Part shown: positions 1 to 64,000 of the stretch, piece after piece
How positions within the stretch are numbered: the first letter of the stretch is position 1
Layout: each line of letters starts with the position of its first letter
NCBI GenBank assembly: GCA_963808565.1
Contig: CAWEGM010000014.1
Span: 92,918 to 156,917, forward strand
Direction: 5' to 3'
From: an uncultured Solirubrobacterales bacterium
Lineage (GTDB): Bacteria; Actinomycetota; Thermoleophilia; Solirubrobacterales; 70-9
DNA: 64,000 nucleotides
Program-made: the position numbers and the translations under genes
The notes under the pieces: model-generated
Told to the model about the DNA's origin: nothing
The model's input: the letters and a program-made list of their open reading frames with translations, nothing else
Databases searched by the model: none

Positions 1-1289
1 CCCCCTCGCCGAGGTCGATCCCGACATCGCCCGGGTGCTCGACGGCGAGCTCGGCCGCCAGCAGGGGACGCTCGAGATGATCGCCTCCGAGAACTTCGTT
101 CCGCAGGCGGTCCTCGACGCGGCGGGCTCCGTGCTCACCAACAAGTACGCCGAGGGATACCCCGGCAAGCGCTACTACGGCGGCTGCGAGTGGGTCGACA
201 TCGCCGAGCAGCTCGCGATCGACCGGGCGAAGGAGGTGTTCGGCGCCGAGCACGCCAACGTCCAGCCCCACGCCGGCGCTCAGGCCAACAACGCCGCCTA
301 CATGGCGATGCTCGAGCCCGGCGACACGATCATGGGGATGGCCCTCGACCACGGCGGCCACCTCACCCACGGGATGAAGCTGAACGTCTCGGGCAAGCTC
401 TACGACGTCGTCGCCTACCACGTGCGTCGCGAGGACAAGCTCGTCGACATGGACGAGGTCGCGCCGCTTGCGAAGGAGCACGAGCCGAAGGTGATCGTCG
501 CGGGCTGGTCCGCCTACCCGCGGCAGCTCGACTTCGCCGCCTTCCGCGAGATCGCCGATTCGGTCGGACGCCAAGCTGATGGTCGACATGGCCCACTTCG
601 CCGGGCTGGTCGCGGCGGGCGAGCATCCGAGCCCGGTCCCGCACGCCGACGTCGTCACCACCACCATCCACAAGACGCTCTGCGGCCCGCGCAGCGGGAT
701 GATCCTCTGCAAGGAGGAGCTCGCGGCCGACATCAACCGCTCCGTCTTCCCGGGCGAGCAGGGCGGCCCGCTGATGCACATCATCGCCGCCAAGGCGGTG
801 GCCCTGAAGATCGCCCAGAGCGAGCAGTTCAAGGAGCGCCAGCGGCAGACGATCGCCAACGCCCAGGCGTTCGCGCGAGGAGCTGATCGCCGGCGGGATC
901 GACGTGCTCACCGGCGGCACCGACGTGCATCTCGTCCTGGTCGACCTGACGCAACACCGGGTCTCGACGGCAAGACGGCGGAGGACCGCCTCGAGGAGGT
1001 CGGGATCACGGTGAACCGCAACGCGATCCCGTTCGACGAGCGCCCGCCGATGAACCCCTCCGGCCTGCGGATCGGGACTCCGGCGCTCACGACGCGCGGG
1101 CTGGTCGAGGACGACCTGCGCGAGATCGCCAGGGTGATCGTCGCGGCGCTCGGCCGACGACTTCGACTCGCAGAGGGACTCGCTCCTCGAGCGACTCTCG
1201 CGCGCTGATGGAGAAGTACCCCCTCTATCCGCAGCTCAGTCAGCGACCGTCGAGCGCCGAGCTGGAGCGCCGCAGAATCCGGCGGATGA
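1..1289 (+). pseudogene. glyA: serine hydroxymethyltransferase; 5' end outside window; frame-disrupted (pseudogene or sequence error)
   Basis: SHMT hallmark peptides are present: [122 protein letters not shown]. They lie in different frames, with switches near 568, 885, 955, 1153 and 1198. The 3' end is uncertain (1208-1289). Confidence 0.8.
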
Positions 1290-2354
1290 GGATCTGGGCC
1301 GACATGAGCGGCGCCGGCGCATGTCCTCGTGCTCCGGCCGATCATCGAGCGCCTGCGGGCGCGGGCCACGAGGTGACTCGTCACGGCTCGCGTGAGTACA
1401 CCCAGACCCAGGAGCTGCTCGAGCTGCACGGACATGGACTACACGCTGATCGGCAAGCCATGGCGGCGCCTCGCGTGTGCGCAAGCTGCTGCGTCTCATC
1501 CAGCGCACCGGCGAGGATGCGGCGGTTCGGCAAGGGCAAACGGGTTCGACCTGGCGATCGCGCACGGCTCCAACGACCTCGCGATCGCGTCCCGGGCTGC
1601 TCGGCATCCCCGAGGCGAACATGCACGACTACGAGTTCGCGGTCGCGCAGCACCAGGTCGGCTGCCGGCTCGCGAAGCGCGTGATCTTCCCGGACTCCGT
1701 GCCCGCCGGAGCGGCTGAAGCGGTTCGGCGTCACGCCCGAGAAGCTGTTCCAGTACCCCGGGATCAAGGAGGAGTACTACCTCTCCGACTTCGAGGTCGA
1801 CCAGCGACGCGCTCGAGAAGCTCGGCGTCGACACCGAGCGCGTCGTGGTGGTGGTTCGCCCGCCGCCCGACGTCTCGCTCTACCACCGCCGCTCGAACCC
1901 CCTCTTTCCGCAGGTGCTCGCGCGAGTAGGCTCTGAGCCCGGTGTCCACGCGGTCGGTCCTGCCGCGCACCGAGGAGCAGCGCGACATACGTCAAGGGGC
2001 TGGCCTTGCCGTCGCTGATCGTGCCCGATCACGCGGTGGAGGCGCAGAGTCTGGTGGCCCTCGCCGATCTGGTCGTCTCCGCGGGAGGGACGATGAACCG
2101 GGAGGCCGTCGCCCTCGGCACCCCGGTCTACACGACCTACGGCGGGCCGGCTGGGCGGCGTGGACGAGGCGCTGATCCGCTCGAACCGGCTGCGACCGCT
2201 GACCGACCCCCGAGCGCTCGAGCTCGAGAAGAAGAACGGGCAGGGCGAGCGGGTCCGGCGCGATCCCGCAGCTGCTCGTCGACCTGATGCTGGGCGCGGC
2301 GGAGTCCGAAGGCGGGCCCATGAGCCCGCCCGCTCGCGCCCGCACCGAGCCTGA
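1286..2354 (+). pseudogene. DUF354-family (GT-B-like) protein, frame-disrupted
   Basis: Pieces MRIWADM, GHEV, REYTQTQELLELHG, FDLAIAHGSNDLAIASR, MHDYEFAVAQHQVGCRLAKRVIFPDSVP, PEKLFQYPGIKEEYYLSDFEVD, VVVVRPPPDVSLYHRRSNPLFPQVL and SLVALADLVVSAGGTMNREAVALGTPVYTTYGG match my recollection of DUF354. They are scattered over all three + frames. Both ends are approximate. Confidence 0.5.
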
Positions 2355-2425
2355 CGGGTCAGCCACCCCCGGGTCGGTGGCGTCGGGCGAGCAGGCGGAG
2401 AGGCTGGCGGACCAGTACTCGGTGC

Positions 2426-3058
2426 ATGGCCTCGGAGGACTTCGCGCCACGAGGCGTGGACGTCGTGCTCCGCGCCCTGGACCTGCATGATCGCGGGAAT
2501 CGCGCTCCTGATCCTGTCCCCGCTTCTCGGGCTGCTCGCCCTCGCGACGCTGCTCACCTCCGGCAGGCCTGTGCTCTACCGGGGCGAGCGCGTCGGGCGC
2601 GCGGGTCGCGTCTTCACGATGTACAAGCTGCAGGACGCTGACGCCCGGTGCGGAGAGCCGGCTCGGGCAACGTACTACGGCGAGGAGCTGAGCCGCCGCA
2701 CCGAGCAGGAGGTGACGCATGGTCGGGACGCGCCGCGCGGCTGACCCACATCGACGAGGTGCCCCAGCTGTTCAACGTGGTCCGCGGCGACATGAGCATG
2801 GTCGGCCCCCGACCCGTGCGTCCGGCGTTCTTCGACCGGCTGGTGAAGGACGTCCCGCAGTACTGGCAGCGGCTCGTCCTCAGGCCCGGCGTGACCGGGT
2901 TCGCGCAGACGAGGATCACCCGCGAGGACTCGTGGGAGGACAAGCTGATCCACGACCTCGAGTACATCGCGGACCGCTCGATCCGCCTCTACCTCCGGGT
3001 CCTCGGCGCCACCATGGCGCGGATCGTCCGGCTGACGCTCCGCGGCCGGAACCGCTAG
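2426..3058 (+). pseudogene. bacterial sugar transferase (polyprenyl-phosphate glycosyl-1-phosphate transferase, WbaP/PglC-like), frame-disrupted
   Basis: N-terminal TM plus IAGIALLILSPLLGLLALATLLTSGRPVLYRGERVGRAGRVFTMYKL. C-terminal block IDEVPQLFNVVRGDMSMVGPRPVRPAFF...RPGVTGFAQ. At least two frame switches lie between about 2480 and 2740. Confidence 0.7.
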
Positions 3059-3112
3059 TGGAGACCGCTCGAGGGCACCGGGCGATCCTGAGGCCTCTCT
3101 AGACTCGCCCGC

Positions 3113-5023
3113 ATGTGCGGGATATGCGGCCTCGTCTCCCTCGACGGGGCCTCCGGCCCCGATCCCACGGCTCTCGCCGCGATGAACGAGACCCTGGTTC
3201 ACCGCGGCCCCGACTCCGACGGAAGCCTGATCGATGGGCCGGTAGGCCTCGCAATGCGGAGGCTCTCGATCATCGACCTCGCCGGGGGGGACCAGCCGAT
3301 CGGAAACGAGGACGGCCGGATCCAGGTGATCCAGAACGGCGAGATCTACAACTACCGCGAGCTGATGGAGCAGCTCCGGGCGCCGCGGGCACACGTTCTC
3401 GACCCATTCCGACACGGAGGTCCTCGTTCACCTCTACGAGGAGCGGGGTCCCGCCTTCGTCGAGGACCTCCGCGGGATGTTCGCGATCGCGATCTGGGAC
3501 GCCCGCCACGGGGCGGCTGGTCCTCGCGAGCGACCGCTTCGGGATCAAGCCGCTCTACTACCGCGTCGCCGATGGGACGCTCTCATTCGCGTCCGAGCTC
3601 AAGGCCCTGCTCCGCCAGCCGGGGTTCTCGCGCGAGATCGACCACGACGCGCTCGAGGCGTTCCTCGCCTTCAACTCGATCCCGGCCCCGATGACGATCT
3701 TCAAAGAGGCGCGAAAGCTCCCCGCCGGGCACACGCTCGTCTCCGAGCGGGGTGAGGTGGCGATCTCGCGGTACGCGCGCCCGTCACCGGTCCCTGCTGA
3801 CCGGGTCCGATCGAGAGCCGCCGAGAGGCGCGGCCGAGGAGCTCCGCGAGCGCCTGCGGGATTCCGTGCGCGCCCACCTGGTCTCCGACGTTCCCGTCGG
3901 GGTGCTTCTCTCGGGAGGGATCGACTCGGCGGCGCTCACCGCCCTCGCCGCGGCCAGGAGAGCGGCTACCGGGTGAGCACCTTCTCGATCGGCTTCGAGG
4001 AGAGCTCGTTCGACGAGCTCGAGCAGGCGCGTCTCGTAGCCGCAGCGCTACGGCACCGACCACCACGAGCTGACTCTTCGCCCCGACGCGGTGGACCTTC
4101 TGCCCCGCCTGGTCGAGGCCTTCGACGAGCCGTTCGGCGACTCCTCGGCTCTGCCGACCTACCTCGTCTCCCAGCTCGCCGCCGACACGGTGAAGGTCGT
4201 TCTCTCGGGCGAGGGCGGCGACGAGCTCTTCGGCGGCTACTACACCTACGTCGCCGACCGGCTGGCTCCCCGGGTCGGAAGGGCGGCGCCGCTTCCTGCG
4301 GCCCCTGGTGGAGCGGCTTCCGAGCTCCTCCTCGAAGGTGAGCTTCGACTACAAGGCGAAGCGCTTCGTGCGGGGGGCGCACCTCCGGCCGGTCGAGCGC
4401 CACCACGCGTGGAAGGAGATCTTCTCGCGGAGGCGCAGCGCGCCCTGCTCGCGGAGGGCCCCAGCTCCGATCCGCTCGACCTCTATCGGGCCCGGTACGC
4501 CGAGACCGAGGGCGCCCAGGAGCTCGCCCGCCTGCAGGACCTCGATCTCGGGATCTATCTGGTCGACGACCTCCTGGTGAAGACCGACCGGGCGAGCATG
4601 GCTCACTCGCTCGAGGCCCGCGTCCCGTTCCTCGACCCGGTCGTCGCCGAGCTCGCCCTCGCCCTCGAGACGAAGCAGAAGGTGCGCGGGTTCCAAAAGA
4701 AGCGGCTCCTGCGCCGAGCCGTGGCGCCGCTGCTGCCACGGGAGATCACCCGCGGCCGAAAGCAGGGGTTCTCGATCCCGGTCGCCGCCTGGCTCCGCGG
4801 CGACTTCAGCCAGTTCGCCCGCGACGTGCTCTCCCCGGAGACGGTAAGGCGGCAGGGCTTCCTCAACCCCGAGGCGGTCACGAGGGTGCTGGACGAGCAT
4901 GTCTCGGGCAGTGAGGACCTGAGCAGGCAGATCTGGGGCCTCCTCGCTTCACGCTCTGGTTCGACCGCTCCGCGCGCGAGCCGGCACCGGCGCCGCGCCG
5001 AATCGACGGGAGGCGCCGGTTGA
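3113..5023 (+). pseudogene. asnB: asparagine synthase (glutamine-hydrolysing), frame-disrupted
   Basis: MCGICG Ntn start, [43 protein letters not shown] (PP-loop), EPFGDSSALPTYLVSQLA, VLSGEGGDELFGGY, LVKTDRASMAHSLEARVPFLD. The pieces are spread over three frames (ORFs 3113.., 3115.., 3752.., 4091..). Confidence 0.8.
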
Positions 5024-5072
5024 CGCCCGACACGCTCCGACGCGCTGCTGGCGTTCATCTTCGCCGGGCGCC

Positions 5073-6335
5073 GTGGTCTGGACGCTCGTGCCCGCGACCG
5101 AGATGCTCGCTCGGCGCATCGGCGACCGGGCCATCGACCATCCGAACGAGCGCAGCCTGCACGAGGTCCCGACCCCGAAGCTGGGCGGGATCGCGGTGCT
5201 CGTCGCGGTGGTGGTCGCAGGCCTGATCTTCCTCCCCTGGGACCAGGAGACGCGCTCGATCCTTGCCGGTGCGGTCGTGATCACCGCGGTTGGCGTGGTC
5301 GACGACCTGGTCGACCTGCCTGCCGGCGTAAAGCTCCTCGGTCAGGCCGCCGCGGCGATCATCCCGGTGGCCTCGGGCGTGACGGTCGACAACTTCACCC
5401 TGCCGTTCATCGGGCGGGTCGACCCGGGTGGGACGGAGCTGATCGATCCGCCGGGGATCGGCGCGATCGACCTCGGCCAGGTCCTCACGGTGTTCGGGAT
5501 CGTCGCCGTGGCCAACGTGATCAACCTGATCGACGGTGTCGACGGGCTTGCCGCCGGCGTCTGCCTGATCTCGGCCGGCTCGCTCGCGATCATCGCGCTC
5601 TCGCTGGACCGCAACGAGGCCGGCGTCCTCGCGGCGACGACGGCCGGCGCCTCGCTCGGGTTCCTCCGCCACGGCTTCCCGCCCGCCTCGAGTTTCATGG
5701 GGGACACGGGGTCGAATCTGCTCGGCTACCTGATGGCGGTGATCACGGTCCAGGGCGCGCTGAAGACCAACGCGGTCGTCGCTCTCTTCTTCCCGCTGGT
5801 CATCCTTGCCGTACCGATCCTCGACACCGGCTTCGTGGTCGCCCGGCGGCTGAAGTACGGGGCGCCGATCTACCGGGCGGACAAGCAGCACTTCCACCAC
5901 CGAATGGCGAGGATCGGATTCAGCCAGCGCCGGACGATCTCGTACCTCTACGGATGGACACTCGTCCTCGCGGCCGTCGCCCTGGCCCTGCGGTTCGTCC
6001 CCTACAGCGACGACCGCGGCAACTTCGACGCCGCCTGGACAACCTTCATGGTGCTGTGCCTGTTCGCAGCGCTCGCGGCCAGCATCTACGTGATCAGCGT
6101 GCTCGAGATCCTCAAGCTGAAGCGGTTTCGCTGGCGCCAGCTGGTCGGGATCCGTGGTCCCGCCGCGCCGCCTCCGGACGAGGCCGAGGTCGACGCCGGC
6201 GTGCAGCATGAGCTGGAAACCGGCGAGTTCACAGCGGTTGATCCGGACACCGGGGAGATCGCCGCTCTCGATCCCGACACGGGCGAGATGGAGGCTGTTC
6301 AGCCCCCGGCCGACGGGGGCAAGAGCCCCCGATAG
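5073..6335 (+). CDS. wecA: MraY/WecA-family polyprenyl-phosphate N-acetylhexosamine-1-phosphate transferase
   Basis: 420-aa ORF with HPNERSLHEVPTPKLGGIA, VVDDLVDLPAGVKLLGQ, NVINLIDGVDGLAAG and FMGDTGSNLLGY. It sits upstream of the atp operon, as rfe/wecA does in mycobacteria. The N-terminus probably continues upstream (DALLAFIFAG in another frame at 5039-5068). Confidence 0.75.
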   Translation: MVWTLVPATEMLARRIGDRAIDHPNERSLHEVPTPKLGGIAVLVAVVVAGLIFLPWDQETRSILAGAVVITAVGVVDDLVDLPAGVKLLGQAAAAIIPVASGVTVDNFTLPFIGRVDPGGTELIDPPGIGAIDLGQVLTVFGIVAVANVINLIDGVDGLAAGVCLISAGSLAIIALSLDRNEAGVLAATTAGASLGFLRHGFPPASSFMGDTGSNLLGYLMAVITVQGALKTNAVVALFFPLVILAVPILDTGFVVARRLKYGAPIYRADKQHFHHRMARIGFSQRRTISYLYGWTLVLAAVALALRFVPYSDDRGNFDAAWTTFMVLCLFAALAASIYVISVLEILKLKRFRWRQLVGIRGPAAPPPDEAEVDAGVQHELETGEFTAVDPDTGEIAALDPDTGEMEAVQPPADGGKSPR

Positions 6336-6613
6336 ACACGCCGTCTGCGAAGCGCAGTCGCTAGGATTCGCCGCCCCTCCGGTCCTGGGGAGGAGGGTCA
6401 CTTGCCGGTGGGGGCAAGAAGCTTTCAATTGCGCTCGTTCGAATTCGACAGATCCGATGTACCGCCCAGGCGTGGTCGCGGTTGCCGCCGGGGCGATGCT
6501 TGCTCCGCCGCCCGCGTCCATGACGGCGCAGCACGGGATCGGCTCCCGACGGGATTTCGCGGTCCCGCTCGAGCCGGTCGGCCCCCTCGCGGGCCTCGGC
6601 GAGGGGATGGCTC

Positions 6614-7039
6614 GTGTCTACGCTCGCTGTAGATGGAGTCAGCGGCGCCGTCGGAACCTCCCGCATGGCGACCGCCCTCCGGTACTTCGACCTCGTGCTA
6701 CTCGGCGCTGCGCTGCCGGTGTTCATTGCTGCCGACCTGCCGATGGCGGGCTACGTCGCCGTCGCGGCGGTCTGGGTCATCCAGTACGGGATCGAGATCG
6801 CCGCTGACCGGGCCGTAGCTCGGGCGGCCGTCAAGGGCGATCGGCGCGCGGCCCTCGGGTGGATCGGCGCCACCACTCTCGCCCGTGTGTGGATCATCGC
6901 CCTCGCCGTCCTTCTCGTCGGCCTGCTCTCGAGCGAAGACGCCGGCCTGGCCGCGGCCGTGCTCGCCGCCATCCTCTTCACGGTTCACTTCGGCGCTCGT
7001 GTCCTCCTGCGCGTTCTCACCCCTGAGGACGAGAGGCTG
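6614..7039 (+). CDS. small multi-TM membrane protein in the AtpI/Rv1303 position, read in-frame into atpB in this sequence
   Basis: GC3-rich frame with about 4 hydrophobic helices (LVLLGAALPVFIAA, GYVAVAAVWVIQYG, VWIIALAVLLVGLL, AAAVLAAILFTVHF). There is no stop before the atpB ATG at 7040. Alternative start is ATG 6665. Confidence 0.45.
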
Positions 7040-7957
7040 ATGGCGGACTGGTCGACGAAGCAGAAGGTGCTGTTCGGGGTCGGGGTCTACTTCGCGATCA
7101 CGATCGCGCTGTTGCTGATCTTCGGGAACGACGGGAAGAACGACGAGTTCAAGCCCCAGGACGAGTTCAAGCTCGACGACTGGATCCCGATCCATCTCGG
7201 CCCGATCAATTTCTCGATCAACAGGGCCGTCCTGTACCTGCTGCTCGCGAGCGCGGCGACGATCTGGGTGATGACCTACGTCGCCAGGCGCATGCAGATG
7301 AAGCCGAACCGCGTCCAGGCGGCGGTCGAGGTCGCCTACGACATGACGAAGAACAACATCACCGGCGGCAACCTCTCCGGTTCCTACGCCGCCAAGTGGT
7401 TCCCGTTCATCGCCACCCTGTTCTTCTTCATCGCGTTCTCGAACCTGCTCGGCTACCTGCCGCTGCCCACCAACAGTCACGAGACGGTGGACATCTTCGG
7501 GATCGCGTTCCCTTCGATCGCGATCTACGCAGCGACGGCGAATATCTCATTCGCACTGGGGCTCACACTGGTGGTTTGGTTCAGCTACCACATCGAGGGG
7601 ATCAGGGCCAAGGGCCTGTTCGGCTACCTGAAGAGTTTCCTGCCGGCCGGCCTCGAGGACATGAATCCGATCGGGAAGGGGCTGATCTTCGCGATCGAGG
7701 TGCTCTCGCACTTCATGCGGCTGGTCTCGCTGTCGGTGCGACTGTTCGCCAACATCCTCGCGGGCCACCTGCTGCTCCTGTTCATGGGCGGCGGGCTGGC
7801 GGTGCTGCTGGGCCTGGCGGCCCTCGGAGCGCTTACCTTCCCACTGGCATTCGTCTTCTTCATCCTCGAGGCGGGCCTGATCGCAACCCTTCAGGCGTTC
7901 ATCTTCGCCACCCTCTCTGCCATCTACATCGGCGGCGCAGTCGCCGATAGTCACTAA
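7040..7957 (+). CDS. atpB: F0F1 ATP synthase subunit a
   Basis: MADWSTKQK...SVRLFANILAGHLLL (conserved Arg of subunit a)...LQAFIFATLSAIYIGG. The literal ORF is 6614..7957, and ATG 7040 is the start homologous to canonical AtpB. Confidence 0.85.
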   Translation: MADWSTKQKVLFGVGVYFAITIALLLIFGNDGKNDEFKPQDEFKLDDWIPIHLGPINFSINRAVLYLLLASAATIWVMTYVARRMQMKPNRVQAAVEVAYDMTKNNITGGNLSGSYAAKWFPFIATLFFFIAFSNLLGYLPLPTNSHETVDIFGIAFPSIAIYAATANISFALGLTLVVWFSYHIEGIRAKGLFGYLKSFLPAGLEDMNPIGKGLIFAIEVLSHFMRLVSLSVRLFANILAGHLLLLFMGGGLAVLLGLAALGALTFPLAFVFFILEAGLIATLQAFIFATLSAIYIGGAVADSH

Positions 7958-7975
7958 CCAAAGGAGCGCTGATTC

Positions 7976-8257
7976 ATGGTTGATGTGTTTGTTCCGATCG
8001 CCCAGGCTGCTGAGGGCGTCACGGACACCGGGATAACCGACGCGGGAAAGGCGATTGCGCTGGGCGTCGGTGCGGGCCTCGGCTCGATCGGGGCAGGCAT
8101 CGGCATCGGCTTCATCTTCGGCAAGGAGATCGAGTCGGTCGCCCGCCAGCCCGAGATGAAGGACGACCTCCAGCAGATTCGCTGGCTCGGCTTCGCGCTG
8201 ACCGAGGCGGTCGCCTTCTACACGTTCATCTTCGGTCTGATCGCATTCTTCCTCTAG
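7976..8257 (+). CDS. atpE: F0F1 ATP synthase subunit c
   Basis: 93-aa two-helix proteolipid: GAGLGSIGAGIGIGFIFG...ARQPE...LGFALTEAVAFYTFIFGLIAFF, with the carboxylate Glu in helix 2. Confidence 0.95.
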   Translation: MVDVFVPIAQAAEGVTDTGITDAGKAIALGVGAGLGSIGAGIGIGFIFGKEIESVARQPEMKDDLQQIRWLGFALTEAVAFYTFIFGLIAFFL

Positions 8258-8260
8258 GCC

Positions 8261-8875
8261 GTGGACCTGGTAAGTCAGATAGCGACGCTCGCTCCCCTCG
8301 CGCAGGAAGCCGCCGAGGAGGAGGGCGGCAGCTTTCTCGTCTCGCCGAATCTCGGCCTGATGATCTGGACGCTGCTCGTCTTCGGTTTCACGATGTACGT
8401 CCTCAAGAGGGTCGCCTTCCCGCGAATCCAGGAGGCGCTGGATCGGCGCGCCAACGCGATCAGGGAGTCGATCGAGCATGCGGAGAAGACCCGCCGGGAT
8501 GCCGATCAGATCCTCCAGGAGTACCGCGCCCGCTTGAAGGAGGCCCGCGAGCAGGCCGAGGACATCGTCTCCCGGGCCCGCAAGGCCGCCGATTCGGTCA
8601 AGGCACAGGCGGCCGAGGAGGGTCGCGATAAGCGCGAGGAGCTGCTGGCGGCCGCCAGGCGCGACATCGAGGCGGAGACCCGCCGCTCGCTGGAGCGGAT
8701 CCGCAAGGAGGTCGCCGACCTCACCGTGCTCACGACCGAGAAGGTCGCCCGCAAGTCGCTCACCGACGAGGACCACAAGCGGTTGATCGACGACGCGCTC
8801 GCCGAGGTCGACTTCTCGATTCTCGGCGGCAACGGGAGCGGGAGCGGGCAGAAGACGGAGGAGCCGGCGAGCTAG
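8261..8875 (+). CDS. atpF: F0F1 ATP synthase subunit b
   Basis: N-terminal TM (LGLMIWTLLVFGFTMYVL) followed by a long charged helix. Position between atpE and atpH. GTG start. Confidence 0.9.
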   Translation: MDLVSQIATLAPLAQEAAEEEGGSFLVSPNLGLMIWTLLVFGFTMYVLKRVAFPRIQEALDRRANAIRESIEHAEKTRRDADQILQEYRARLKEAREQAEDIVSRARKAADSVKAQAAEEGRDKREELLAAARRDIEAETRRSLERIRKEVADLTVLTTEKVARKSLTDEDHKRLIDDALAEVDFSILGGNGSGSGQKTEEPAS

Positions 8876-8922
8876 ATGCGAGGGCGCACCGCAAGCGAAG
8901 CTGAGGAGCGACCCGTTTAATG
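8872..8922 (-). repeat. intercistronic palindromic repeat (family copy A) containing a 14-codon mini-ORF
   Basis: CTAGATGCGAGGGCGCACC-GCAAGCGAAGCTGA-GGAGCGACCCGTTTAATGG. TAG 8873-75 is the atpF stop. The mini-ORF runs from ATG 8876 to TAA 8918-20. ATG 8920 is the atpH start (TAATG overlap). Confidence 0.85.
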
Positions 8923-9453
8923 GAGGAGATCGCTCGCGTATATGCGGACGCCCTGTTCGGGGCGGCCAAGGACCGGGACAAGCTCGATCAGATCCACGAG
9001 CAGCTCGGCGAGTTCACCGACGCCCTCGCGGAGAACAAGGAGATGCAGCTGTTCTTCTTCAGCCCGTACTTCTCCTCGACCGAGAAGCAGGAGGGGATCC
9101 GCAAGGCCGTCGACGGCGCAGAGCCCGAGCTCGTCAACTTCCTGGAGCTGCTGGCCGATAAGCACCGGATGCCTGTGCTCTTTCGGATCCGGCGCCAGTT
9201 CGACGCGCTGTGGGCGAAGGAGAACCGCCTCCTCGGGGTCACCGTGACGAGTGCGGTCGAGCTCGATCCCGAGGTCGCCGAGCGAATCGGCGAGGAGATC
9301 GAGCGTCAGACGGGCAACACGGTCGAGCTCCAGAGGCAGGTCGACCCCGCCATCCTCGGTGGGCTGGTCGTTCAGGTGGGCAACATGGTCTTGGACACGA
9401 GCATTCGGAACAGGCTCGAGAAACTGCGAAAGAGCGTCGCGTCGGCGGCATGA
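8920..9453 (+). CDS. atpH: F0F1 ATP synthase subunit delta (OSCP)
   Basis: 177 aa: MEEIARVYADALFGAA...; position between atpF and atpA. Confidence 0.9.
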   Translation: MEEIARVYADALFGAAKDRDKLDQIHEQLGEFTDALAENKEMQLFFFSPYFSSTEKQEGIRKAVDGAEPELVNFLELLADKHRMPVLFRIRRQFDALWAKENRLLGVTVTSAVELDPEVAERIGEEIERQTGNTVELQRQVDPAILGGLVVQVGNMVLDTSIRNRLEKLRKSVASAA

Positions 9454-9491
9454 CGTTGAGCGGTCGCCGAGAAGAAGGAGGAACCATCTAA

Positions 9492-11168
<1,677 letters not shown>

Positions 11169-11188
11169 GTCCGGACGGCACGCAAAGC

Positions 11189-12121
11189 ATGGCCACCCGC
11201 AAGGAAGTCAAGAACCGGATCTCGAGCGTTAAGAACGTTCAGAAGATCACGCGCGCGATGGAGATGGTCGCGGCCGCGCGGCTCCGTCGCGCCGAGCAGC
11301 GGATCGACCATCTGCGTCCCTACGCGCGCGAGCTCCGGAAGATGACTCGGCAGGTGGCCGAGGCCGCCGGCGTCGAGGCGAGGAACCTCCCGGTCCTCCA
11401 GGAGCACGAGGAGCAGAAGAACGTGGGGATCCTGCTCGTGACGGGTGACCGCGGCCTCGCCGGTTCGTTCAACTCACAGATCATCCGGGCCGGGGTTCAG
11501 CTCGAGCGCGAGCTCTCCAGCGAGGGCCGGCAGGTGTCCTTCTCGGTCGTCGGGCGGCGCGGCGTCTCGACGATGAGGTTCCGCGGCGAGGAGCTGAAGG
11601 GCGAGTACGTCGGGTTCACCGATCGGCCGGCGTTTGCCGATGCGCGCCAGATCGCCGACGACCTGATCGCCGGCTACGTCGATCAGGAGCTGAATCGGGT
11701 CGACCTGATCTACAACCGCTACGTCTCGCCGCTCACGCAGTACGTGCGCAGGCAGACGCTGCTCCCGGTGCAGCAGGCCGACGTCTTCGGGGAGGGGGTC
11801 GAGGAGCTCAGCCCGGACGAGGGGGAGGACCTCGACGAGGAGCTCGTCGAGGCGCACCGCAAGGCGCTCTGGGTCTACGAGCCCGAACCGGAGGAGCTGC
11901 TGGCCGAGCTGATCCCCGAGTACGCCCAGCTCAACGTCTACCGGGCGCTGCTCGAGTCCACGGCTTCCGAGCACGGCTCGCGGATGACCGCAATGCGGAA
12001 CGCCGCCGAGAACGCGAAGGAGGTGATCAGCGACCTGACCCTGGAGATGAACCGGGTGCGTCAGGCCGAGATCACCCAGGAGATCCTCGAGGTCGTGGCG
12101 GGCGCCGAGGGCGTCTCATGA
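11189..12121 (+). CDS. atpG: F0F1 ATP synthase subunit gamma
   Basis: MATRKEVKNRISSVKNVQKITRAMEMVAAARLRRAEQ...RQAEITQEILEVVAGAEG. 310-aa ORF. Confidence 0.95.
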   Translation: MATRKEVKNRISSVKNVQKITRAMEMVAAARLRRAEQRIDHLRPYARELRKMTRQVAEAAGVEARNLPVLQEHEEQKNVGILLVTGDRGLAGSFNSQIIRAGVQLERELSSEGRQVSFSVVGRRGVSTMRFRGEELKGEYVGFTDRPAFADARQIADDLIAGYVDQELNRVDLIYNRYVSPLTQYVRRQTLLPVQQADVFGEGVEELSPDEGEDLDEELVEAHRKALWVYEPEPEELLAELIPEYAQLNVYRALLESTASEHGSRMTAMRNAAENAKEVISDLTLEMNRVRQAEITQEILEVVAGAEGVS

Positions 12122-12122
12122 A

Positions 12123-12171
12123 TGAAACGGGTTGCGCCTCGCCTTCGGCTGCGGCGCACCCTCGCATCTAC
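12123..12171 (+). repeat. intercistronic palindromic repeat (family copy, long loop)
   Basis: TGAAACGGGTTGCGCC-TCGCCTTCGGCTGC-GGCGCACCCTCGCATCTAC, directly after the atpG stop (TGA 12119-21, followed by ATG 12122). The stem has a compensatory change (U-A to G-C) relative to other copies. Confidence 0.85.
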
Positions 12172-12183
12172 GACTTGGAATAA

Positions 12184-14249
<2,066 letters not shown>

Positions 14250-14264
14250 CGATCACCCTTTGGA

Positions 14265-15349
14265 ATGGACGAGCTCGCCCTCGCACAGCGCCTGATCGCC
14301 TTCGACACCTCGAACGCCGAGGGGCTGCGCCGTGCCGCGGAGTTCGTCGGAGGCTGGCTGGAGTCCAACGACATCAAGGCCGAGCAGTCCGAGGCGCGTG
14401 GCCTCCCCGTCACGAGGGCCGAGGTCGGTCCCAAGGACGGGCCCACCCTCGTCCTCCACGGCCATATGGACGTCGTCCCGGGCGGACGCGACCAGTTCCA
14501 GCCCCGGATCGACGGCGACCGCCTCTACGGCCGTGGCTCCTACGACATGAAGGGTGCGCTCGCGGTGATGCTGACGGTGCTCCACAAGCTCCGCGATCAG
14601 GAAGTCGTCCGGCTGCGTCTCGGGATCGTCTCCGACGAGGAGTCCGAGGAGGAGCAGAACCGCGGCTCGGATGCGCTGGTCGCGGGGGGCTTCATCGGCC
14701 ACTTCGCGATCACGGGGGAGCCGACGAACCTCCAGGTCGGCGTGCAGGCCAAGGGCGTGCTTGCGATCAGGCTCGAGGTCATGGGTCGCTCCGCGCACGG
14801 CGCCACGCCGTGGCTCGGGGACAATGCCGTGGTCAAGGCGGTCGAGGTATTCAGAGGCATCGAGTCGCTACCGTTTGCCCGCCACAGCTCCGCCCTGTTC
14901 GACCGGCCCTCGATCAATCTCGGTCGAATCATGGGCGGCGACGCCCTGAACAAAGTGCCCGATTCCTGCGTCATAGACGTCGATATCCGCTTCCTGCCCG
15001 ATCAGGATCCCGATGAGATCCTCGAGCAGGTCGAGCGCGCTGCCCGACACCCGAGGTGGTGGCGACCTTCCGGCGGCCGCCGGCCGTGGTCGAGGCGGAC
15101 TCTCCGTACGTGGTGGGATCGTGCGAGGCCGCCTCGCCCCACCATCCCGAGCGGGTGATGAGCGTCGGCCGGGACGGCGCCTCAGACGCCGTCTCCTTCC
15201 TCGCCGCGGGCGTCCCCGCGGTCGAGTTCGGCCCGATCGGCGACGGCCACCACGGCCCGGCCGAATGGGTCTCGGTCAGCTCCCTGAGCAGCTACCGCCA
15301 GGCGCTCGAGGGCTTCGTGACGAACTTCCCGGGGATGGTGCCCGCGTGA
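14265..15349 (+). pseudogene. M20-family metallopeptidase (ArgE/DapE-like), one frame switch about 15040
   Basis: LVLHGHMDVVP, GRGSYDMKGALA, SDEESEEE, GEPTNLQVGVQAKG, then in another frame DGASDAVSFLAAGVPAVEFGPIGDGHHGPAEWV (ORFs 14265..15158 and 15056..15349). Confidence 0.75.
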
Positions 15350-17366
15350 CGCCGCGCGAGAAGGGGGACGAGCGGCCCGGAGCGAGGACCCGCGCCCGGA
15401 CGACACCCAGGAGTACGAGCTCGGCGACGACTTCCGTCGATGCCGAGCAGGAGTCCGCGACGACGAGGAGGAGGAGGTGGAGGACGGAGGACGTCGCTGA
15501 AGAGGATCTCGACGAGGAGGACCTGGACGAGGAGGAGCTCGACGACGAGGACCTCGACGACGAGGACACCGACGACGAGGACCCGAGGAGGGGGACGGAG
15601 CACTCGGAGGAGGAGGAGCTCGAGGAGGTCGTCTCGGCCGAGACGCAGGAGTGGGACGGGCTCGAGGAGGCCGAGGAGGACGGGCAGGCGGATGAGACGC
15701 CGACCATCGCAGCCTCGGCTGGGCAGCGCGTGAAGCAGGCGGGCTCCGCGATCACGTCGAGCTTCGAGAAGGTCGGGCGTTCAGGGCGGTTCGCGACGCC
15801 TCGGTTCCCGATCTGGCTGCGGTTCCTGACGGCGATCTTCGTGATCGTCGGTTCGGTCGGTACTGCCACTCGGCGAGCCTGATCCTCTACCTCGGGGGCA
15901 TCGCCGAGGACCTCAAGCTCGACCCGGCGTTCGAGGGGATTCAGGACCGGCTCGGAAGCGTGCGATGGAGGTGGGCCGCAGACGATCCTGATCCTCGGCT
16001 CAGACAAGCGGCCCGAGTTCAAGACAGCGAGAAGTTCCGGGGCCTCTCCGACACCACGATGCTGCTTCGGCTCGATCCCGACCGAAACGCGATCGCGCTC
16101 TTCTCGCTTCCCCGGGACCTCGAGGTCGACATTCCCGGCTACGGCACGGCAAGCTCAACGAGGCGTACTTCGCTCGGCGGCCCGAGCTCACACTGCGAAC
16201 GATCCAGAACCTCACCGAGTTCCCAGCTCGCCCGGCGGGCTGCGAGATCAACCATCTGGTCAACGTCGACTTCGAGGGCTTCGCGCGCGCGGTGAACGCG
16301 ATCGGCTGCGTCTACGTGGACGTCGATCGCCGCTACTTCCACGACAACGACTACACGAGCGCCGAGCGGACTACGAGGAGATCGACATTCAGCCCGGCTA
16401 CCAGGCGCTCTGCGGATTCGACGCGCTCGATTACGCGCGCTACCGGCACACCGACAACGACATGGTCCGGGCGGCCCGCCAGCAGGACTTCCTGCGCGAG
16501 GCGCGCAGCAAGGTGCCGCCGGAGCGCTCTTCGACGACCGCAAGGAGCTGATCAAGATCTTCACCGAGCACACCACCTCCGACATCGACGATCCGCGGAC
16601 CGATGCTCGCAGGTGCTGAAGCTGTTCATCGACGCCCGCGACGCTCCTGTCAAGGAGGTCCACTTCGAGGGCCACCTCGGCCCCTCATTCGTGACCACCA
16701 CCCCGGGGGAGATCGAGACGGCGGTGCGTCAGTTCCTCGGCATCGAGGGCACGCCGGGGCCGCGGGGCCAGACAGCGCGCCCCAGATGCCCCGGTGACCC
16801 CCGAGCAGGCGCCCGACGAGACCGGGGCGACCCCGGCCGCCCCGGCGAACAAGAAGGACAAGAAGGAGAGTCAGCGCGGCGAGCCGGCGAACCTGGTCGC
16901 CGACCAGCTACGGGAAGGAGCTCGCGAAGAGCATCCGCGCCCGCAAGCTCGAAGCTGCCGATCTACTACCCGACCGTGCTGGAGACCGGGAGCGACTACG
17001 AGCAGAAGCCTCGCGTCTACAAGATCAACGGGACGCGGGCGACGAGGCATCGCCCCGCACGGCGAGCGCGCCGCCTACAAGTGGGTCTTCTCGCGGCCGG
17101 CGCTCGGCGAGTACTACGGCTTCATGGCGACGCGCTGGAACGACCCGCCGATCCTCGACAACCCGTCCGAGGAGAGGACGATCGGAGACCGCGACTACAA
17201 GCTCTTCTACGACGGCGATCGCCTGCGCATGGTCGCCTGGCAGACGGACGAGGGGTCCTTCTGGCTCTCCAACACCTGATCGAGTCGCTCTCCGACCGCG
17301 AGATGCTCAAGATCGCCGAGGGAAGCTCGGAACTGCCGAGCGTCTCCCGAGCCGCCGGCGAGGTGA
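15346..17366 (+). pseudogene. LytR-CpsA-Psr (LCP) family cell-envelope glycopolymer transferase, heavily frame-disrupted
   Basis: GTG 15346 overlaps the M20 stop (GTGA). Acidic N-terminus, TM (IWLRFLTAIFVIVGSVG), then LCP core TILILGSDKRPE / GLSDTTMLLRLDPDRNAIALFSLPRDLEVDIPGYG / KLNEAY / VNVDFEGFARAVNAIGCVYVDVD / DALDYARYRHTDNDMVRAARQQDFL. C-terminal region FWLSNTLIESLSDREMLKIA. A dozen or more frame switches by manual tracing. Confidence 0.7.
15500..15589 (+). repeat. imperfect 15-bp (5-codon) tandem periodicity encoding EEDLD-type acidic repeats
   Basis: gaagaggatctcgac / gaggaggacctggac / gaggaggagctcgac / gacgaggacctcgac / gacgaggacaccgac / gacgaggac... Confidence 0.8.
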
Positions 17367-18741
17367 GCGTGAGCGAGAAGGAGCCGATCGGGGTCGTCGG
17401 AGCCGGCTGGGTCGGCCTGGTCACCGCCGCCTGCTTCGCCGAGCTCGGCCATCCGGTCGTGGTCCGCGAGATCCTCGATCGAGAAGGTCGAGGCTCTCGA
17501 CCGTGGGCGAGGTGCCGATCCACGAGCCGGGCCTGCCGGAGCTGATCTCGAGCGAACCGCGAGCGGCTCACCTTCACGACCGACATGGGCGCAGCTGCTC
17601 GACGGCGCGCGGCTGATCTTCGTCTGCGTCCAGACCCCACCGACCTACTCCGGCGACGCCGATCTCTCCGCGGTGCGACGCGCGGTGGAGGAGATCGGCG
17701 ACCCGGACGGCAAGGCGCTGGTGATGAAGAGCACCGTCCCTGTCGGCACCGGGCGCAGCATCCGCCGCGATGCGCCGGGACTCGCCTACGTCTCCTGCCC
17801 CGAGTTCCTCCGCGAGGGGACCGCGGTCGAGGACTTCATGGAGCCCGACCGGGTCGTGGTCGGCGTCGACGCGGGGGACGAATGGGCCGCGGAGGAGGTC
17901 GCGGCGGTCTACGAGCCACTGGGGGCGCCGATCGTCCGAACCGACCTCTCGAGCGCCGAGATGATCAAGCTCGCCTCGAACGCCTACCTCGCGACCAAGA
18001 TCAGCTTCATCAACGAGATCGCGAACGTCTGCGATGAGGTGGGCGCCGACGTCACCGAGGTGGCGCGGGGCATGGGACTGGACCCGCGGATCGGCCCGCG
18101 GTTCCTGAACGCCGGGACTCGGCTTCGGCGGGAGCTGCTTCCCCAAGGACACCCAGGCGCTGAAGATGCTGGCCGGAAACATCCGGCTACCACTTCCAGC
18201 TCCTGAACTCGGTGATCGAGGTGAACGAGCTGCAGAAGCGCCGGGTGATGTCGAAGCTGGCGAAGCACCTCGATTCGCTGGTCGGGCAAGCGGGTCGCCC
18301 TGCTCGGCCTTGCGTTCAAGCCGGACACCGACGACATGCGCGAGGCGTCGAGCCTGGTGCTCGCCGCGCGCCTCGAGGGGGAGGGCGCGACGGTCGTCGC
18401 CTTCGATCCGGTGGCCGCGCAGCGCGCGCAGCGAGCTGCTGTCCGCGTGTGGAGATGGCGGACTCCGCGATGGATGCCCTCGACGGGCGCCGACGCCGCC
18501 GTCCTCGTCACCGAGTGGCCCGAGTTCGCAGAGCTCGACTGGGCGCGAGGTGGCGAAGCGGATGGCGAACCCGCTTCTCGTCGACGGCCGGAACTTCCTC
18601 GACCCGGACGCGGTTCGCGCCGCCGGCATCACCTACGAGGCGATCGGCCGACCGAGCCTTCCTGTGATTCGCGTAGCCCCCGGTGATGCGAGGGCGCGCG
18701 ACAGCGCGACCCGTGAAGTGTCGGAGGAGGCGGAGCGTTGA
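17363..18741 (+). pseudogene. ugd: UDP-glucose 6-dehydrogenase, heavily frame-disrupted
   Basis: IGVVGAGWVGLVTAACFAELGH (Rossmann), EPGLPELI, FVCVQTPP, CPEFLREGTAVEDF, MIKLASNAYLATKISFINEIANVCDEVGAD, GFGGSCFPKD (split across frames), ALLGLAFKPDTDDMREAS, VDGRNFLD. The 3' end is uncertain (18686 or 18741). Confidence 0.8.
18681..18722 (-). repeat. intercistronic palindromic repeat (family copy, short loop, diverged tail)
   Basis: GGTGATGCGAGGGCGCGC-GACA-GCGCGACCCGTGAAGTG. Same ATGCGAGGG head and bulged-A stem architecture as the copies at 8872 and 27831. TGATG at 18684-88. Confidence 0.7.
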
Positions 18742-18754
18742 GGAGGGAGCTGAC

Positions 18755-19770
18755 TTGCAGGCGCTGATCCTGGCGGGAGGAGAGGGGACCCGCCTTCGAC
18801 CGCTCACCTACACGGTCCCTAAGCCGGTGCTGCCGCTGGCCGGGCGGCCCGCACATCGCCTACGTGATCGACTGGCTGGTCCGCCACGGCGTCGACGACG
18901 TGATCGTCTCCTGCGGGCACCTCGCGGAGGGGATGCGACGCGGCGATCGCCGAGCTCGAGCCCGGCGTCGAGATCCGCTACGCGGAGGAGCCCGATGCCC
19001 GCGGCACCGCCGGGGCGATCCGCTTCGCCGAGGACATGCTCGGGGAGCGGTTCCTGGTCCTCAACGGGGACGTCCTCTGCGATCTCGACCTGACCGCGCT
19101 GATCGAGCAGCACGAGAGGACCGGCGCGCGGGCGACGATCGCCCTCTATCCGGTCGCCGACCCGACCGGATACGGCCTCGTGCATCGCAAGGACGACGGC
19201 GAGATCACCGAGTTCCTCGAGAAGCCCGAGCCCGAGCAGATCGACACGGACGAGATCAATGCCGGCGCCTACCTGCTGGAGCGCTCGGTGCTCGAGCGCG
19301 ATCCCGCCCGACGTCGCCGTCTCGATCGAGCGGGAGGTCTTCCCGAGGCTGATCGGCGACGGGCCTCTACGGCATCCGGCTCGAGGGCTACTGGATCGAC
19401 ATCGGGACGCCGGAGCGCTTCCTGGAGGCGAACTGGGACATCCTCGAGGGCCGGGTCGAGACGGTCATGACCGAGCGAGCTCGAGGGCCCGTGCTGGGTC
19501 GGAGGAGGAGCGAGATCTCGCCGGACGCGGGGCTCGGCGCCCCGTACGTGATCGGCCGCAACTGCCGGATCGGCGGTCGGCGACGCTCGAGCGCTCCGTC
19601 CTGCTCGACGGGTGCGTGGTCGAGGGCGGCGCCGATCGTGAACAGCATCCTGAGCGCGGATGTCACCGTGGAGGAGGGAGCGGAGCTCGACGGCGCGGTC
19701 ATCGGCGAGGGCGAGCGGGTTCAGGCCCAGCAGGGCGCGATCGGCATGACGGTCGATCGGTGGCGACATG
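18755..19770 (+). pseudogene. sugar-1-phosphate nucleotidyltransferase (mannose-1-phosphate guanylyltransferase-like), frame-disrupted
   Basis: TTG 18755 follows [113 protein letters not shown], then left-handed beta-helix-like tail. An alternative in-frame ATG lies at 18686 inside the repeat. Confidence 0.7.
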
Positions 19771-20748
19771 CTGGATGCCGTCAGGGCGATCCCGGATCAC
19801 CTGCGCGATGCGCTCTGGCGGATCGAGAGCGCCCGGGCCCCGCCGATGGAGGCGCCGGCGGCGTTCGTCTGCGGGATGGGCGGCTCGGCGATCGGTGGCG
19901 ACCTCGCGGCCGCCGCGCTCTCCGACCGGCTGACGAAGCCGCTGCTGGTCGCGCGCGGCTACGAGCTGCCCTCCTGGGCGCCCGCGGGCTCGGCGGTGCT
20001 CTGCTCGAGCTACTCGGGCAACACCGAGGAGACCCTCGCCTGCTACGCGGCCGCCGAGGCGCTGGGTGCCCAGCGGCTGGTCGCGACCACCGGCGGCGAG
20101 CTTGCGGAGCTCGCGCGCGCGGGACGGCGTGCCGGTGATCGGGCTCCGGCGGGCCTTCAGCCCCGGGCCGCCGTCGGCTACATGTTCTGCGTCGCAGCCG
20201 AGCTCGCGGCGCTGGCGCTCCGCCGGCCCGCGGATCAACACCGAGATCGATGCCGCGGCTTCGCATCTGGAGAGCGGGCGGGAGGCCGCCGAGGCGCGGC
20301 GCCGCCGAGCTCGCCGAGCCAGATCGGCGACGCCGCGGCGTCATCTACGGGAGCGATCTGACCGCCTCCGTCGCCTATCGCTGGAAGTGCCAGATGAACG
20401 AGAACGCGAAGCGATCCGCCTTCTCCTCGGTCCTGCCGGAGGCGGACCACAACGAGATCGAGGGCTGGACAGGGGCGGCGGAGGGCAGGATTCGCCGCCG
20501 TCTTCCTCGAGGACCGCGACCAGCATCCGCGCGAGCGCCGCCGCTTCGAGCTCACCGCGAAGGCGATCGAGCCCTACGCCGCGTCGGTGATCACGGTCGA
20601 GACGGAGGGCGAGACCCGGACCGAGCGCATCCTTCAGTCGGTGATGCTGGGTGACCTGGTCTCGCTCGAGCTCGCCAAGGCGCGAGGTGTCGACCCGATG
20701 CCGGTCGAGGCGATCGAGCGGTTCAAGTCCGAGCTCGGAACCACCTGA
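19768..20748 (+). pseudogene. bifunctional phosphoglucose/phosphomannose isomerase (SIS domain), frame-disrupted
   Basis: FVCGMGGSAIGGDLAAAAL, LCSSYSGNTEETLACYAAAEALGA, RAAVGYMF, VAYRWKCQMNENAKRSAF, LPEADHNEIEGW, SVMLGDLVSLELAKARGVDPMPVEAIERFK. Pieces lie in three frames. Confidence 0.7.
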
Positions 20749-20773
20749 GAACCCGCCGCTGAGCGGGCCCCGG

Positions 20774-20796
20774 GCGGATCGGTGATCCGATCCGCT
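20774..20796 (+). terminator. perfect 9-bp hairpin downstream of pmi (possible terminator, no U-tract)
   Basis: GCGGATCGG-TGAT-CCGATCCGC, 26 nt after the TGA at 20746-48. Confidence 0.3.
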
Positions 20797-20814
20797 GACC
20801 CCGGCGAAGTCACT

Positions 20815-20894
20815 TGAAACGGGTTGCTCCTCCGGACTAAACGGGTTGCTCCTTACGGAGCACCCTCGAATCTGCGGAGCACCCTCGAATAAAG
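20815..20894 (+). repeat. nested double copy of the palindromic repeat (short-loop copy inside the loop of a second copy)
   Basis: TGAAACGGGTTGCTCC-TCCGGAC-[TAAACGGGTTGCTCC-TTAC-GGAGCACCCTCGAATCT]-GC-GGAGCACCCTCGAATAAAG. Two left arms are followed by two right arms. Confidence 0.85.
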
Positions 20895-20974
20895 CGAGGA
20901 AGTCCCGGTGGTTCCCCTGGGAGGTTGGCCGCCAGTCCTCGCAACCCGGCGGCAAACCAACCGAGGAGGTTCGG

Positions 20975-21646
20975 ATGCATACCCATGGGAGAAATCGCTC
21001 CACCCTGCGCGAGGTCGCAAACGATCCGGTCTCCCGGCGTCGTTTCCTCGCAATCGGCGGCGCCACCGGCGGGGCCGGTGTCCTGCTGGCGGCATGCGGC
21101 GATGACGATGACGACGACACCACCTCGATGACGTCGACGGCGGCGTCGAGTGACGCGCTCGCGCAGTTCGGCGAGGGCGACATCGGAATCGTCAACTATG
21201 CGCTGACCCTCGAGTACCTCGAGGCGGCGTTCTATGCAGACGTCATCAAGAGTGGCCTGTTCTCGGGCGACGATCTGGCGCTGATCAAGGAGATCGGCTC
21301 GAACGAGGACGCGCACGTCGACGCGCTCGTGGGCACCGCGAAGAAGCTCGGCGGAACGCCCGCCCCCAAGCCGAAGACGCAGTTCCCGATCGATGACGCC
21401 ACGCAGGTGCTGATGCTTGCCGCAACCGTCGAGAACCTCGGCGCCGCGGCGTACCTCGGACAGGCGGCGGCGATCGAGAGCCCCGAAGTGCTGGCGGCGG
21501 CGCTTTCGATCCACAGTGTCGAGGGGCGGCACGCCGCGGCGCTCAACACGCTGACGGACCAGCCGTTCACCCCCGATGGAGCCTTCGCGGTTGCGGCGGA
21601 CGCGAGCGACGTGCTGGAGCAGGTCCAGCCGTTCATCGTTTCCTGA
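20975..21646 (+). CDS. ferritin-like domain (Ferritin_2, desiccation-related-protein type) Tat-exported lipoprotein
   Basis: RBS GAGGAGG then ATG 20975. Twin-arginine signal VSRRRFLAIGGATGGAGVLLAAC (lipobox). NYALTLEYLEAAFY, EIGSNEDAHVDAL, VENLGAAAYLG and HSVEGRHAA motifs. Confidence 0.75.
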   Translation: MHTHGRNRSTLREVANDPVSRRRFLAIGGATGGAGVLLAACGDDDDDDTTSMTSTAASSDALAQFGEGDIGIVNYALTLEYLEAAFYADVIKSGLFSGDDLALIKEIGSNEDAHVDALVGTAKKLGGTPAPKPKTQFPIDDATQVLMLAATVENLGAAAYLGQAAAIESPEVLAAALSIHSVEGRHAAALNTLTDQPFTPDGAFAVAADASDVLEQVQPFIVS

Positions 21647-21677
21647 CCGACCCGGCAAAGCAAAAGGAGATGAGCAG

Positions 21678-22310
21678 ATGAGCACGCATGAGATGCAGAA
21701 CCCGGAGCTGGCCGAGGTCGAGGTGGAGCTTGACCGCGGCTCGTTCCTGACCAAGGGGGTCCTGGCGGTCGGAGCGATCTACGGGTCTCTCGCCGTCGGA
21801 CCCTTCGTTCGCCGCGCCCTGGCGCAGAGCGACTCGGGTGACGTCGAGATCCTCAACTTTGCCCTGACGCTCGAGTACCTCGAGGCGGAGTTCTACCGGC
21901 AGGGCCTGAAGACGGCGAAGCTCGGGGCGGAGCAGAAGATGGTCGCCCAGGAGATCGGCTCTAACGAGGACGATCACGTCCAGTCACTGATGGGAGCGGT
22001 TACGGACCTCGGCGGCACCCCCGTCGAGGCCCCGGCGGTCGATTTCGGGCCCGCGGTGAACAGCCAGTCGGCCTTCCTGAAGCTGGCCCAGACCCTCGAG
22101 GACACGGGAGTTGGCGCCTACAACGGCGCCGGCCCGATGATCCAGTCCAAGGACCTGCTCGGCGTCGCCGGCGCGATCGTCCAGGTGGAGGCACGCCATG
22201 CGGCGCGCATCCGCCTGTTCAACGGCGAGCTGCCGGCTCCCGAGCCGTTCGACCCGCCGCTGGACATGGACGAGGTGCTCAAGGCCGTCCAGCCATTCGT
22301 CAAGTCGTGA
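21678..22310 (+). CDS. ferritin-like domain protein, paralog of 20975..21646
   Basis: RBS AAGGAG then ATG 21678. LNFALTLEYLEAEFY, EIGSNEDDHVQSL, LEDTGVGAYNG, VQVEARHAA. The N-terminus has a signal-like hydrophobic stretch but only one Arg (DRGSFLTKG). Confidence 0.75.
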   Translation: MSTHEMQNPELAEVEVELDRGSFLTKGVLAVGAIYGSLAVGPFVRRALAQSDSGDVEILNFALTLEYLEAEFYRQGLKTAKLGAEQKMVAQEIGSNEDDHVQSLMGAVTDLGGTPVEAPAVDFGPAVNSQSAFLKLAQTLEDTGVGAYNGAGPMIQSKDLLGVAGAIVQVEARHAARIRLFNGELPAPEPFDPPLDMDEVLKAVQPFVKS

Positions 22311-22323
22311 GATTGGAGATCTG

Positions 22324-22533
22324 ATGCCGAACGTGGGACCAATGGAGTTGCTGATCGTGCTGGTGGTCGCCCTGGTCATCTTCGGGCCGAAGCGGATTCC
22401 GGAGATGGGGCGGTCGATCGGAAACGGGATGCGTGAGTTCAAAGACTCGATATCCGGCAAGGCAAAGTCGCCGGAGCTCGAGAGCGGAGCCGGCGAGCGC
22501 GGCGAGTCCGTGGGAACCGGTCCAACCTCCTAA
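22324..22533 (+). CDS. tatA: twin-arginine translocase subunit TatA/E
   Basis: MPNVGPMELLIVLVVALVIFGPKRIPEMGRSIGNGMREFKDSI. Canonical TatA TM plus amphipathic helix. Confidence 0.9.
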   Translation: MPNVGPMELLIVLVVALVIFGPKRIPEMGRSIGNGMREFKDSISGKAKSPELESGAGERGESVGTGPTS

Positions 22534-22594
22534 TCGCGGGACATGCCCGGCTCCCGCGCCCCGAGCGCGGGGGCCGGGTCCTCTCGCATCGACC
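22531..22594 (+). repeat. GC-rich palindrome between tatA and tatC, possibly a diverged member of the repeat family
   Basis: TAATCGCGGGAC...GGCTCCCGCGC-CCCGA-GCGCGGGGGCC...GGGTCCTCTCGCATCGACC. 11-bp stem (1 mismatch) at 22549-22575. The head (TAA..CGGG) and tail (TCGCATC) resemble the family consensus. Confidence 0.3.
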
Positions 22595-23365
22595 ATGCCG
22601 AGAATCGGGAAGATCGACTTCGACGAGCGGGCGACGGTCGTCGAGCACCTGGACGAGCTCCGGAGCCGGCTGATCGTCGGCGGCAGCGTCCTGGCGGTCG
22701 CCTTCGCCCTCGCGTTCTGGCAGAACCACCTTCTGCTGGAGATCGCAAACGCGCCGCTTCCGGGGGGCCGTGAGCCGATCACCCTGGGCGTCTCCGAGCC
22801 CTTCATGACGACCGTGAAGCTCTCGGTGTACGGGGGCTTCCTGCTGGCGCTCCCGGTCCTGCTCTGGCTCGCCGCTGGATTCCTGCTGCCGGCCCTCACC
22901 CCGGCCGAGCGGAGGGTGGTCGTTCCATTCGTCGCCGCTGTCCCGGTCCTGTTCATCGGCGGCGTGGTCTTCTCGTACTTCGTCGTCGTTCCTGCCGCGG
23001 CCCAGTTCCTGCTGAACTTCAACGGCGACGAGTTCAACATCCAGGTCAGGGCGAGCGAGTACTACAGCTTCTTCATCGTCACGCTGATGGCCGTCGGGCT
23101 CGTGTTCCAGATTCCAGTCGGGGTCCTTGCCGTGACGCGACTCGGCATCGTCACTCCCGACCAGCTCGCGCGCAACCGCCGCTATGCGGTCCTCGCGATC
23201 GCGACCGTGGCGATGCTGCTGCCCGGGACGGACCCGGTGACAATGCTGATCTCGATGCTTCCCCTGCTCGTCCTCTTCGAGCTCTCGGTCCAGCTTTCAA
23301 AGGTCGTCGGTCGGAGAGCGATCCGGGGAGCGCCGGTCGAGCCAGGCGTGGAGCCGAGCTCGTAG
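22595..23365 (+). CDS. tatC: twin-arginine translocase subunit TatC
   Basis: VEHLDELRSRLI, six TM pattern, FFIVTLMAVGLVFQIPV, AVLAIATVAMLLPGTDPVTMLISMLPLLVLFELS. Confidence 0.9.
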   Translation: MPRIGKIDFDERATVVEHLDELRSRLIVGGSVLAVAFALAFWQNHLLLEIANAPLPGGREPITLGVSEPFMTTVKLSVYGGFLLALPVLLWLAAGFLLPALTPAERRVVVPFVAAVPVLFIGGVVFSYFVVVPAAAQFLLNFNGDEFNIQVRASEYYSFFIVTLMAVGLVFQIPVGVLAVTRLGIVTPDQLARNRRYAVLAIATVAMLLPGTDPVTMLISMLPLLVLFELSVQLSKVVGRRAIRGAPVEPGVEPSS

Positions 23366-23370
23366 GGCGC

Positions 23371-23784
23371 TCATCCCCCGTCGAGGGGCCTGCGCCGGCT
23401 TCGCTTGCGCTCGGAGGTCCGGCGCTTCTGCTCCAGGCGCTTCTCCTTCGCCGCGCGCGAGGGCCTCGTCGCCCGCCGCTTCTTCGGCCGGCGCAGGCCG
23501 GCCGCGAGCTTCTCACGCAGCCGCTCCAGGGCGAGCTCCCGGTTTCGGGCCTGGCTTCGCGTGTCCTGGGCCACTGCGACGACCGTGTCTCCCAGTCGCT
23601 CGTGCAGGCGGCCACGCTGCTCGTCGGTCAGCGCCTGCGATGCCGCGACGTCGAACACCGCCTCGATTCGCGACGCGGTCACGTTCGCGTGCTGGCCGCC
23701 CGGACCCGAGGAGCGGCTCGCCCGAAGGTCGATCTCGCTGAGCGGGATCGCGACCTCGTCGCTCACCCGGAGTACCTCATCCAT
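23371..23784 (-). CDS. arfB: alternative ribosome-rescue factor ArfB (peptidyl-tRNA hydrolase, RF-1 domain)
   Basis: MDEVLRVSDEVAIPLSEIDLRASRSSGPGGQHANVTASRIE (GGQ motif) plus a basic C-terminal tail. About 137 aa. Confidence 0.8.
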   Translation of the reverse strand: MDEVLRVSDEVAIPLSEIDLRASRSSGPGGQHANVTASRIEAVFDVAASQALTDEQRGRLHERLGDTVVAVAQDTRSQARNRELALERLREKLAAGLRRPKKRRATRPSRAAKEKRLEQKRRTSERKRSRRRPLDGG

Positions 23785-23786
23785 AA

Positions 23787-23834
23787 TTAAACGGGTTGCT
23801 CCTCGGCTGCGCCTGCGGAGCACCCTCGCATAAC
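23787..23834 (+). repeat. palindromic repeat (family copy, long loop) in the divergent arfB/ahcY intergenic region
   Basis: TTAAACGGGTTGCTCC-TCGGCTGCGCCTGC-GGAGCACCCTCGCATAACC, starting 3 nt from the arfB start codon (23782-84). Confidence 0.85.
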
Positions 23835-23911
23835 CGTAGCCTTCGGCCTTGACACGGCTCGCCTGTAGCCTTGTTCGTCCTCAGATCTCGACCCAGGAGA
23901 CCACAACCCGC

Positions 23912-25393
23912 ATGAGCACCGCGACGAGTGCCCCGACCAGCACCGGCCTGCCCTTCAAGGTGGCCGACCTCTCCCTGGCCGACTTCGGCCGCAAGGAGAT
24001 CCGGCTCGCCGAGCACGAGATGCCGGGACTGATGGCGACCCGGGAGGAGTTCGCGGATTCGAAGCCGCTCACCGGCGCGCGCATCACCGGCTCCCTGCAC
24101 ATGACGATCCAGACGGCCGTCCTGATCGAGACGCTCGTAGCGCTCGGCGCCGAGGTCCGCTGGGCGAGCTGCAACATCTTCTCGACCCAGGACCACGCCG
24201 CGGCCGCGGCGGCGGTGGGGTCGAACGGCACCCCCGACGATCCGCAGGGCGTGCCCGTGTTCGCCTGGAAGGGGGAGACCCTCGAGGAGTACTGGTGGTG
24301 CACCCTCCAGGCGCTCACCTGGCCCGAGCCCGGCCCGAACGGCGAATCCGGCCCGAACATGCTTCTCGACGACGGGGGCGATGCGACCCTGCTCGTCCAC
24401 AAGGGTGTCGAGTACGAGGCTGCGAAGGCGGTCCCCGCCGCCGTGGCGGCCGGCTCCGAGGAGGAGCGGGTGATCCTCGATCTCCTGCGGGAAAGCCTCG
24501 CCGCGGAGCCGCAGCGCTTCACCGAGATGGCGGCCGGAATCAAGGGGGTCACCGAGGAGACCACCACCGGGGTCGTCCGCCTCTACGAGCGCCAGGCGAA
24601 CGGCACGCTGCTGTTCCCGGCGATCAACGTGAACGACTCGGTCACGAAGTCGAAGTTCGACAACATCTACGGCTGCCGGCATTCGCTGATCGACGGGATC
24701 AACCGCGCGACCGACGTGATGATCGGCGGCAAGACCGCCGTCGTCTGCGGGTTCGGCGACGTCGGCAAGGGCTGCGCCGAGTCCCTCCGGGGGCAGGGCG
24801 CGCGTGTGATCGTCACCGAGATCGATCCGATCTGCGCCCTCCAGGCGGCGATGCAGGGCCATGAGGTCCGCCGGATCGAGAGCGTGCTCGACGAGGGCGA
24901 CATCTTCATCACGGCGACCGGCAACAGGGACGTGATCACCGTCGACCACATGGCGCAGATGAAGCACCAGGCGATCGTCGGCAACATCGGTCACTTCGAC
25001 GACGAGATCCAGATGGCGGCGCTCGAGAAGGTCGACGGGATCGAGAGGATCAACATCAAGCCGCAGGTCGACGAGTGGCGCTTCCCCGACGGCCACTCGG
25101 TGATCGTCCTCTCCGAGGGCAGGCTGCTGAACCTGGGGAATGCGACCGGGCATCCCAGCTTCGTGATGTCCAACTCGTTCACCAACCAGGTGATCGCGCA
25201 GGTCGAGCTGTTCGGGAACGCCGAGGCGTATGGCAAGGAGGTCCACGTCCTGCCGAAGCACCTGGACGAGAAGGTGGCGCACCTCCACCTCGACGCGCTC
25301 GGCGTCGAGCTGAGCCGGCTCGCGCCGGAGCAGGCCGCCTACATCGGCGTGCCGCTCGAGGGTCCCTACAAGAGCGACCGCTACCGCTACTAG
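23912..25393 (+). CDS. ahcY: adenosylhomocysteinase
   Basis: [104 protein letters not shown]. Confidence 0.95.
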
Positions 25394-25449
25394 ACGCGGC
25401 TGCCGGGCGTCTCTAGCATCCCTGCCCGCGGGATGGTGGGAGGGACGAG

Positions 25450-26739
25450 ATGAAGCTGCGGGTCGGGTTGCTGGTCGGGTGGCCTGGCTCTGCTGGCGGC
25501 GCCGTCGAACGCCGGAGCGGTCACCCTCGAGCCGGTCGGGAACTTCAGCAGCCCGATCTTCGTCACCTCACCGCCGGGTGATCCCCGGCTGTTCGTCGTC
25601 GAGCGCGCCGGTCGGATTCAGGTGATGCATGACGGGACGACCACGCAGTTCCTGGACATCGCCTCGATGGTCAGCACGGAGGGCGAGCGCGGCCTGCTCT
25701 CGATGGCATTCGACCCGAACTACGCCTCGAACGGCCTCTTCTACGTGTTCTTCAATGACGACGGGGACGGGGGCGCCGCCCTCGGGGACATCCACATAGA
25801 CGAGTTTCGCGTCGGACCCAATCCGAACGTGGCCGATCCGATCAGCCGCAGGCGGGTGCTGACCATCGGCCACAGCGCCTTCAGCAACCACAACGGCGGT
25901 CAGCTTCAGTTCGGCAAGGACGGCCTGCTCTACATCTCTGTCGGAGATGGTGGGGGAAACTGGGGCAAACGCTCAGACGCTCAATAATCCGCTCGGAAAG
26001 ATCCTGCGCATAGATCCGCACGGGCCGGACGACGGCAACTACACCGTTCCATCCTCGAATCCGTTCCCCACCAGCGCCACCCCGGAGATCTGGAGCCTCG
26101 GCCTCCGCAACCCATTTCGCTTCTCGTTCGACCGCCTTACGGGCGACATCGCGATCGGCGACGTCGGCGCGAGCTCCTTCGAGGAGATCGACTACGTCCC
26201 GGCCGCGGCCGGGCTCCGGCGGCGGTACGAACTACGGCTGGCCGAACTGCGAGGGCTTCCAGGGCAACTGCCCCGGAGCGACGCTCCCCGTATTCGCGAT
26301 CGCACACACCGATCCCTGCAACGCGCTGATCGGCGGTTACGTCTACCGCGGCAGCAGGGCTCCGGAGCTCTTCGGGCGCTACGTCTACACCGACAACTGC
26401 CATCCCGAGCTCCGCTCGATCGCGCTGGCGACGCCCATCGCGAGTGACGACCGCCCGGAAGGCGCGAGCGTGCCGGCGTTCGCCCCCTTCTCATTCGGCG
26501 AGGACGCGAACTGCGATCTCTATCTCGCCGCCGGGAACTCGGTCGACCGGATCATCGGCTCGGCCGCGTCGGCACCACCGGCATGCGCGTCGGCCCCACC
26601 GCCCGCGGCGCAAGCGCCGACCGGTCCCGTTACGGTCAAGAACAAGTGCAAGCGGAAGCGCAGCGGCCCCAAGGGCAAGCGCTGCAAGAAGGCTTCCGCG
26701 CAGTTCGGGTTCGCGAGCACGGTGACGAGCTCGCGGTAG
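25450..26739 (+). pseudogene. PQQ-dependent sugar (glucose/sorbosone) dehydrogenase-like beta-propeller, frame-disrupted
   Basis: PIFVTSPPGDPRLFVVERAGRIQV, ERGLLSMAFDPNYASNGLFYVFF, HNGGQLQFGKDGLLYISVGDGG, LGKILRIDP, IWSLGLRNPFRFSFD, IGDVGASSFEEIDY, NYGWPNCEG. Pieces lie in three frames. Lys/Cys-rich C-terminal tail. Confidence 0.65.
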
Positions 26740-26790
26740 CGGACTTCCCCTTCCGGGTAGGGTCCCGACGTCGTGGAGGGGCACCCGGAG

Positions 26791-27834
26791 ATGAGGGCGA
26801 TGATCCTGGCGGCGGGCCTCGGCACCCGTCTGAGGCCGCTCACCTATGTGATGCCGAAGCCGGTCGCCCCGGTGCTGAACGTCCCGATCATCGCGCGGAT
26901 CGCCGAGCTGCTCTCGACGCACGGGTTCACGGAGATCGTCACGAACGTCTCCTACCTGCCGGAGCAGATAGGCGAGGTTCTCGGCGACGGCTCCCGCTTC
27001 GGGCTCTCGGTCACCTACAGCGTGGAGACGGAGCCTCTCGGCACCGCTGGCGGGGTCGGGAAAGTCCGGGACTTCCTCTCCGAGACCGACTCGTTCCTGG
27101 TCATCTCGGGAGATGCGCTCACCGACATCGACCTCTCGGAGATGCGCCGGGCTCACGAGGCGAATGTGGCCAAGGGGGCGATCGCCACGCTCGCGACCAA
27201 GCGGGTCGAGGACACGACGCAGTTCGGGGTCGTGATCACCGATGATGAGGGGCGGATCCAGGGCTTCCAGGAGAAGCCGCAGCCGGCGGAGGCCCTGTCC
27301 GACTTGGCGAACTGCGGCATCTACATGTTCCGGGCCGAGATCTTCGACCACTTCCCGTCGACCGACCATCGCAGTCCGGCGGGCGACGAGGGCCAGCCAC
27401 CCGGGTTCGTCGACTGGGCGATTGACGTTTTCCCGGCGCTGCTCGAGGGTGACATCCCCTTCTACTCGCACGAGATCGATGCTTACTGGAACGACATCGG
27501 CTCGGTCGCGGAGTTCGTCCAGGGCAACCTCGACGCTCTCACCGGAAAGGTGTCGATCGAGCCGCCGGTACCCGAGGTCGCCACGGGCGTCCATGCCGGC
27601 AACGCGAACGACCTGGATGCCGTCAAGGTCAAGCCCCCGGTGCTGATCGGCGAGAACTGCGAGCTGCACACGGGCGTGGACCTCCACGGACCGGTCGTGA
27701 TCGGCGATCGCTGCAGGGTCGGGCCCTCGGTGATGCTCCGCGACGCCGTCGTCCTGCCGGGAGCGGAGATCCCGGCAGGTGGGCTGGTCGTGGGCGGCCT
27801 CTACGGGGTCGCGGCGGACCGCCCCCTGGGCTAG
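26791..27834 (+). CDS. sugar-1-phosphate nucleotidyltransferase (NTP_transferase plus hexapeptide repeat domain)
   Basis: [82 protein letters not shown]. Intact ORF and a paralog of the disrupted 18755 gene. Confidence 0.8.
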   Translation: MRAMILAAGLGTRLRPLTYVMPKPVAPVLNVPIIARIAELLSTHGFTEIVTNVSYLPEQIGEVLGDGSRFGLSVTYSVETEPLGTAGGVGKVRDFLSETDSFLVISGDALTDIDLSEMRRAHEANVAKGAIATLATKRVEDTTQFGVVITDDEGRIQGFQEKPQPAEALSDLANCGIYMFRAEIFDHFPSTDHRSPAGDEGQPPGFVDWAIDVFPALLEGDIPFYSHEIDAYWNDIGSVAEFVQGNLDALTGKVSIEPPVPEVATGVHAGNANDLDAVKVKPPVLIGENCELHTGVDLHGPVVIGDRCRVGPSVMLRDAVVLPGAEIPAGGLVVGGLYGVAADRPLG

Positions 27835-27870
27835 ATGCGAGGGTGCTCCGTTAGGAGCAACCCGTTTAAT
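27831..27870 (-). repeat. palindromic repeat (family copy, short loop)
   Basis: CTAGATGCGAGGGTGCTCC-GTTA-GGAGCAACCCGTTTAAT. TAG 27832-34 is the stop of the upstream gene and is followed directly by ATG. Confidence 0.85.
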
Positions 27871-27875
27871 GAGGC

Positions 27876-28346
27876 CTAGGTCTGGAGTTCGCGGACGACG
27901 TCGTCCGCCCACGGGTTGTCGCCCATCCCATCCTGGTCGCAGACGATCGCCTCGCCGTCGCCGGGCCACTGGAGCGTCACCCTGGTGGTCATCTTCATCC
28001 GCTCGGTGCCGACCTCGAGCCCGTCGCGATCCCAGGCGGCGACCTCCTCTTTCACCTCGATGCCGCTGCGCTTCTGCTTGTACTTGAACGCGTGGAGCCC
28101 GCTCGGGGTGACCGCGAGGAGGAATTGACCCGGCAGGCCGCCCGCCTTCTGCTTCCCCCGCATGTGGGCGGCGCCGTACGCCAGCGCGCCGATCTGGAGC
28201 TTGCTGATCCCGTACTTGGTGCCGGCCCCGGTCGTCCGGAAGGTTCCGACCGCGAGGACCTCCTCGTCGACGTGAGGCTCGACGGATTCGCGGAACTTGA
28301 CGCGGTACTCCTCCTCAACCTCGGGGCTGATGTCGAATCGTCCCAT
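27876..28346 (-). CDS. hypothetical protein (156 aa)
   Basis: Intact GC3-rich ORF MGRFDISPEVEEEYRVKFRES... I recognise no family. Confidence 0.6.
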   Translation of the reverse strand: MGRFDISPEVEEEYRVKFRESVEPHVDEEVLAVGTFRTTGAGTKYGISKLQIGALAYGAAHMRGKQKAGGLPGQFLLAVTPSGLHAFKYKQKRSGIEVKEEVAAWDRDGLEVGTERMKMTTRVTLQWPGDGEAIVCDQDGMGDNPWADDVVRELQT

Positions 28347-28454
28347 CGGGTCCCTCCTCGGGATCGTGCCCCCTGTGTGTGTCGGCCGACTCTACTTCCG
28401 TTCGCTTTACGGAGTGCGTGCAATTCGTCACCGATCAGCGGTGACACTGCGCCC

Positions 28455-29162
28455 ATGGAGGCCGGCCTGCTCGCCCGGCTCGTGAGCATCGTCGCACCGC
28501 CGCGCTGCCCGGCGTGCGGGGAGCCGTGCGGCTCTGGAGCGCCCCTCTGCGCCGCTTGCGAGGACGAACTCTCGCTCGCGGAGACGAGCCGCGCACCGCC
28601 CCCGCCGGAAGTGGATCTGGCAGTGGCCGCGGCTCCGTACGACGGGATCGCGCGCCGGATCATCCACGGGCTCAAGTACGACCGCAGGCTCTCGCTCGCC
28701 GCCGTCGCGGCGGTGGCGGTGCTGGAAGCGCTGCCCCGGGGGGAGCGGCCGGATGCGGTCGTGCCCGTCCCGGCGTCGCCGGGTCGATGGCGGTGGCGGG
28801 GATTCGACTCGGCGGAGGAGATCGCGATCGCCGTCTCGCGGCGGAGCGCCCTGCCGTTCGACCCCTGCCTGCGCCGCTCCGGCGGGCGCCGGCAGGTGGG
28901 GAGGAGGCGGCTCGATCGGCTCGCGGATCCGCCCGGCGTGCGGGCCATCCGGCAGGCGCCACGAGCGGCGTTGCTCGTGGATGACGTCTGGACGACGGGG
29001 GCCACGCTCTCGGCATGTGCGCGTGCCCTCCGCGGGGCCGGCTGCCGGAGAGTGGTCGCTCTCGCGTTGGCGCGCTCCGAAAATTCGACCAATCGCTTGC
29101 CCGCACCAGGCGGCGCCCGTAGCATTTATCGGCCGCAACCCGAGGGAAGGAGGCCGAGGTGA
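28455..29162 (+). CDS. comF: ComF-family protein (phosphoribosyltransferase domain)
   Basis: N-terminal Cys4 (CPACGEPCGSGAPLCAAC), YDGIARRIIHGLKY, LLVDDVWTTGATLSACARAL. Located upstream of hpf-secA as in many bacteria. Confidence 0.75.
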   Translation: MEAGLLARLVSIVAPPRCPACGEPCGSGAPLCAACEDELSLAETSRAPPPPEVDLAVAAAPYDGIARRIIHGLKYDRRLSLAAVAAVAVLEALPRGERPDAVVPVPASPGRWRWRGFDSAEEIAIAVSRRSALPFDPCLRRSGGRRQVGRRRLDRLADPPGVRAIRQAPRAALLVDDVWTTGATLSACARALRGAGCRRVVALALARSENSTNRLPAPGGARSIYRPQPEGRRPR

Positions 29163-29506
29163 GGATCGAAATCCGAGGGAAGAACGTCGAGGTCACCGAC
29201 GAGGTTCGCCAGGCGGTGATCCAGCGGTTCGCGCGGGTGGGGAAGCAGGTCTCCGAGTTCGCGACGCTGAATGTCGAGCTATGCGAGGAGAGGAATCCCC
29301 GGATCTCGGACCGGATGGTCGCGGAGGCGACCCTGGGGCTGAAGGGCGTCACCCTCCGGGCAAAGGAGGCCTCCCCCGACATGCTCCACACGATCCACGA
29401 GCTCGCGGAGAACATCCGCCGCCAGGTCAAGAAGCATCGCGAGAAGCGCCGCAAGCGCCACAGGACTCGGAAGATGATGCAGCGGCTCAGGGGCGAAACC
29501 GCTTAA
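29159..29506 (+). CDS. hpf: ribosome hibernation promoting factor, short form
   Basis: MRIEIRGKNVEVTDEVRQAVIQRFARVGK... 115 aa with basic tail. GTG start overlaps the comF stop (GTGA). Confidence 0.8.
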   Translation: MRIEIRGKNVEVTDEVRQAVIQRFARVGKQVSEFATLNVELCEERNPRISDRMVAEATLGLKGVTLRAKEASPDMLHTIHELAENIRRQVKKHREKRRKRHRTRKMMQRLRGETA

Positions 29507-29540
29507 GGCGGATTTCGCGCGCAAGCTAACCTAGGTCTCA

Positions 29541-32369
29541 ATGGCCAGAGGACTTATCGACCGCGCCCTGCGGATGGGCGAGTCGAAGCAGTTCAAGGAG
29601 TACCAGGGCCGGGTCGAGTCGATCAATCGAGTCGAGCCGGAGATGGAGCTGCTCGACGACTCGGAGCTCCGCAGCGAGGCGGAGGCGCTCCGCGAGCGCG
29701 CCCGTAACGGCGAATCTCTCGATGACCTGCTCCCCGAGGCGTTCGCGCTCGTGCGCGAGGCGGGGCGGCGAGGGATCGGGCAGCGCCATTTCGACGTCCA
29801 GCTGATCGGCGGCATGGTCCTTCACTCGGGCTCGATCGCCGAGATGAAGACCGGCGAGGGGAAGACCCTGACCGCGACGCTGCCGGTGTTCCTGAACACG
29901 CTCGCCGGCGACCCGGTTCACCTGGTCACCGTCAACGACTACCTCGCCCGTCGCGACGCCGAATGGATGAGACCTATCTACGAGGCGCTGGGGGTCAGGG
30001 TGGCCGCGATCCAGGAGGGAGACGACCCCCAGACCCGCCGCGAAAAGTACGCGCACGACGTGGTCTACGGAACCAACTCGGAGTTCGGCTTCGACTACCT
30101 CCGGGACAACATGGCCGGATCGCTCGAGGACTGCGTACAGCGCGGCTATCACTTCGCGATCGTCGACGAGGTCGACAACATCCTGATCGACGAGGCGCGG
30201 ACCCCCCTCATCATCTCAGGCCGTCCGGAGCAGGCCGCCGACCTCTACTACACGTTCGCCCGCCTGGCCAAGCAGATGGTGGGGGAGGCCCACAAGGAGA
30301 AGCTGAAGTCACTGGGCGAGTCCAAGGACACCTCCCAGGTCGACTACGACTACGAGTACGACGAGAAGCACAAGACGGTCGCACCGACCGAGCGGGGGAT
30401 CACGAAGGCCGAGGAGTTCCTCGGGGTCGAGAACCTCTACCTGAGCGAGCACGGGACGCTCGTCAACCACCTGATCCAGTCCCTCAAGGCCGAGTCCCTC
30501 TACAAGCGCGGCGTCGAGTACGAGATCGTCAACGGCGAGGTGATGATCATCGACGAGTTCACCGGCCGGATCCTCGAGGGCCGGCGGTGGTCGGAGGGGC
30601 TTCACCAGGCCGTCGAGGCGAAGGAGGGCGTCGCCATCCGGGAGGAGAACCAGACGCTCGCCACGATCACGCTCCAGAACTACTTTCGGCTCTACGACAA
30701 GCTCTCCGGGATGACCGGCACGGCGCTGACCGAGGCCCAGGAGTTCATGAAGATCTACAAGATGCCGACCGTCGAGATCCCGACCAACGTGCCGATGGTC
30801 AGGGCCGACCACAACGACCAGATCTACAAGACCAAGGACGGCAAGTGGAACGCGGTGATCAACGAGATCCAGCGGCGCCACGAGGCCGGGCAGCCGACGC
30901 TGGTCGGAACGATCTCGGTCGAGGTCTCCGAGATGATCTCGGATCAGTTGAAGCGCCGGGGCGTCGAGCACGTCGTCCTGAACGCCAAGCCCGAGCACGC
31001 CCAACGCGAGGGCGAGACGATCGCGCAGGCAGGGAGCAAGGGTTCGGTGACGATCGCGACCAACATGGCCGGCCGCGGCGTCGACATCAAGCTCGGCGGC
31101 AGCCCCGAGGGACTCGCGGAGGGCGAGCTCCGCAAGCTCGGTGTGACGCCCAACGACGAGAGCTACGCCGAAGAGGTGGAGGCGACGGTCGATCGCCTTC
31201 GCCCCCAGTGCGAGGCCGAGGCGGAAGAGGTCCGCGAGCTGGGTGGCCTCTTCATCTGCGGAACCGAGCGGCACGAGTCTCGGCGGATCGACAACCAGCT
31301 TCGCGGCCGTTCCGGGCGCCAGGGCGATCCCGGCGAGTCGGCCTTCTTCCTCTCCGCCGAGGACGACCTGATCCGCCTGTTCGCCGGCGATCGGATCTAC
31401 AAGATCCTCGATCGCCTCGGCCCGGTGGATGACGAGGGCCAGGAGGAGGCACTCGAGGCGAAGATGCTCACCCGGACGATCGAGAACGCGCAGAAGAAGG
31501 TCGAGGAGCAGAACTTCCTCATCCGCAAGCGCGTCCTCGAATACGACGACGTGATGAACGAGCAGCGGCGGGTGATCTACAAGTACCGCCGAGAGATCCT
31601 CGAGGGCAAGGACATGTCCGATCAGGCGCGCGTCGGCGTCGGCGACGTCGTCAGCCAGATGGTTGACGAGTTCACCCCCGGCGACGTGATCGAGGACTGG
31701 GACCTGGACAGCCTCGAGGCCCAGGTACACCAGCTCTGGCCGTCGACGACGGATCTATCGGGCGTCGAGCCGGAGAACCTCGACCGGGAGGACCTCAGGG
31801 AGCGGCTGCTCGCCGACGTCCTCGCGGCCTACGACCGCCGCGAGCAGGAGTTCGGGGACGAGATCATGCGCCAGCTCGAGCGCGCGATCCTGCTTCAGAT
31901 CATCGACAACCGCTGGCGCGAGCACCTCTACGAGATGGACTACCTGCGCGAGGGGATCCACCTCCGCGGCTTCGCCCAGATCGATCCGCTGGTCGCCTAC
32001 AAGAACGAGGGCTTCTCGATGTTCGAGGCACTCATGCACGCGGTCTGGGAGGAGTTCGCGCGGCTGATCTTCCACGTGGAGGTCGAGGTCGCCCCGCAGG
32101 CCCAGGAGCAGTTCGCGCCCGGCGAGTCGCCCGCCCGGATGGAGTACTCAGGCGGGACCGCGGAGCAGCCGTCCGCGCTCGGCCAGGCCGCGGTCGCCAC
32201 AGCCTCTGGTCCGGACGCGGCCGCCGAGCGGACCCTGGAGGCAACCGGGGGCAACGGCGCGCCGACCGAGCAGGAGACGGTCGTCAAGGACGACCGCGAC
32301 AAGATCGGCCGAAACGATCCCTGCTGGTGCGGCTCGGGCAAGAAGTACAAGAAGTGCCACGGCGCGTAG
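29541..32369 (+). CDS. secA: preprotein translocase ATPase SecA
   Basis: 942-aa intact ORF: MKTGEGKTLTATLPVFLNTL, FAIVDEVDNILIDEARTPLIISG, GMTGTA, TNMAGRGVDIKLGG, C-terminal zinc motif CWCGSGKKYKKCHG. Confidence 0.98.
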   Translation: MARGLIDRALRMGESKQFKEYQGRVESINRVEPEMELLDDSELRSEAEALRERARNGESLDDLLPEAFALVREAGRRGIGQRHFDVQLIGGMVLHSGSIAEMKTGEGKTLTATLPVFLNTLAGDPVHLVTVNDYLARRDAEWMRPIYEALGVRVAAIQEGDDPQTRREKYAHDVVYGTNSEFGFDYLRDNMAGSLEDCVQRGYHFAIVDEVDNILIDEARTPLIISGRPEQAADLYYTFARLAKQMVGEAHKEKLKSLGESKDTSQVDYDYEYDEKHKTVAPTERGITKAEEFLGVENLYLSEHGTLVNHLIQSLKAESLYKRGVEYEIVNGEVMIIDEFTGRILEGRRWSEGLHQAVEAKEGVAIREENQTLATITLQNYFRLYDKLSGMTGTALTEAQEFMKIYKMPTVEIPTNVPMVRADHNDQIYKTKDGKWNAVINEIQRRHEAGQPTLVGTISVEVSEMISDQLKRRGVEHVVLNAKPEHAQREGETIAQAGSKGSVTIATNMAGRGVDIKLGGSPEGLAEGELRKLGVTPNDESYAEEVEATVDRLRPQCEAEAEEVRELGGLFICGTERHESRRIDNQLRGRSGRQGDPGESAFFLSAEDDLIRLFAGDRIYKILDRLGPVDDEGQEEALEAKMLTRTIENAQKKVEEQNFLIRKRVLEYDDVMNEQRRVIYKYRREILEGKDMSDQARVGVGDVVSQMVDEFTPGDVIEDWDLDSLEAQVHQLWPSTTDLSGVEPENLDREDLRERLLADVLAAYDRREQEFGDEIMRQLERAILLQIIDNRWREHLYEMDYLREGIHLRGFAQIDPLVAYKNEGFSMFEALMHAVWEEFARLIFHVEVEVAPQAQEQFAPGESPARMEYSGGTAEQPSALGQAAVATASGPDAAAERTLEATGGNGAPTEQETVVKDDRDKIGRNDPCWCGSGKKYKKCHGA

Positions 32370-32415
32370 CCGCGACCTGACTATCTAGGCGTGAGTGGCG
32401 GCGGCCGTCAGCCTG

Positions 32416-32853
32416 TTACTGCGGCGTCGGCTGCGGGACCGGGATCGGGACCGACAGCGAGACGCCCGCCTTGCAGACGAACTTGCCGGCGGTTCGCTTC
32501 TTGGCCTTCACACGCACCGAGTTCGTCCCGGCCGGGAGATTGGTCGGCAGTTTGCCCGACAGCACCCAATTGCCGCTGGTGTTGCTGGTCGCGTCCTCGT
32601 CGATCGCCGTGATCACGGCGCCGTTGGCATCGACGACCTGCAACTTCACGACTCTCTGGCTCTTGCACGCGGTGACGGTACTGAGCGTGCCGCTCGCTTT
32701 CACCTGCCCGCCCGGGTTGAACTTCGGGCTGCCGGTGAAGAACACGACCACGGTGTCCTTCTTCTTTGCGGCCAATGCGGCGGCGCTGAATGCCCCCAGG
32801 CAGAGCGCCGCGACAGCGATCAAACCCAAGGTCGTCCTTGCTGCTGTTCTCAT
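32416..32853 (-). CDS. secreted hypothetical protein
   Basis: MRTAARTTLGLIAVAALCLGAFSAAALA signal peptide followed by a beta-rich domain. No family recognised. Confidence 0.55.
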   Translation of the reverse strand: MRTAARTTLGLIAVAALCLGAFSAAALAAKKKDTVVVFFTGSPKFNPGGQVKASGTLSTVTACKSQRVVKLQVVDANGAVITAIDEDATSNTSGNWVLSGKLPTNLPAGTNSVRVKAKKRTAGKFVCKAGVSLSVPIPVPQPTPQ

Positions 32854-33067
32854 GTCTCCTCCTCGCAAGAGTGTCCCGCTTGCATGGAGCGCCAACGGGC
32901 AACCGGGAGGCGTCTAACCAAAGGATCGCCCGCGACGCTCCATGTCTTGGGCCTCGGCCCCGCCAAGATAACCGGTGGTACGCGGGGCATCCACGTAATA
33001 CCTCGAGGACGGTGGTTCAAACCGGGAGACGTGATGCCTGGCGACCGCAAGTCGAATGCGGCAGGGT

Positions 33068-33919
33068 TCAGCCGCCCTTGACGACCTCCTCCGCGATGCG
33101 GAGGACCCTCTTCACCGACGGCTTCTGAATCCGCCCCGGGCGATCGCACCCCTCGTGATGGCACGGGTCGATTCCCTTCCAGACCTCCAGCACGGCTCCC
33201 GGCAAGCCGGCGAGCTCGAACTCGCGGTGGTCGGAGTTGCCGTCGCCCGAGTCGCGCGCCCAGCGGACGGTGACGCCGGCCCGCCGGGCGGCGGCGAGGA
33301 TCACCCCCTCGACTCCGTCGCGCGCAGCGGGTTGCGGTGAGCGCAGGTAGAACCGCTTCCCCCGTCCCACCATGTCGACCGAGAGCGCGAAGCGGAGGTC
33401 GCCGCCTCGTCCCTCGGCCTTCACGGCCTTGACGAGGTCCGCGGAGCCGGCGTGGTAAGGGAGCCCGGTGACGACGCGCTCCTCCGCTCCCGTCGCCACG
33501 AGCCATACGTCGCATGTCGCATCGAGTCCGGCGAGCCTCGGCGCGAGGGCGACCAGCACGCCCACCCCCGAGGCGTTGTCGTTCGCGCCCAGGCCGGGGG
33601 GGACGCTGTCGGCATGCGCCATCAGGACGATCAGGCAGCTCGCGGGCGTGTCGAGCCTGCCGATCACGTTGCGGGAGCGCTTCCGGCCCGGCACCCGGAA
33701 GGGGTCGGCGCTGACCTCGAGGCCGGCCGCCCCGAACCGCCCGGCGACGTAGTCATGAGCACGGCGTTCACCCTTGCCGGAGGCGGGACGCGACCCGATC
33801 TTGCCGGCGAGGTGCGTGGCGGCGCCGTAGGGGGTGGGGGAGCCGCCCCGCTCCGCGGCGGTCGCGACGGCCAGCATGGTCGCCAGAGCTGCGCAGGCCG
33901 GGGCGAAGATCCGAATCAC
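33068..33919 (-). CDS. M28-family zinc aminopeptidase
   Basis: Signal peptide, NVIGRL, LMAHADSVPPGLGANDNASGVGVLVAL, ATGAEE, SDHREFELAGLP. Confidence 0.75.
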   Translation of the reverse strand: MIRIFAPACAALATMLAVATAAERGGSPTPYGAATHLAGKIGSRPASGKGERRAHDYVAGRFGAAGLEVSADPFRVPGRKRSRNVIGRLDTPASCLIVLMAHADSVPPGLGANDNASGVGVLVALAPRLAGLDATCDVWLVATGAEERVVTGLPYHAGSADLVKAVKAEGRGGDLRFALSVDMVGRGKRFYLRSPQPAARDGVEGVILAAARRAGVTVRWARDSGDGNSDHREFELAGLPGAVLEVWKGIDPCHHEGCDRPGRIQKPSVKRVLRIAEEVVKGG

Positions 33920-33962
33920 GGGTGATTCCTAACAAGCCCGGGCGGCCCCGTAGGATGCGGCA

Positions 33963-34868
33963 ATGGAGAAGGGTGCCGCGATGAATGACGGAACGACGCC
34001 GATCGCGGTCGCCGCCGAGAACGAGGAGGCGACCGAGGCGTGGAGCGGCGTGCTGTTCGATCGCTTCGTCGAGTACCGCGACCTGATCGTCGCCGGGCTC
34101 ACAAACTTCGGCGAGGAGGCGATCGAGATGTACCCGCCCGAGCGGGGGGACAGGGTTCTCGACATCGGCTGCGGGTTCGGCGACGCGACCCAGCGGCTCG
34201 CGGAGCTGGTTGGCCCCGATGGGCGGGCGGTCGGCGTCGACGTGTCCGAGCCCTTCGTCGATGCCTCGATCGCCGAGGCGCAAAAGGCGGGGATCGAGAA
34301 CGCCGAGTTCATGGCCGGCGACGTTCAGGTGATGGACCTCGGCGGCCCGTACGACTACGCCTTCTCCCGGATGGGGGTGATGTTCTTCGCGAACCCGGTC
34401 CAGGCCCTTCGCAACATTCGCGGCGCACTTCGCCCCGGGGCGCGACTGGTCGCCGTGGTCTGGCGCCGGAAGCTGGACAACCCGTGGGTTCACCGCGCCG
34501 AGCAGGTCGTCGATCAGTACCTGGAGGAGCCGGAGGAAAGCGACGAGCCCAGGTGCGGGCCGGGGCCGTTCTCGATGGCCAACGCCGACACGGTCAGCGA
34601 GCAGCTCAAATTCGCGGGATTCGAGGACCCGACGTTCACCCGCTGCGATCTGCTGATGAAGCTCGGTGACGACCTCGATCACGCCGTCTCGTTCAACATG
34701 GCGATCGGACCGGCGGCGGAGCTGATCCGGCTGGTCGGCGACGAGGCCGAGAAGATCCGGCCGAAGCTCGAACGGGAGATCAGGGAGGTGCTCGCCGACT
34801 ACGTCGAGGCCGGCGAGGTCGCAGCTCCGGCGTCCACCTGGATCGTCCGGGCGACCGTCCCGGTCTAG
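33963..34868 (+). CDS. class I SAM-dependent methyltransferase
   Basis: VLDIGCGFGDATQRLAELVG (motif I), YDYAFSRMGVMFF, LRPGARLVAVVW. Confidence 0.75.
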   Translation: MEKGAAMNDGTTPIAVAAENEEATEAWSGVLFDRFVEYRDLIVAGLTNFGEEAIEMYPPERGDRVLDIGCGFGDATQRLAELVGPDGRAVGVDVSEPFVDASIAEAQKAGIENAEFMAGDVQVMDLGGPYDYAFSRMGVMFFANPVQALRNIRGALRPGARLVAVVWRRKLDNPWVHRAEQVVDQYLEEPEESDEPRCGPGPFSMANADTVSEQLKFAGFEDPTFTRCDLLMKLGDDLDHAVSFNMAIGPAAELIRLVGDEAEKIRPKLEREIREVLADYVEAGEVAAPASTWIVRATVPV

Positions 34869-36121
34869 GCGCCGGCCCTGGGCTGGCCGGCGGTTTCGCC
34901 GAGAGGGAGCCTCGCGAACACCCGAAACCCCCCGCCCTCCATCGGCCCGGCCGCGAACCGGCCGCCGAACAGCTCCACCCTCTCCCGCATGCCGATCAGG
35001 CCCTTCCGGGTCCCGAGCGCGACGCCCCCGGTGCTCCCCGGCCCATCGTCGACCACCTCCACCTCGAGACTCGCGCGGTCGAAGCGCACCCTGACCTTCG
35101 CGGTCGCTCCCGCGCCGGCGTGCTTCAGCACGTTCGTGAGCGCCTCCTGGACTATCCGGTAGGCCGCCTGATCGAGGATCGGGGAAAGCACCAACGGATC
35201 CCCGATCCGCTCGATCTCCACCCTGATCCCCGCCGCCGTGCATTCCTCGACCAGGTCCTCCAGGTGCGACAGGCTCACCCGGTCGCGCTCGGGGTGCGGC
35301 GCATCCGTCGTGCGCAGCAGACCCAGGAGCTTCCGCATGTCCTCCAGGGCGATCCGTGAGGTCCGCTTGATCTCCGCCAGCGAGTGGCGCGCGCTCTCGA
35401 CGTCCCCCCCGTCATCCAGAGCGCGCAGGCCCGCCGTGGCCTGGAGGGACACGGCCGTCACCCCGTGCCCGGCTGCATCGTGAAGATCGCGAGCGATCCG
35501 CATCCGCTCGGCGACGACGGCGAGCCTGGCAGTCTCCTCGCGTTCCCGCTCGAGCGAGCGCCTCAGCCACGCCATCAACAGTCCCGTGACTAGCAGCGTC
35601 GAGACCGTAACCACCCAGCGTGTGATCCCGGACGAGAGCATGGGCCCTTCGTCGATGAGCAGGATCGCCACGGCCACCCCGATCAGGGCAAGCTGGAGGA
35701 GGGCATGACGGAGGTCGAGGAACCAGAACGAGAACAGCGACACCCACAGGTAGAGCACCTCATTGTCCTCGGCGCCCCTCCCATAGCCGGCCTCGAGCGT
35801 GGCCATCGTGATCACGATCGTCCCGAGCGCCGCCGCGAGGCCGAGGATCGGCTCGTCGACCCGCCGGCGCGCCAGGAGCATCACCCCACCAAGGCCGGCG
35901 AAGGCGCCGTATCCGAGGATCAGCAGGTCGGAGCCCTCCGCGGACGGTGGCAGGGCGACGGTGACGGCGATGAGGACCGCTCCACCGACCAGGAGCAGGC
36001 CTGCGACGCGGGTCGCCACCGCGCGCCCGCCGATCGTCTGAAGGGGCGGGAGACCGTGCGAGAGAGTTCGCAGCAGCCAGCGCATTGGGCGACGGGTCCT
36101 CATCGAGAGTCCGTTCTCCAC
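34865..36121 (-). CDS. sensor histidine kinase (HisKA_3/NarL-partner type), no adjacent response regulator
   Basis: Multi-TM N-terminus, H-box RIARDLHDAAGHGVTAV, ATPase region VQEALTNVLKHAG...DDGPG...GLIGMRERVELFGGRF. The stop shares CTAG (34865-68) with the convergent methyltransferase. Confidence 0.85.
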   Translation of the reverse strand: MENGLSMRTRRPMRWLLRTLSHGLPPLQTIGGRAVATRVAGLLLVGGAVLIAVTVALPPSAEGSDLLILGYGAFAGLGGVMLLARRRVDEPILGLAAALGTIVITMATLEAGYGRGAEDNEVLYLWVSLFSFWFLDLRHALLQLALIGVAVAILLIDEGPMLSSGITRWVVTVSTLLVTGLLMAWLRRSLEREREETARLAVVAERMRIARDLHDAAGHGVTAVSLQATAGLRALDDGGDVESARHSLAEIKRTSRIALEDMRKLLGLLRTTDAPHPERDRVSLSHLEDLVEECTAAGIRVEIERIGDPLVLSPILDQAAYRIVQEALTNVLKHAGAGATAKVRVRFDRASLEVEVVDDGPGSTGGVALGTRKGLIGMRERVELFGGRFAAGPMEGGGFRVFARLPLGETAGQPRAGA

Positions 36122-36181
36122 AGCCGATTCCTTCCTCCCCTGCGTAGAACGGTAATGGACGAGGCGGAATACGCTTAAGGC

Positions 36182-37292
36182 ATGGCTGAATTGGTCCCCA
36201 AGGAGGGAATCGCCCCGCGCCTCGCCGAAATCCGGGAGCAGCTCAAGCTTCTCTCGGACTACCTTTGACCCGGCTTCCCTGAGCGAGGAGGCCGAGCGCC
36301 TCGAGGCCGAGATGGGCAGGCCCGGCTTCTGGGACGATCAGGCGGCCGCCGCCGAGACCTCGGCGAGGCACGCCAGCGTGCGGCGCAGGCTGGACGGGTT
36401 CCGCCGTCTCGAGTCGGACGTCGGCGACCTCGAAGAGCTCGCGGAGCTCGCGGCCGATGACGAGGAGATGGCGGATGAGCTGGCTGATCAGCTCGTTTCC
36501 GTCGAGGCGCGGCTGGCGGCGCTCGAGGAGGAGCGGCTCTTCTCCGGGCGGTTCGACTCCGGCGACGCCGTCGTCACGGTTCACGCGGGCGCAGGCGGGA
36601 CGGACTCGCAGGACTGGGCCGAGATGCTCCTCCGCATGTATCTGCGCTGGGCGGAGCGCCGCGGCTTCAAGGTGGAGATGAAGGAGGCCTCCCCGGGAGA
36701 GGAGGCGGGCCTCAAGTCCGCCACCTTCGTCGCTCGCGGGGACAACGCGTACGGCCTGTTCGCGGCTGAGCGGGGGGTCCACCGTCTGATCCGGATCTCA
36801 CCCTTCGACTCCTCCGCACGGCGCCATACAAGCTTCGCCCAGGTCGATGTCGCCCCCCTGGTCGAGGGGGACGTCGACCTCGAGATCGACGACGGCGACA
36901 TCCGGGTGGACACCTACCGCGCCTCCGGAGCGGGCGGCCAGCACGTGAACAAGACCGACTCGGCGGTGCGGATCACCCACGTCCCGACCGGGATCGTGGC
37001 GCAGTCCCAGAACGAGCGCTCCCAGACGCAGAACAAGGCGACCGCGATGCAGATCCTTCGTTCCCGCCTGCTCGAGCGGAAGGAGCTCGAGCAGGCCGAG
37101 GAGCTGGCCCGGGAGCGCGGCGAGCAGAAGTCGGCCGAGTGGGGGTCGCAGATTCGCAGCTACTTCCTCCACCCGGACCAGCGGGTGAAGGACCACCGGA
37201 CGAACTTCGAGGTCGGCGACACGCAACGCGTCCTCGACGGAGACATCGACGCGTTCATCCGCGAGTACCTGAATCGGGCGGCGTCCGGCTAG
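36182..37292 (+). CDS. prfB: peptide chain release factor 2, requires programmed +1 frameshift at 36266
   Basis: Frame 0: MAELVPKEGIAPRLAEIREQLKLLSDYL-TGA (36182-36268). Frame +1 from GAC 36267: DPASLSEEAERLEAEMGRPGFWDDQ...RISPFDS (SPF)...SGAGGQHVNKT (GGQ). Confidence 0.95.
36263..36269 (+). other. programmed +1 ribosomal frameshift site CTT TGA C
   Basis: An exact CUU UGA C heptamer lies in frame with ATG 36182. This is the canonical RF2 autoregulatory site. Confidence 0.9.
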
Positions 37293-37329
37293 TGGCGGCC
37301 TGGCTCCGTCGCCACGCGGGGAGAGCCGG

Positions 37330-38518
37330 CTAGGACGAATCGGGTGCGGTCGGCGGATGCCTCGAAGGGCGCTTCCGGCGCATGATCGCGTCGCTTCGAT
37401 CAATCACGTCGGTGACCGAGTCTCCGGCCTGGACCGCGGTCAGACCGACGGTGAAAGAGACGCCTTGGAGACCGGCGTTGATGTCGGCGAACCGGCGCTC
37501 GGCCTCATCCACCCCCATGTCGAACAGGGCGCAGGCGAACTCGTCGCCTCCGATCCGCACCAGCGGGTCGTACGGCCGCAGGTTCGCGCGAAGCGCGGTG
37601 GAGATCTTTTGGAGCAGTTCGTCCCCGGCGAGATGACCGTCACGGTCATTGACCTCCTTGAGGCCGTCGACGTCGATGAACGCGAATAACAGGGGAACAC
37701 CGGACCTGCTGGCCCGCTCCACCTCCTGCCCCAAGAGGACCTCGCCCAGTCCACGGCGGTAGGCGCCGGTTAGATCGTCGATGTGCGCGGCCTCGAGCTC
37801 GAGGTGGGCCTTCGTGCGGTCGAGTGCTGCACGCTCCCGATCATGTGCGGCACGCTCGCGGTCGGCAGCAGCGCGGGCGCGATCGGCCGCTGCATTCCCG
37901 CGGGCGGCGGCCGCGGCCTTGAGAGCCCGACGGACGTCGCCGTTGACGCCATCCCCAAGGGCGTTCGCGTACGCAACGGCGTCCCGGTCGAGCGCCTCGG
38001 CGGCTCGGTCGCGCGCGTCGGCTGCACGATCGCGCCGGGCTGCGGTGTTGTCGCGGTCGGCGGCATGGTCGTCGCGCTCCGTGCCGCTCCTGATTCGAAC
38101 GAGGGTTGCCGCGTCACGCTCATGCCTCGCCTGCGCCCGCTCGGTCTCGGGAGCGGCGAAAGTCGGCGCCGTCCGAGTCCCCCATGGTGCGGGCGAGGTC
38201 CCGGTCCGCCGCGGCCTGATCGCGATCCGACGCGCGCTGATCGGCGTAGGACTGGGCCTGATCCGTATCCGCTGCCGTCTGGTCGGCGTCCGCTGCCGTC
38301 TGGTCGGCGTCCGCTGCCGTCTGGTCGGCGTCCGCTGCCCGCGCTGCCGTCTCGAGATCGGAATGGGCGCGTGGGCTCTCCGGCGGCTGCCCGTCCTGGC
38401 CGGCCGACCCGTCGGCCCATCTCCACCAGGCTCGGGGACTGAACAACCCCGTGAAGAACGGTTCGCGCGACAAGCTGACTCCTAATACCGTCGCGAGTTC
38501 GGCTCGCTCCGGCTGCAC
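37330..38518 (-). pseudogene. GGDEF-domain diguanylate cyclase with long Asp/Ala/Arg-rich repeat N-terminus; one frame switch about 38150
   Basis: C-terminus LLFAFIDVDGLKEVNDRDGHLAGDELL...RIGGDEFA. The upstream open frame reads ...ADRDNTAARRDRAADARDRAAEALDRD...AADRERAAHDRERAALDRTKAHLE. ORF 38120..38518 supplies the N-terminus (DADQTAA repeats) in another frame. Confidence 0.7.
38268..38339 (-). repeat. perfect 21-bp tandem repeat, about 3.4 copies (heptapeptide DADQTAA on minus strand)
   Basis: tccgctgccgtctggtcggcg x3 plus a partial copy, in frame within the GGDEF gene N-terminus. Confidence 0.95.
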
Positions 38519-38587
38519 GCTCCTTGATTGCAGTCAAGGTTACGCCTTTCAGGCCCGTTCTTGGCGGAGGGTTCTAGCCTCGGCCAC

Positions 38588-38974
38588 GTGGCCAGAGGCG
38601 TTTCCAGATGCCCCAACTGCGGGGAACCCGTCAGCCAGTTCGCCGCCGGCTGCGCGATCTGCGGCGCGAACCTGACCGCGGCCCGTCTCGACCGTGAGCG
38701 GCGGCGCCAGTCGATGCGGTCCATCGCGAGGCTCCCCGGCTGGCTGCCGCGGATCACCGGGGCGGACGCACTGCTGGGTGTGCTGCTTCTGGTCTGCGCA
38801 ATCTTCTCGCCGCTGATCGGGGGAGCGATCGCGGGCGCGTTCGCCTACTTCGCCCACCAGCGGGGCGACGTGGTCCAGCGGAACCTCGCCCTCACGGCGG
38901 TGGCGGTCGCCCTCGTGATGCTGATCCTGGTCAGCTTTCTCCCTGGGACCTACCTTCGGCTCGTCGCCTTCTAG
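38588..38974 (+). CDS. zinc-ribbon membrane protein, hypothetical
   Basis: CPNCGEPVSQFAAGCAICGANL followed by two TM helices. The start could be GTG 38588 or the upstream 38528. Confidence 0.55.
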   Translation: MARGVSRCPNCGEPVSQFAAGCAICGANLTAARLDRERRRQSMRSIARLPGWLPRITGADALLGVLLLVCAIFSPLIGGAIAGAFAYFAHQRGDVVQRNLALTAVAVALVMLILVSFLPGTYLRLVAF

Positions 38975-38984
38975 AAAGCGACCG

Positions 38985-40637
38985 CTACCCGGGCGCTGTC
39001 AGGCGCTCCTCGGCGATGCCCGAGGCCGCCTCGCCGCTCCGACGCTGCCCGGTGACGGCGGCGAGGAAGTGCTCACGATCGAGCGCCAGGAGCATGGTCG
39101 GCATCGTCGCCCGCACCGACGCCGTTCGGGCGACATCGTGAAGGAGCGCGATCTCGCCGAACGACTCGCCGGCCGACTCGTTGCGCCGGAACGAGCCGTT
39201 CACGATCACCTCGACTTGCCCGCTCTCGATCAGGTAGAAGCGGTCCCCGAGCTCGCCCTGGGTGATGATCTCATCGCCGCGGGCCGCCGCTACCGGGCGG
39301 AGATCGTGGCTCAGCCGCTCCAGGGTGTCGACGGGCAGGGGGGCGAAGATCGGGTCGGCTCGGAGCAGCGCGAAGTGGCTCTCCTCGACCGGTGCGCCGA
39401 ACTCGAAGGAGCGAAGCGCGGACCATTCGGCGAGCGCGAACAGCGGCAGGAGCGCGCCGAACGCCAGCAGGGCGCCCTCGATCCCCAGCAGCGAGACCAG
39501 CAGGGGCGCCGAGATAGATCCGAGGGCCATGGCGACGAACCTGAGGGTCTCGAGCGTCCCGAGCACCCGCGCAAGGACCTCATCGGAGCCGAGGCGCTGG
39601 AGGAGCGTCCGGGAAGCGACGTCGACGAATTCGTATCCGATCCCGAGAACGGCCCAGGCGAGGTAGGCGGCGGCCGGAACGACCCAGATTGCGGGAAGCA
39701 TCAGGGCCGCGCCCGCGAGCAGGCTTCCCGCCACCAGTCCGGTTGCGAGCCGTTCGCGCGCGAGCATCATCGCCAGTAGCGCCACCGCGAGCAGCGCCCC
39801 CACCCCCCAGGAGGCGTTCAGATATCCGACGCTTCCCTCACCGATGTCGAGCAGGTCGAGGGCAACGATGACCACGAGCACGTCGGCAGCGCCCTCGAAG
39901 AAGACCAGCAGCGTGCGCACCGCGCCCACGAGACGCAGCTTCCGGTCGGCGACGAGTGTCGCAAGGCCTTGCACCGTCTCTCGAAGGGCGCCGCTCGCCG
40001 CCTCGACCGCGTAGGACGGTCGCTTGTCACGGTGCAGTCCGAGAAGCAGCAACGCGGCGATAAGGCTCGCGGCCGAGGCGGCGACGAACACGGCCTGGGG
40101 GCTGGTGGTCGCGAGCAGCACGCCGCCGAGCATTCCCGCGACGAGGAAGCCGATGTTGTCCATCGCGCTGTGTGCGACGTTGGAGGCGGACAGCTCCTGT
40201 GGCGACCTTGCGACCGCGGGCAGCAGGGCTCCCTCGGCGGGGACGTATGGACTCGAGGCGATCGTCACCAGCCCGGCGAGCAGGTAGACCACGCCCTCGG
40301 AGGTCCCGCTCGCGGCGGCTGCCGCTGCGCACCCGATTGCGATCGCGGTGAGCGTGGCGCTTCCGACCAGGACCAGGCGGCGGGAGTGCCGATCCCCGAG
40401 CAATCCTGCGACCGGGGAGACGAAGGCGGCCGGCAGCAGGCGGACCATAGCCGCGATGCCGACCGCAGTCGCCCCGCCTGCGTTGAACGCATAGACGCCG
40501 AGGGCGATCGCGAAGGACCAGATCGCAAATGAGGTTGCGCCCCAGGCGAGCTGCAGCTTCCTCACATCGGGATTGCCGAACACCGACCCGATCGCTCGAA
40601 GCGAGGTGCCGACATGGCGGGCAGCCTGCCCGATCAC
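38985..40637 (-). CDS. MFS transporter fused to a C-terminal cyclic-nucleotide-binding domain
   Basis: About 12 TM helices, then FALLRADPIFAPLPVDTLERL...GDEIITQGELGDRFYLIESGQVEV...ESFGEIALLHDVARTASVRA (cNMP phosphate-binding-cassette-like FGE...RTA). Confidence 0.75.
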   Translation of the reverse strand: MIGQAARHVGTSLRAIGSVFGNPDVRKLQLAWGATSFAIWSFAIALGVYAFNAGGATAVGIAAMVRLLPAAFVSPVAGLLGDRHSRRLVLVGSATLTAIAIGCAAAAAASGTSEGVVYLLAGLVTIASSPYVPAEGALLPAVARSPQELSASNVAHSAMDNIGFLVAGMLGGVLLATTSPQAVFVAASAASLIAALLLLGLHRDKRPSYAVEAASGALRETVQGLATLVADRKLRLVGAVRTLLVFFEGAADVLVVIVALDLLDIGEGSVGYLNASWGVGALLAVALLAMMLARERLATGLVAGSLLAGAALMLPAIWVVPAAAYLAWAVLGIGYEFVDVASRTLLQRLGSDEVLARVLGTLETLRFVAMALGSISAPLLVSLLGIEGALLAFGALLPLFALAEWSALRSFEFGAPVEESHFALLRADPIFAPLPVDTLERLSHDLRPVAAARGDEIITQGELGDRFYLIESGQVEVIVNGSFRRNESAGESFGEIALLHDVARTASVRATMPTMLLALDREHFLAAVTGQRRSGEAASGIAEERLTAPG

Positions 40638-40686
40638 GGCGAGAGACGCTACCCGAGCCCCGCCGACGGCACATTCCCGCTAATCG

Positions 40687-41319
40687 CTAGACCGCGCCCT
40701 CGAGCTCCAGCAGCGCTCGCTTCATCTCCGGCCCGCCGCCGTAGTTGCCGATCCCACCTCCGGACTGAACGACGCGGTGGCACGGCACGAAGAGCGGGAC
40801 GGGGTTCGCACCGCAGGCGGTTCCGGCGGCGCGGAAGGCCCGCTCGTTCCCCGCCGAGCGGGCGATCTCGGCGTAGGTTCTGGTCCCGCCATAGGGGATG
40901 CGCGCCACGGCGCGGAGCGCGCGGGCCCGGAAACCGGGGGCGGTGAGGCGCCAGTCGACCGGGACCTCGAAGCGGTCACGCCTGCCGTCGAAGTAGTCGT
41001 CGAGCTCGCGGCGCTCCTCGTCGAGCCGTGCAGCGGACTCGAACACCCGCGGAGAGATCTGCGTCGCGAGCTCGTCGAGGACCTCGTCCTCGGAGATCTT
41101 CGACCCCTGGTGGCTGGGCAGGGCGAGCTTGACGACACCGCGATCGGTCCGGGCGAGGAGAAGCCGGCCGAATGGGGAGTCGACGTTTGCGTAGGCGACG
41201 TCGAACAGCCCGTCGCGCTCGGCGCGGTCGAGCAGGCTCTCGACCGCCCGGTCGAGGTCTCCGGAGGTCGGAGCGGTACGGAGGAGCTTCTCGAGGTTCC
41301 TCTCATCGATGGGGGTCAT
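40687..41319 (-). CDS. ogt: methylated-DNA-protein-cysteine S-methyltransferase (Ogt/MGMT) with about 35-aa N-terminal extension
   Basis: RIPYGGTRTYAEIARSAGNERAFRAAGTACGANPVPLFVPCHRVV (PCHR active site). The ATG overlaps the sigma-factor stop (ATGA at 41316-19). Confidence 0.85.
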   Translation of the reverse strand: MTPIDERNLEKLLRTAPTSGDLDRAVESLLDRAERDGLFDVAYANVDSPFGRLLLARTDRGVVKLALPSHQGSKISEDEVLDELATQISPRVFESAARLDEERRELDDYFDGRRDRFEVPVDWRLTAPGFRARALRAVARIPYGGTRTYAEIARSAGNERAFRAAGTACGANPVPLFVPCHRVVQSGGGIGNYGGGPEMKRALLELEGAV

Positions 41320-41816
41320 GCAAACACCTCCCTCAATTTCGCTAGGCCCTCGTGGACGCTGCGGCGGGCGGCAGCCTGCGAGCAGTCCAGCGTCTGGGCG
41401 ATTCCGGCATACGACATGTCCGTAGCGAAGCGGAGAACCACGGCGCTCCGCTGCTTCGGCGGGAGGCCGCTGACGGCCGTCCACAGCTCGGGCTCGCCTC
41501 CCGCCACTGCCTCCTCCGGCCGGGAGTTCGTGCCGGGCTCTCCGCCGGCGACCTCCTCGGCGCTCCCGGCGGGAGCTGCCCGCCTGCCCCGGGCCCTGTG
41601 GTGGTCGATCGCCTTGCGGTGCGCGATCGTGAGCAGCCATGAGCGCAGGTTGCGCGCGTGCTCGAGCCTGGGGTAGGCGCGCAGCGCCGCGATGAACGTC
41701 TCCTGGAAGGCGTCCTCGGCGTCGTGAGGGCCGACGGTCGCCACGAGAAAGCCGAGCACGTCCGAGCCGTGCTCGTCCAGCAGTTCCTGAAATGGAGGAA
41801 GAGTCGCATCGGGCAT
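41316..41816 (-). CDS. ECF-type RNA polymerase sigma-70 family factor
   Basis: Region 2 DAEDAFQETFIAALRAYPRLEHARNLRSWLLTIAHRKAIDHHR. Region 4 LPPKQRSAVVLRFATDMSYAGIAQTLDCSQAAARRSVHEGLAKLRE. Confidence 0.85.
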   Translation of the reverse strand: MPDATLPPFQELLDEHGSDVLGFLVATVGPHDAEDAFQETFIAALRAYPRLEHARNLRSWLLTIAHRKAIDHHRARGRRAAPAGSAEEVAGGEPGTNSRPEEAVAGGEPELWTAVSGLPPKQRSAVVLRFATDMSYAGIAQTLDCSQAAARRSVHEGLAKLREVFA

Positions 41817-41828
41817 TCGCCAATGAAA

Positions 41829-41855
41829 CGTCTCACACCGCGGTTTCGTGAGACG
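41829..41855. promoter_or_regulatory. perfect 8-bp inverted repeat in the 48-bp sigma/nadC divergent spacer
   Basis: CGTCTCAC-accgcggtttc-GTGAGACG. Function unknown (operator or leader hairpin). Confidence 0.3.
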
Positions 41856-41864
41856 CTGACCGCG

Positions 41865-42707
41865 ATGGAGATCGACTCCAAAACGCGCGATCTCGTCGCT
41901 CGGGCCCTCGCCGAGGACGTCGGCGGGCGGGACGTCACCGCCGAGGCGGTCGTCCCGGCCGACGCGAAGTCGACCGCGACGATCACCCAGAAATCCCCCG
42001 GGGTGCTGTTTGGGCTGGAGGTCGCCGCGGAGGTCTTCCGCCAGGCCGGGGCGGGGGAGCCCGAGGTACTCGGCGCGGAGCGGGAGTGGCGCGACGACGT
42101 CCCGGTCGCGGTGGCGCGAGTCGCGGGTCCCGCCCGTGCGCTCCTGTCGGCCGAGCGAACGGCGCTCAACTTCCTCGGTCATCTCTCCGGGGTGGCGACG
42201 CTGACCGCGAGATTCGTCGGCCGAGTGAAGCTCACCGGCGCGCGCATCCTCGACACGCGGAAGACGACCCCCGGCCTGCGCGCGCTCGAGAAGGCGGCAG
42301 TCGCCGCCGGTGGCGGGGTGAACCACCGCATGGGCCTCTACGACGGAATCCTGATCAAGGAGAACCATGCAGCGATCGCGGGCGGGGTGGGGGAGGCGGT
42401 CCGGCGAGCGCAAGATGCCCGTCCCGGGATGACGATCGAGGCAGAGTGCCGCGACCTCCGGGACGTGCGCGAGGCGACCGAGGCCGGCGCGGATCGTCTG
42501 CTGCTGGACAACATGGACCCGCTCGAGCTTCGAGAGGCGGTCAGCGCGGCCTCCGAGTCTCGCGATCGCCTCGAGCTCGAGGCGTCCGGGGGTATCACTC
42601 TGGCGAACGTCGCCGAGATCGCCGAGACCGGGGTGGACTACATCTCCGTCGGCGCCCTCACCCATTCGGCTCCCGCCCTCGACCTCAGCATGGTTATCGA
42701 GATATAG
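41865..42707 (+). CDS. nadC: nicotinate-nucleotide pyrophosphorylase (quinolinate phosphoribosyltransferase)
   Basis: ALAEDVGGRDVT, ERTALNFLGHLSGVAT, ILDTRKTTPGLRALEKAAVAAGGG, HRMGLYDGILIKENH, LLLDNM, ASGGITL. Alternative start is ATG 41823. Confidence 0.9.
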   Translation: MEIDSKTRDLVARALAEDVGGRDVTAEAVVPADAKSTATITQKSPGVLFGLEVAAEVFRQAGAGEPEVLGAEREWRDDVPVAVARVAGPARALLSAERTALNFLGHLSGVATLTARFVGRVKLTGARILDTRKTTPGLRALEKAAVAAGGGVNHRMGLYDGILIKENHAAIAGGVGEAVRRAQDARPGMTIEAECRDLRDVREATEAGADRLLLDNMDPLELREAVSAASESRDRLELEASGGITLANVAEIAETGVDYISVGALTHSAPALDLSMVIEI

Positions 42708-42822
42708 GCTCGCGAGGATGCCGCCCACCGCCGGACTGCGCCGCAAGCGGAGGCGATCGTCAGGGAGCACATGGACTCGGTGAACCGCCACGAGTTCGGG
42801 CGAGCACTGGTCCGGCGGGTGC

Positions 42823-43596
42823 TCAGGCGCCGACCGCGCGCTTGTACCGGTTGACCGCGAGCCACGAGAAGACGGCGATCAGGCCGCACGTCCAGAGGAC
42901 CGCGCCCCAGATGCTGTTGCCGGCCGGATCGCCGATCCATAGTGCACGCATCGCGTCAACCGCGACCGTGAACGGGTTCACCTCGGCGAATTGCTGGAGC
43001 CCGTCGGGGAGGGTGTCGATCGGGACGAAGGCGGAGGAGACGAAGGTGAGCGGGAAGATCACCATGAAGCCGATTGCCTGTGCCGCCTCGGCCGAGGACG
43101 AGACGAGGGCGAAGAAGGCGAAGAGCCAGGAGAAGGCATAGCCGAAGAGCAGCATCAGCCCGATTCCGGCGACGATCTCGAGCGGGCTGGCGTCGAAGGT
43201 GAAGCCGATGATCAGCGCCACGGTGATCATCACCACGATCGAGAGCAGATTGGTGGCGACGTCTGCGAGCGTCCGGCCAGCCAGCACTGCGCTGCGCGAC
43301 ATCGGCAGCGAGCGGAAGCGGTCGATCAGCCCCTTCTTGAGATCGTCGGAGAGGCCGATGGCGGTCACAAAGCCGCCGAAGAACATCGTCTGCACGATCA
43401 GCCCGGGGATCAGGAACTCGGTGTAGGAGTGACCGGGAGTCTCGATCGCGCCGCCGAATACGTAGTTGAACAGCAGCACGAACATAATCGGCTGCAGCGT
43501 GAACGAGATCAGCAGGTCCGGAGCCCGCGGGATCCGCTTCAGGTTGCGGACCGCGAGGACAAGGCCGTCGGAGACGGCGTAGGCGGCGGCGTTCAT
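42823..43596 (-). CDS. ABC-2 type transporter permease (DrrB-like)
   Basis: Six TM pattern, MNAAAYAVSDGLVLAVRNLKRIPR...DRFRSLPMSRSAVLAGR. The ATG overlaps the ATPase stop (ATGA 43593-96). Confidence 0.8.
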   Translation of the reverse strand: MNAAAYAVSDGLVLAVRNLKRIPRAPDLLISFTLQPIMFVLLFNYVFGGAIETPGHSYTEFLIPGLIVQTMFFGGFVTAIGLSDDLKKGLIDRFRSLPMSRSAVLAGRTLADVATNLLSIVVMITVALIIGFTFDASPLEIVAGIGLMLLFGYAFSWLFAFFALVSSSAEAAQAIGFMVIFPLTFVSSAFVPIDTLPDGLQQFAEVNPFTVAVDAMRALWIGDPAGNSIWGAVLWTCGLIAVFSWLAVNRYKRAVGA

Positions 43597-44588
43597 CCGG
43601 GCCGCTCCTCGGTCGCCACCACTTCGCGCTCGCCATCCTCGCTCTCCGGCTCGGCCGCGTGGCCGGTGAGGACGATGAAGACGTCGTCGAGGGTCGGCCG
43701 CCGCACGGCGATGTCGTCGATCGCCACTCCGGCGTTGTCGAGTCGGCGCACCGCGTCCGCGATTGCGCCCTGATGACCTGCGATCTGCATCCGCACCAGC
43801 CCGTCGACGGACTCGGGGCGCTCCAGACACATCGCGGCCAGCGCAGCCACGGCCTCCTCGGCCTGCTGGGGCCGCTCGAGCCGGACCTCGAGCCCCTCGC
43901 CGCCGACGCGATCCTTGAGCTCGTCTGAGGTTCCCTCGGCGATCACCTTGCCGTGGTCGACCACGCAGATCCGGTCGGCGAGCCGGTCTGCCTCGTCGAG
44001 GTACTGGGTGGTGAGGAGGACCGTGGCGCCCTCGGCCACCCGTTCCTCGATCGTGTTCCAGAGACCGAGCCTGCTCAGCGGGTCGAGCCCGGTGGTGGGC
44101 TCGTCGAGGAAGACGACAGGCGGACGCGCCACCAGCGCCGCCGCCAGGTCGAGCCGCCTGCGCATCCCGCCCGAGTAGGTGCGGACGAGCCGGTCGCCCG
44201 CATCTGTGAGGTCGAAGGTCTCGAGCAGCTCCGCCGCCCGCTGGCGGGCGACCGTCGCGCCGAGGTGGTACAGCCGCCCGACCATCTCCAGGTTCTCGTG
44301 TCCGGTCAGGTTCTCGTCGACCGCCGCATACTGGCCGGCTAGCCCGATCTGGGAGCGAAGGGCGGCCGCGTCCGCGACCACGTCGAGCCCGGCAACCCGG
44401 GCGCTCCCGGCATCCGGTCGAAGCAGGGTGGTGAGGATGCGCACCGCGGTCGTCTTGCCGGCGCCGTTCGGACCGAGCAACCCGAGCACGCTGCCTCTCG
44501 GGGCGCTGAGGTCGATCCCATCCAGCGCCCGAACCTTGCCGAAGGACTTCTCGAGCCCCTCCGCCTCGATCGCCGCCGGCTCCGCCAT
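43593..44588 (-). CDS. ABC transporter ATP-binding protein (DrrA/daunorubicin-resistance type)
   Basis: GLLGPNGAGKTT (Walker A), YSGGMRRRLDLAAAL (signature), VVFLDEPTTGLD (Walker B). Confidence 0.9.
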   Translation of the reverse strand: MAEPAAIEAEGLEKSFGKVRALDGIDLSAPRGSVLGLLGPNGAGKTTAVRILTTLLRPDAGSARVAGLDVVADAAALRSQIGLAGQYAAVDENLTGHENLEMVGRLYHLGATVARQRAAELLETFDLTDAGDRLVRTYSGGMRRRLDLAAALVARPPVVFLDEPTTGLDPLSRLGLWNTIEERVAEGATVLLTTQYLDEADRLADRICVVDHGKVIAEGTSDELKDRVGGEGLEVRLERPQQAEEAVAALAAMCLERPESVDGLVRMQIAGHQGAIADAVRRLDNAGVAIDDIAVRRPTLDDVFIVLTGHAAEPESEDGEREVVATEERPG

Positions 44589-44678
44589 GCCCCTCAAGCT
44601 AGCGCGATTCGGCCGCTGTCCTGGACGAGACCCATGGACTCAGGCTACGAGCGATCTAGGCCAGGATCTGTCCTCAAA

Positions 44679-45553
44679 TCACTTGAGCAATCGCGACAGG
44701 CGACGGTCCTTCAGAACTCGCCCGTCGGTCTGCTCCTCGGGGCAGTAGTTCATCTGGTGTTCCGCGAAGAACACCGCCTCGATCGTCGTCCCGCAGCGTG
44801 GACAGGGCTCGCCCTCGCGGCGGTGGACCTTCAGCGGCATCGGCATCTTGTCCGGGATCGCCTCCCCGACCACCTCCTCGTAGTGGTCGATGGCGTCACC
44901 CAGCACGTGCAGCGCCTCGTGCACCCGCTTGATCTCCTCGCCCCGGAGCTCGGCGCCCTTCTTGAACGGGGAGAGCTTCGCCTCCCAGAGGATCTCGTCG
45001 ACCCAGGAGCGGCCGATTCCGGCGATCACGCGTTGATCTCGGAGGAGGGGATGGAGGTGCCTGGGCTCGAGGATCCTCCCCGTGAGCTCCTCCAGCGGCC
45101 GGCGCGGGCCAGGCGTCCGGGCCGAGCGTGGCGACCATCTCCTCCTTCGTCCACCGCGTCGCGGGCCAGCAGCTTCGCCCAGGCCGACTGCTTCGTACCG
45201 AACTCCCGCAGGCGGAGCTCACGGCCGTCGGCGAGCCGGACGAGGATCCGCGAGCGGCGGTCTCGCAGCGACGCTCGCTTCTCGAACAGCTGCAGGCGAC
45301 CGGCCGACATCAGGTGGACCAGCAGGCTGAGCCTGCGGTCCGGCGGGACGCGGTCGCCGGTGACGAACCCGACCTCGAGCATCTTGCCGCGCCGATTCAC
45401 TCCGGCGACCCGCATTCCGACGAGCTCGTCCAGGGAGGGCGAGAAGGTCTTCAGCGTCGCGACGCCGGGCGCGAGGGCGGACTCGACCTCTGCGCCCTCG
45501 AGCGCGGTGCTCAACCGGCGCGCGGTGATCTCGACTTCCGGAAGCTCGGGCAC
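44679..45553 (-). pseudogene. Fpg/Nei-family DNA glycosylase, one frame switch about 45030-45110
   Basis: MPELPEVEITARRL N-terminus (ORF 45026..45553). H2TH and zinc finger IAGIGRSWVDEILWEAKLSP...CPRCGTTIE in ORF 44679..45029. Confidence 0.75.
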
Positions 45554-45673
45554 GGGCTCAAGGGTAGGCCGCGCTAACCTTTGGTCAGTTCATTCGCTCG
45601 TCTCGAGGGTCCAGACTCATACGGTCCATAGGGCGCCGGGAGAGCGAACATCCAAAGTAAGGAGCGGCCCGCC

Positions 45674-46702
45674 GTGCTGGAGCTTCCTACCGTCAACGAG
45701 CTTCCCGCCAAGCTGAGCGAGGACGAGATCTCGCGGCTGAGCGACGAGGTGCGCGCGCTTGCCGCGGAGCGCAACGCCGTCATCCTGGCGCACAACTACC
45801 AGCTTCCCGAGCTGCAGGACGTGGCCGCCTTCGTCGGAGATTCGCTCGGCCTCTCGCGTGAGGCCGCAAAGGCGGACGCCGACGTGATCGAGTTCTGCGG
45901 CGTCCACTTCATGGCCGAGACCGCGTCGATCCTCTCACCGGAGAAGACCGTCCTGATCGCCGATCTCGGCGCGGGCTGCTCGCTCTCGGACTCGATCAAC
46001 GCGGACCAGCTTCGGGCCTGGAAGGCCGAGCATCCCGGCGCACTCGTCGTCATGTACGTCAACACCTCGGCCGAGGTGAAGGCGGAGACCGACTACTGCT
46101 GCACCTCGGGCAATGCCGTCCAGGTGGTCGAGCACATCTGGCGCGAGCACGGCGAGGGGACGGAGATCCTGTTCGGCCCGGACATGTGGCTGGGCGCGTT
46201 CGTCGAGCGCGAGACCGGGATCAAGGACGATCCCGCGCGTCGCTCCCGCTTCCACATCTGGGACGGCGAATGCCACGTTCACGCGGGAATTCGGCCTGAC
46301 GACATCCGAACGGTTCGCGAAGAGCATCCCGACGCGGAGTTCCTGATTCATCCGGAGTGCGGCTGCGCCACCCAGGCGATGGAGTACGTCGCCGCGGGCG
46401 ACATCGAGGCCGATGGCGTCCAGATGCTCTCGACGGGGGGGATGCTCAACTACATGCAGCAGCATCCCGATGGCGAGTACATCGTCGCCACCGAGAACGG
46501 GATGCTCTATCCGCTCCAGCAGGCCGCGCCGGGGGCGAAGCTGATCGAGGCGAACCGGATGGCCTTCTGCAAGTACATGAAGATGATCACCCTCCCGAAG
46601 GTCCGCGACTCGCTCCGCGACTTCAAATACGAGGTGAAGGTCCCGGAGGACATCGCCGAGCGCGCGAGGCTGCCGATCGAGCGCATGGTCGCGATCGGCT
46701 AG
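45674..46702 (+). CDS. nadA: quinolinate synthase
   Basis: 342-aa intact ORF: ILAHNYQLPELQDVA, VHFMAETA, GCSLSDS, YVNTSAEVKA, CTSGNA, HPECG. RBS TAAGGAG upstream of GTG 45674. Confidence 0.93.
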   Translation: MLELPTVNELPAKLSEDEISRLSDEVRALAAERNAVILAHNYQLPELQDVAAFVGDSLGLSREAAKADADVIEFCGVHFMAETASILSPEKTVLIADLGAGCSLSDSINADQLRAWKAEHPGALVVMYVNTSAEVKAETDYCCTSGNAVQVVEHIWREHGEGTEILFGPDMWLGAFVERETGIKDDPARRSRFHIWDGECHVHAGIRPDDIRTVREEHPDAEFLIHPECGCATQAMEYVAAGDIEADGVQMLSTGGMLNYMQQHPDGEYIVATENGMLYPLQQAAPGAKLIEANRMAFCKYMKMITLPKVRDSLRDFKYEVKVPEDIAERARLPIERMVAIG

Positions 46703-46860
46703 GTAGCGCTCTTTCGGTAACCAGGTCTTAAGCTGGCCGTAGTATCGGCCGAGTCAATGCGACGAGAGAAGCGCCAGGCCTGTCGGCGCAAGGTCAGGGC
46801 AGCGCTCGGAACGTAGGAGGAGCGCACCTTTCGTCCCGCTGGTAGGTTGAGGCCGGAGGG

Positions 46861-47811
46861 ATGTTCGAGATCTTCTTGCGGGTCGGCCTTGGAATCGTGC
46901 TCGCGGGCGCCGCGCTCGCGAAGCTTGCGTCACCGCGCGCGAGCGTCGCCGCGATGGCGGGATACGGCTTCCCCGAGGGCCCGGCACGCCGGATCGCCTG
47001 GGCGGCGCTGATCGCCATGGAGCTCGGCCTCGGGGTCGCCGTCGCGCTCGGTTCCGATGCCGCCGCCTACGCCGCGGCCGCGTTGATGGCCCTGTTCGCC
47101 GCGATCACCGTTGCGGCGCTGCTCCAGGGCCGCGCGGGAGCCCCGTGCGCCTGCTTCGGGCCCCGGTCGACGGTCTCAATGGTTTCGGTGCTGCGCAACC
47201 TGGCGCTTGCCGCGGCCTTCGCGGTCGTGCCTTCCGCGGGAGACGCCTCGGTCACCACGGAAGGCTGGCTCGCGATCGGAATCGGCGTCGCGCTGGCGGC
47301 ATCCGCGGGGCTCACGGTCGCGGTACTCGCCCTCGCCCGCGAGGTCGGGATGCTCCGGCTCCAGCTGGGCACCCAGGGGGCGCTGGAGATCGCGGGGGAG
47401 GGCCCCGAGATCGGCTCCCGTTCCGAGTCGCTCGCCTCCAGGATTCCGCTCGAGCCCGGCCGCTCCGGGTCCCATCAAACGCTTGGGCTTGCGGTGTTCA
47501 CCTCGGAGGGCTGCCATCTCTGCCAGACGCTCGCTCCTGCGGTCGAGAGCATCGCGAATGACCCCCGGGTCGCGGTGGCGAGCTTCGACGAGGTCGCGGA
47601 CGCCGAGGTCTGGCGCGGCCTCGGCGTGCCCGGCAGCCCGTTCGCCGTCGCCCTCGACGGTGCCGGGACGGTTCTCGCCAAGGGCACCTTCAACAGCCTC
47701 GCGCAGCTGGAGAGTGTTCTCGCGACTGCGGAGCGCCGGAGGGCGGAAGGTATCCCGGTCGCCGACGGTTGGAGCGAGGAGCGACCGGGGGGACTGCCCG
47801 TCGGTGCCTGA
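46861..47811 (+). CDS. MauE/DoxX-like membrane domain fused to MauD-like thioredoxin-fold domain
   Basis: N-terminus: 4 TM with GAPCACFGP...VLRNLALAAAF (MauE-family C-x-CFG signature as I recall it). C-terminus: LAVFTSEGCHLCQTLAPAVESI (CxxC thioredoxin-like). Confidence 0.65.
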   Translation: MFEIFLRVGLGIVLAGAALAKLASPRASVAAMAGYGFPEGPARRIAWAALIAMELGLGVAVALGSDAAAYAAAALMALFAAITVAALLQGRAGAPCACFGPRSTVSMVSVLRNLALAAAFAVVPSAGDASVTTEGWLAIGIGVALAASAGLTVAVLALAREVGMLRLQLGTQGALEIAGEGPEIGSRSESLASRIPLEPGRSGSHQTLGLAVFTSEGCHLCQTLAPAVESIANDPRVAVASFDEVADAEVWRGLGVPGSPFAVALDGAGTVLAKGTFNSLAQLESVLATAERRRAEGIPVADGWSEERPGGLPVGA

Positions 47812-48379
47812 CCATCTCGACGGGGCAATCGACTCGCTGGCGCGCAATACGTCGCGCCGCGGCTTTCTCGCGCGCGTGAGCGGTGCGCTGATGGCGCTCA
47901 CCGCGGCTCGGACCGTAGGCAGCCTGGTCGAGCCGGGCGACTCCGACGCCTTCCACTTCTGCGGGCACATCTTCACCACCGGCTCGTGTCCTCATCCGAA
48001 CGGGCTGCCGCGGATCGACTCGCGCGGCTTTCCGCTGCGCGCCGAGGACGGACATCCCGTCGACGACATCGGCCGCCCGGTGAACGAGGCCGGTCTGCCC
48101 CTCGACGACGACAGCCAGGTCCTGCGGGATCCCGACGGCCGACCGATACCACCGGCCCCCCGCACCCGGGTCTGCGACCGGGTCGAGGACATCTACGGGA
48201 TCCGGACGTCGATCGACGGTTCCTGGTACCGCTGCTGCGGGGGCAAGGTCCGGAAACTGGTCGACTGCTGCTCTCGCAACCGGACGCGGATCAACGGCGA
48301 CGCGGCGCTCACCGGCTACTGCTTCGGCGGTCGGAAGGTCTATTGCGTCATGTACTACGACACGAGGGTTCCGTGCTGA
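47804..48379 (+). CDS. Tat-signal, Cys-rich secreted protein resembling methylamine/aralkylamine dehydrogenase light chain (MauA-like)
   Basis: GTG 47804 overlaps the upstream stop by 8 nt. TSRRGFLARVSGALMALTAA Tat signal. The mature part has 10 Cys and 1 Trp. FHFCGHIFTTGSC, SWYRCCGGK, VDCCS, YCFGG and YCVMY line up by eye with CDYWRHCSIDGxxC, YRDCCG and WCFG of MauA. Confidence 0.5.
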   Translation: MPDHLDGAIDSLARNTSRRGFLARVSGALMALTAARTVGSLVEPGDSDAFHFCGHIFTTGSCPHPNGLPRIDSRGFPLRAEDGHPVDDIGRPVNEAGLPLDDDSQVLRDPDGRPIPPAPRTRVCDRVEDIYGIRTSIDGSWYRCCGGKVRKLVDCCSRNRTRINGDAALTGYCFGGRKVYCVMYYDTRVPC

Positions 48380-49863
48380 TGTCGCTGGGCCCCCTGGAGA
48401 TCGCGCTCGCCGCGGCCGCGCTCCTGATCGGCGCGACGGGGACGTTCTCCCCCTGCGGCCTCTCGATGATCGAGACGATCGGCCCGACCGGCCATACCGG
48501 CGGGAGGCGCACGGCGATCGCGGCGTGCGCCACCTTCCTTCCCGGGGCGGTCCTCGGTGGCCTTCTCACCTTCGGCTCCCTCGCGCTGGTCGGCGAGGGC
48601 CTGCACGACGCGGGGAGGGGCGCCTACATCGTGGCCGCCGCGATTGCGGCGCTCGCCGCCGCCCTGGAGATCCGCGGCACCCCGATCGTGCCGCAGATCC
48701 GCAGGCAGCTCCCGGAGCACTGGCGGCGGGTGATGCCGATGCCGGTCGCGGCGATGCTCTACGGGGTTCTGCTCGGGATCGGGTTCACCACCTTCGTCCT
48801 CTCCTTCGGCGTCTGGGCACTGGCCGGCGTCAGCCTTGCCCTCGGCGACCCGGGCCTCGGTCTCCTGATCGGGGCGGCGTTCGGAATCGGGCGGGCGATC
48901 CCGATCGTCTCGCTCGCACCGGCGGCCGGCGGACCGTTCGGGGTCAGGGCAACGGAGCTGATGTGCGAGCGGCCCGGCGTCTACCTCGGGCTGAGGCGAG
49001 GGGATGCGGCCGCGCTGCTCGTTGCCGCCCTCGCGCTGATCGTCGTCCCCGGCGACGCGGGCGCGCGCGGCGAGGTGTCCGCGCCGCAGGCGACGGATCC
49101 CGCCGCGACGATCGACGGGCTCGTCTACCAGCGCCTCGACGGGCAGGGAGTCCTCCGGCGCGGGGGGTCCGAGGTCGGGCTTTCCGGATCCAACCCGACG
49201 ATCGGTGGCCGCTTCGTCGCGGTCCTCAGCGAGGGACGGGTCCAGCTGCTGGACCGCAGCACGCTGGCCCAGATCGCAACGGTCGAGGCTCCGGGGGCCG
49301 ACGCGATCGCGGTCTCGGATCAGTGGCTCGTCTACAGGGCGCCGCTGGGAAGCGGCGGGGACGGGATGTTCTACCGGCACATCGGAGATCCCTCGGCCCC
49401 AGGGCCGATCGCACCCGTCGCCGCCGTCGGCGGCTCCGGCCAGGTCAGCCCGCCCAGCCTCGACGGCAGCAACCTCGTATTCGGGATCGCGACGCCGTCC
49501 GGAAGCAGGATCGTCCAGCGGATCGTCGGGACTCATACGCATCGTGCACTCGTCCGGTCCGGGCGACTCCTTCTCTTCGACCCCGCGGTCACCGGCCGCA
49601 CGTTCACCTATGTCCGAACGGATGCCCGCCGCAGCCGCCTGATGATCCGCAAGGTGCGGCGGCGCGGCCCCGGCAGAGTCCTGTTCACGGTGCGCCGCCG
49701 GACGGGGATCCTCTGGAGTACCGCCCTGATACCCGGCCTTGCCTACGTGACCGTGATGAAGCCGAGCTCATCGGGCCGCGACGCGACGATCGTCCAGGTC
49801 GATCGCAAGGGCAAGCGGCTTCGCACGCACGCGCCGCGCGGCGGCGGCAACCACAGGTTCTAG
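48379..49863 (+). CDS. DsbD/CcdA-like (MauF-like?) polytopic membrane domain fused to a beta-strand-rich extracytoplasmic domain
   Basis: ATG 48379 overlaps the upstream TGA (TGATG). TM1 has GTFSPCGLSM (SPC motif of thiol-disulfide transporters). About 7 TM, then about 270 aa with repeated strand motifs (GLVYQR, RFVAVL, QWLVYR, NLVFGI, TFTYVR). Confidence 0.5.
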   Translation: MSLGPLEIALAAAALLIGATGTFSPCGLSMIETIGPTGHTGGRRTAIAACATFLPGAVLGGLLTFGSLALVGEGLHDAGRGAYIVAAAIAALAAALEIRGTPIVPQIRRQLPEHWRRVMPMPVAAMLYGVLLGIGFTTFVLSFGVWALAGVSLALGDPGLGLLIGAAFGIGRAIPIVSLAPAAGGPFGVRATELMCERPGVYLGLRRGDAAALLVAALALIVVPGDAGARGEVSAPQATDPAATIDGLVYQRLDGQGVLRRGGSEVGLSGSNPTIGGRFVAVLSEGRVQLLDRSTLAQIATVEAPGADAIAVSDQWLVYRAPLGSGGDGMFYRHIGDPSAPGPIAPVAAVGGSGQVSPPSLDGSNLVFGIATPSGSRIVQRIVGTHTHRALVRSGRLLLFDPAVTGRTFTYVRTDARRSRLMIRKVRRRGPGRVLFTVRRRTGILWSTALIPGLAYVTVMKPSSSGRDATIVQVDRKGKRLRTHAPRGGGNHRF

Positions 49864-49864
49864 G
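49849..49864 (+). repeat. left copy of 16-nt direct repeat AACCACAGGTTCTAGG
   Basis: Exact match to 51063-51078. It contains the TAG stop (49861-63) of the 48379 gene. Confidence 0.95.
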
Positions 49865-49894
49865 TTTAGCCGCATTCCAGAGCGGTTTGCGCCC

Positions 49895-49916
49895 GAAACG
49901 GACACGAAACGGACAC
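49895..49916 (+). repeat. tandem 11-mer GAAACGGACAC x2
   Basis: Directly visible. Lies in the intergenic part of the cassette. Confidence 0.9.
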
Positions 49917-49938
49917 GGGCGGGATTCGCGGGCACAAG

Positions 49939-49966
49939 AAAGGGGCCCGCTTGCGCGGGCCCCTTT
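49939..49966. terminator. bidirectional intrinsic terminator
   Basis: AAAGGGGCCCGC-TTGC-GCGGGCCCCTTT: 12-bp perfect stem with T-runs on both strands. It lies between convergent genes ending at 49863 (+) and about 50002 (-). Confidence 0.75.
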
Positions 49967-50001
49967 CTGCGGTCTATCTCGGGCCGCGTCGTTCGGTTCG
50001 G

Positions 50002-50700
50002 CTAGCTCAGCCGGACCCGACCAGCACGGCGGTGACCTGAGGACCCTGTGAATGCCACATCGGACGACAGCCTCGCTGCATGCCAGGGCGAACGTATGCG
50101 CCCCGGCGCGGAATCGGATCGGTCACGACCATGGTCGAGAACCCATTCGGCGTACTGAGGCGCATTGGCCGATAGTGATGCGATCGCGTACTGATTGCCA
50201 ACGTGCACCGATCCGCCGGAGTTCACGCCGTCGACCCGGAACAGGCAGTCCCCCTGTGTCTGTGCGTTGTTGAACGCAATCTGACCGGCCCTGCCGATCA
50301 ACAGCACGCGACCCTCGTGTGGCAGAGTCATCTCCAGGCTCGCGCAGACGACGAGCGTCGCGCTTGAGGGATCGCATGCCGGGCCGCCGGGGTTGACAGA
50401 GCGCGCCGTCACGATGTTCGCCAGCGTCTGTCCGCCCACGGCACCAGCGTTCGTCGCGTTCGTCGCGTTCGTCGCGTTCGTCGCGTTCGTCGCGTTCGTC
50501 GCGTTCGCAACCGACAACCCCGGAGCCAGCTTGTTCACCTGGTTCTTGGCGATGTTCTTGACCTGCTTCTTCTCCTGCTTGTTGAGCACGCTCTTGATCG
50601 CGGTCGGAGCGGCCATCGCCGTCCCCGCGAGCGCGATGATCAGTGCCACCCCAGCGACGGTCATCGCTGGCGAGGGCATGCGTCCCTTCAGTCTCCTCAT
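50002..50700 (-). CDS. secreted protein with (Asn-Ala-Thr)n repeat; probable frame switch near 50155
   Basis: RBS AAGGGGAG then ATG 50700. MRRLKGRMPSPAMTVAGVALIIALAGTAMA signal, Lys-rich helix, VANATNATNATNATNATNATNAG, then a Cys-containing beta-rich domain. An alternative frame (ORF 50007..50201) has better GC3 at the 3' end. Confidence 0.65.
   Translation of the reverse strand: MRRLKGRMPSPAMTVAGVALIIALAGTAMAAPTAIKSVLNKQEKKQVKNIAKNQVNKLAPGLSVANATNATNATNATNATNATNAGAVGGQTLANIVTARSVNPGGPACDPSSATLVVCASLEMTLPHEGRVLLIGRAGQIAFNNAQTQGDCLFRVDGVNSGGSVHVGNQYAIASLSANAPQYAEWVLDHGRDRSDSAPGRIRSPWHAARLSSDVAFTGSSGHRRAGRVRLS
50447..50508 (-). repeat. perfect 9-bp tandem repeat gcgttcgtc, about 6.9 copies
   Basis: Six full units at 50447-50500 plus a partial unit. 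In frame, encoding NAT repeats on the minus strand. Confidence 0.95.
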
Positions 50701-51062
50701 CGGTAACTCCCCTTCTCGGTTGTTTGGCCACACGTCGGACGGAGGAGCGGAGCCGCGGTCCCCATGATCGACCCCACCGTGTCCCTAGCGCGATTCGCGC
50801 CAAGCCTATACCGAGAACGGTCCCCGGTACCCGTCGCTATTCCGCCAACGCGGCTGCCACCCGCTCTGCGGCGATCTCGTCGGACTGCGGCAGCAGGTGG
50901 GCGTAGGTCGAGGGCTCCGTCGCCGAGACGGCGGCGTCGTCCCGCCCCGGCTGTCGAGCTCTCCCTGGCGAGGACCTCGAGCGTCCTCATCTCGGCATCT
51001 TTCCCCTGCACCGACGGACAAACAGCGATCTCCCCTACTGGCCGCTGCCCTCCGCGTTCTAG

Positions 51063-51078
51063 AACCACAGGTTCTAGG
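51063..51078 (+). repeat. right copy of 16-nt direct repeat AACCACAGGTTCTAGG
   Basis: Exact match to 49849-49864. It contains CTA (51074-76), the complement of the TAG stop of the minus-strand gene 51074..51748. Confidence 0.95.
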
Positions 51079-51748
51079 GTGGGGTAAGCGCCCGGAGCGG
51101 GGGATCGGCGTAGCCGACCGCCCGGTAGAACGTCGCGCTCGGCTTCGCGAGGAGCCAGCGCCCGCCCTTGGGCCGGAGGTAGATCACGTCCTCCTCGATC
51201 GAGGGCTCTTGGCGGTCGCGGAAGCGGTGGACGACGGTCGCTGTCACCCGGGCGCCGACCCCCTCGACGGAGACCGCCGTGACCTCGACGATGCGGGTCC
51301 GCCTCCAGGCGGGCCCGCCGGCAGCCGGTCGGCTTCCGAGCGAGGCGCCGACCGAGCCCACGCAGCCGCCGCGGCGCTTCGGCAGCTCCGAGAGCTGCAG
51401 CGCGCCCGGTGCGAAGAACCCGCATGCGGCCCCCGCGTCGCGGTTGTTGAGGGCGTCGACGTACGAGCTGACCACCGCCGCGACCGCCGCCGAGTCGACC
51501 TCTGAGAGTTCACCGGTCTCTGGTCCCGCGGCGGCAGCCTCGGGACTCGCCTCACCGGCGGGCCCATCCTCGTCCTCTTCGGCGTGCTCGTGTGCCGCGT
51601 CTGGGGGCTCGGGCTCCGGGTGGGCAGTAGCAGTGGTCGAGAGGGTCGTGTTCGCGGCCACGTCCGCATCGTCGTCCGAGCCGCCGCAGGCGGGCGCGAT
51701 CAGGGCCGCGCAGCCGAGGATCGCCGCCGTCAGAGGTCCCGCTCTCAC
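51074..51748 (-). CDS. lipoprotein, hypothetical (NTF2-like C-terminal domain suspected)
   Basis: MRAGPLTAAILGCAALIAPACGG lipobox, an acidic His-rich linker, then SSYVDALNNRDAGAACGFFAPG. No firm family. Confidence 0.55.
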   Translation of the reverse strand: MRAGPLTAAILGCAALIAPACGGSDDDADVAANTTLSTTATAHPEPEPPDAAHEHAEEDEDGPAGEASPEAAAAGPETGELSEVDSAAVAAVVSSYVDALNNRDAGAACGFFAPGALQLSELPKRRGGCVGSVGASLGSRPAAGGPAWRRTRIVEVTAVSVEGVGARVTATVVHRFRDRQEPSIEEDVIYLRPKGGRWLLAKPSATFYRAVGYADPPLRALTPP

Positions 51749-51889
51749 CCGGCCAGGATATGGACGTCCGGTTTCCGTTCCTCGCTCCCTTACGTTCCGG
51801 GCCGGTGCCCCTCGCTGCTACCCTCGCCGCCCGGTCTTGAGTCCGCGACCCGAGGCCGCAGCCCCGACCCCCCGGCCCGAAGGCGCGAG

Positions 51890-52807
51890 ATGGCGCATCT
51901 GAAGGCAGTCCCCGACCCGAAGCCCGAGCCTGAGCGCGTTCCCGGCGGGAAGCCGTCGATCGCCGCGCTCGAGCGCTACGGGACGGTGCTTCGCATCCAC
52001 TGCGTCCGAATGCTCGCGGTCGCGAAGTCGGGACACCTCGGCAGCTCGCTCTCGGCCGCAGACGTCGTCGCGGCCCTGTACTTCCGCGTGCTGCGGCATG
52101 ACCCGTCCGATCCGTCAAGGCCCGAGCGGGACCGGTTCGTGCTCTCGAAGGGTCATGCGGCGCCGATCCAATACGCCGCGCTGGCTCAGCACGGCTACTT
52201 CCCGGCGGACGAGCTGATGGGACTCCGCCAGATCGACTCGCATCTCCAGGGGCATCCCGACATGAACCGCACCCCAGGAATCGAGGTGTCGACCGGGTCG
52301 CTCGGGCAGGGGCTCTCGATGAGCGTCGGGATCTGCCTTGCGCTGGGGCTCGACGGGCTTGCCGAGACCGCGCACGTCTTCACGCTGATGTCCGACGGCG
52401 ACTGCCAGGAGGGCGAGAGCTGGGAGGGGGCGATGGCGGCTGCGCACTACGGGCTCCCCAACATCACCGCGATCGTCGACTACAACCACCTCCAGACCGA
52501 CGGCACGACGGAGGAGGTCATGGACACCGGCGACGTTCGCGCCAAGTTCGAGTCCTTCGGCTGGGATGCGGTCGAGATCGACGGACACGACATGCCGGCG
52601 ATCGTGGAGGCGCTCGAGCGCAGCCGAACTCTGGGGGCCCCGGCCGCCGTCATCTGCCAGACGAAGAAGGGCCGTGGCGTCTCCTTCATGGAGGACCGCT
52701 TCGGCTTCGATGGCAAGCCCCCCAGCCAGGAGCGGGCCGAGCAGGCGCTCGATCAGCTGGAGGCGCGCTACCGGGAGCAGACCGCGGCCCTGGAGGCCGA
52801 CCGCTGA
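51890..52807 (+). CDS. transketolase, N-terminal subunit (split form)
   Basis: AKSGHLGSSLSAADV, DRFVLSKGHAAPIQYA, GSLGQGLSMSVG, LMSDGDCQEGESWEA, VDYNHLQTDG. Confidence 0.9.
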   Translation: MAHLKAVPDPKPEPERVPGGKPSIAALERYGTVLRIHCVRMLAVAKSGHLGSSLSAADVVAALYFRVLRHDPSDPSRPERDRFVLSKGHAAPIQYAALAQHGYFPADELMGLRQIDSHLQGHPDMNRTPGIEVSTGSLGQGLSMSVGICLALGLDGLAETAHVFTLMSDGDCQEGESWEGAMAAAHYGLPNITAIVDYNHLQTDGTTEEVMDTGDVRAKFESFGWDAVEIDGHDMPAIVEALERSRTLGAPAAVICQTKKGRGVSFMEDRFGFDGKPPSQERAEQALDQLEARYREQTAALEADR

Positions 52808-53826
52808 TGACGGGGGACCTGCTCGCCGCGGCCCGGCCTCAGACCGAGCCGATCGCGACCCGGCAGGCCTACGGCGACGCGCTCGCTGACCTGGGCGAGA
52901 GCTATCCGGACGTCGTCGCCCTCGACGCCGACCTCGCGGTCTCCACCCAGTCGATGAAGTTCGGGAAGCGGTTCCCGGAGCGGTTCTTCAACGTTGGCTC
53001 GGCGGAGGCGAACATGATGTCGATGTCGTGCGGCCTCGCGGTGACCGGCAAGGTCCCGTACGCGTCGACCTTCGCGATCTTCGCCGCCGGGCGCGCCTAT
53101 GACCAGGTACGGCTCGGCATCGCCCACAACGAGCTGAAGGTCCGGATCGGCGCCTCCCACGGCGGCGTCTCGCTGGGCGAGGACGGTGCCTCCCACCAGA
53201 TGATCGAGGACATCGCCCTGATGCGGGCGATGCCGAACATGCAGGTCGTCGTCCCCGCGGACTACAACCAGGCCTACACCGCGGTGATCGAGTCATACGA
53301 GCGCTTCGACGGCCCGATGTACATGCGCTTCGGCCGCCCGAAGACGCCGATCGTCTACGACGGGATTCCCGAGACGCTCGGGACCGGGGTGGACGTGCTC
53401 CGCTCCGGCGAGGACATCTCCATCTTCGTCTGCGGCCACATGCTCTGGCGTGCACTGGAAGCGGCAGCGGTCCTCGAGCATGAGGATGGCGTCGAGGCGG
53501 AGGTCGTAAACGTCTCGATCATCAAGCCGATCGACTCGCAGGCGGTGCTGCGATCGCTCGCGAAGACGGGCGTCGCGGTCACCGCCGAGGAGCACCGCGT
53601 CGTCGGCGGCCTCGGCGACGCCATCCGGCAGGTCGCCGCCGAGCAGCACCCCGTTCCGATCTTCGCGCTGGGGATGCAGGACGAGTTCGGCGTCTCGGGC
53701 ACCGCCGAGGCCTGCATGGAGCATTTCGGCCTGACCGCGAGCGGGATCGCCGACCTCGCCCGCGCGGCTCTGCTCAAGAAGCCGATCGTGCAGCATCCGC
53801 CGATCAACGGCGGCCCCTGGACGTAG
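52807..53826 (+). CDS. transketolase, C-terminal subunit (split form)
   Basis: ATG overlaps the upstream TGA (TGATG). FFNVGSAEANMMSMSCGLA, FAIFAAGRAYDQVR, GASHGGVSLGEDGASHQMIEDIALMRAMPNM. Confidence 0.9.
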   Translation: MTGDLLAAARPQTEPIATRQAYGDALADLGESYPDVVALDADLAVSTQSMKFGKRFPERFFNVGSAEANMMSMSCGLAVTGKVPYASTFAIFAAGRAYDQVRLGIAHNELKVRIGASHGGVSLGEDGASHQMIEDIALMRAMPNMQVVVPADYNQAYTAVIESYERFDGPMYMRFGRPKTPIVYDGIPETLGTGVDVLRSGEDISIFVCGHMLWRALEAAAVLEHEDGVEAEVVNVSIIKPIDSQAVLRSLAKTGVAVTAEEHRVVGGLGDAIRQVAAEQHPVPIFALGMQDEFGVSGTAEACMEHFGLTASGIADLARAALLKKPIVQHPPINGGPWT

Positions 53827-53829
53827 GTC

Positions 53830-54207
53830 CTACGTCTCCGTGTCGGGGACGCCATCCTCGGCGGAGTCGTCGAGGTCCCCGGGCGTGCCCTGTGTGTCGA
53901 CGTCGGTCTCCGTCGACTCGAAGTCGTCGGCGTCGCCGTAGACGTCGCCGCGCGCGCCGCCGGGCCCCTCGGGGTCGGGGCGGTCGGTGAGCGGGTTTCC
54001 GTGTTCGTCCTCGTGGCTGGCTCGCTGCCGCAGCTCCTCCTCGGCGAGCTCGAACCCCTCGGACTCCCCCTCGCCGGCCTCGGCCAGGGGTCGCTCCTCA
54101 TCGGGGAGGTCCTCCATGCCGCTGACGCCGCCGATCTGAGCAGCTTCGGCCGCCGCCAGCTCCTCCTCGTGCTCGATATCGCGTTCGATCGGATCGCGCT
54201 CGGTCAT
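53830..54207 (-). CDS. highly acidic hypothetical protein (125 aa)
   Basis: MTERDPIERDIEHEEELAAAEAAQIGG...DDSAEDGVPDTET. GC3-rich frame with ATG at 54207. Confidence 0.5.
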   Translation of the reverse strand: MTERDPIERDIEHEEELAAAEAAQIGGVSGMEDLPDEERPLAEAGEGESEGFELAEEELRQRASHEDEHGNPLTDRPDPEGPGGARGDVYGDADDFESTETDVDTQGTPGDLDDSAEDGVPDTET

Positions 54208-54379
54208 GCGTGCTCTCCCTTGATCGGTTTCACGTCGTGGAAGTCTGGCGGATGAGGCTGCGGCCATGCCGGCCGCCAGTCCAGCGGCTGCCTGACCGCG
54301 CGCTCGTCCGGGGCGGCGGCGTCTACGCTCGCTGCCTCCATGCGTGGCTGCTACCCCGGCCCCGGCGCGAAAACGCCGT

Positions 54380-54853
54380 CTATCCGAGCTTGAAGATCTC
54401 GGTGACGAAGCGCGGCTCATCCACGGACGTCCCGCTGATGAACCCCACCACCGTCCGGCCCGTCGCGCGCTCGACGGCGGCGCTGAAGGTCGATTGAATC
54501 GCCTCCTGATACTGGCGCCGGACCTGGGTGACGACATCCCCTCGGCCGCTGTCCACCAGGAACTGCTCGTTCGGGAGCAATTCGAGATCGTCGAGGATCA
54601 CGATGACCCAGTCCCCGTGAACGACCACATCGGGATTTCTCGCGGTCGTGCCGTACGACTCCTCATGGATGCGGACGATCTCATTGGCGATCTCGCTTCG
54701 GATCTCCTCCGCAAGAGGCGGCGGGCGCCTGTCCTCCGGCGCGCTTGGGTCTGCCGGGCCCCGGGAATCCCGCTCTCTACTCTCTCGCTCCCGGGCTGCC
54801 TCGTTCTCGCGCCCCTCGGGCTCCTCCCCGCTGCGATCGTCGAAACCAATCAT
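54380..54853 (-). CDS. DUF2294 (MpsC-like) family protein
   Basis: EIANEIVRIHEESYGTTARNPDVVVHGDWVIVILDD...VTQVRRQYQEAIQSTFSAAVERATGRTVVGFISGTSVDEPRFVTEIFKL. Paralogous to 55239..55613. Confidence 0.65.
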   Translation of the reverse strand: MIGFDDRSGEEPEGRENEAARERESRERDSRGPADPSAPEDRRPPPLAEEIRSEIANEIVRIHEESYGTTARNPDVVVHGDWVIVILDDLELLPNEQFLVDSGRGDVVTQVRRQYQEAIQSTFSAAVERATGRTVVGFISGTSVDEPRFVTEIFKLG

Positions 54854-55238
54854 CCCTCTCACCACCTCGCTGTCGCTGGGAATGAGGAACGAGCGTCCGG
54901 AACCCCTCTTGAATCGCCGGGGGGCGCGTCCGGTCGTCTGACGATAGCCATGCGGCCTCGGTTGGTCGCGGCCGCGCGGCTGTCCAAAGAATATCCCCCC
55001 AGCAGCGCTGCACGAAACAGGGCCGAATCGGGAGGCCACACTTGGCCCACCGATCGGAGTAGCCTGAAAGGAGGCGGCTCCACCACGAAGAGACTCACTG
55101 GGATGCCGCGCGCGCGTCGGGTCTTCCCGCAACTCTTCCCTTCGTGCGACCTACACAAGAAGAGGGGCGGCAAACGAACCACTCAGGAGGTTTGCCGTTT
55201 CCCCCGATGGGACAACCCAGCGCCGCCCAACGGGCGAG

Positions 55239-55613
55239 ATGCTGGCTCAGATCTCAACGGGCCTGGTGCAGCTCCACTCCCGGTACTACGGGAAGGGCCC
55301 GACCAAGGCGAAGACGCACCTGTTGAACGACACGGTGGTCTGCATCCTCCGCGGGGGTTTCACTACCGTGGAGCGGACGCTGATCGACACCGGGGCACTC
55401 GAGTCCGTGTATCAGATGCGGCGGAGCTTCCAGCAGGCCATGGAGTCGGACTTCCGGCGGATCGTGGAGGAGGCCACGGGTCGAAAAGTGATCGCGTACA
55501 TGAGCTCGATCCACGTCGACCCCGACCTCGCAATCGAGCTGTTCGTCCTCGAGCCGCAGGAGACGCCGGAGGAGCCGACGGTCACCGCCGGGCACGAGAT
55601 CTCCGGGAGCTAG
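55239..55613 (+). CDS. DUF2294 (MpsC-like) family protein
   Basis: ISTGLVQLHSRYYGKGPTKAKTHLLNDTVVCILRGGFTTVERTLID...MRRSFQQAMESDFRRIVEEATGRKVIAYMSSIHVDPDLAIELFVLE. Confidence 0.7.
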   Translation: MLAQISTGLVQLHSRYYGKGPTKAKTHLLNDTVVCILRGGFTTVERTLIDTGALESVYQMRRSFQQAMESDFRRIVEEATGRKVIAYMSSIHVDPDLAIELFVLEPQETPEEPTVTAGHEISGS

Positions 55614-56116
55614 CCGGCGGGGCGCTCGAGCGCCGTCATCGCCTCTTCGCGCTCAAGATATAGCGGCAACGCGGTGTCGATCCGCGCCAGCTTGAAGACC
55701 CGCTCCACCTGTGAGCCGGAAGCGATCACCGTATGCATCCGACAGCCGTCCTCCTCGCTCGTCCGGAACGCCGCGAGCAGAGCTCCGATCCCGGATGAGT
55801 CGATGAACCCGAGCTCGGTGAGGTCGACGAGCACGGCCTCGCTGGCACGAAGCTCCGACCGCAGCTCCGACTCCATCCGCGGGAAGGTGCTGAGGTCGAG
55901 TTCCCCCTGAGGGTGAACACGCACAGACCGTTGCCGGCCGAATGCCGCTCGACGTCGAGCAGCCCATCGTCTATTCGACCGCCGCCCCCTGGTTTGAGGG
56001 GTGGAGCGGCCCCGCTAGACCGCTCCACCCGCTTGCCTCGACCGGCAACCATCCCCTTGTGGCATGCCGCTCCCATGGGGCAGGGAGTTCTTCGAAAGGT
56101 CGCTCTTGGAAGACAT
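55610..56116 (-). pseudogene. STAS-domain anti-sigma-factor antagonist, frame-disrupted
   Basis: RBS GAGGAGG then ATG 56116 (MSSKSDLSK...). LLDVERHSAGNGLCVFTLRG lies in one frame and ELDLSTFPRMESELRS...VLVDLTELGFIDSSGIGALLAAF in another, with a switch at the C5 run about 55905. Confidence 0.65.
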
Positions 56117-56617
56117 CTGGGTTTCGTTCCTCCTCGGATCTGCCGCTTCCTTGCCGGCCGAGGAGACCCGTCCCTCCCCCTATGAAGGGCGTCTCTCCAA
56201 GTCTCTGTGACTTGCGGGTCGCGGACCCCGTTTGAGCCGAGAATGCCGCGCCGTCGCGAAATCTGAGAAAATTCTACGCCGCAGCACCCAGTAGGTCAAA
56301 AACGGGTACCTCGCGAGGCGTAGCAACGCATCGCGATATCCCGCAGTTTGCGTACGGAACGAGCCGACTAAGGGGCGGCGTGGGCCGGCGAAGGAATCGG
56401 ACACGATTTGAATCCATCTGATCCCCAGTCCCGATCCAGCGAGCGACTCGACGATCCGGGTGATATCGCGGAACGCCGGAGGCGAGACGATCGCGACGAA
56501 AGCGTATCTCCGGTGCATTCGGACGCCACCGGAGTGCGAGGACGCGGTGCGCGGGGCCGAGATGACGCCGCTCGGCCCCGCCGCCGCTACATCACCCACT
56601 AGCTCCCCTCGCTCGGA

Positions 56618-56900
56618 TCAAGGGGCGTGGAGGAGGTTCTCCACGCCGGCGACCCCGTCGACCGAGCGGACCTGCTCAACCAGCATCCTGATCGATCCGG
56701 CCGCTCGACCTCGTCGCGCAGGTTCAAGTTCGTAGTCGAGTTGCCCGGCGCCCAGTGGCGTTAAACGACCGGCTGGGTCGGCCAGCGAGCTCCCGGCTCG
56801 CCCCGACGAACGAGTTCTTGCGCCTGGAACAAGAACTTGCGAAGCGCTTTAGGCCGTTCCGTACCCTGTGCAGCGGTCAGAGTGCGGCCGGCGGGGGGAC
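56618..56900 (-). pseudogene. BON-domain protein remnant, multiply frame-disrupted
   Basis: The C-terminus reads IRMLVEQVRSVDGVAGVENLLHAP-TGA (stop 56618-20), preceded in another frame by NLNLRDEVERPD. The BON-type pattern V.L.G.V....(helix)..V.GV..V.N.L is recognisable. The upstream extent is unclear. Confidence 0.35.
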
Positions 56901-56933
56901 CCCGCCTATGCGCGCCTCTCGGCCACGCTTCGA

Positions 56934-57782
56934 ATGGCAAGACGACAGACAGCGAAGACCGTTCATGCCCGTCCGCAGCGGACGCGGCGGCCCGAGCACC
57001 TCACCGAGCAGCATGCGAGGCCGCCGATCGTCGAGCTGCGCCGGGTGACGAAGGTCTACCCGGGCGGGCACGTCGGTCTCGAGCGGGTCAGCCTGCGGGT
57101 CGACCGCGGGGAGTTCGTCTTCCTCGTCGGGCCCACCGGCTGCGGCAAGACCACGCTGATCAAGACGCTGATTCGCGAGCTCGAGCCGACAGAGGGCGAG
57201 GTGCTGATCGCCGGACGCGACATCGCGACGCTGTCCAACAAGAAGGTCCCGCACCTCCGGCGCCGGATCGGCACCGTCTTCCAGGACTTCAAGCTGCTCC
57301 CGAGCCGCAACGTCTACGACAACGTCGCCTATGCGCTTCAGGTGATCGGGGCCTCGCGAAGCGAGATCCGCCGCAAGGTCCCGGACGCCCTTCGCCTCGT
57401 CGGCCTCGCCGACAAGGTGAAGAGCCTCCCCGACCAGCTCTCCGGCGGGGAGCAGCAGCGGCTCTCGGTTGCACGGGCGTTCGTCAACCACCCGCCCCTG
57501 CTGCTTGCGGACGAGCCGACTGGAAACCTGGACCCGAACACCTCGATCGGGATCATGCAGGTGCTCTACCGGATCAACCGCACCGGGACGACCGTCGTGG
57601 TCGTGACCCACGACCGCGAGATGGTCGACAAGATGCGTCGCCGGGTGATCGCCCTCGAATCCGGACGCGTGGTCCGCGACCAGGCGGCCGGCACATACAC
57701 GTCGCGTGACGAGTCGACTCGCGAATTCGCGAGCCGGCTTCGGACCGAGCTGGGCGTCGACGACGAGGCTCCGCGCTACTAG
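56934..57782 (+). CDS. ftsE: cell-division ABC transporter ATP-binding protein FtsE
   Basis: [58 protein letters not shown]. The start is uncertain. ATG 56934 gives an N-terminal extension of about 30 aa. Confidence 0.9.
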
Positions 57783-57791
57783 GCACCGGCC

Positions 57792-58751
57792 ATGGGGCGA
57801 TTCTTCTTCTTCATCGGTGAGGGTTTGAGGGCGCTGCGGCGCACTCCCGCTCCCGGGCTCGCCGCGATCGTCACCGTTGCGGTGACGGTGGTTCTCCTGG
57901 GGGTCCTGGTCCCCGTCCTCCAGACGACCAACGACAAGAGCAACGAGGTTCGCGACCAGGTCGGACTGCGCATCTTCCTGAGCGATGCCGACGCGAACGG
58001 ATCCCCGATCGCGGACACGACCGGGAACCCGCCGCCAGAGGCGGAGGTCGCGGCGCTGCAGACCAAGCTCCAGTCGATTCCCCACGTCGAGAAAGTTGAG
58101 TACATCGACAAGGAGGAGGCCCGCGCGATCCTCAGCGACCGGCTGGAATCGGAGAACCGCGAGGACCTGACGGCCCAGCTTCCCGGTGGCCGCAACCCGC
58201 TGCCGGTCTCCTTCAGCGTGACGCCCGATGACCTCTCCAACCTCGGCTCGATCCGGGCGGCGATCGCGCCACCCGGCCCTGATGGGACGCCGACTCCGAT
58301 CAGCGGGTTCATCGACGAGGTGAACGACTCCCGCGACGACGCCGACAAGATCGAGGGCGCAACCACCGCCGTTCGCTGGGTCCTCGGCGTGATCGCCGTA
58401 TTGCTCCTGACCGCCTCGCTGCTGCTGGTCGGAAACACGATTCGCCTCTCGATCTACGCTCGCCGGCGTGAGGTCGAAGTGATGCGCCTGGTCGGGGCGA
58501 CGAACTGGTTCATCCGGTGGCCGTTCATGGTCGAGGGGCTGGTCTGCGGCCTGGTCGGCGCGGTGCTCGCGATCGGGGTGCTCTTCCTTGGCAAGGAGCT
58601 GATCGTCGATCCGCTCGCGAACGACATCCGGCTGATCGACTCCGGTGAGACCATCAGCTTCGCCAACCTCGCGATCGTCCTCCTCGGTGTGGCGATGGCA
58701 GTCTCCGCGATGGGCAGCGGCCTGACGCTGCGTCGCTTCCTCCGGATTTGA
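57792..58751 (+). CDS. ftsX: cell-division permease-like protein FtsX
   Basis: FFFIGEGLRALRRTPAPGLAAIVTVAV, large extracytoplasmic loop, EVEVMRLVGATNWFIRWPFMVEG. Confidence 0.9.
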   Translation: MGRFFFFIGEGLRALRRTPAPGLAAIVTVAVTVVLLGVLVPVLQTTNDKSNEVRDQVGLRIFLSDADANGSPIADTTGNPPPEAEVAALQTKLQSIPHVEKVEYIDKEEARAILSDRLESENREDLTAQLPGGRNPLPVSFSVTPDDLSNLGSIRAAIAPPGPDGTPTPISGFIDEVNDSRDDADKIEGATTAVRWVLGVIAVLLLTASLLLVGNTIRLSIYARRREVEVMRLVGATNWFIRWPFMVEGLVCGLVGAVLAIGVLFLGKELIVDPLANDIRLIDSGETISFANLAIVLLGVAMAVSAMGSGLTLRRFLRI

Positions 58752-59944
58752 CGCGGCGCGCAGTCGGCGTAATCGCCCTCGTCGCGGTCGCCTTCATCGT
58801 CGGGATCGTTGCGGGGGAGCGTGTGGACCCCGTGAACGATGCGGTCGTCGACATCATCGGCGACGGCGATCAGGATCCGACGGCCGAGGCGATCGACGTG
58901 ATCGAGGCCGACTACTTCCACCCGGTGGACCCGAATGAGCTCGAGACGTCGTCGATTCAGGGCCTCGTCCAGGAGCTGAAGAAGCGCTACGACGACCGCT
59001 TCTCCCACTACTTCACTCCCGAGGAATACGACCGCTTCAAGCAGGGGGCGAGCTTCTCCGGGGTCGGGATGGGGGTGAACGAGGTGAAGCGGGGACTGCG
59101 CGTGACCACGGTCTACAAGCGCACGCCCGCGAAGGAGGCGGGAATCGCCCCAGGCGATGTGATCACCGAGGTCAACGGGCGCCCGATCGCGGGCGAGGAC
59201 GCGGAGGCCGTGACCGCCCGGATCAGGGGGCCGGAGGGAACAAAGGTCACCCTGACCGTCGTCAGCCCCGGCGAGAAGCCGCGAGAGCTCACCCTGACCC
59301 GCCGCGAGGTCGACATCCCCCAGGTGACGGGACGGATCGAGAAGGTGAACGGCACGAAGGTCGGATACGTCCGGCTCGCGGGATTCTTCGAGGGGGCTCA
59401 CGCCGAGCTTCGCAGGCAGGTGGAGCGCCTCTACGACCGGGGCGCCGAGGCCGTCGTACTCGACCTCAGGGGCAACGGCGGGGGACTGCTCACCGAGGCG
59501 ATCCTCGTCTCGAGCATCTTCGTCGAGGACGGCGTGATCGTCTCGACGCGAGGGAGGACGCAGCGGGACCGGACTTTCGAGGCGGTCGGGGACGCGCTCG
59601 CACCGCGCCCGATGGTGGTGCTGATCAATGGCGACACCGCCTCCGCGTCGGAGATCGTCACCGCGGCTCTCGAGCAGGCGGGGATCGCCGAGGTGGCCGG
59701 GACCACGTCCTACGGAAAGGGAACGTTCCAGGAGGTGATCCCGCTCGACAACGGCGGCGCGCTGGATCTGACCGTGGGGGAGTATCTGACCCGTGACGGG
59801 ACATCGATCAACGGCAGCGGGATTCAACCGCAGGTGACGGCGAAGGACATCCCGAAGACGAAGCCCGACGAGGGGCTCGAGCGCGCTCTTCAGGTGCTGG
59901 GCCAGCAGCTGGCGGGGGCTCTCACAACGGAAGACCGGAAATGA
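58748..59944 (+). CDS. ctpA: S41-family carboxy-terminal processing peptidase with PDZ domain
   Basis: TTG start overlaps the ftsX stop (TTGA). FSGVGMGV, PAKEAGIAPGDVITEVNG (PDZ), DLRGNGGGLL, INGDTASASEIV, TSYGKGTFQ. Confidence 0.85.
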   Translation: MTRRAVGVIALVAVAFIVGIVAGERVDPVNDAVVDIIGDGDQDPTAEAIDVIEADYFHPVDPNELETSSIQGLVQELKKRYDDRFSHYFTPEEYDRFKQGASFSGVGMGVNEVKRGLRVTTVYKRTPAKEAGIAPGDVITEVNGRPIAGEDAEAVTARIRGPEGTKVTLTVVSPGEKPRELTLTRREVDIPQVTGRIEKVNGTKVGYVRLAGFFEGAHAELRRQVERLYDRGAEAVVLDLRGNGGGLLTEAILVSSIFVEDGVIVSTRGRTQRDRTFEAVGDALAPRPMVVLINGDTASASEIVTAALEQAGIAEVAGTTSYGKGTFQEVIPLDNGGALDLTVGEYLTRDGTSINGSGIQPQVTAKDIPKTKPDEGLERALQVLGQQLAGALTTEDRK

Positions 59945-60048
59945 CGGCTCCCTGCGCCGCCAGGCGTCGTTCTCGGTCGCCATGCGTCCTGCAGCCTGGC
60001 ACCGCATGGATCTCGTCATTTCGCGGTCCCGGTCATGAGAGACCCCGC

Positions 60049-61770
60049 ATGAAGCGCGTCGTCCTCGTCTCGAAGCGCGGCCGCTTCCTGGTGGGAGAGC
60101 CCCTGTTCGAGCGGGGCGGGCGGATCGAGCTCGCGGGCGGGAGGCGGGCGGCCAGCCCGGGGAGGATGGCGCTCGTCGAGATCGGAACCGGGCGTGGCCG
60201 CGCAGAGGTGCTCCGCCAGCTGGGCGACCCGAAGCGAGCCGCTGACGTCGTCGCGGCGATGCTGGAGGACCGCCAGGTTCGTGTGGGGTTCTCGCGCCGC
60301 CTCGAGGATGAGGCGGGCGATGCGGCCGCCCAGGCCCGCCTGCCGGCGGTCGACCGGCGCGACCTCCGGGATCTCCCGACCTTCACTGTCGATCCGGCGA
60401 CGGCGCACGACTTCGACGACGCCGTTTCCGCGGCGCGCACGGAGGGCGGGGTCCGCCTGTGGATCCACATCGCGGACGTCGCCGCCCATGTCCGCCCCGG
60501 CGGCGCTCTCGAGCGCGAGGCGCACCACCGCGCCAACTCAACGTACGTCCCCGGGCGAGTCGCGCCGATGCTGCCGCACCTGCTCTCCAGCGACGTCTGC
60601 AGCCTCGCGCCGGATGTGGACCGGCTGGCCGTAACCGCGGAGATCGAGCTTTCCGAGGGCGGTGAGGCGCTCTCGGCCTCGTTCTACCGCAGCCGGATCC
60701 GCTCGGATCTCCGCCTCGACTACGACGAGCTGGACGAGATCTTCGCGGGCCGGAGCACGCCACCGGCGTCGATCGCGAAGCCGCTCGCCCTCGCTCGCCA
60801 GGCCGCGGCGGCGCTCGCCGCCCGCCGCCCGCGGGCCTCCATCGAGGTCGAGAGCTTCGAGCCCGAGTTCACGTTCGAGGACGGAGACGTGGTCGGCGCC
60901 CACTCGGTCCCCCAGACCGAGTCCCACCGGCTGATCGAGCACCTGATGGTTCTCACGAACGAGAGGGTCGCGGAGCTGCTCGAGCGTCGCCGCGTCCCGA
61001 CCCTCTACCGGGTCCACGAGCAGCCCGATCCGGAGCGGGTGAAGCGCCTGATCGAGCAGCTTGCCGCCCTGGATCTGCCCACGCCGTCTCTCCCCGAGAA
61101 GCTCTCCCCGCAGCAGGCGGGTGAGCTGGTCGGCGAGGCGAGCCGCCTGGTGGTCCGCGAGGCCGCTCGTCGCGGGCACGGCCGCGAGGCGTATACATCG
61201 CTTGTGCTCCGCTCGCTCAAGCAGGCTCATTACACGGACCGGAACCTCGGCCACGCCGGTCTCGGCAGCCCGGCCTATGTCCACTTCACATCGCCGATCC
61301 GCCGCTACCCGGACCTGATCGCGCACCGCTCGCTGCTCGCCTCGATCGGGGCCGGCGAGGAAGCGCCTCCGGCCCGCGGCCTGGCGGAGGTGGGAGCCCA
61401 CTGCTCGGAGCACGAGCGCGACGCCACCAGGATCGAGCGCGATGCGGACTCGGTGTGCGCCTGCTTCCTGCTCGAACGGGAGCTGTTCGAGCGTGGTCCC
61501 GGAACCAGGTTCGATGGGGAGGTCTCCGGCGTGGTCGGCGCGGGCGCCTTCGTCCGCTTCGGCGGTGCGTTGGGGGACGTCTACGAGGGGTTCCTTCCCG
61601 CCCGCCGGATCGGGGGTCGCGAGCGATACGAGCTCGACGAGACGGAGACGATGCTCGTCGGTGCCCGAGGGGGCGGCAGGGTCCGCCTGGGGGACCCTGC
61701 GAAGGTCACCGTCGACCGCATCGAGGCGCCCCGAGGGCGCGTCGACCTGCTCCCCGTGGAGGATGGGTAG
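60049..61770 (+). CDS. rnr: RNB-family 3'-5' exoribonuclease (RNase R/II-like)
   Basis: TFTVDPATAHDFDDAVS, WIHIADVAAHV, RANSTYVPGRVAPMLP, LMVLTNE, HAGLGSPAYVHFTSPIRRYPDLIAHR, C-terminal S1-like GEVSGVVGAGAFVRF. Confidence 0.85.
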   Translation: MKRVVLVSKRGRFLVGEPLFERGGRIELAGGRRAASPGRMALVEIGTGRGRAEVLRQLGDPKRAADVVAAMLEDRQVRVGFSRRLEDEAGDAAAQARLPAVDRRDLRDLPTFTVDPATAHDFDDAVSAARTEGGVRLWIHIADVAAHVRPGGALEREAHHRANSTYVPGRVAPMLPHLLSSDVCSLAPDVDRLAVTAEIELSEGGEALSASFYRSRIRSDLRLDYDELDEIFAGRSTPPASIAKPLALARQAAAALAARRPRASIEVESFEPEFTFEDGDVVGAHSVPQTESHRLIEHLMVLTNERVAELLERRRVPTLYRVHEQPDPERVKRLIEQLAALDLPTPSLPEKLSPQQAGELVGEASRLVVREAARRGHGREAYTSLVLRSLKQAHYTDRNLGHAGLGSPAYVHFTSPIRRYPDLIAHRSLLASIGAGEEAPPARGLAEVGAHCSEHERDATRIERDADSVCACFLLERELFERGPGTRFDGEVSGVVGAGAFVRFGGALGDVYEGFLPARRIGGRERYELDETETMLVGARGGGRVRLGDPAKVTVDRIEAPRGRVDLLPVEDG

Positions 61771-61772
61771 GG

Positions 61773-62258
61773 GTGGCGAAGAGGTCGAAGGGCCAACGAG
61801 CCCCCGCCAGCGGCGACGTCGCCACGAACCGGCGTGCCAGGCACCGCTTTCAGGTGCTCGAGAAGATGGAGGCGGGAATCGAGCTGCGCGGCAGCGAGGT
61901 GAAGTCGCTTCGCGAGGGAAAGGCCCAGCTCAACGAGGCCTACGCGGTGGTCGACAAGGGCGAGGTGTGGCTGCGGGGAGCCCACATCCCGCCGTATCTG
62001 CCCGCCTCCGATCAGAACCACGATCCGGACCGCCCGCGAAAGCTCCTCCTGCACCGCAGGGAGATCGAGCGGCTGATCGGGAAGACGGCCGAGCGCGGCC
62101 TGACCCTCGTTCCCACCCGCATGTACTTCAAGGGGCCACGGGCCAAGGTGGAGCTTGCCCTGGCGAGGGGCAAGGAGGGCCGTGACAGGCGCCGGGACAT
62201 CCAGGAGCGCGACCTGCGCCGCGAGGTCGAGAGGGACTTCAAGCAACGTCTAGGGTGA
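61773..62258 (+). CDS. smpB: SsrA-binding protein
   Basis: GTG 61773. NRRARHRFQVLEKMEAGIELRGSEVKSLREGKAQLNEAYA...DPDRPRKLLLHRREI...GLTLVPTRMYF. Confidence 0.92.
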   Translation: MAKRSKGQRAPASGDVATNRRARHRFQVLEKMEAGIELRGSEVKSLREGKAQLNEAYAVVDKGEVWLRGAHIPPYLPASDQNHDPDRPRKLLLHRREIERLIGKTAERGLTLVPTRMYFKGPRAKVELALARGKEGRDRRRDIQERDLRREVERDFKQRLG

Positions 62259-62393
62259 GGCGGGGCCCAGACAAGGAGGTCGGCAAGCAATGCGCCTGCA
62301 CCGTCGCTCCCAGATCGCCCTGCCCGACCCCGGCTTGCAGGGCGAAGCGCAATTCACAAGAACGAAGGTCCCGTGCAACGATTGAGCACGCCG

Positions 62394-64000
62394 ATGCTTG
62401 CTGCAATCGACACAGCCCAGGTGACGGACGACGTCTCGGACTACGTCCAGGACCATCCGACCGAGGTCTACGCCGCCGCGGGCGCGGTGATCCTGCTGCT
62501 GATCCTGGTCCTGATGATCAGGAACAGGCGCGGGAAGGGCGACAGCGCGGCAGCGACGGCTGACCAGGAGCAGCCGGAGGGCGCGAAGAAGCTGAGCCGC
62601 AAGGAGCGCCGCGAGCAGCGTCGGGCCGCGCGCCACCAGAAGGCCGAGGAGAAGCGGAAGTCGGAGGAGGAGGACCGGCGCGCCTGGGAGGAGGAGAGAA
62701 AGCGCCGGCGTGAGGAGCGCCGCAAGCGCAAGGAGGAGCGCCAGCGACGAAAGGCGGAGCGGAAGGCCGGCGGCGTGATACCGACCCCGGAGTCGGATTC
62801 CCCGGAGGCGGAGGCGCCCGAGGAGGAGGAGAAGCCGGAGAAGGTCACTGCCTCGGCCTTCGACGACGAGGGCGAGGAGCAGCAGAAGTCGACCATGCTC
62901 GCGGCCGCTCTCGGGCTCTCCGAGTCGGCCAAGGATCGGGAGAAGGACGAGCGGAGGACGACGGGGTTCCGGAGCTCGAGGACATCCCGAGCGGCGCGCG
63001 ATACCAACGGCAGACGGGCGGTCGGGACAAGGCGAGCGAGGACGAGCCCCCCGGCACCTCACCAGAGGGCGGATCGCCCCAGAAAACGAGCGCCGGAGCA
63101 GGAGAGCCCCGAGCCGGCGATCGCGGGCGGGGAGGCGCAGGCTTCGGGTGACCCCGCGTCGCCGGAGGCCCCGGAGGTCTCCCTGCGGCGCCCGAACGAC
63201 GCCCCGCCCGAGCCGACGGCCTCGCCTTCCGAGCCCGAGCCCGTCGCAGCCGTCTCGAGTTCGGCGGAGCCTCGTGACTCCGACGACGACGCGGAGGGCA
63301 TGAAGCGCGAGGCCGAAGCGCGCCTTCGCCGGGCCGAGCAGCTGGAGCGCGAGGCCGAGGAGCGCGTGAGCCGTGCAGAGGCGGAGACCGAGCAGCTGAT
63401 CAAGATGGCCGCCGACCAGGCCCGGCGACAGGCCGAGGAGGAAGCTCGCCGGGTGACCGAGGAGCGCGTGAGGGAGGAGGCGGAGAAGCTCCGCCGCGAG
63501 GCCGAGGAGAGGGCGCGGGAGGAATCCGAGCGCGTTCGCCGCGAGGCCGAGGAGCGCACGCGCGAGGCGATCGAGCAGGCGCGCAGGGAAGCGGACGAAC
63601 GCGTGTTCCAGGCGGCCGAGCAGGCGAGGCGCGAGGCGGAGGAGCGGGCAAGGTCCGAGACGCAGGAGAAGGCGAGCGCCGAGGCGGTCCAGCTCCAGGC
63701 GCGGGCCGAGGAGCGGGCCCGCGAGCAGGCAGAGCGCGAGCTAGGCGGAGAGACCCGCCGCCTCTCGAGTGCGGTCGAGGAGGCCGAGCGACGGCTGCAG
63801 GCCGAGCGGGAACAGCGTGAGCAGGCGATGGAGCAGGCGTATGCGCGGCTGGAGGAGATCGAGCAGCGCACGCGAGAGGCGGAGCAGCGCGCCAAGGACG
63901 CGGAGCGGCTCGCGCAGCTTTGGCTGGAGGAGGCGGAGGACGAGCGCGCCCTGCGTGAGGTCCTGGAGCGAGTGAGTGCCGCCGAGGAGCGGGCCAAGGA
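62394..64000 (+). CDS. membrane-anchored, highly charged coiled-coil protein (3' end beyond window)
   Basis: ATG 62394. TM AAAGAVILLLILVLMI, K/R/E-rich region, Pro/acidic linker, then a long REAEER-type coiled coil. The frame is open to the window end and so is absent from the ORF track. The segment about 62950-63110 may hold compensating frame switches. Confidence 0.6.
   Translation, partial: MLAAIDTAQVTDDVSDYVQDHPTEVYAAAGAVILLLILVLMIRNRRGKGDSAAATADQEQPEGAKKLSRKERREQRRAARHQKAEEKRKSEEEDRRAWEEERKRRREERRKRKEERQRRKAERKAGGVIPTPESDSPEAEAPEEEEKPEKVTASAFDDEGEEQQKSTMLAAALGLSESAKDREKDERRTTGFRSSRTSRAARDTNGRRAVGTRRARTSPPAPHQRADRPRKRAPEQESPEPAIAGGEAQASGDPASPEAPEVSLRRPNDAPPEPTASPSEPEPVAAVSSSAEPRDSDDDAEGMKREAEARLRRAEQLEREAEERVSRAEAETEQLIKMAADQARRQAEEEARRVTEERVREEAEKLRREAEERAREESERVRREAEERTREAIEQARREADERVFQAAEQARREAEERARSETQEKASAEAVQLQARAEERAREQAERELGGETRRLSSAVEEAERRLQAEREQREQAMEQAYARLEEIEQRTREAEQRAKDAERLAQLWLEEAEDERALREVLERVSAAEERAK

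Follow-up and report, generated by a model that had tools for sequence, protein, structure and literature searches.

Work since the 1990s has defined, at the genetic level, the roles of MauF, MauE, and MauD in the biogenesis of methylamine dehydrogenase (MADH). Our analysis of a locus from an uncultured Solirubrobacterales bacterium reveals three overlapping genes that encode homologues of these three helpers together with a Cys-rich protein carrying a Tat-type leader, and we judge it reasonably likely, from sequence comparison, that the trio constitutes a dedicated, self-contained MauE/D/F-type oxidative-folding/assembly operon for one extracytoplasmic disulfide-rich protein. The DsbB-like action of MauE was first shown in a 2026 preprint (10.64898/2026.03.05.709764), according to which CXC-F-G is the demonstrated active site of MauE, MauE can replace DsbB in E. 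coli, MauE is a generalist oxidase that usually occurs without MauA, and thioredoxin-fold fusions account for 8.2% of MauE proteins. In Streptomyces, candidate RiPP families (decRiPPter) combine mauE/mauD with precursors containing at least eight cysteines, without other mau genes (PMC7794033).

The three genes, g1, g2, and g3, lie on one strand of the window (the whole 64,000-nucleotide stretch of DNA that was analysed), with the coordinates and both junctions that the first-pass annotation had given them (Table 1). The g2/g3 junction is TGATG, with a 1-nt overlap, and identical ends are called for all three proteins on a public 359-kb NCBI/ENA contig. The motifs quoted in the first-pass annotation are all present: PCACFG and CHLC in g1, SRRGFLARV in g2, and SPCG in g3. 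A perfect inverted repeat downstream of g3 is likely the terminator hairpin that ends the operon. The same segment gives sub-threshold Rfam matches on both strands.

Table 1. Positions of the three genes and of features within and beside them
Feature	Position	Strand	Description or basis
g1	46861-47811	+	ORF of 316 aa, MauE-MauD fusion
MauE active-site motif, C96-A-C98-F-G	47146..47160	+	Translation; MauE homology
MauD-type CxxC, C218-H-L-C221	47512..47523	+	Aligns with CPVC of P. denitrificans MauD
g1/g2 overlap, GTGCCTGA	47804..47811	+	8 nt; GTG start of g2 within g1 stop region
g2	47804-48379	+	ORF of 191 aa, GTG start
g2 Tat-type leader, residues 1-49	47804..47950	+	TSRRGFLARV, h-region, SDA before predicted cleavage site
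g2 mature domain, ~142 aa	47951..48376	+	AF2 model and homologue conservation
g3	48379-49863	+	ORF of 494 aa
g3 N-terminal MauF-like polytopic membrane domain	48379..48948	+	Motifs TFSPCG and PQIRRQLPEHWRR..GIGFTTFV
g3 sixth TM segment, linker to outer domain	48991..49062	+	Hydropathy
g3 C-terminal repeat domain, ~265 aa	49063..49863	+	Putative small TolB-type beta-propeller
Perfect 14-bp inverted repeat	49937..49968	.	Candidate terminator hairpin

Of 80 related genome loci, 79 preserve the order g1-g2-g3 and the remaining one is broken by a contig end; the 8-nt g1/g2 overlap is retained in all but 6 of the 79 loci having both genes. The trio is found again in four divergent Thermoleophilia contexts with different flanking genes, so that the three genes prove to be co-conserved; together with the overlaps, this supports the reading of g1-g2-g3 as one translational unit in the first-pass annotation. 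The operon is near-universal within the order, with 492 species genomes of the clade carrying it, and occupies a syntenic core location among housekeeping genes (nadA, transketolase). At tblastn sensitivity, mauA, mauB, mauC, mauG, mauJ, mauM, and mauN are absent from the entire 64-kb window and from ±8 kb of the 80 loci, which upholds the earlier statement that mauB, mauG, and amicyanin are missing nearby. In particular, neither MauG nor a heavy chain is encoded beside g2 within these limits, and the full mau cluster that would have made the trio an ordinary MADH operon fragment was not found in them.

Gene g1 encodes the MauE-MauD fusion that had been proposed. Residues 4-123 match Pfam MauE (PF07291; 63.4 bits, cutoff 27, E 3.4e-17), and residues 147-246 match NCBIfam MauD (TIGR02661; E 1e-11), the best and sole significant NCBIfam match, at a score under the equivalog cutoff (44.6 bits vs 188.6). 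Against the Paracoccus denitrificans proteins, g1 matches MauD with a BLASTP E value of 7e-14 (30% identity over 164 aa, anchor and CxxC included) and a tblastn E value of 9e-12, and matches MauE with a BLASTP E value of 1e-4. Hydropathy gives five TM segments, of which the first four belong to the MauE part and the fifth anchors a domain of thioredoxin fold that is predicted to be extracytoplasmic. Specifically, the CXC of the MauE half is followed by Phe-Gly in the loop ahead of TM4, as the MauE family requires, while the MauD half has the juxtamembrane R-x-VG-x-L motif and a TM anchor ahead of a thioredoxin fold with CxxC. Residues C96, C98, F99, and G100, the TM2 Glu E54, and C218-H-L-C221 are at least 97% conserved among 79 homologues, and g1 contains exactly four cysteines, every one conserved.

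The N-terminal half of g3 is the counterpart of MauF, an equivalence that the first-pass annotation had raised as a possibility. P. denitrificans MauF itself matches no Pfam or NCBIfam model, and the assignment is made by pairwise and profile homology: hhalign against P. denitrificans MauF gives 98.2% (E 5.7e-14, 177 columns), BLASTP gives 1e-3, tblastn gives 1.2e-6, and hhalign against the Thermomicrobium roseum MauF-like protein gives 94.4%. In addition, g3 agrees with the MauF motifs T-W-S-P-C-G and P-Q-x-R-x-Q-[VL]-P. Across the plasmid collection, MauF is confined to MADH clusters: just 15 records contain it, and mauA carries the annotation of an amicyanin-type MADH small subunit in those 15 and no others. 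In the window and the 80 loci, g3 does not lie inside a methylamine dehydrogenase cluster, mauA, mauB, mauG, and mauC being absent. The earlier description of g3 as DsbD/CcdA-like gives way to the MauF assignment: C26 is the only invariant cysteine, and PF02683 (DsbD_TM) matches nothing in g3 of the window and one of 20 homologues at E 0.44.

Hydropathy of g3 gives six TM segments, the final one at residues 205-228, followed by ~265 aa that contain an internal repeat of ~49 aa (hhalign 94%). A profile of this outer domain matches 11 TolB propellers in the PDB at E values of 4e-4 to 2e-3, with two blades covered, while Pfam PD40 gives no match to it. The similarity is weak; the outer domain may well be a small TolB-type beta-propeller, and its length relative to the 49-aa repeat would allow five or six blades at most, against the seven of the MauB propeller. 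In Miltoncostaea marina, a stand-alone 263-aa protein that adjoins g2 is homologous to the outer domain (99.1%); it has an N-terminal stretch that is alanine-rich and signal-like, and it lacks the MauF part. The proposal that the outer domain is a reduced MauB is not supported, since MauB similarity is absent (BLASTP E>1; hhalign probability 0.3-0.6%) and the repeats, with E values from 4e-4, are of the generic TolB type only.

Gene g2 encodes a real protein under constraint. Ten cysteines, W141, and Y172 are invariant among 230 homologues; homologues number 2393 at 90% clustering; and identity across the order is 62-86%, a conservation comparable to that of NadA, at a fixed core-genome position. 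One homologue is named by NCBI as a twin-arginine signal protein, and comparison of the g2 leader with those of MauA gives 92.6%, a score that generic Tat leaders nearly equal. The AlphaFold (AF2) model of g2 has a pLDDT of 92.2 and a pTM of 0.84. In the mature domain, an N-terminal FHFCGH..CPHP hairpin is followed by five xDxxGxP[VI] repeats (47999-48172), and these are followed by a helix and a three-stranded sheet that bear 8 of the 10 invariant cysteines together with W141 and Y172. The g2 sequence matches nothing in Pfam, NCBIfam, or the PDB; the model has no match at E≤0.001 in the PDB or BFVD, its best PDB E value being 0.36 and its top TM-score 0.24 among the 50 matches listed. We read g2 as a separate client family, with no solved structure matching its predicted fold.

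The first-pass annotation had called g2 MauA-like after a by-eye alignment with TTQ-dehydrogenase light chains. PF02975 and TIGR02659 give no match to g2 at E≤1, in control searches that find P. denitrificans MauA at 2.8e-120 and even the very divergent T. roseum light chain at 9e-9 (Pfam) and 2.9e-7 (NCBIfam). Alignment of g2 with MauA by hhalign covers the Tat leader only, with a mature-domain probability of 0.3-0.5%, and mature-domain profile comparisons give P values of 0.1-0.17, which contradict the by-eye alignment. Against the MauA HMM, g2 obtains 0.2 and 1.4 bits, values that 25% and 8% of shuffled g2 sequences reach. Light chains are not listed in a PDB profile search with g2, and MADH/AADH light chains are missing among the 50 PDB matches listed for the g2 model. 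With family models, profiles, shuffles, and fold search all negative while the controls work, g2 is not detectable as a MauA/TTQ light chain, and the MauA-like label is unsupported. A marginal, residual hint in favour of the MauA idea comes from T. roseum protein 2, one of the light-chain-like proteins of that organism: its Trp57 hairpin, SWYMCC..DCC, resembles the g2 hairpin DGSWYRCC...DCC, and the score of this match with the g2 C-terminal HMM is reached by 40 of 20000 shuffles (p ~0.002; ~0.04 after correction for 18 tests). In this marginal alignment, the only one having any statistical support, W141, the sole invariant Trp of g2, aligns with Trp57; extension of the alignment by eye places the invariant Y172 at the position of Trp108.

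Alternatively, g2 could be a far-diverged TTQ/CTQ-type light chain, with a protein-derived cofactor at W141 together with Y172 or Cys and with the g3 propeller as the heavy-chain counterpart, an explanation that we consider distinctly improbable. The arrangement does recall MADH: homologues of all three MADH light-chain accessory proteins flank g2 at the mauA position, the precursor is of similar size (191 vs 188 aa) and has a long Tat leader, W141 and Y172 are invariant, and a Cys-rich small subunit paired with a propeller-like partner parallels the MADH arrangement. However, the family models that fail on g2 do find the T. roseum protein despite its divergence, and p in the shuffle test is 0.08-0.25. 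The AF2 model, a confident one, has no match in the PDB and includes a helix as well as a repeat arm, and an invariant Tyr stands where the second TTQ Trp would be expected. Moreover, MauG and MauB are absent from the window and from the surroundings of the 80 loci, and the propeller-like domain has no similarity to MauB. A further proposal is that g2 and the g3 propeller-like domain would together constitute a new extracytoplasmic complex, either a redox enzyme or quinoprotein-like. The small subunit, g2, would then descend from a TTQ light chain by radical remodelling, and the MauE/MauD/MauF homologues alone, with no help from MauG, would make its protein-derived cofactor or redox-active disulfide site around W141, Y172, H55, and the two CC pairs; to this, too, we would give little credence.

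It is unlikely, though less so, that g1 serves Thermoleophilia as the equivalent of DsbB-DsbA for all exported proteins, in which case g2 and g3 would just share its transcript, either as abundant clients or as envelope proteins with no connection to it. Since MauE-thioredoxin fusions are now viewed as generalist oxidases (10.64898/2026.03.05.709764), g1 may serve many clients, and the near-universality of the operon and its core, syntenic housekeeping setting fit a general role as much as a dedicated one. Against a general role, conservation of the overlaps (8 nt and 1-7 nt) implies that g1, g2, and g3 are co-expressed in stoichiometric amounts, the trio stays intact where its flanks change completely, the unit includes a homologue of the otherwise MADH-specific MauF, and a separate DsbA-family gene nearby in Miltoncostaea indicates that other Dsb components exist. 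The Streptomyces families in turn suggest a RiPP-like or bacteriocin-like cluster for a secreted bioactive Cys-rich product, with MauE/MauD as tailoring enzymes, a role proposed for them in the Streptomyces mauE clusters; this we regard as very improbable for the trio, since g2 forms a folded domain of 142 aa instead of a short core peptide, has the conservation and fixed position of a core gene such as nadA, and is not linked to transporter, protease, or immunity genes.

The reading that we favour, a dedicated oxidative-folding/assembly operon, agrees with the earlier proposal of a dedicated export and disulfide-handling system and suggests the following sequence of steps. To judge from its motif, g2 would be exported via Tat and its leader cut after SDA. 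The MauD-type thioredoxin domain of g1 (CHLC), tethered outside by the fifth TM segment, would oxidise the ten cysteines of g2, and the MauE half (CXC-F-G) would hand the electrons to the quinone pool; this disulfide-supplying activity is assigned to g1 by homology and by analogy with the published DsbB-like activity of MauE. The outer repeat domain of g3 probably captures or permanently partners g2, as the MADH propeller holds its small subunit, because the repeat domain is fused to the MauF part and because a repeat protein accompanies g2 where the MauF part is lacking. The helper set MauF, MauE, and MauD, as identified by homology, is the same toolkit as for the MADH light chain, while the client family differs and the TTQ-making part (MauG, MauB) is absent. 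T. roseum provides an independent example, in which MauE, a MauD-like gene, and a MauF-like gene lie next to genuine light-chain-like genes. Three helpers with a single client would let the roles of MauF, MauE, and MauD, and that of MauF above all, be dissected without TTQ chemistry. Furthermore, g2 defines an uncharacterised family of ~2400 sequences without a Pfam model, and the module is a conserved core trait of Thermoleophilia, which are abundant, poorly studied soil actinobacteria.

Comparison with the P. denitrificans cluster mauRFBEDACJGMN (NC_008688) shows that homologues of MauF, MauE, and MauD are all present in the trio, that MauD follows MauE in both, and that g2, with its Tat leader and many cysteines, occupies a mauA-like place amid the helpers. 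The trio differs in having E and D as one protein; in having F fused to a repeat domain and located downstream, whereas canonical F is upstream; in lacking mauB, mauA, amicyanin, mauJ, mauG, mauM, and mauN; and in having a client that is not recognisable as a light chain. With the TTQ light chains themselves (MauA/AauA; 2BBK chain L, 2AGY chain D), g2 shares an approximate precursor size, a long Tat leader, an abundance of disulfide cysteines, some of them in vicinal CC pairs, and, as a local motif, the SW-x-x-CC...DCC hairpin, but it has 10 cysteines rather than 12, a 58-residue repeat insert, an alpha-helix, and Tyr at the would-be second TTQ Trp, and MauG is absent. The mau-like cluster of the T. 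roseum megaplasmid (NC_011961, locus L082) resembles the trio in being non-proteobacterial, in having MauE, MauD-like, and MauF-like genes, in fusing a beta-rich domain to a Mau membrane protein, and in encoding Cys-rich Tat proteins that are small and have a C-terminal Cys, with no MauG within 8 kb; its small proteins, however, are true PF02975 members with both Trp, and the fusion partner of its beta domain is MauE instead of MauF, with no sequence relationship between that beta domain and the one of g3.

Like the MauE-thioredoxin fusions of the preprint (10.64898/2026.03.05.709764), g1 has CXC-F-G, the TM2 Glu, four helices, and a thioredoxin fold, but its thioredoxin half is specifically MauD-like, and g1 is translationally coupled to one Cys-rich client and a MauF homologue, which favours a dedicated role over that of a generalist. 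The g3 outer domain resembles TolB-type (PD40) propellers in its matches to 11 TolB sequences and its ~49-residue internal repeat, and differs in its size of ~265 residues, in lacking a PD40 match and the TolB N-terminal domain, and in being fused to, or encoded beside, Mau-type proteins. The Streptomyces RiPP clusters (PMC7794033) share with the trio an actinobacterial mauE/mauD pair adjoining a small Cys-rich ORF, whereas the client in Thermoleophilia, a folded domain of 142 aa, belongs to a module of the core and not the accessory genome, to which a MauF homologue and a propeller-like partner are added.

The module consists of three overlapping genes: g1, encoding a MauE–MauD fusion; g2, encoding a cysteine-rich protein with a Tat leader; and g3, encoding a MauF-like half joined to an outer repeat domain. 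The overlaps of 8 nt and 1 nt described in the first-pass annotation agree with the junction sequences (GTGCCTGA for g1/g2 and TGATG for g2/g3), and the public NCBI/ENA contig (359 kb) carries calls for all three proteins with identical ends. The G+C content of the window is ~70%. The inverted repeat beyond g3 is probably a bidirectional terminator hairpin that ends the operon transcript; sub-threshold Rfam sRNA matches are present there on either strand. The flanks are housekeeping: nadC, an ABC-2 transporter, fpg, and nadA upstream, and a split transketolase, ftsEX, ctpA, and RNase R downstream.

Features of the module and its flanks (positions along the window)
Feature	Position	Strand	Description
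MFS transporter	38985-40637	-	550 aa, C-terminal cyclic-nucleotide-binding domain fused on
fpg	44679-45553	-	apparently two ORFs with 4-nt overlap
fpg piece	44679-45029	-	H2TH and zinc finger
fpg piece	45026-45553	-	Fapy N-domain
g1	46861-47811	+	ORF, 316 aa
g2	47804-48379	+	ORF, 191 aa, GTG start
g2 repeats	47999-48172	+	g2 residues 66-123, five xDxxGxP[VI] repeats
g3	48379-49863	+	ORF, 494 aa
Lower-GC stretch	49864-51073		~1.2 kb, GC ~0.66, between g3 and the conserved downstream gene
Inverted repeat	49937-49968		perfect 14-bp, AGAAAGGGGCCCGC / GCGGGCCCCTTTCT, 4-nt loop, 74 nt past g3 stop
ORF	50002-50733	-	243 aa, signal-like N-terminus, six-fold NAT (Asn-Ala-Thr) repeat
Lipoprotein-like gene	51074-51748	-	convergent, 224 aa, signal and A-C-G-G lipobox-like site

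The lower-GC stretch is missing from all 80 related loci, and neither the NAT-repeat ORF nor the lipoprotein-like gene has a Pfam match. Of the 80 Solirubrobacterales loci, 68 have the lipoprotein-like gene beside the module; it is missing in divergent Thermoleophilia contexts and therefore probably lies outside the module. A frameshift, a pseudogene, or a truly split gene could explain the divided fpg.

The trio is co-conserved elsewhere. Homologues of g2 number 2393 at 90% clustering, are unnamed or labelled "hypothetical", and, where a taxon is given, all belong to Solirubrobacterales or Thermoleophilia; homologues of g3 number 1381, and scanning a single genome for each species turns up g2 relatives in 492 stretches. 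In 79 of the 80 best g2-homologue loci, g1, g2, and g3 occur together in unchanged order, the remaining locus being interrupted by a contig end. The 8-nt g1/g2 overlap is retained in 73 of the 79 loci having both genes, and the g2/g3 overlap is mostly 1, 4, or 7 nt. Because nadA and transketolase synteny is common to the 80 loci, they are not independent. The trio is also retained in four divergent members, Miltoncostaea marina and three metagenomic contigs (47–55% identity to P0245, a divergent g2 homologue serving as query), in three unrelated neighbourhoods, indicating that g1-g2-g3 is the conserved unit. Miltoncostaea marina, being cultured, could serve as an experimental host; its genome (CP064655) has a separate DsbA-family gene (13402-14034 of the extracted locus, minus strand) and a CvpA/trypsin-like gene ~3 kb from the module. 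In one metagenomic protein (P0242, 453 aa), a single ORF call spans MauE, MauD, and a g2 homologue with the Tat motif kept internally; this may be a genuine fusion of all three or the product of an assembly indel.

The assignment of g1 as a MauE–MauD fusion is upheld. Residues 4-123 match Pfam MauE at 63.4 bits, far over threshold, and for the C-terminal half MauD is the top NCBIfam match (1e-11, under the equivalog cutoff). BLASTP against the Paracoccus denitrificans proteins of the canonical mauRFBEDACJGMN cluster aligns g1 with MauD over 164 aa (E 7e-14, 30% identity), spanning the membrane anchor and CxxC, and with MauE (1e-4) around the CxC motif. Hydropathy indicates four MauE helices and a fifth anchor. 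Its only cysteines are the pairs C96-x-C98 (with F-G next) and C218-xx-C221; all four, like E54 in TM2, show at least 97% conservation across 79 homologues. A 2026 preprint reports that MauE substitutes for DsbB in E. coli, that its CXC is essential, that thioredoxin fusions make up 8.2% of MauE entries, and that MauE is mostly found without MauA (10.64898/2026.03.05.709764). The family matches, the four conserved cysteines, and the preprint thus identify g1, at the level of sequence, as a predicted fused disulfide generator and carrier, an architecture type already known, with a carrier that is specifically MauD-like.

The reported absence of mauB, mauG, and amicyanin is likewise borne out. 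With ten P. denitrificans mau products as tblastn queries, only MauF (1.2e-6) and MauD are detected in the 64-kb window, and MauF, MauE, and MauD are detected in 68, 38, and 72, respectively, of the 80 loci (±8 kb); MauA, B, C, G, J, M, and N are detected in neither.

The membrane half of g3 is equivalent to MauF, which the first-pass annotation had offered as a possibility. No Pfam or NCBIfam family matches g3, a silence that is uninformative because MauF itself has no curated family model. With a 20-sequence g3 profile, residues 5-186 align to P. denitrificans MauF (hhalign 98.2%, E 5.7e-14, 177 columns), the motifs TWSPCG and PQxRxQ[LV]P included. The alternative label, DsbD/CcdA-like, fails: C26 is the sole invariant cysteine, and among 20 homologues a single one matches DsbD_TM, at E 0.44. 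In the plasmid collection, MauF is confined to 15 records, and mauA carries the annotation amicyanin-type MADH (methylamine dehydrogenase) small subunit in exactly those 15; unlike MauE, MauF thus specifically marks light-chain biogenesis. The MauF-like half of g3 has no tblastn match in the plasmids.

Past a sixth TM segment (residues 205-228), g3 continues as a ~265-residue domain with an internal repeat of ~49 residues (hhalign 94%). The suggestion that this domain is a counterpart of the heavy chain MauB finds no footing: no similarity is found to MauB, and a diverse outer-domain profile matches eleven TolB beta-propeller sequences (E 4e-4 to 2e-3), with no other noteworthy match; Pfam PD40 is not matched. 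Nor is there similarity to the beta-rich paralogues of Thermomicrobium roseum. In both Miltoncostaea marina and a related contig, g2 is followed by a gene for the repeat domain only; its product starts with a signal-like stretch and aligns with g3 residues 216-470 (hhalign 99.1%). Nothing MauF-like is found there within 6-10 kb, so it is the repeat domain rather than MauF that constantly accompanies g2.

The g2 protein has a Tat-type leader (TSRRGFLARV, an h-region, then SDA; one homologue is so annotated). Invariant in 230 homologues are ten cysteines of the mature part, along with H55, W141, Y172, R143, R150, D154, and R162-x-N-G-D. The idea of a Rieske-like or metal site in HFCGH..CPHP was dropped because only H55 is invariant when divergent members are counted. 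A first AF2 model (full-length, 30 sequences) reached pLDDT 54, with meaningless Foldseek matches; a second, with the leader trimmed and a divergent subfamily added (134-sequence alignment), reached pLDDT 92.2 and pTM 0.84. The model comprises a short N-terminal hairpin, a regular five-repeat arm (pLDDT >90), one helix, and a long three-stranded sheet. Foldseek returns nothing from the PDB at E<=0.001 (best E 0.36; top TM-score 0.24 among the 50 matches listed) and nothing from BFVD. The middle repeats give strong HMM matches to eukaryotic giant-protein repeat arrays (DUF3659, plectin-repeat proteins), most likely a repeat-lattice similarity only.

The description of g2 as MauA-like is not sustained. 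PF02975 and TIGR02659 give no match at E<=1, and both detect P. denitrificans MauA and a very divergent T. roseum light-chain-like protein as positive controls. Searches of PDB sequences (phmmer and profile hmmsearch) list no MADH or AADH chain, though these are in the library, and no light chain is among the 50 listed Foldseek matches. Against MauA alone or a nine-sequence MauA/AauA light-chain profile, hhalign aligns the leader alone (92.6%, 31 columns). TorA and NapA leaders score about like most MauA leaders, with only those of Novosphingobium and Indioceanicola scoring clearly higher, and the leader similarity is mostly Tat consensus. For the mature domain, hhalign gives P 0.1-0.17 and an alignment at odds with the by-eye one; neither is significant, and "lines up by eye" is therefore no evidence. 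With a MauA mature-domain HMM, g2 scores 0.2 and 1.4 bits; 25% and 8% of shuffles that preserve composition do at least as well.

We consider it reasonably probable that g1 and g3 fold and assemble g2. Specifically, g2, with its Tat-type leader, would be exported through Tat; the MauE half of g1 would make disulfides with quinone paying, and the tethered MauD domain would hand them to g2, with its ten invariant cysteines; the MauF-like domain of g3 would assist, as MauF does for MADH; and the TolB-like outer domain may bind g2 as scaffold or permanent partner. That the module is instead a general Dsb system with g2 as a mere passenger seems unlikely to us: the homologues of MauE, MauD, and MauF are here coupled to g2 and co-conserved with it.

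A diverged quinoprotein is a less likely reading again. An HMM of the C-terminal 72 residues of g2 scores 3.6 bits against T. roseum light-chain-like protein 2, pairing DGSWYRCC...KLVDCC with TSSWYMCC...RYIDCC in the hairpin bearing TTQ Trp57; 40 of 20000 shuffles match that score (p ~0.002, ~0.04 after 18 tests). Remote descent of g2 from a light chain is thus possible, if unproven; membership in the light-chain family is rejected. A secreted bioactive peptide as the product is very improbable. In Streptomyces, mauE/mauD genes adjoining precursors that have at least 8 Cys, with other mau genes lacking, have been noted as candidate RiPP clusters (PMC7794033).

On the favoured reading, the module would be a Mau-type light-chain biogenesis toolkit put to use on a new client. 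Experimental follow-up is worthwhile because MauF, MauE, and MauD come isolated here with one predicted substrate, and because g2 defines a large uncharacterised protein family.

A comparable arrangement is found on the T. roseum megaplasmid (NC_011961, 473850-490068), which carries a non-canonical mau-like cluster with no MauG within 8 kb. This cluster has two true PF02975 proteins, divergent and light-chain-like, one encoded by an unannotated gene (~7900-8315 of the extracted locus); four beta-rich paralogues of ~400 aa; a fifth copy of the beta domain on the N-terminus of MauE, in a 596-aa fusion; one MauD-like gene; and a MauF-like gene (hhalign 94.4%) whose annotated start seems truncated. 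Small Cys-rich Tat proteins thus have the MauE/D/F trio beside them in a second non-Proteobacteria lineage, where the trio likewise fuses to beta-rich outer domains.

Follow-up and report, generated by a model that had tools for sequence, protein, structure and literature searches.

Does the small, cysteine-rich protein encoded directly 3' of a mauE-mauD-like gene in this locus belong with the MauA light chains, and could it carry TTQ? We considered this question for gene 2 of a three-gene cassette located in a 64-kb window (the whole stretch of DNA that was analysed), using profile comparisons, predicted structures and gene neighbourhoods. The genes and the features recognised in their products are listed in Table 1.

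Table 1. Positions in the window of the cassette genes and of the domains and motifs that they encode
Feature	Position	Strand	Description
Gene 1	46861..47811	+	316 aa; MauE-like membrane domain and MauD-like thioredoxin-fold domain
Gene 2	47804..48379	+	191 aa; small protein with Tat leader, ten Cys and a single Trp; unannotated family
Gene 2, leader	47804..47908	+	residues 1-35; conserved n-region, twin-arginine motif, h-region, likely T-A-A cleavage site
Gene 2, CxH-x6-CxH motif	47960..47995	+	invariant C53-G-H55-x6-C62-P-H64
Gene 2, Pro/Asp-rich stretch	48008..48163	+	residues 69-120; six tandem units, ends PPAPRT
Gene 2, C-terminal Cys-rich core	48164..48376	+	residues 121-191; predicted helix and three-stranded sheet
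Gene 3, N-terminal domain	48379..49059	+	residues 1-227; MauF-like polytopic membrane domain
Gene 3, C-terminal domain	49096..49818	+	~residues 240-480; predicted beta-propeller, ~six blades

Gene content and conservation of the cassette

Gene 2 is a frame of 191 codons (GTG start at 47804, TGA stop at 48377-48379) whose start lies in an 8-nt overlap with the stop of gene 1 and whose own stop overlaps the ATG of gene 3 (TGATG). Given these overlapping frames, the three genes look translationally coupled; scans for an operon promoter and terminator found nothing. The arrangement of the cassette (E-D, small protein, F-propeller) is the cyclic order of P. denitrificans mauF-B-E-D-A, and gene 2 follows the mauE-mauD-like gene in the same order as in loci L082-L086. 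We found the cassette intact in 80 of the 80 related Thermoleophilia loci fetched, except for genes lost at contig ends, and relatives were present in 509 out of 185,579 species genomes; the family is found across soil Thermoleophilia. Across the 80 genome loci gene 2 was the best-conserved gene of the cassette, with 62-91% identity compared to 49-79% and 38-84% for the other two genes. The neighbours of the cassette are the housekeeping genes nadA, nadC, fpg and transketolase.

The product of gene 1 combines two modules. Its MauE domain matched Pfam family PF07291 (E 3.4e-17, 63.4 bits at a cut-off of 27) and carries a CAC-FG active-site motif, with C-x-C-F-G found in 77 out of 77 orthologues (PCACFG or PCGCFG in 76, DCGCFG in one). 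An extra transmembrane segment joins this domain to a thioredoxin domain with CHLC, where the CxxC match dominates the tabulated variants. The best NCBIfam match was TIGR02661 MauD (E 1e-11, 44.6 bits vs. a cut-off of 188.6), and tblastn with P. denitrificans MauD gave 30% over 167 aa (E 9e-12; positions 47299-47721, anchor segment included). From these motifs and matches, gene 1 is predicted to encode a disulfide-forming module. According to a recent preprint, MauE has a CXC-FG active site and a DsbB-like function, has been experimentally shown to complement dsbB, is fused to thioredoxin in 8.2% of MauE entries and co-occurs with MauA in only 10.2% of MauE-bearing species (bioRxiv 10.64898/2026.03.05.709764). 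Since MauE is now seen as a generalist oxidase, a MADH-like client does not follow from its presence alone. With the MauE-thioredoxin fusions of that preprint, gene 1 shares the MauE family, CXC-FG and the fused CXXC thioredoxin domain; it differs in being tied in an operon to one Cys-rich client and a MauF-propeller, a kind of client that does not appear in the sections of the preprint consulted. This operon arrangement points to a dedicated rather than a generalist system. By term count, the text of the preprint makes no mention of MauF, and our literature searches on MauF returned nothing useful.

The N-terminal domain of gene 3 contains the motifs TFSPCGLS and PQIRRQLPEHWRR, present in 70 and 67, respectively, of the 73 orthologues scanned. 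Compared with P. denitrificans MauF, gene 3 gave E 0.001 by BLASTP and E 1.2e-6 by tblastn, while HMM-HMM comparisons (hhalign) yielded 96.7%, 97.4% (E 1.4e-11) and, with 71 orthologues, 98.7% (E 2.8e-16, 204 aligned columns). MauF is without a Pfam model, and gene 3 fell below the NCBIfam reporting threshold. The alignment pairs gene 3 residues 7-220 with MauF 60-271, the two proteins having T[FW]SPCG[LY]S, PQxRxQxPxxxR, LYGxxLG and GRxxP in common; gene 3 lacks the ~55-residue N-terminal extension of MauF and has a fused C-terminal propeller (~260 residues). Judged by these sequence comparisons, the N-terminal domain is homologous to MauF.

For the propeller, the AF2 model has 23 strands with block-mean pLDDT of ~79-95 up to residue 460, and Foldseek matched it to prolyl-oligopeptidase, WIPI/Atg18, TolB and BamB propellers (E ~1e-6). 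Its 50 best fold matches included no MADH heavy chain, and two alignments of different depth against MauB (1.7% and 0.8%) gave no support for a relationship. The propeller is predicted to lie outside the membrane, and a positive-inside estimate, based on how Arg and Lys are distributed among the loops, points to N-out/C-out.

Relationship of the gene 2 product to MauA

MauA/AauA (PF02975, PDB 2BBK chain L) and the gene 2 product are alike in being small, Cys-rich and periplasmic or predicted to be exported, and their long Tat-type leaders resemble each other in sequence; each is encoded directly downstream of mauE and mauD, and each comes with a MauF-type membrane protein and a beta-propeller. 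They differ in that MauA has 12 Cys and two TTQ tryptophans, whereas the gene 2 product has 10 Cys and one conserved Trp, and in that the latter has a repeat arm of 52 residues as well as the CxH-x6-CxH motif, neither of which is found in the MauA sequence (2BBK chain L). Furthermore, MADH loci contain MauG, MauB (PF06433) and amicyanin, to which the gene 2 locus showed no match, and the host of gene 2 belongs to Actinomycetota (Thermoleophilia) while the named MauA sources in this comparison are Pseudomonadota.

The likeness in sequence is confined to the leader, the sole part of the gene 2 product that aligns with MauA. The original prediction had proposed a signal running from SRRGFLARV to LTAA, and a Tat-type leader is indeed present (TSRRGFLARV at residues 16-25, with TSRRGFL encoded at 47849-47869), with likely cleavage after LTAA35; its twin-arginine character is conserved in the family. 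When the gene 2 family was compared with MauA, hhalign paired residues 3-34 with MauA 9-40 at 96% (E 4e-9); the leaders alone gave 97.8% (E 1e-12) and the n-region alone 47%, the score coming mostly from the generic Tat consensus. In a search of the 706 ORFs of the window with an HMM of the MauA leader, gene 2 ranked first (E 2.9e-5, next 0.067).

The mature domain behaved differently. At E ≤ 1, PF02975 matched neither the window protein nor any of 121 family members, while P. denitrificans MauA scored 2e-53 in the same scan. When we searched the window with an HMM of the mature MauA domain, gene 2 was not among the six best matches (all at E ≥ 0.07). A profile alignment of 121 family sequences with 34 MauA sequences aligned the leaders and nothing else, with the mature domains at 2.4%; the C-terminal halves compared with MauA reached 0.4% in local mode and gave nothing in global mode. 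BLASTP against 2BBK chain L returned E 0.014 in a non-collinear register. Thus "MauA-like", as the protein had been called, is a description that fits its leader and gene context (MauE-MauD upstream, MauF-like downstream) and not its mature domain. The connection with the mau system is nonetheless real.

The earlier by-eye alignment had equated YRCCGG with YRDCCG and YCFG with WCFG of MauA. When the C-terminal halves were aligned locally, this register did come out best, but it scores at the level of chance for such Cys-rich compositions (30 vs. a mean of 28.8 for shuffled sequences; z = 0.2, p = 0.38; hhalign 0.4%). Trp108 of MauA falls on Tyr172 in this chance-level register, and because the register scores as chance, neither the claim that Tyr replaces the second TTQ tryptophan nor the claim of an insertion relative to MauA is established. 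Another register, SIDGSWYRCCGG against SIDGNICDCSGG, was marginal (hhalign P = 0.02; pairwise z = 3.1, p = 0.015), and we did not rely on this SIDG...CCGG pairing (p ~0.015-0.02).

Using phmmer and the family profile, PDB sequences gave only nanobody hits or noise (E > 0.3), with no MADH or AADH chain found by the profile. An exhaustive search with gene 2 of representatives at 50% identity returned 246 matches; the "distant" ones among these provided no bridge to MauA because many of them are frameshifted translations. Against the PDB, Foldseek found 0 matches to the gene 2 model at E ≤ 0.001 and no MADH or AADH chain among the 50 best rows, which were weak, non-significant and mostly NTF2/SnoaL-like (TM ~0.1), small irregular disulfide folds being hard for Foldseek. 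The mature gene 2 product thus cannot be shown to be a MauA light chain.

Formation of TTQ needs two tryptophans and MauG (PMC11951088). In the mature P. denitrificans chain the two are W57 and W108, which become W114 and W165 in the numbering of the precursor; our MauA alignment has three invariant Trp, these two included. The claim that the gene 2 product cannot form canonical TTQ held up: it has one conserved Trp, and MauG was matched neither in the window nor in related loci. Specifically, tblastn with P. denitrificans MauG had no hit under E 0.8 in the 64-kb window, no hit reached E ≤ 1e-3 in 81 related loci, and the CCP_MauG Pfam domain was absent from the syntenic locus L001. Likewise, neither the window nor the 81 loci gave any match to MauB, amicyanin or MauJ/M/N. 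QhpC (the QHNDH gamma subunit, with CTQ and thioether cross-links) is another small, Cys-rich and heavily cross-linked protein with a single-Trp cofactor; the PDB sequence and profile searches with gene 2 retrieved no QhpC or amine dehydrogenase chain, and radical-SAM QhpD, QhpG flavoprotein and QhpE protease domains were absent from locus L001.

Conserved residues and predicted architecture of the gene 2 product

The composition given in the original prediction is correct: W141 (TGG at 48224-48226) is the sole Trp of the mature protein, and its ten Cys occupy positions 53, 62, 124, 144, 145, 155, 156, 173, 181 and 191. Cys makes up 6.4% of the mature chain, compared to 0.2-2.3% in the adjoining genes. 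Of the 197 unique sequences in the family, 190 contain exactly 10 Cys; WxRCC occurs in 196 and GYC in all 197, the mature part of 160 has just one Trp, and the CxH-x6-CxH motif is found without exception (197/197). W141, Y172 and the ten Cys are hence near-invariant in the orthologues, and the alignment contains dozens of invariant residues; the Cys/Trp/Tyr pattern is conserved far beyond chance. Tyr172 (48317-48319) sits in GYCFGG; the proposed YCFGG is thus present in the window protein, but its FG is not conserved in the family, whose motif is GYC[FY]x[GN]R. The suggestion of a decayed enzyme is refuted by this conservation and by the high identity across the 80 loci, and decay can be excluded because Trp141, Tyr172, the ten Cys and CxH-x6-CxH are essentially invariant. 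The product of gene 2 is functional and strongly constrained, not a decayed MauA.

At 90% identity the family forms 2393 clusters. Apart from one with a twin-arginine-signal label, they are unnamed or called "hypothetical", and no Pfam domain is found among them. Pfam and NCBIfam found nothing meaningful in the gene 2 product, nor did Pfam in the 121 aligned members scanned, of which four matched the repeat DUF3659 weakly and seven showed zinc-finger noise (E 0.015).

The AF2 model of the gene 2 product has a mean pLDDT of 76.5; for residues 61-191 the block means lie in the range 80-96. The CxH-x6-CxH region, which on the basis of its sequence is a candidate Cys2His2 metal site or the first disulfide loop, has low model confidence (residues 56-58 with pLDDT < 50); in the divergent member P0125 a His is retained nearby (CPGPH). 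Two other types of site were considered for this protein and rejected, namely a haem-c site (CXXCH is absent and the spacing of CPH is wrong) and a Rieske [2Fe-2S] site (the spacing of CxH-x6-CxH is wrong and there was no Rieske Pfam match); Rieske boxes read CxH ... CxxH with ~15+ residues between them.

The Pro/Asp-rich insertion of about 60 residues described earlier exists as a segment of 52 residues, which is not a loose linker. It consists of six tandem units of 7-8 residues, D-x-x-G-x-P-[VLI], five of which were recognised by pattern scan (residues 72, 87, 94, 101 and 109) and the sixth, AEDGHPV (81-87), by eye. G75, G83, D87 and G90 are invariant, and member P0107 has three additional units. 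In the AF2 model this repeat arm forms paired short beta-bridges, and no other part of the protein is modelled with as much confidence (pLDDT 94-96). The Cys-rich core that follows contains C124, W141, CC144/145, CC155/156, Y172-C173, C181 and C191, and is modelled as one helix (123-131) and three strands (136-145, 148-157 and 178-190) with block-mean pLDDT of 80-91.

A possible role for the cassette and alternative explanations

The reading that we consider best is that gene 2 encodes a small subunit which is exported by Tat, contains disulfide bonds and is matured by helpers of the MauFED type; it probably partners the membrane-tethered propeller, and it carries no TTQ. To the more specific proposal, in which the cassette is specific to Thermoleophilia and derived from the small-subunit-maturation half of mau, with gene 2 as its small subunit or client, again without TTQ, we would assign an even chance of being correct. 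MauF, MauE and MauD were reportedly found in mau mutant studies of the 1990s to be required specifically for the small subunit. In the present proposal, the long twin-arginine leader, which resembles that of MauA, would direct Tat export of the precursor, and its ten Cys would form up to five disulfides outside the membrane. This chemistry would be the task of gene 1, with its DsbB-like MauE domain (CXC) and DsbA-like MauD thioredoxin domain (CXXC), possibly assisted by the homologous MauF-like domain of gene 3, as reported for MauF with MauA. The folded protein (beta-hairpin repeat arm plus compact Cys core) may then dock on the extracytoplasmic propeller, yielding a pair of membrane-tethered heavy propeller and Cys-rich light chain analogous to MADH; we infer docking because of the E-D-A-F-B gene order, the translational coupling and the co-conservation of the genes. 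Any activity would rest on W141, Y172-C173 and CxH-x6-CxH rather than on TTQ.

MauE, MauD and MauF have been studied almost exclusively for one client, the TTQ light chain, and here all three helpers are grouped around a different, unannotated Cys-rich client and a fused propeller. Gene 2 may thus offer a second natural client with which the roles of MauF and MauD can be worked out, as well as a candidate MauG-independent protein-derived cofactor or metal site. If it were purely structural, its value would be more modest, as part of a dedicated oxidative-folding operon in a little-studied soil lineage.

Several other explanations can be put forward for the same observations. One is that the cassette has no relationship with MADH: gene 1 would be a general DsbB/DsbA system, gene 2 would encode a co-transcribed disulfide-knot protein, secreted or at the cell surface, that serves in structure, adhesion or binding, and gene 3 would be an unrelated membrane-anchored propeller. 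This is consistent with the finding that MauE mostly occurs without MauA and complements dsbB (bioRxiv 10.64898/2026.03.05.709764). The mature domain without detectable MauA homology, the housekeeping genes around the cassette and the resemblance of the repeat arm to a binding module all fit this scenario as well. We nevertheless consider it unlikely, as it leaves unexplained the fused MauF homologue next door (to our knowledge, MauF is otherwise known from mau clusters), a thioredoxin domain closest to MauD, a leader matching that of MauA, and the mau cyclic order and inseparability of the genes in 80 out of 80 loci. At the other extreme, gene 2 may encode an extremely diverged, catalytic MauA homologue with the propeller as heavy chain and a cofactor derived from Tyr172-Cys173 and/or Trp141, for instance a quinone made from Tyr, or a cross-link of Cys with Tyr or with Trp. 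Such a cofactor would arise by autocatalysis, perhaps at a metal bound by CxH-x6-CxH, and would therefore need no MauG; autocatalytic formation with a bound metal is known for cofactors of the Cys-Tyr, LTQ and TPQ types (PMC11951088). The invariance or near-invariance of W141, Y172, C173 and the Cys2His2 motif, the retention of E-D-A-F-B order with a MauA-like leader, and the marginal local similarity of SIDGSWYRCCGG to SIDGNICDCSGG agree with this idea. By contrast, the mature part has no significant sequence or fold similarity to any quinoprotein subunit, the operon is without MauG and without QhpD/QhpG-like or LodB-like cofactor-forming genes, no electron acceptor gene (amicyanin or cytochrome) is adjacent, and adjoining Tyr and Cys are equally expected of a purely structural disulfide core, making divergence of this kind distinctly improbable. 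Its boldest form is more doubtful again: that Actinomycetota possess, in this cassette, a MADH-like enzyme that is tethered to the membrane and belongs to a class not recognised before, with a new cross-link or quinone cofactor based on Tyr172, Cys173 and Trp141 and made without MauG (possibly autocatalytically at a Cys2His2 metal site), and with the fused MauF-propeller serving as heavy chain.

The presence of C53-x-H55-x6-C62-x-H64 in every family sequence, together with the conserved twin-arginine leader, also lends itself to a Tat-exported metalloprotein in which this motif binds Zn, Cu or a small Fe-S cluster, the Tat route being used because the metal is loaded in the cytoplasm. Such a protein could work together with the flanking membrane proteins, either in redox reactions or in handling metal, and this role could coexist with the maturation-client reading preferred above. 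The nearby His kept by P0125 is in keeping with it, as is the fact that the mature model is at its least confident in the motif loop, which is expected for a site that requires its ligand. Yet no metal-site family was matched beyond the zinc-finger noise noted above, the spacing fits neither Rieske (CxH-x15+-CxxH) nor any other motif tested, MauA itself uses a Tat-type leader without preloaded metal, and C53 and C62 could form a plain disulfide; we therefore think a metal site of this sort quite unlikely. Finally, a non-functional remnant of a MADH light chain would account for the absence of both TTQ tryptophans and of matches to the usual MADH partner genes. It is, however, next to impossible to reconcile with the most conserved gene of the cassette over 80 species-level loci, with dozens of invariant residues, with a frame that is intact in the compared sequences and coupled by overlaps to its neighbours, or with the sheer number of clusters in the family.

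The cassette gives a name and a context to a large family of "hypothetical proteins" and to its partner. The partner, likewise unannotated, accounts for 1381 clusters, and protein P0391 is 100% identical to the gene 3 product.

The small protein and its family

The original prediction described the product of gene 2 as carrying a signal sequence, one Trp, ten Cys, a Tyr and a Pro/Asp-rich stretch, and the sequence bears this out (see the table). Gene 2 shares 8 nt with the end of gene 1 at its GTG start and runs into the ATG of gene 3 at its TGA (TGATG), and Cys makes up 6.4% of the mature chain compared with 0.2-2.3% in neighbouring genes. Tyr172 adjoins Cys173.

Features of the cassette (genes 1-3) and its surroundings, with residues numbered in the gene 2 product
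Feature	Window position	Strand	Residues or length	Description
Upstream flank	41658-46702			nadC, ABC transporter, fpg, nadA
Gene 1	46861-47811			MauE domain fused to thioredoxin-fold domain
Gene 2	47804-48379	+	191 aa	GTG start, TGA stop
Gene 2 leader				Twin-arginine type, TSRRGFLARV...LTAA
C-x-H-x6-C-x-H motif	47960-47995		C53, H55, C62, H64	Start of mature protein
Pro/Asp-rich segment	48008-48163		69-120	Six tandem D-x-x-G-x-P-[VLI] units, 7-8 residues each
Gene 2 Trp			W141	Single
Gene 2 Cys			53, 62, 124, 144, 145, 155, 156, 173, 181, 191	n = 10
Gene 3	48379-49863		494 aa	MauF-propeller, directly downstream of gene 2
Minus-strand ORF	50002-50733	-		Predicted membrane-anchored or secreted protein
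9-nt tandem repeat	50447-50507			GCGTTCGTC, perfect, 6.8 copies
Downstream flank	51584-53826			Split transketolase

Searching 5.8 billion proteins, clustered at 90% identity, yielded a family of 2393 clusters. Among the best 120 of these we found no Pfam domain, names were 'hypothetical' or blank save for one twin-arginine-signal label, and all came from Solirubrobacterales/Thermoleophilia metagenome bins. An exhaustive search of 50%-identity representatives returned only 246 matches, and many of the 'divergent' ones turn out to be this GC-rich gene translated with a frameshift (P0129, P0140, P0147, P0162, P0170, P0240, P0243, P0246 and P0264), so that counts of distant relatives at this level exceed the true diversity and the family is populous but narrow. 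Some of these representatives also look fused to gene 1 or gene 3. When one genome per species was scanned, 509 of the 185,579 species had a relative; the top 80 consisted entirely of Thermoleophilia-type bins (Solirubrobacterales, Thermoleophilaceae, Gaiellaceae).

The Trp/Tyr/Cys pattern proved to be conserved in orthologs: among 197 unique family sequences, W-x-R-C-C was found in 196, G-Y-C and C-x-H-x6-C-x-H in every one, and exactly ten Cys in 190. Such strong constraint rules out a decayed gene, a reading to which we attach practically no credence.

In the AlphaFold model (pTM 0.65; block-mean pLDDT 80-96 over residues 61-191), the leader is followed by the CxH-x6-CxH loop (the part of the mature protein with the lowest confidence), the six-unit repeat, a helix and a three-stranded sheet bearing both CC pairs, W141, Y172-C173, C181 and C191. 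The repeat units reach pLDDT 94-96 and form short paired beta-bridges. To call the Pro/Asp-rich segment an 'insertion' presumes that the protein aligns to MauA there, and no such alignment exists; as modelled, the segment is an integral repeat arm. One relative, P0107, has 21 additional residues comprising three further units, and weak matches to the Pfam repeat DUF3659 occur in four relatives.

Comparison with the MADH light chain

The protein had been called MauA-like, i.e., similar to the methylamine dehydrogenase (MADH) light chain that bears the TTQ cofactor. We compared a family alignment of 121 members with a MauA alignment of 34 sequences, the P. denitrificans MauA query being identical to PDB 2BBK chain L. 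Sequence comparison supports the term for the leader and the gene context. With full profiles, hhalign paired residues 3-34 with MauA 9-40 (96%, E 4e-9); the leaders alone gave 97.8% (E 1e-12), and the n-region minus the RR core just 47%. A MauA-leader HMM run over 706 window ORFs placed gene 2 at the top (E 2.9e-5; runner-up 0.067; another Tat-like ORF 0.15).

For the mature protein, by contrast, the term is not supported. Neither the gene 2 product nor any of the 121 family members matched PF02975 (the MADH/AADH light-chain model), whereas Paracoccus MauA scored 2e-53 in the same scan. No MADH/AADH chain was found among PDB sequences by phmmer or the family profile; for the AlphaFold model, Foldseek found nothing in the PDB at E <= 0.001, and the best 50 rows included no MADH chain. 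In profile alignment only the leader aligned: hhalign gave 2.4% for the mature domains and, for the C-terminal halves, 0.4% locally and nothing globally. The by-eye register originally proposed (YR-CCG..., YCFG against MauA WCFG) is the top local pairwise alignment of these halves, but its score of 30 is at the level of shuffled same-composition sequences (mean 28.8, z = 0.2, p = 0.38), and its 'FG' anchor after Cys173 is not conserved, the family consensus being GYC[FY]x[GN]R. An alternative register, SIDGSWYRCCGG (gene 2) with SIDGNICDCSGG (MauA), has marginal significance (z = 3.1, p = 0.015; hhalign P = 0.02) and is not relied on. Another reading, which we consider unlikely, is that gene 2 encodes an ordinary disulfide-knot protein that is a client of a generalist MauE system and has nothing to do with MADH.

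Helper genes and a possible role for the cassette

The MauE domain of gene 1 (Pfam 63.4 bits, cut-off 27) bears the C-A-C-F-G active-site motif, shown in a 2026 preprint (bioRxiv 10.64898/2026.03.05.709764) to be needed for the DsbB-like activity of MauE. Its thioredoxin-fold domain carries CHLC; the best NCBIfam match is TIGR02661 (MauD; E 1e-11, under the model cut-off), and Paracoccus MauD found it by tblastn at E 9e-12.

Gene 3 matched nothing in Pfam or NCBIfam; the mau cluster of P. denitrificans and three others served for comparison. By sequence, the first 227 residues of the protein form a membrane domain homologous to MauF (BLASTP E 0.001; tblastn E 1.2e-6; hhalign 96.7%, then 97.4%, and 98.7% with 71 orthologues, E 2.8e-16 over 204 columns), with T[FW]SPCG[LY]S, PQxRxQxPxxxR, LYGxxLG and GRxxP in common. 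MauF has no Pfam model either, so the whole gene 3 family (1381 clusters at 90% identity) is unannotated. The C-terminal part is a beta-propeller of about six blades in the AF2 model (mean pLDDT of the model 79.4; residues 250-460 have block means of about 79-95). Foldseek matched it to the propellers of prolyl-oligopeptidase, WIPI/Atg18, TolB and BamB (E about 1e-6), and it shows no specific similarity to MauB (1.7%, 0.8%). The Arg/Lys distribution in loops favours an N-out/C-out topology, which would put the propeller outside the membrane.

Read cyclically, [MauE-MauD]-[small protein]-[MauF-propeller] follows the order of mauF-B-E-D-A, and this arrangement is kept in 80 of 80 genome loci, barring genes lost at contig ends (identities of 49-79%, 62-91% and 38-84% for genes 1, 2 and 3). 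MauG, MauB, amicyanin and MauJ/M/N had no match in the 64-kb window, in 81 loci or in the Pfam-annotated syntenic Solirubrobacterales locus L001. TTQ requires two specific Trp and MauG (PMC11951088); the protein has one Trp, and MauG had no match in the window or these loci. The headline of the original prediction, that canonical TTQ cannot form, therefore stands. That the product is nonetheless catalytic, using a new MauG-independent cofactor, strikes us as quite improbable.

Mutant studies by Chistoserdov and van der Palen reportedly found MauF, MauE and MauD to be needed for the MADH small subunit. The 2026 preprint also summarises this need for MauE and MauD. The most economical reading, which we think has an even chance of being right, is that the cassette has an architecture like that of MADH but lacks TTQ. 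The gene 2 product would be exported by Tat as a small subunit, receive its disulfides, up to five in number, from the fused MauE-MauD module with help from the MauF domain, and dock on the propeller tethered to that domain. Compatible with this MADH-like reading, though itself rather improbable, is a Tat-exported metalloprotein: the invariant CxH-x6-CxH may be a Cys2His2 metal site, which would also account for the Tat route.

Known kinds of part (MauE, MauD, MauF, Tat leader, propeller) are assembled around a new client. Our literature search found no published description of the gene 2 family, its gene 3 partner or the cassette, all of which are unannotated. For quinoprotein and oxidative-folding research, the product is of use as another natural client of MauFED, and it is a concrete candidate for carrying a cofactor or metal site of a new type.

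Genomic surroundings

The housekeeping synteny flanking the cassette recurs in L001, on a 2-Mb contig, and the cassette therefore seems to belong to the core genome and not to a mobile island. In the mauB-E-D-A locus of Sphingomonas sp. CJ20 (L086, 5676-8537), no MauF-sized unannotated gene precedes mauB and no MauG domain lies within the 16 kb examined, meaning that even a bona fide PF02975 light chain need not have MauF and MauG next to it. Downstream of gene 3, the minus-strand ORF contains an (Asn-Ala-Thr)n stretch, which is encoded by the 9-nt tandem repeat.
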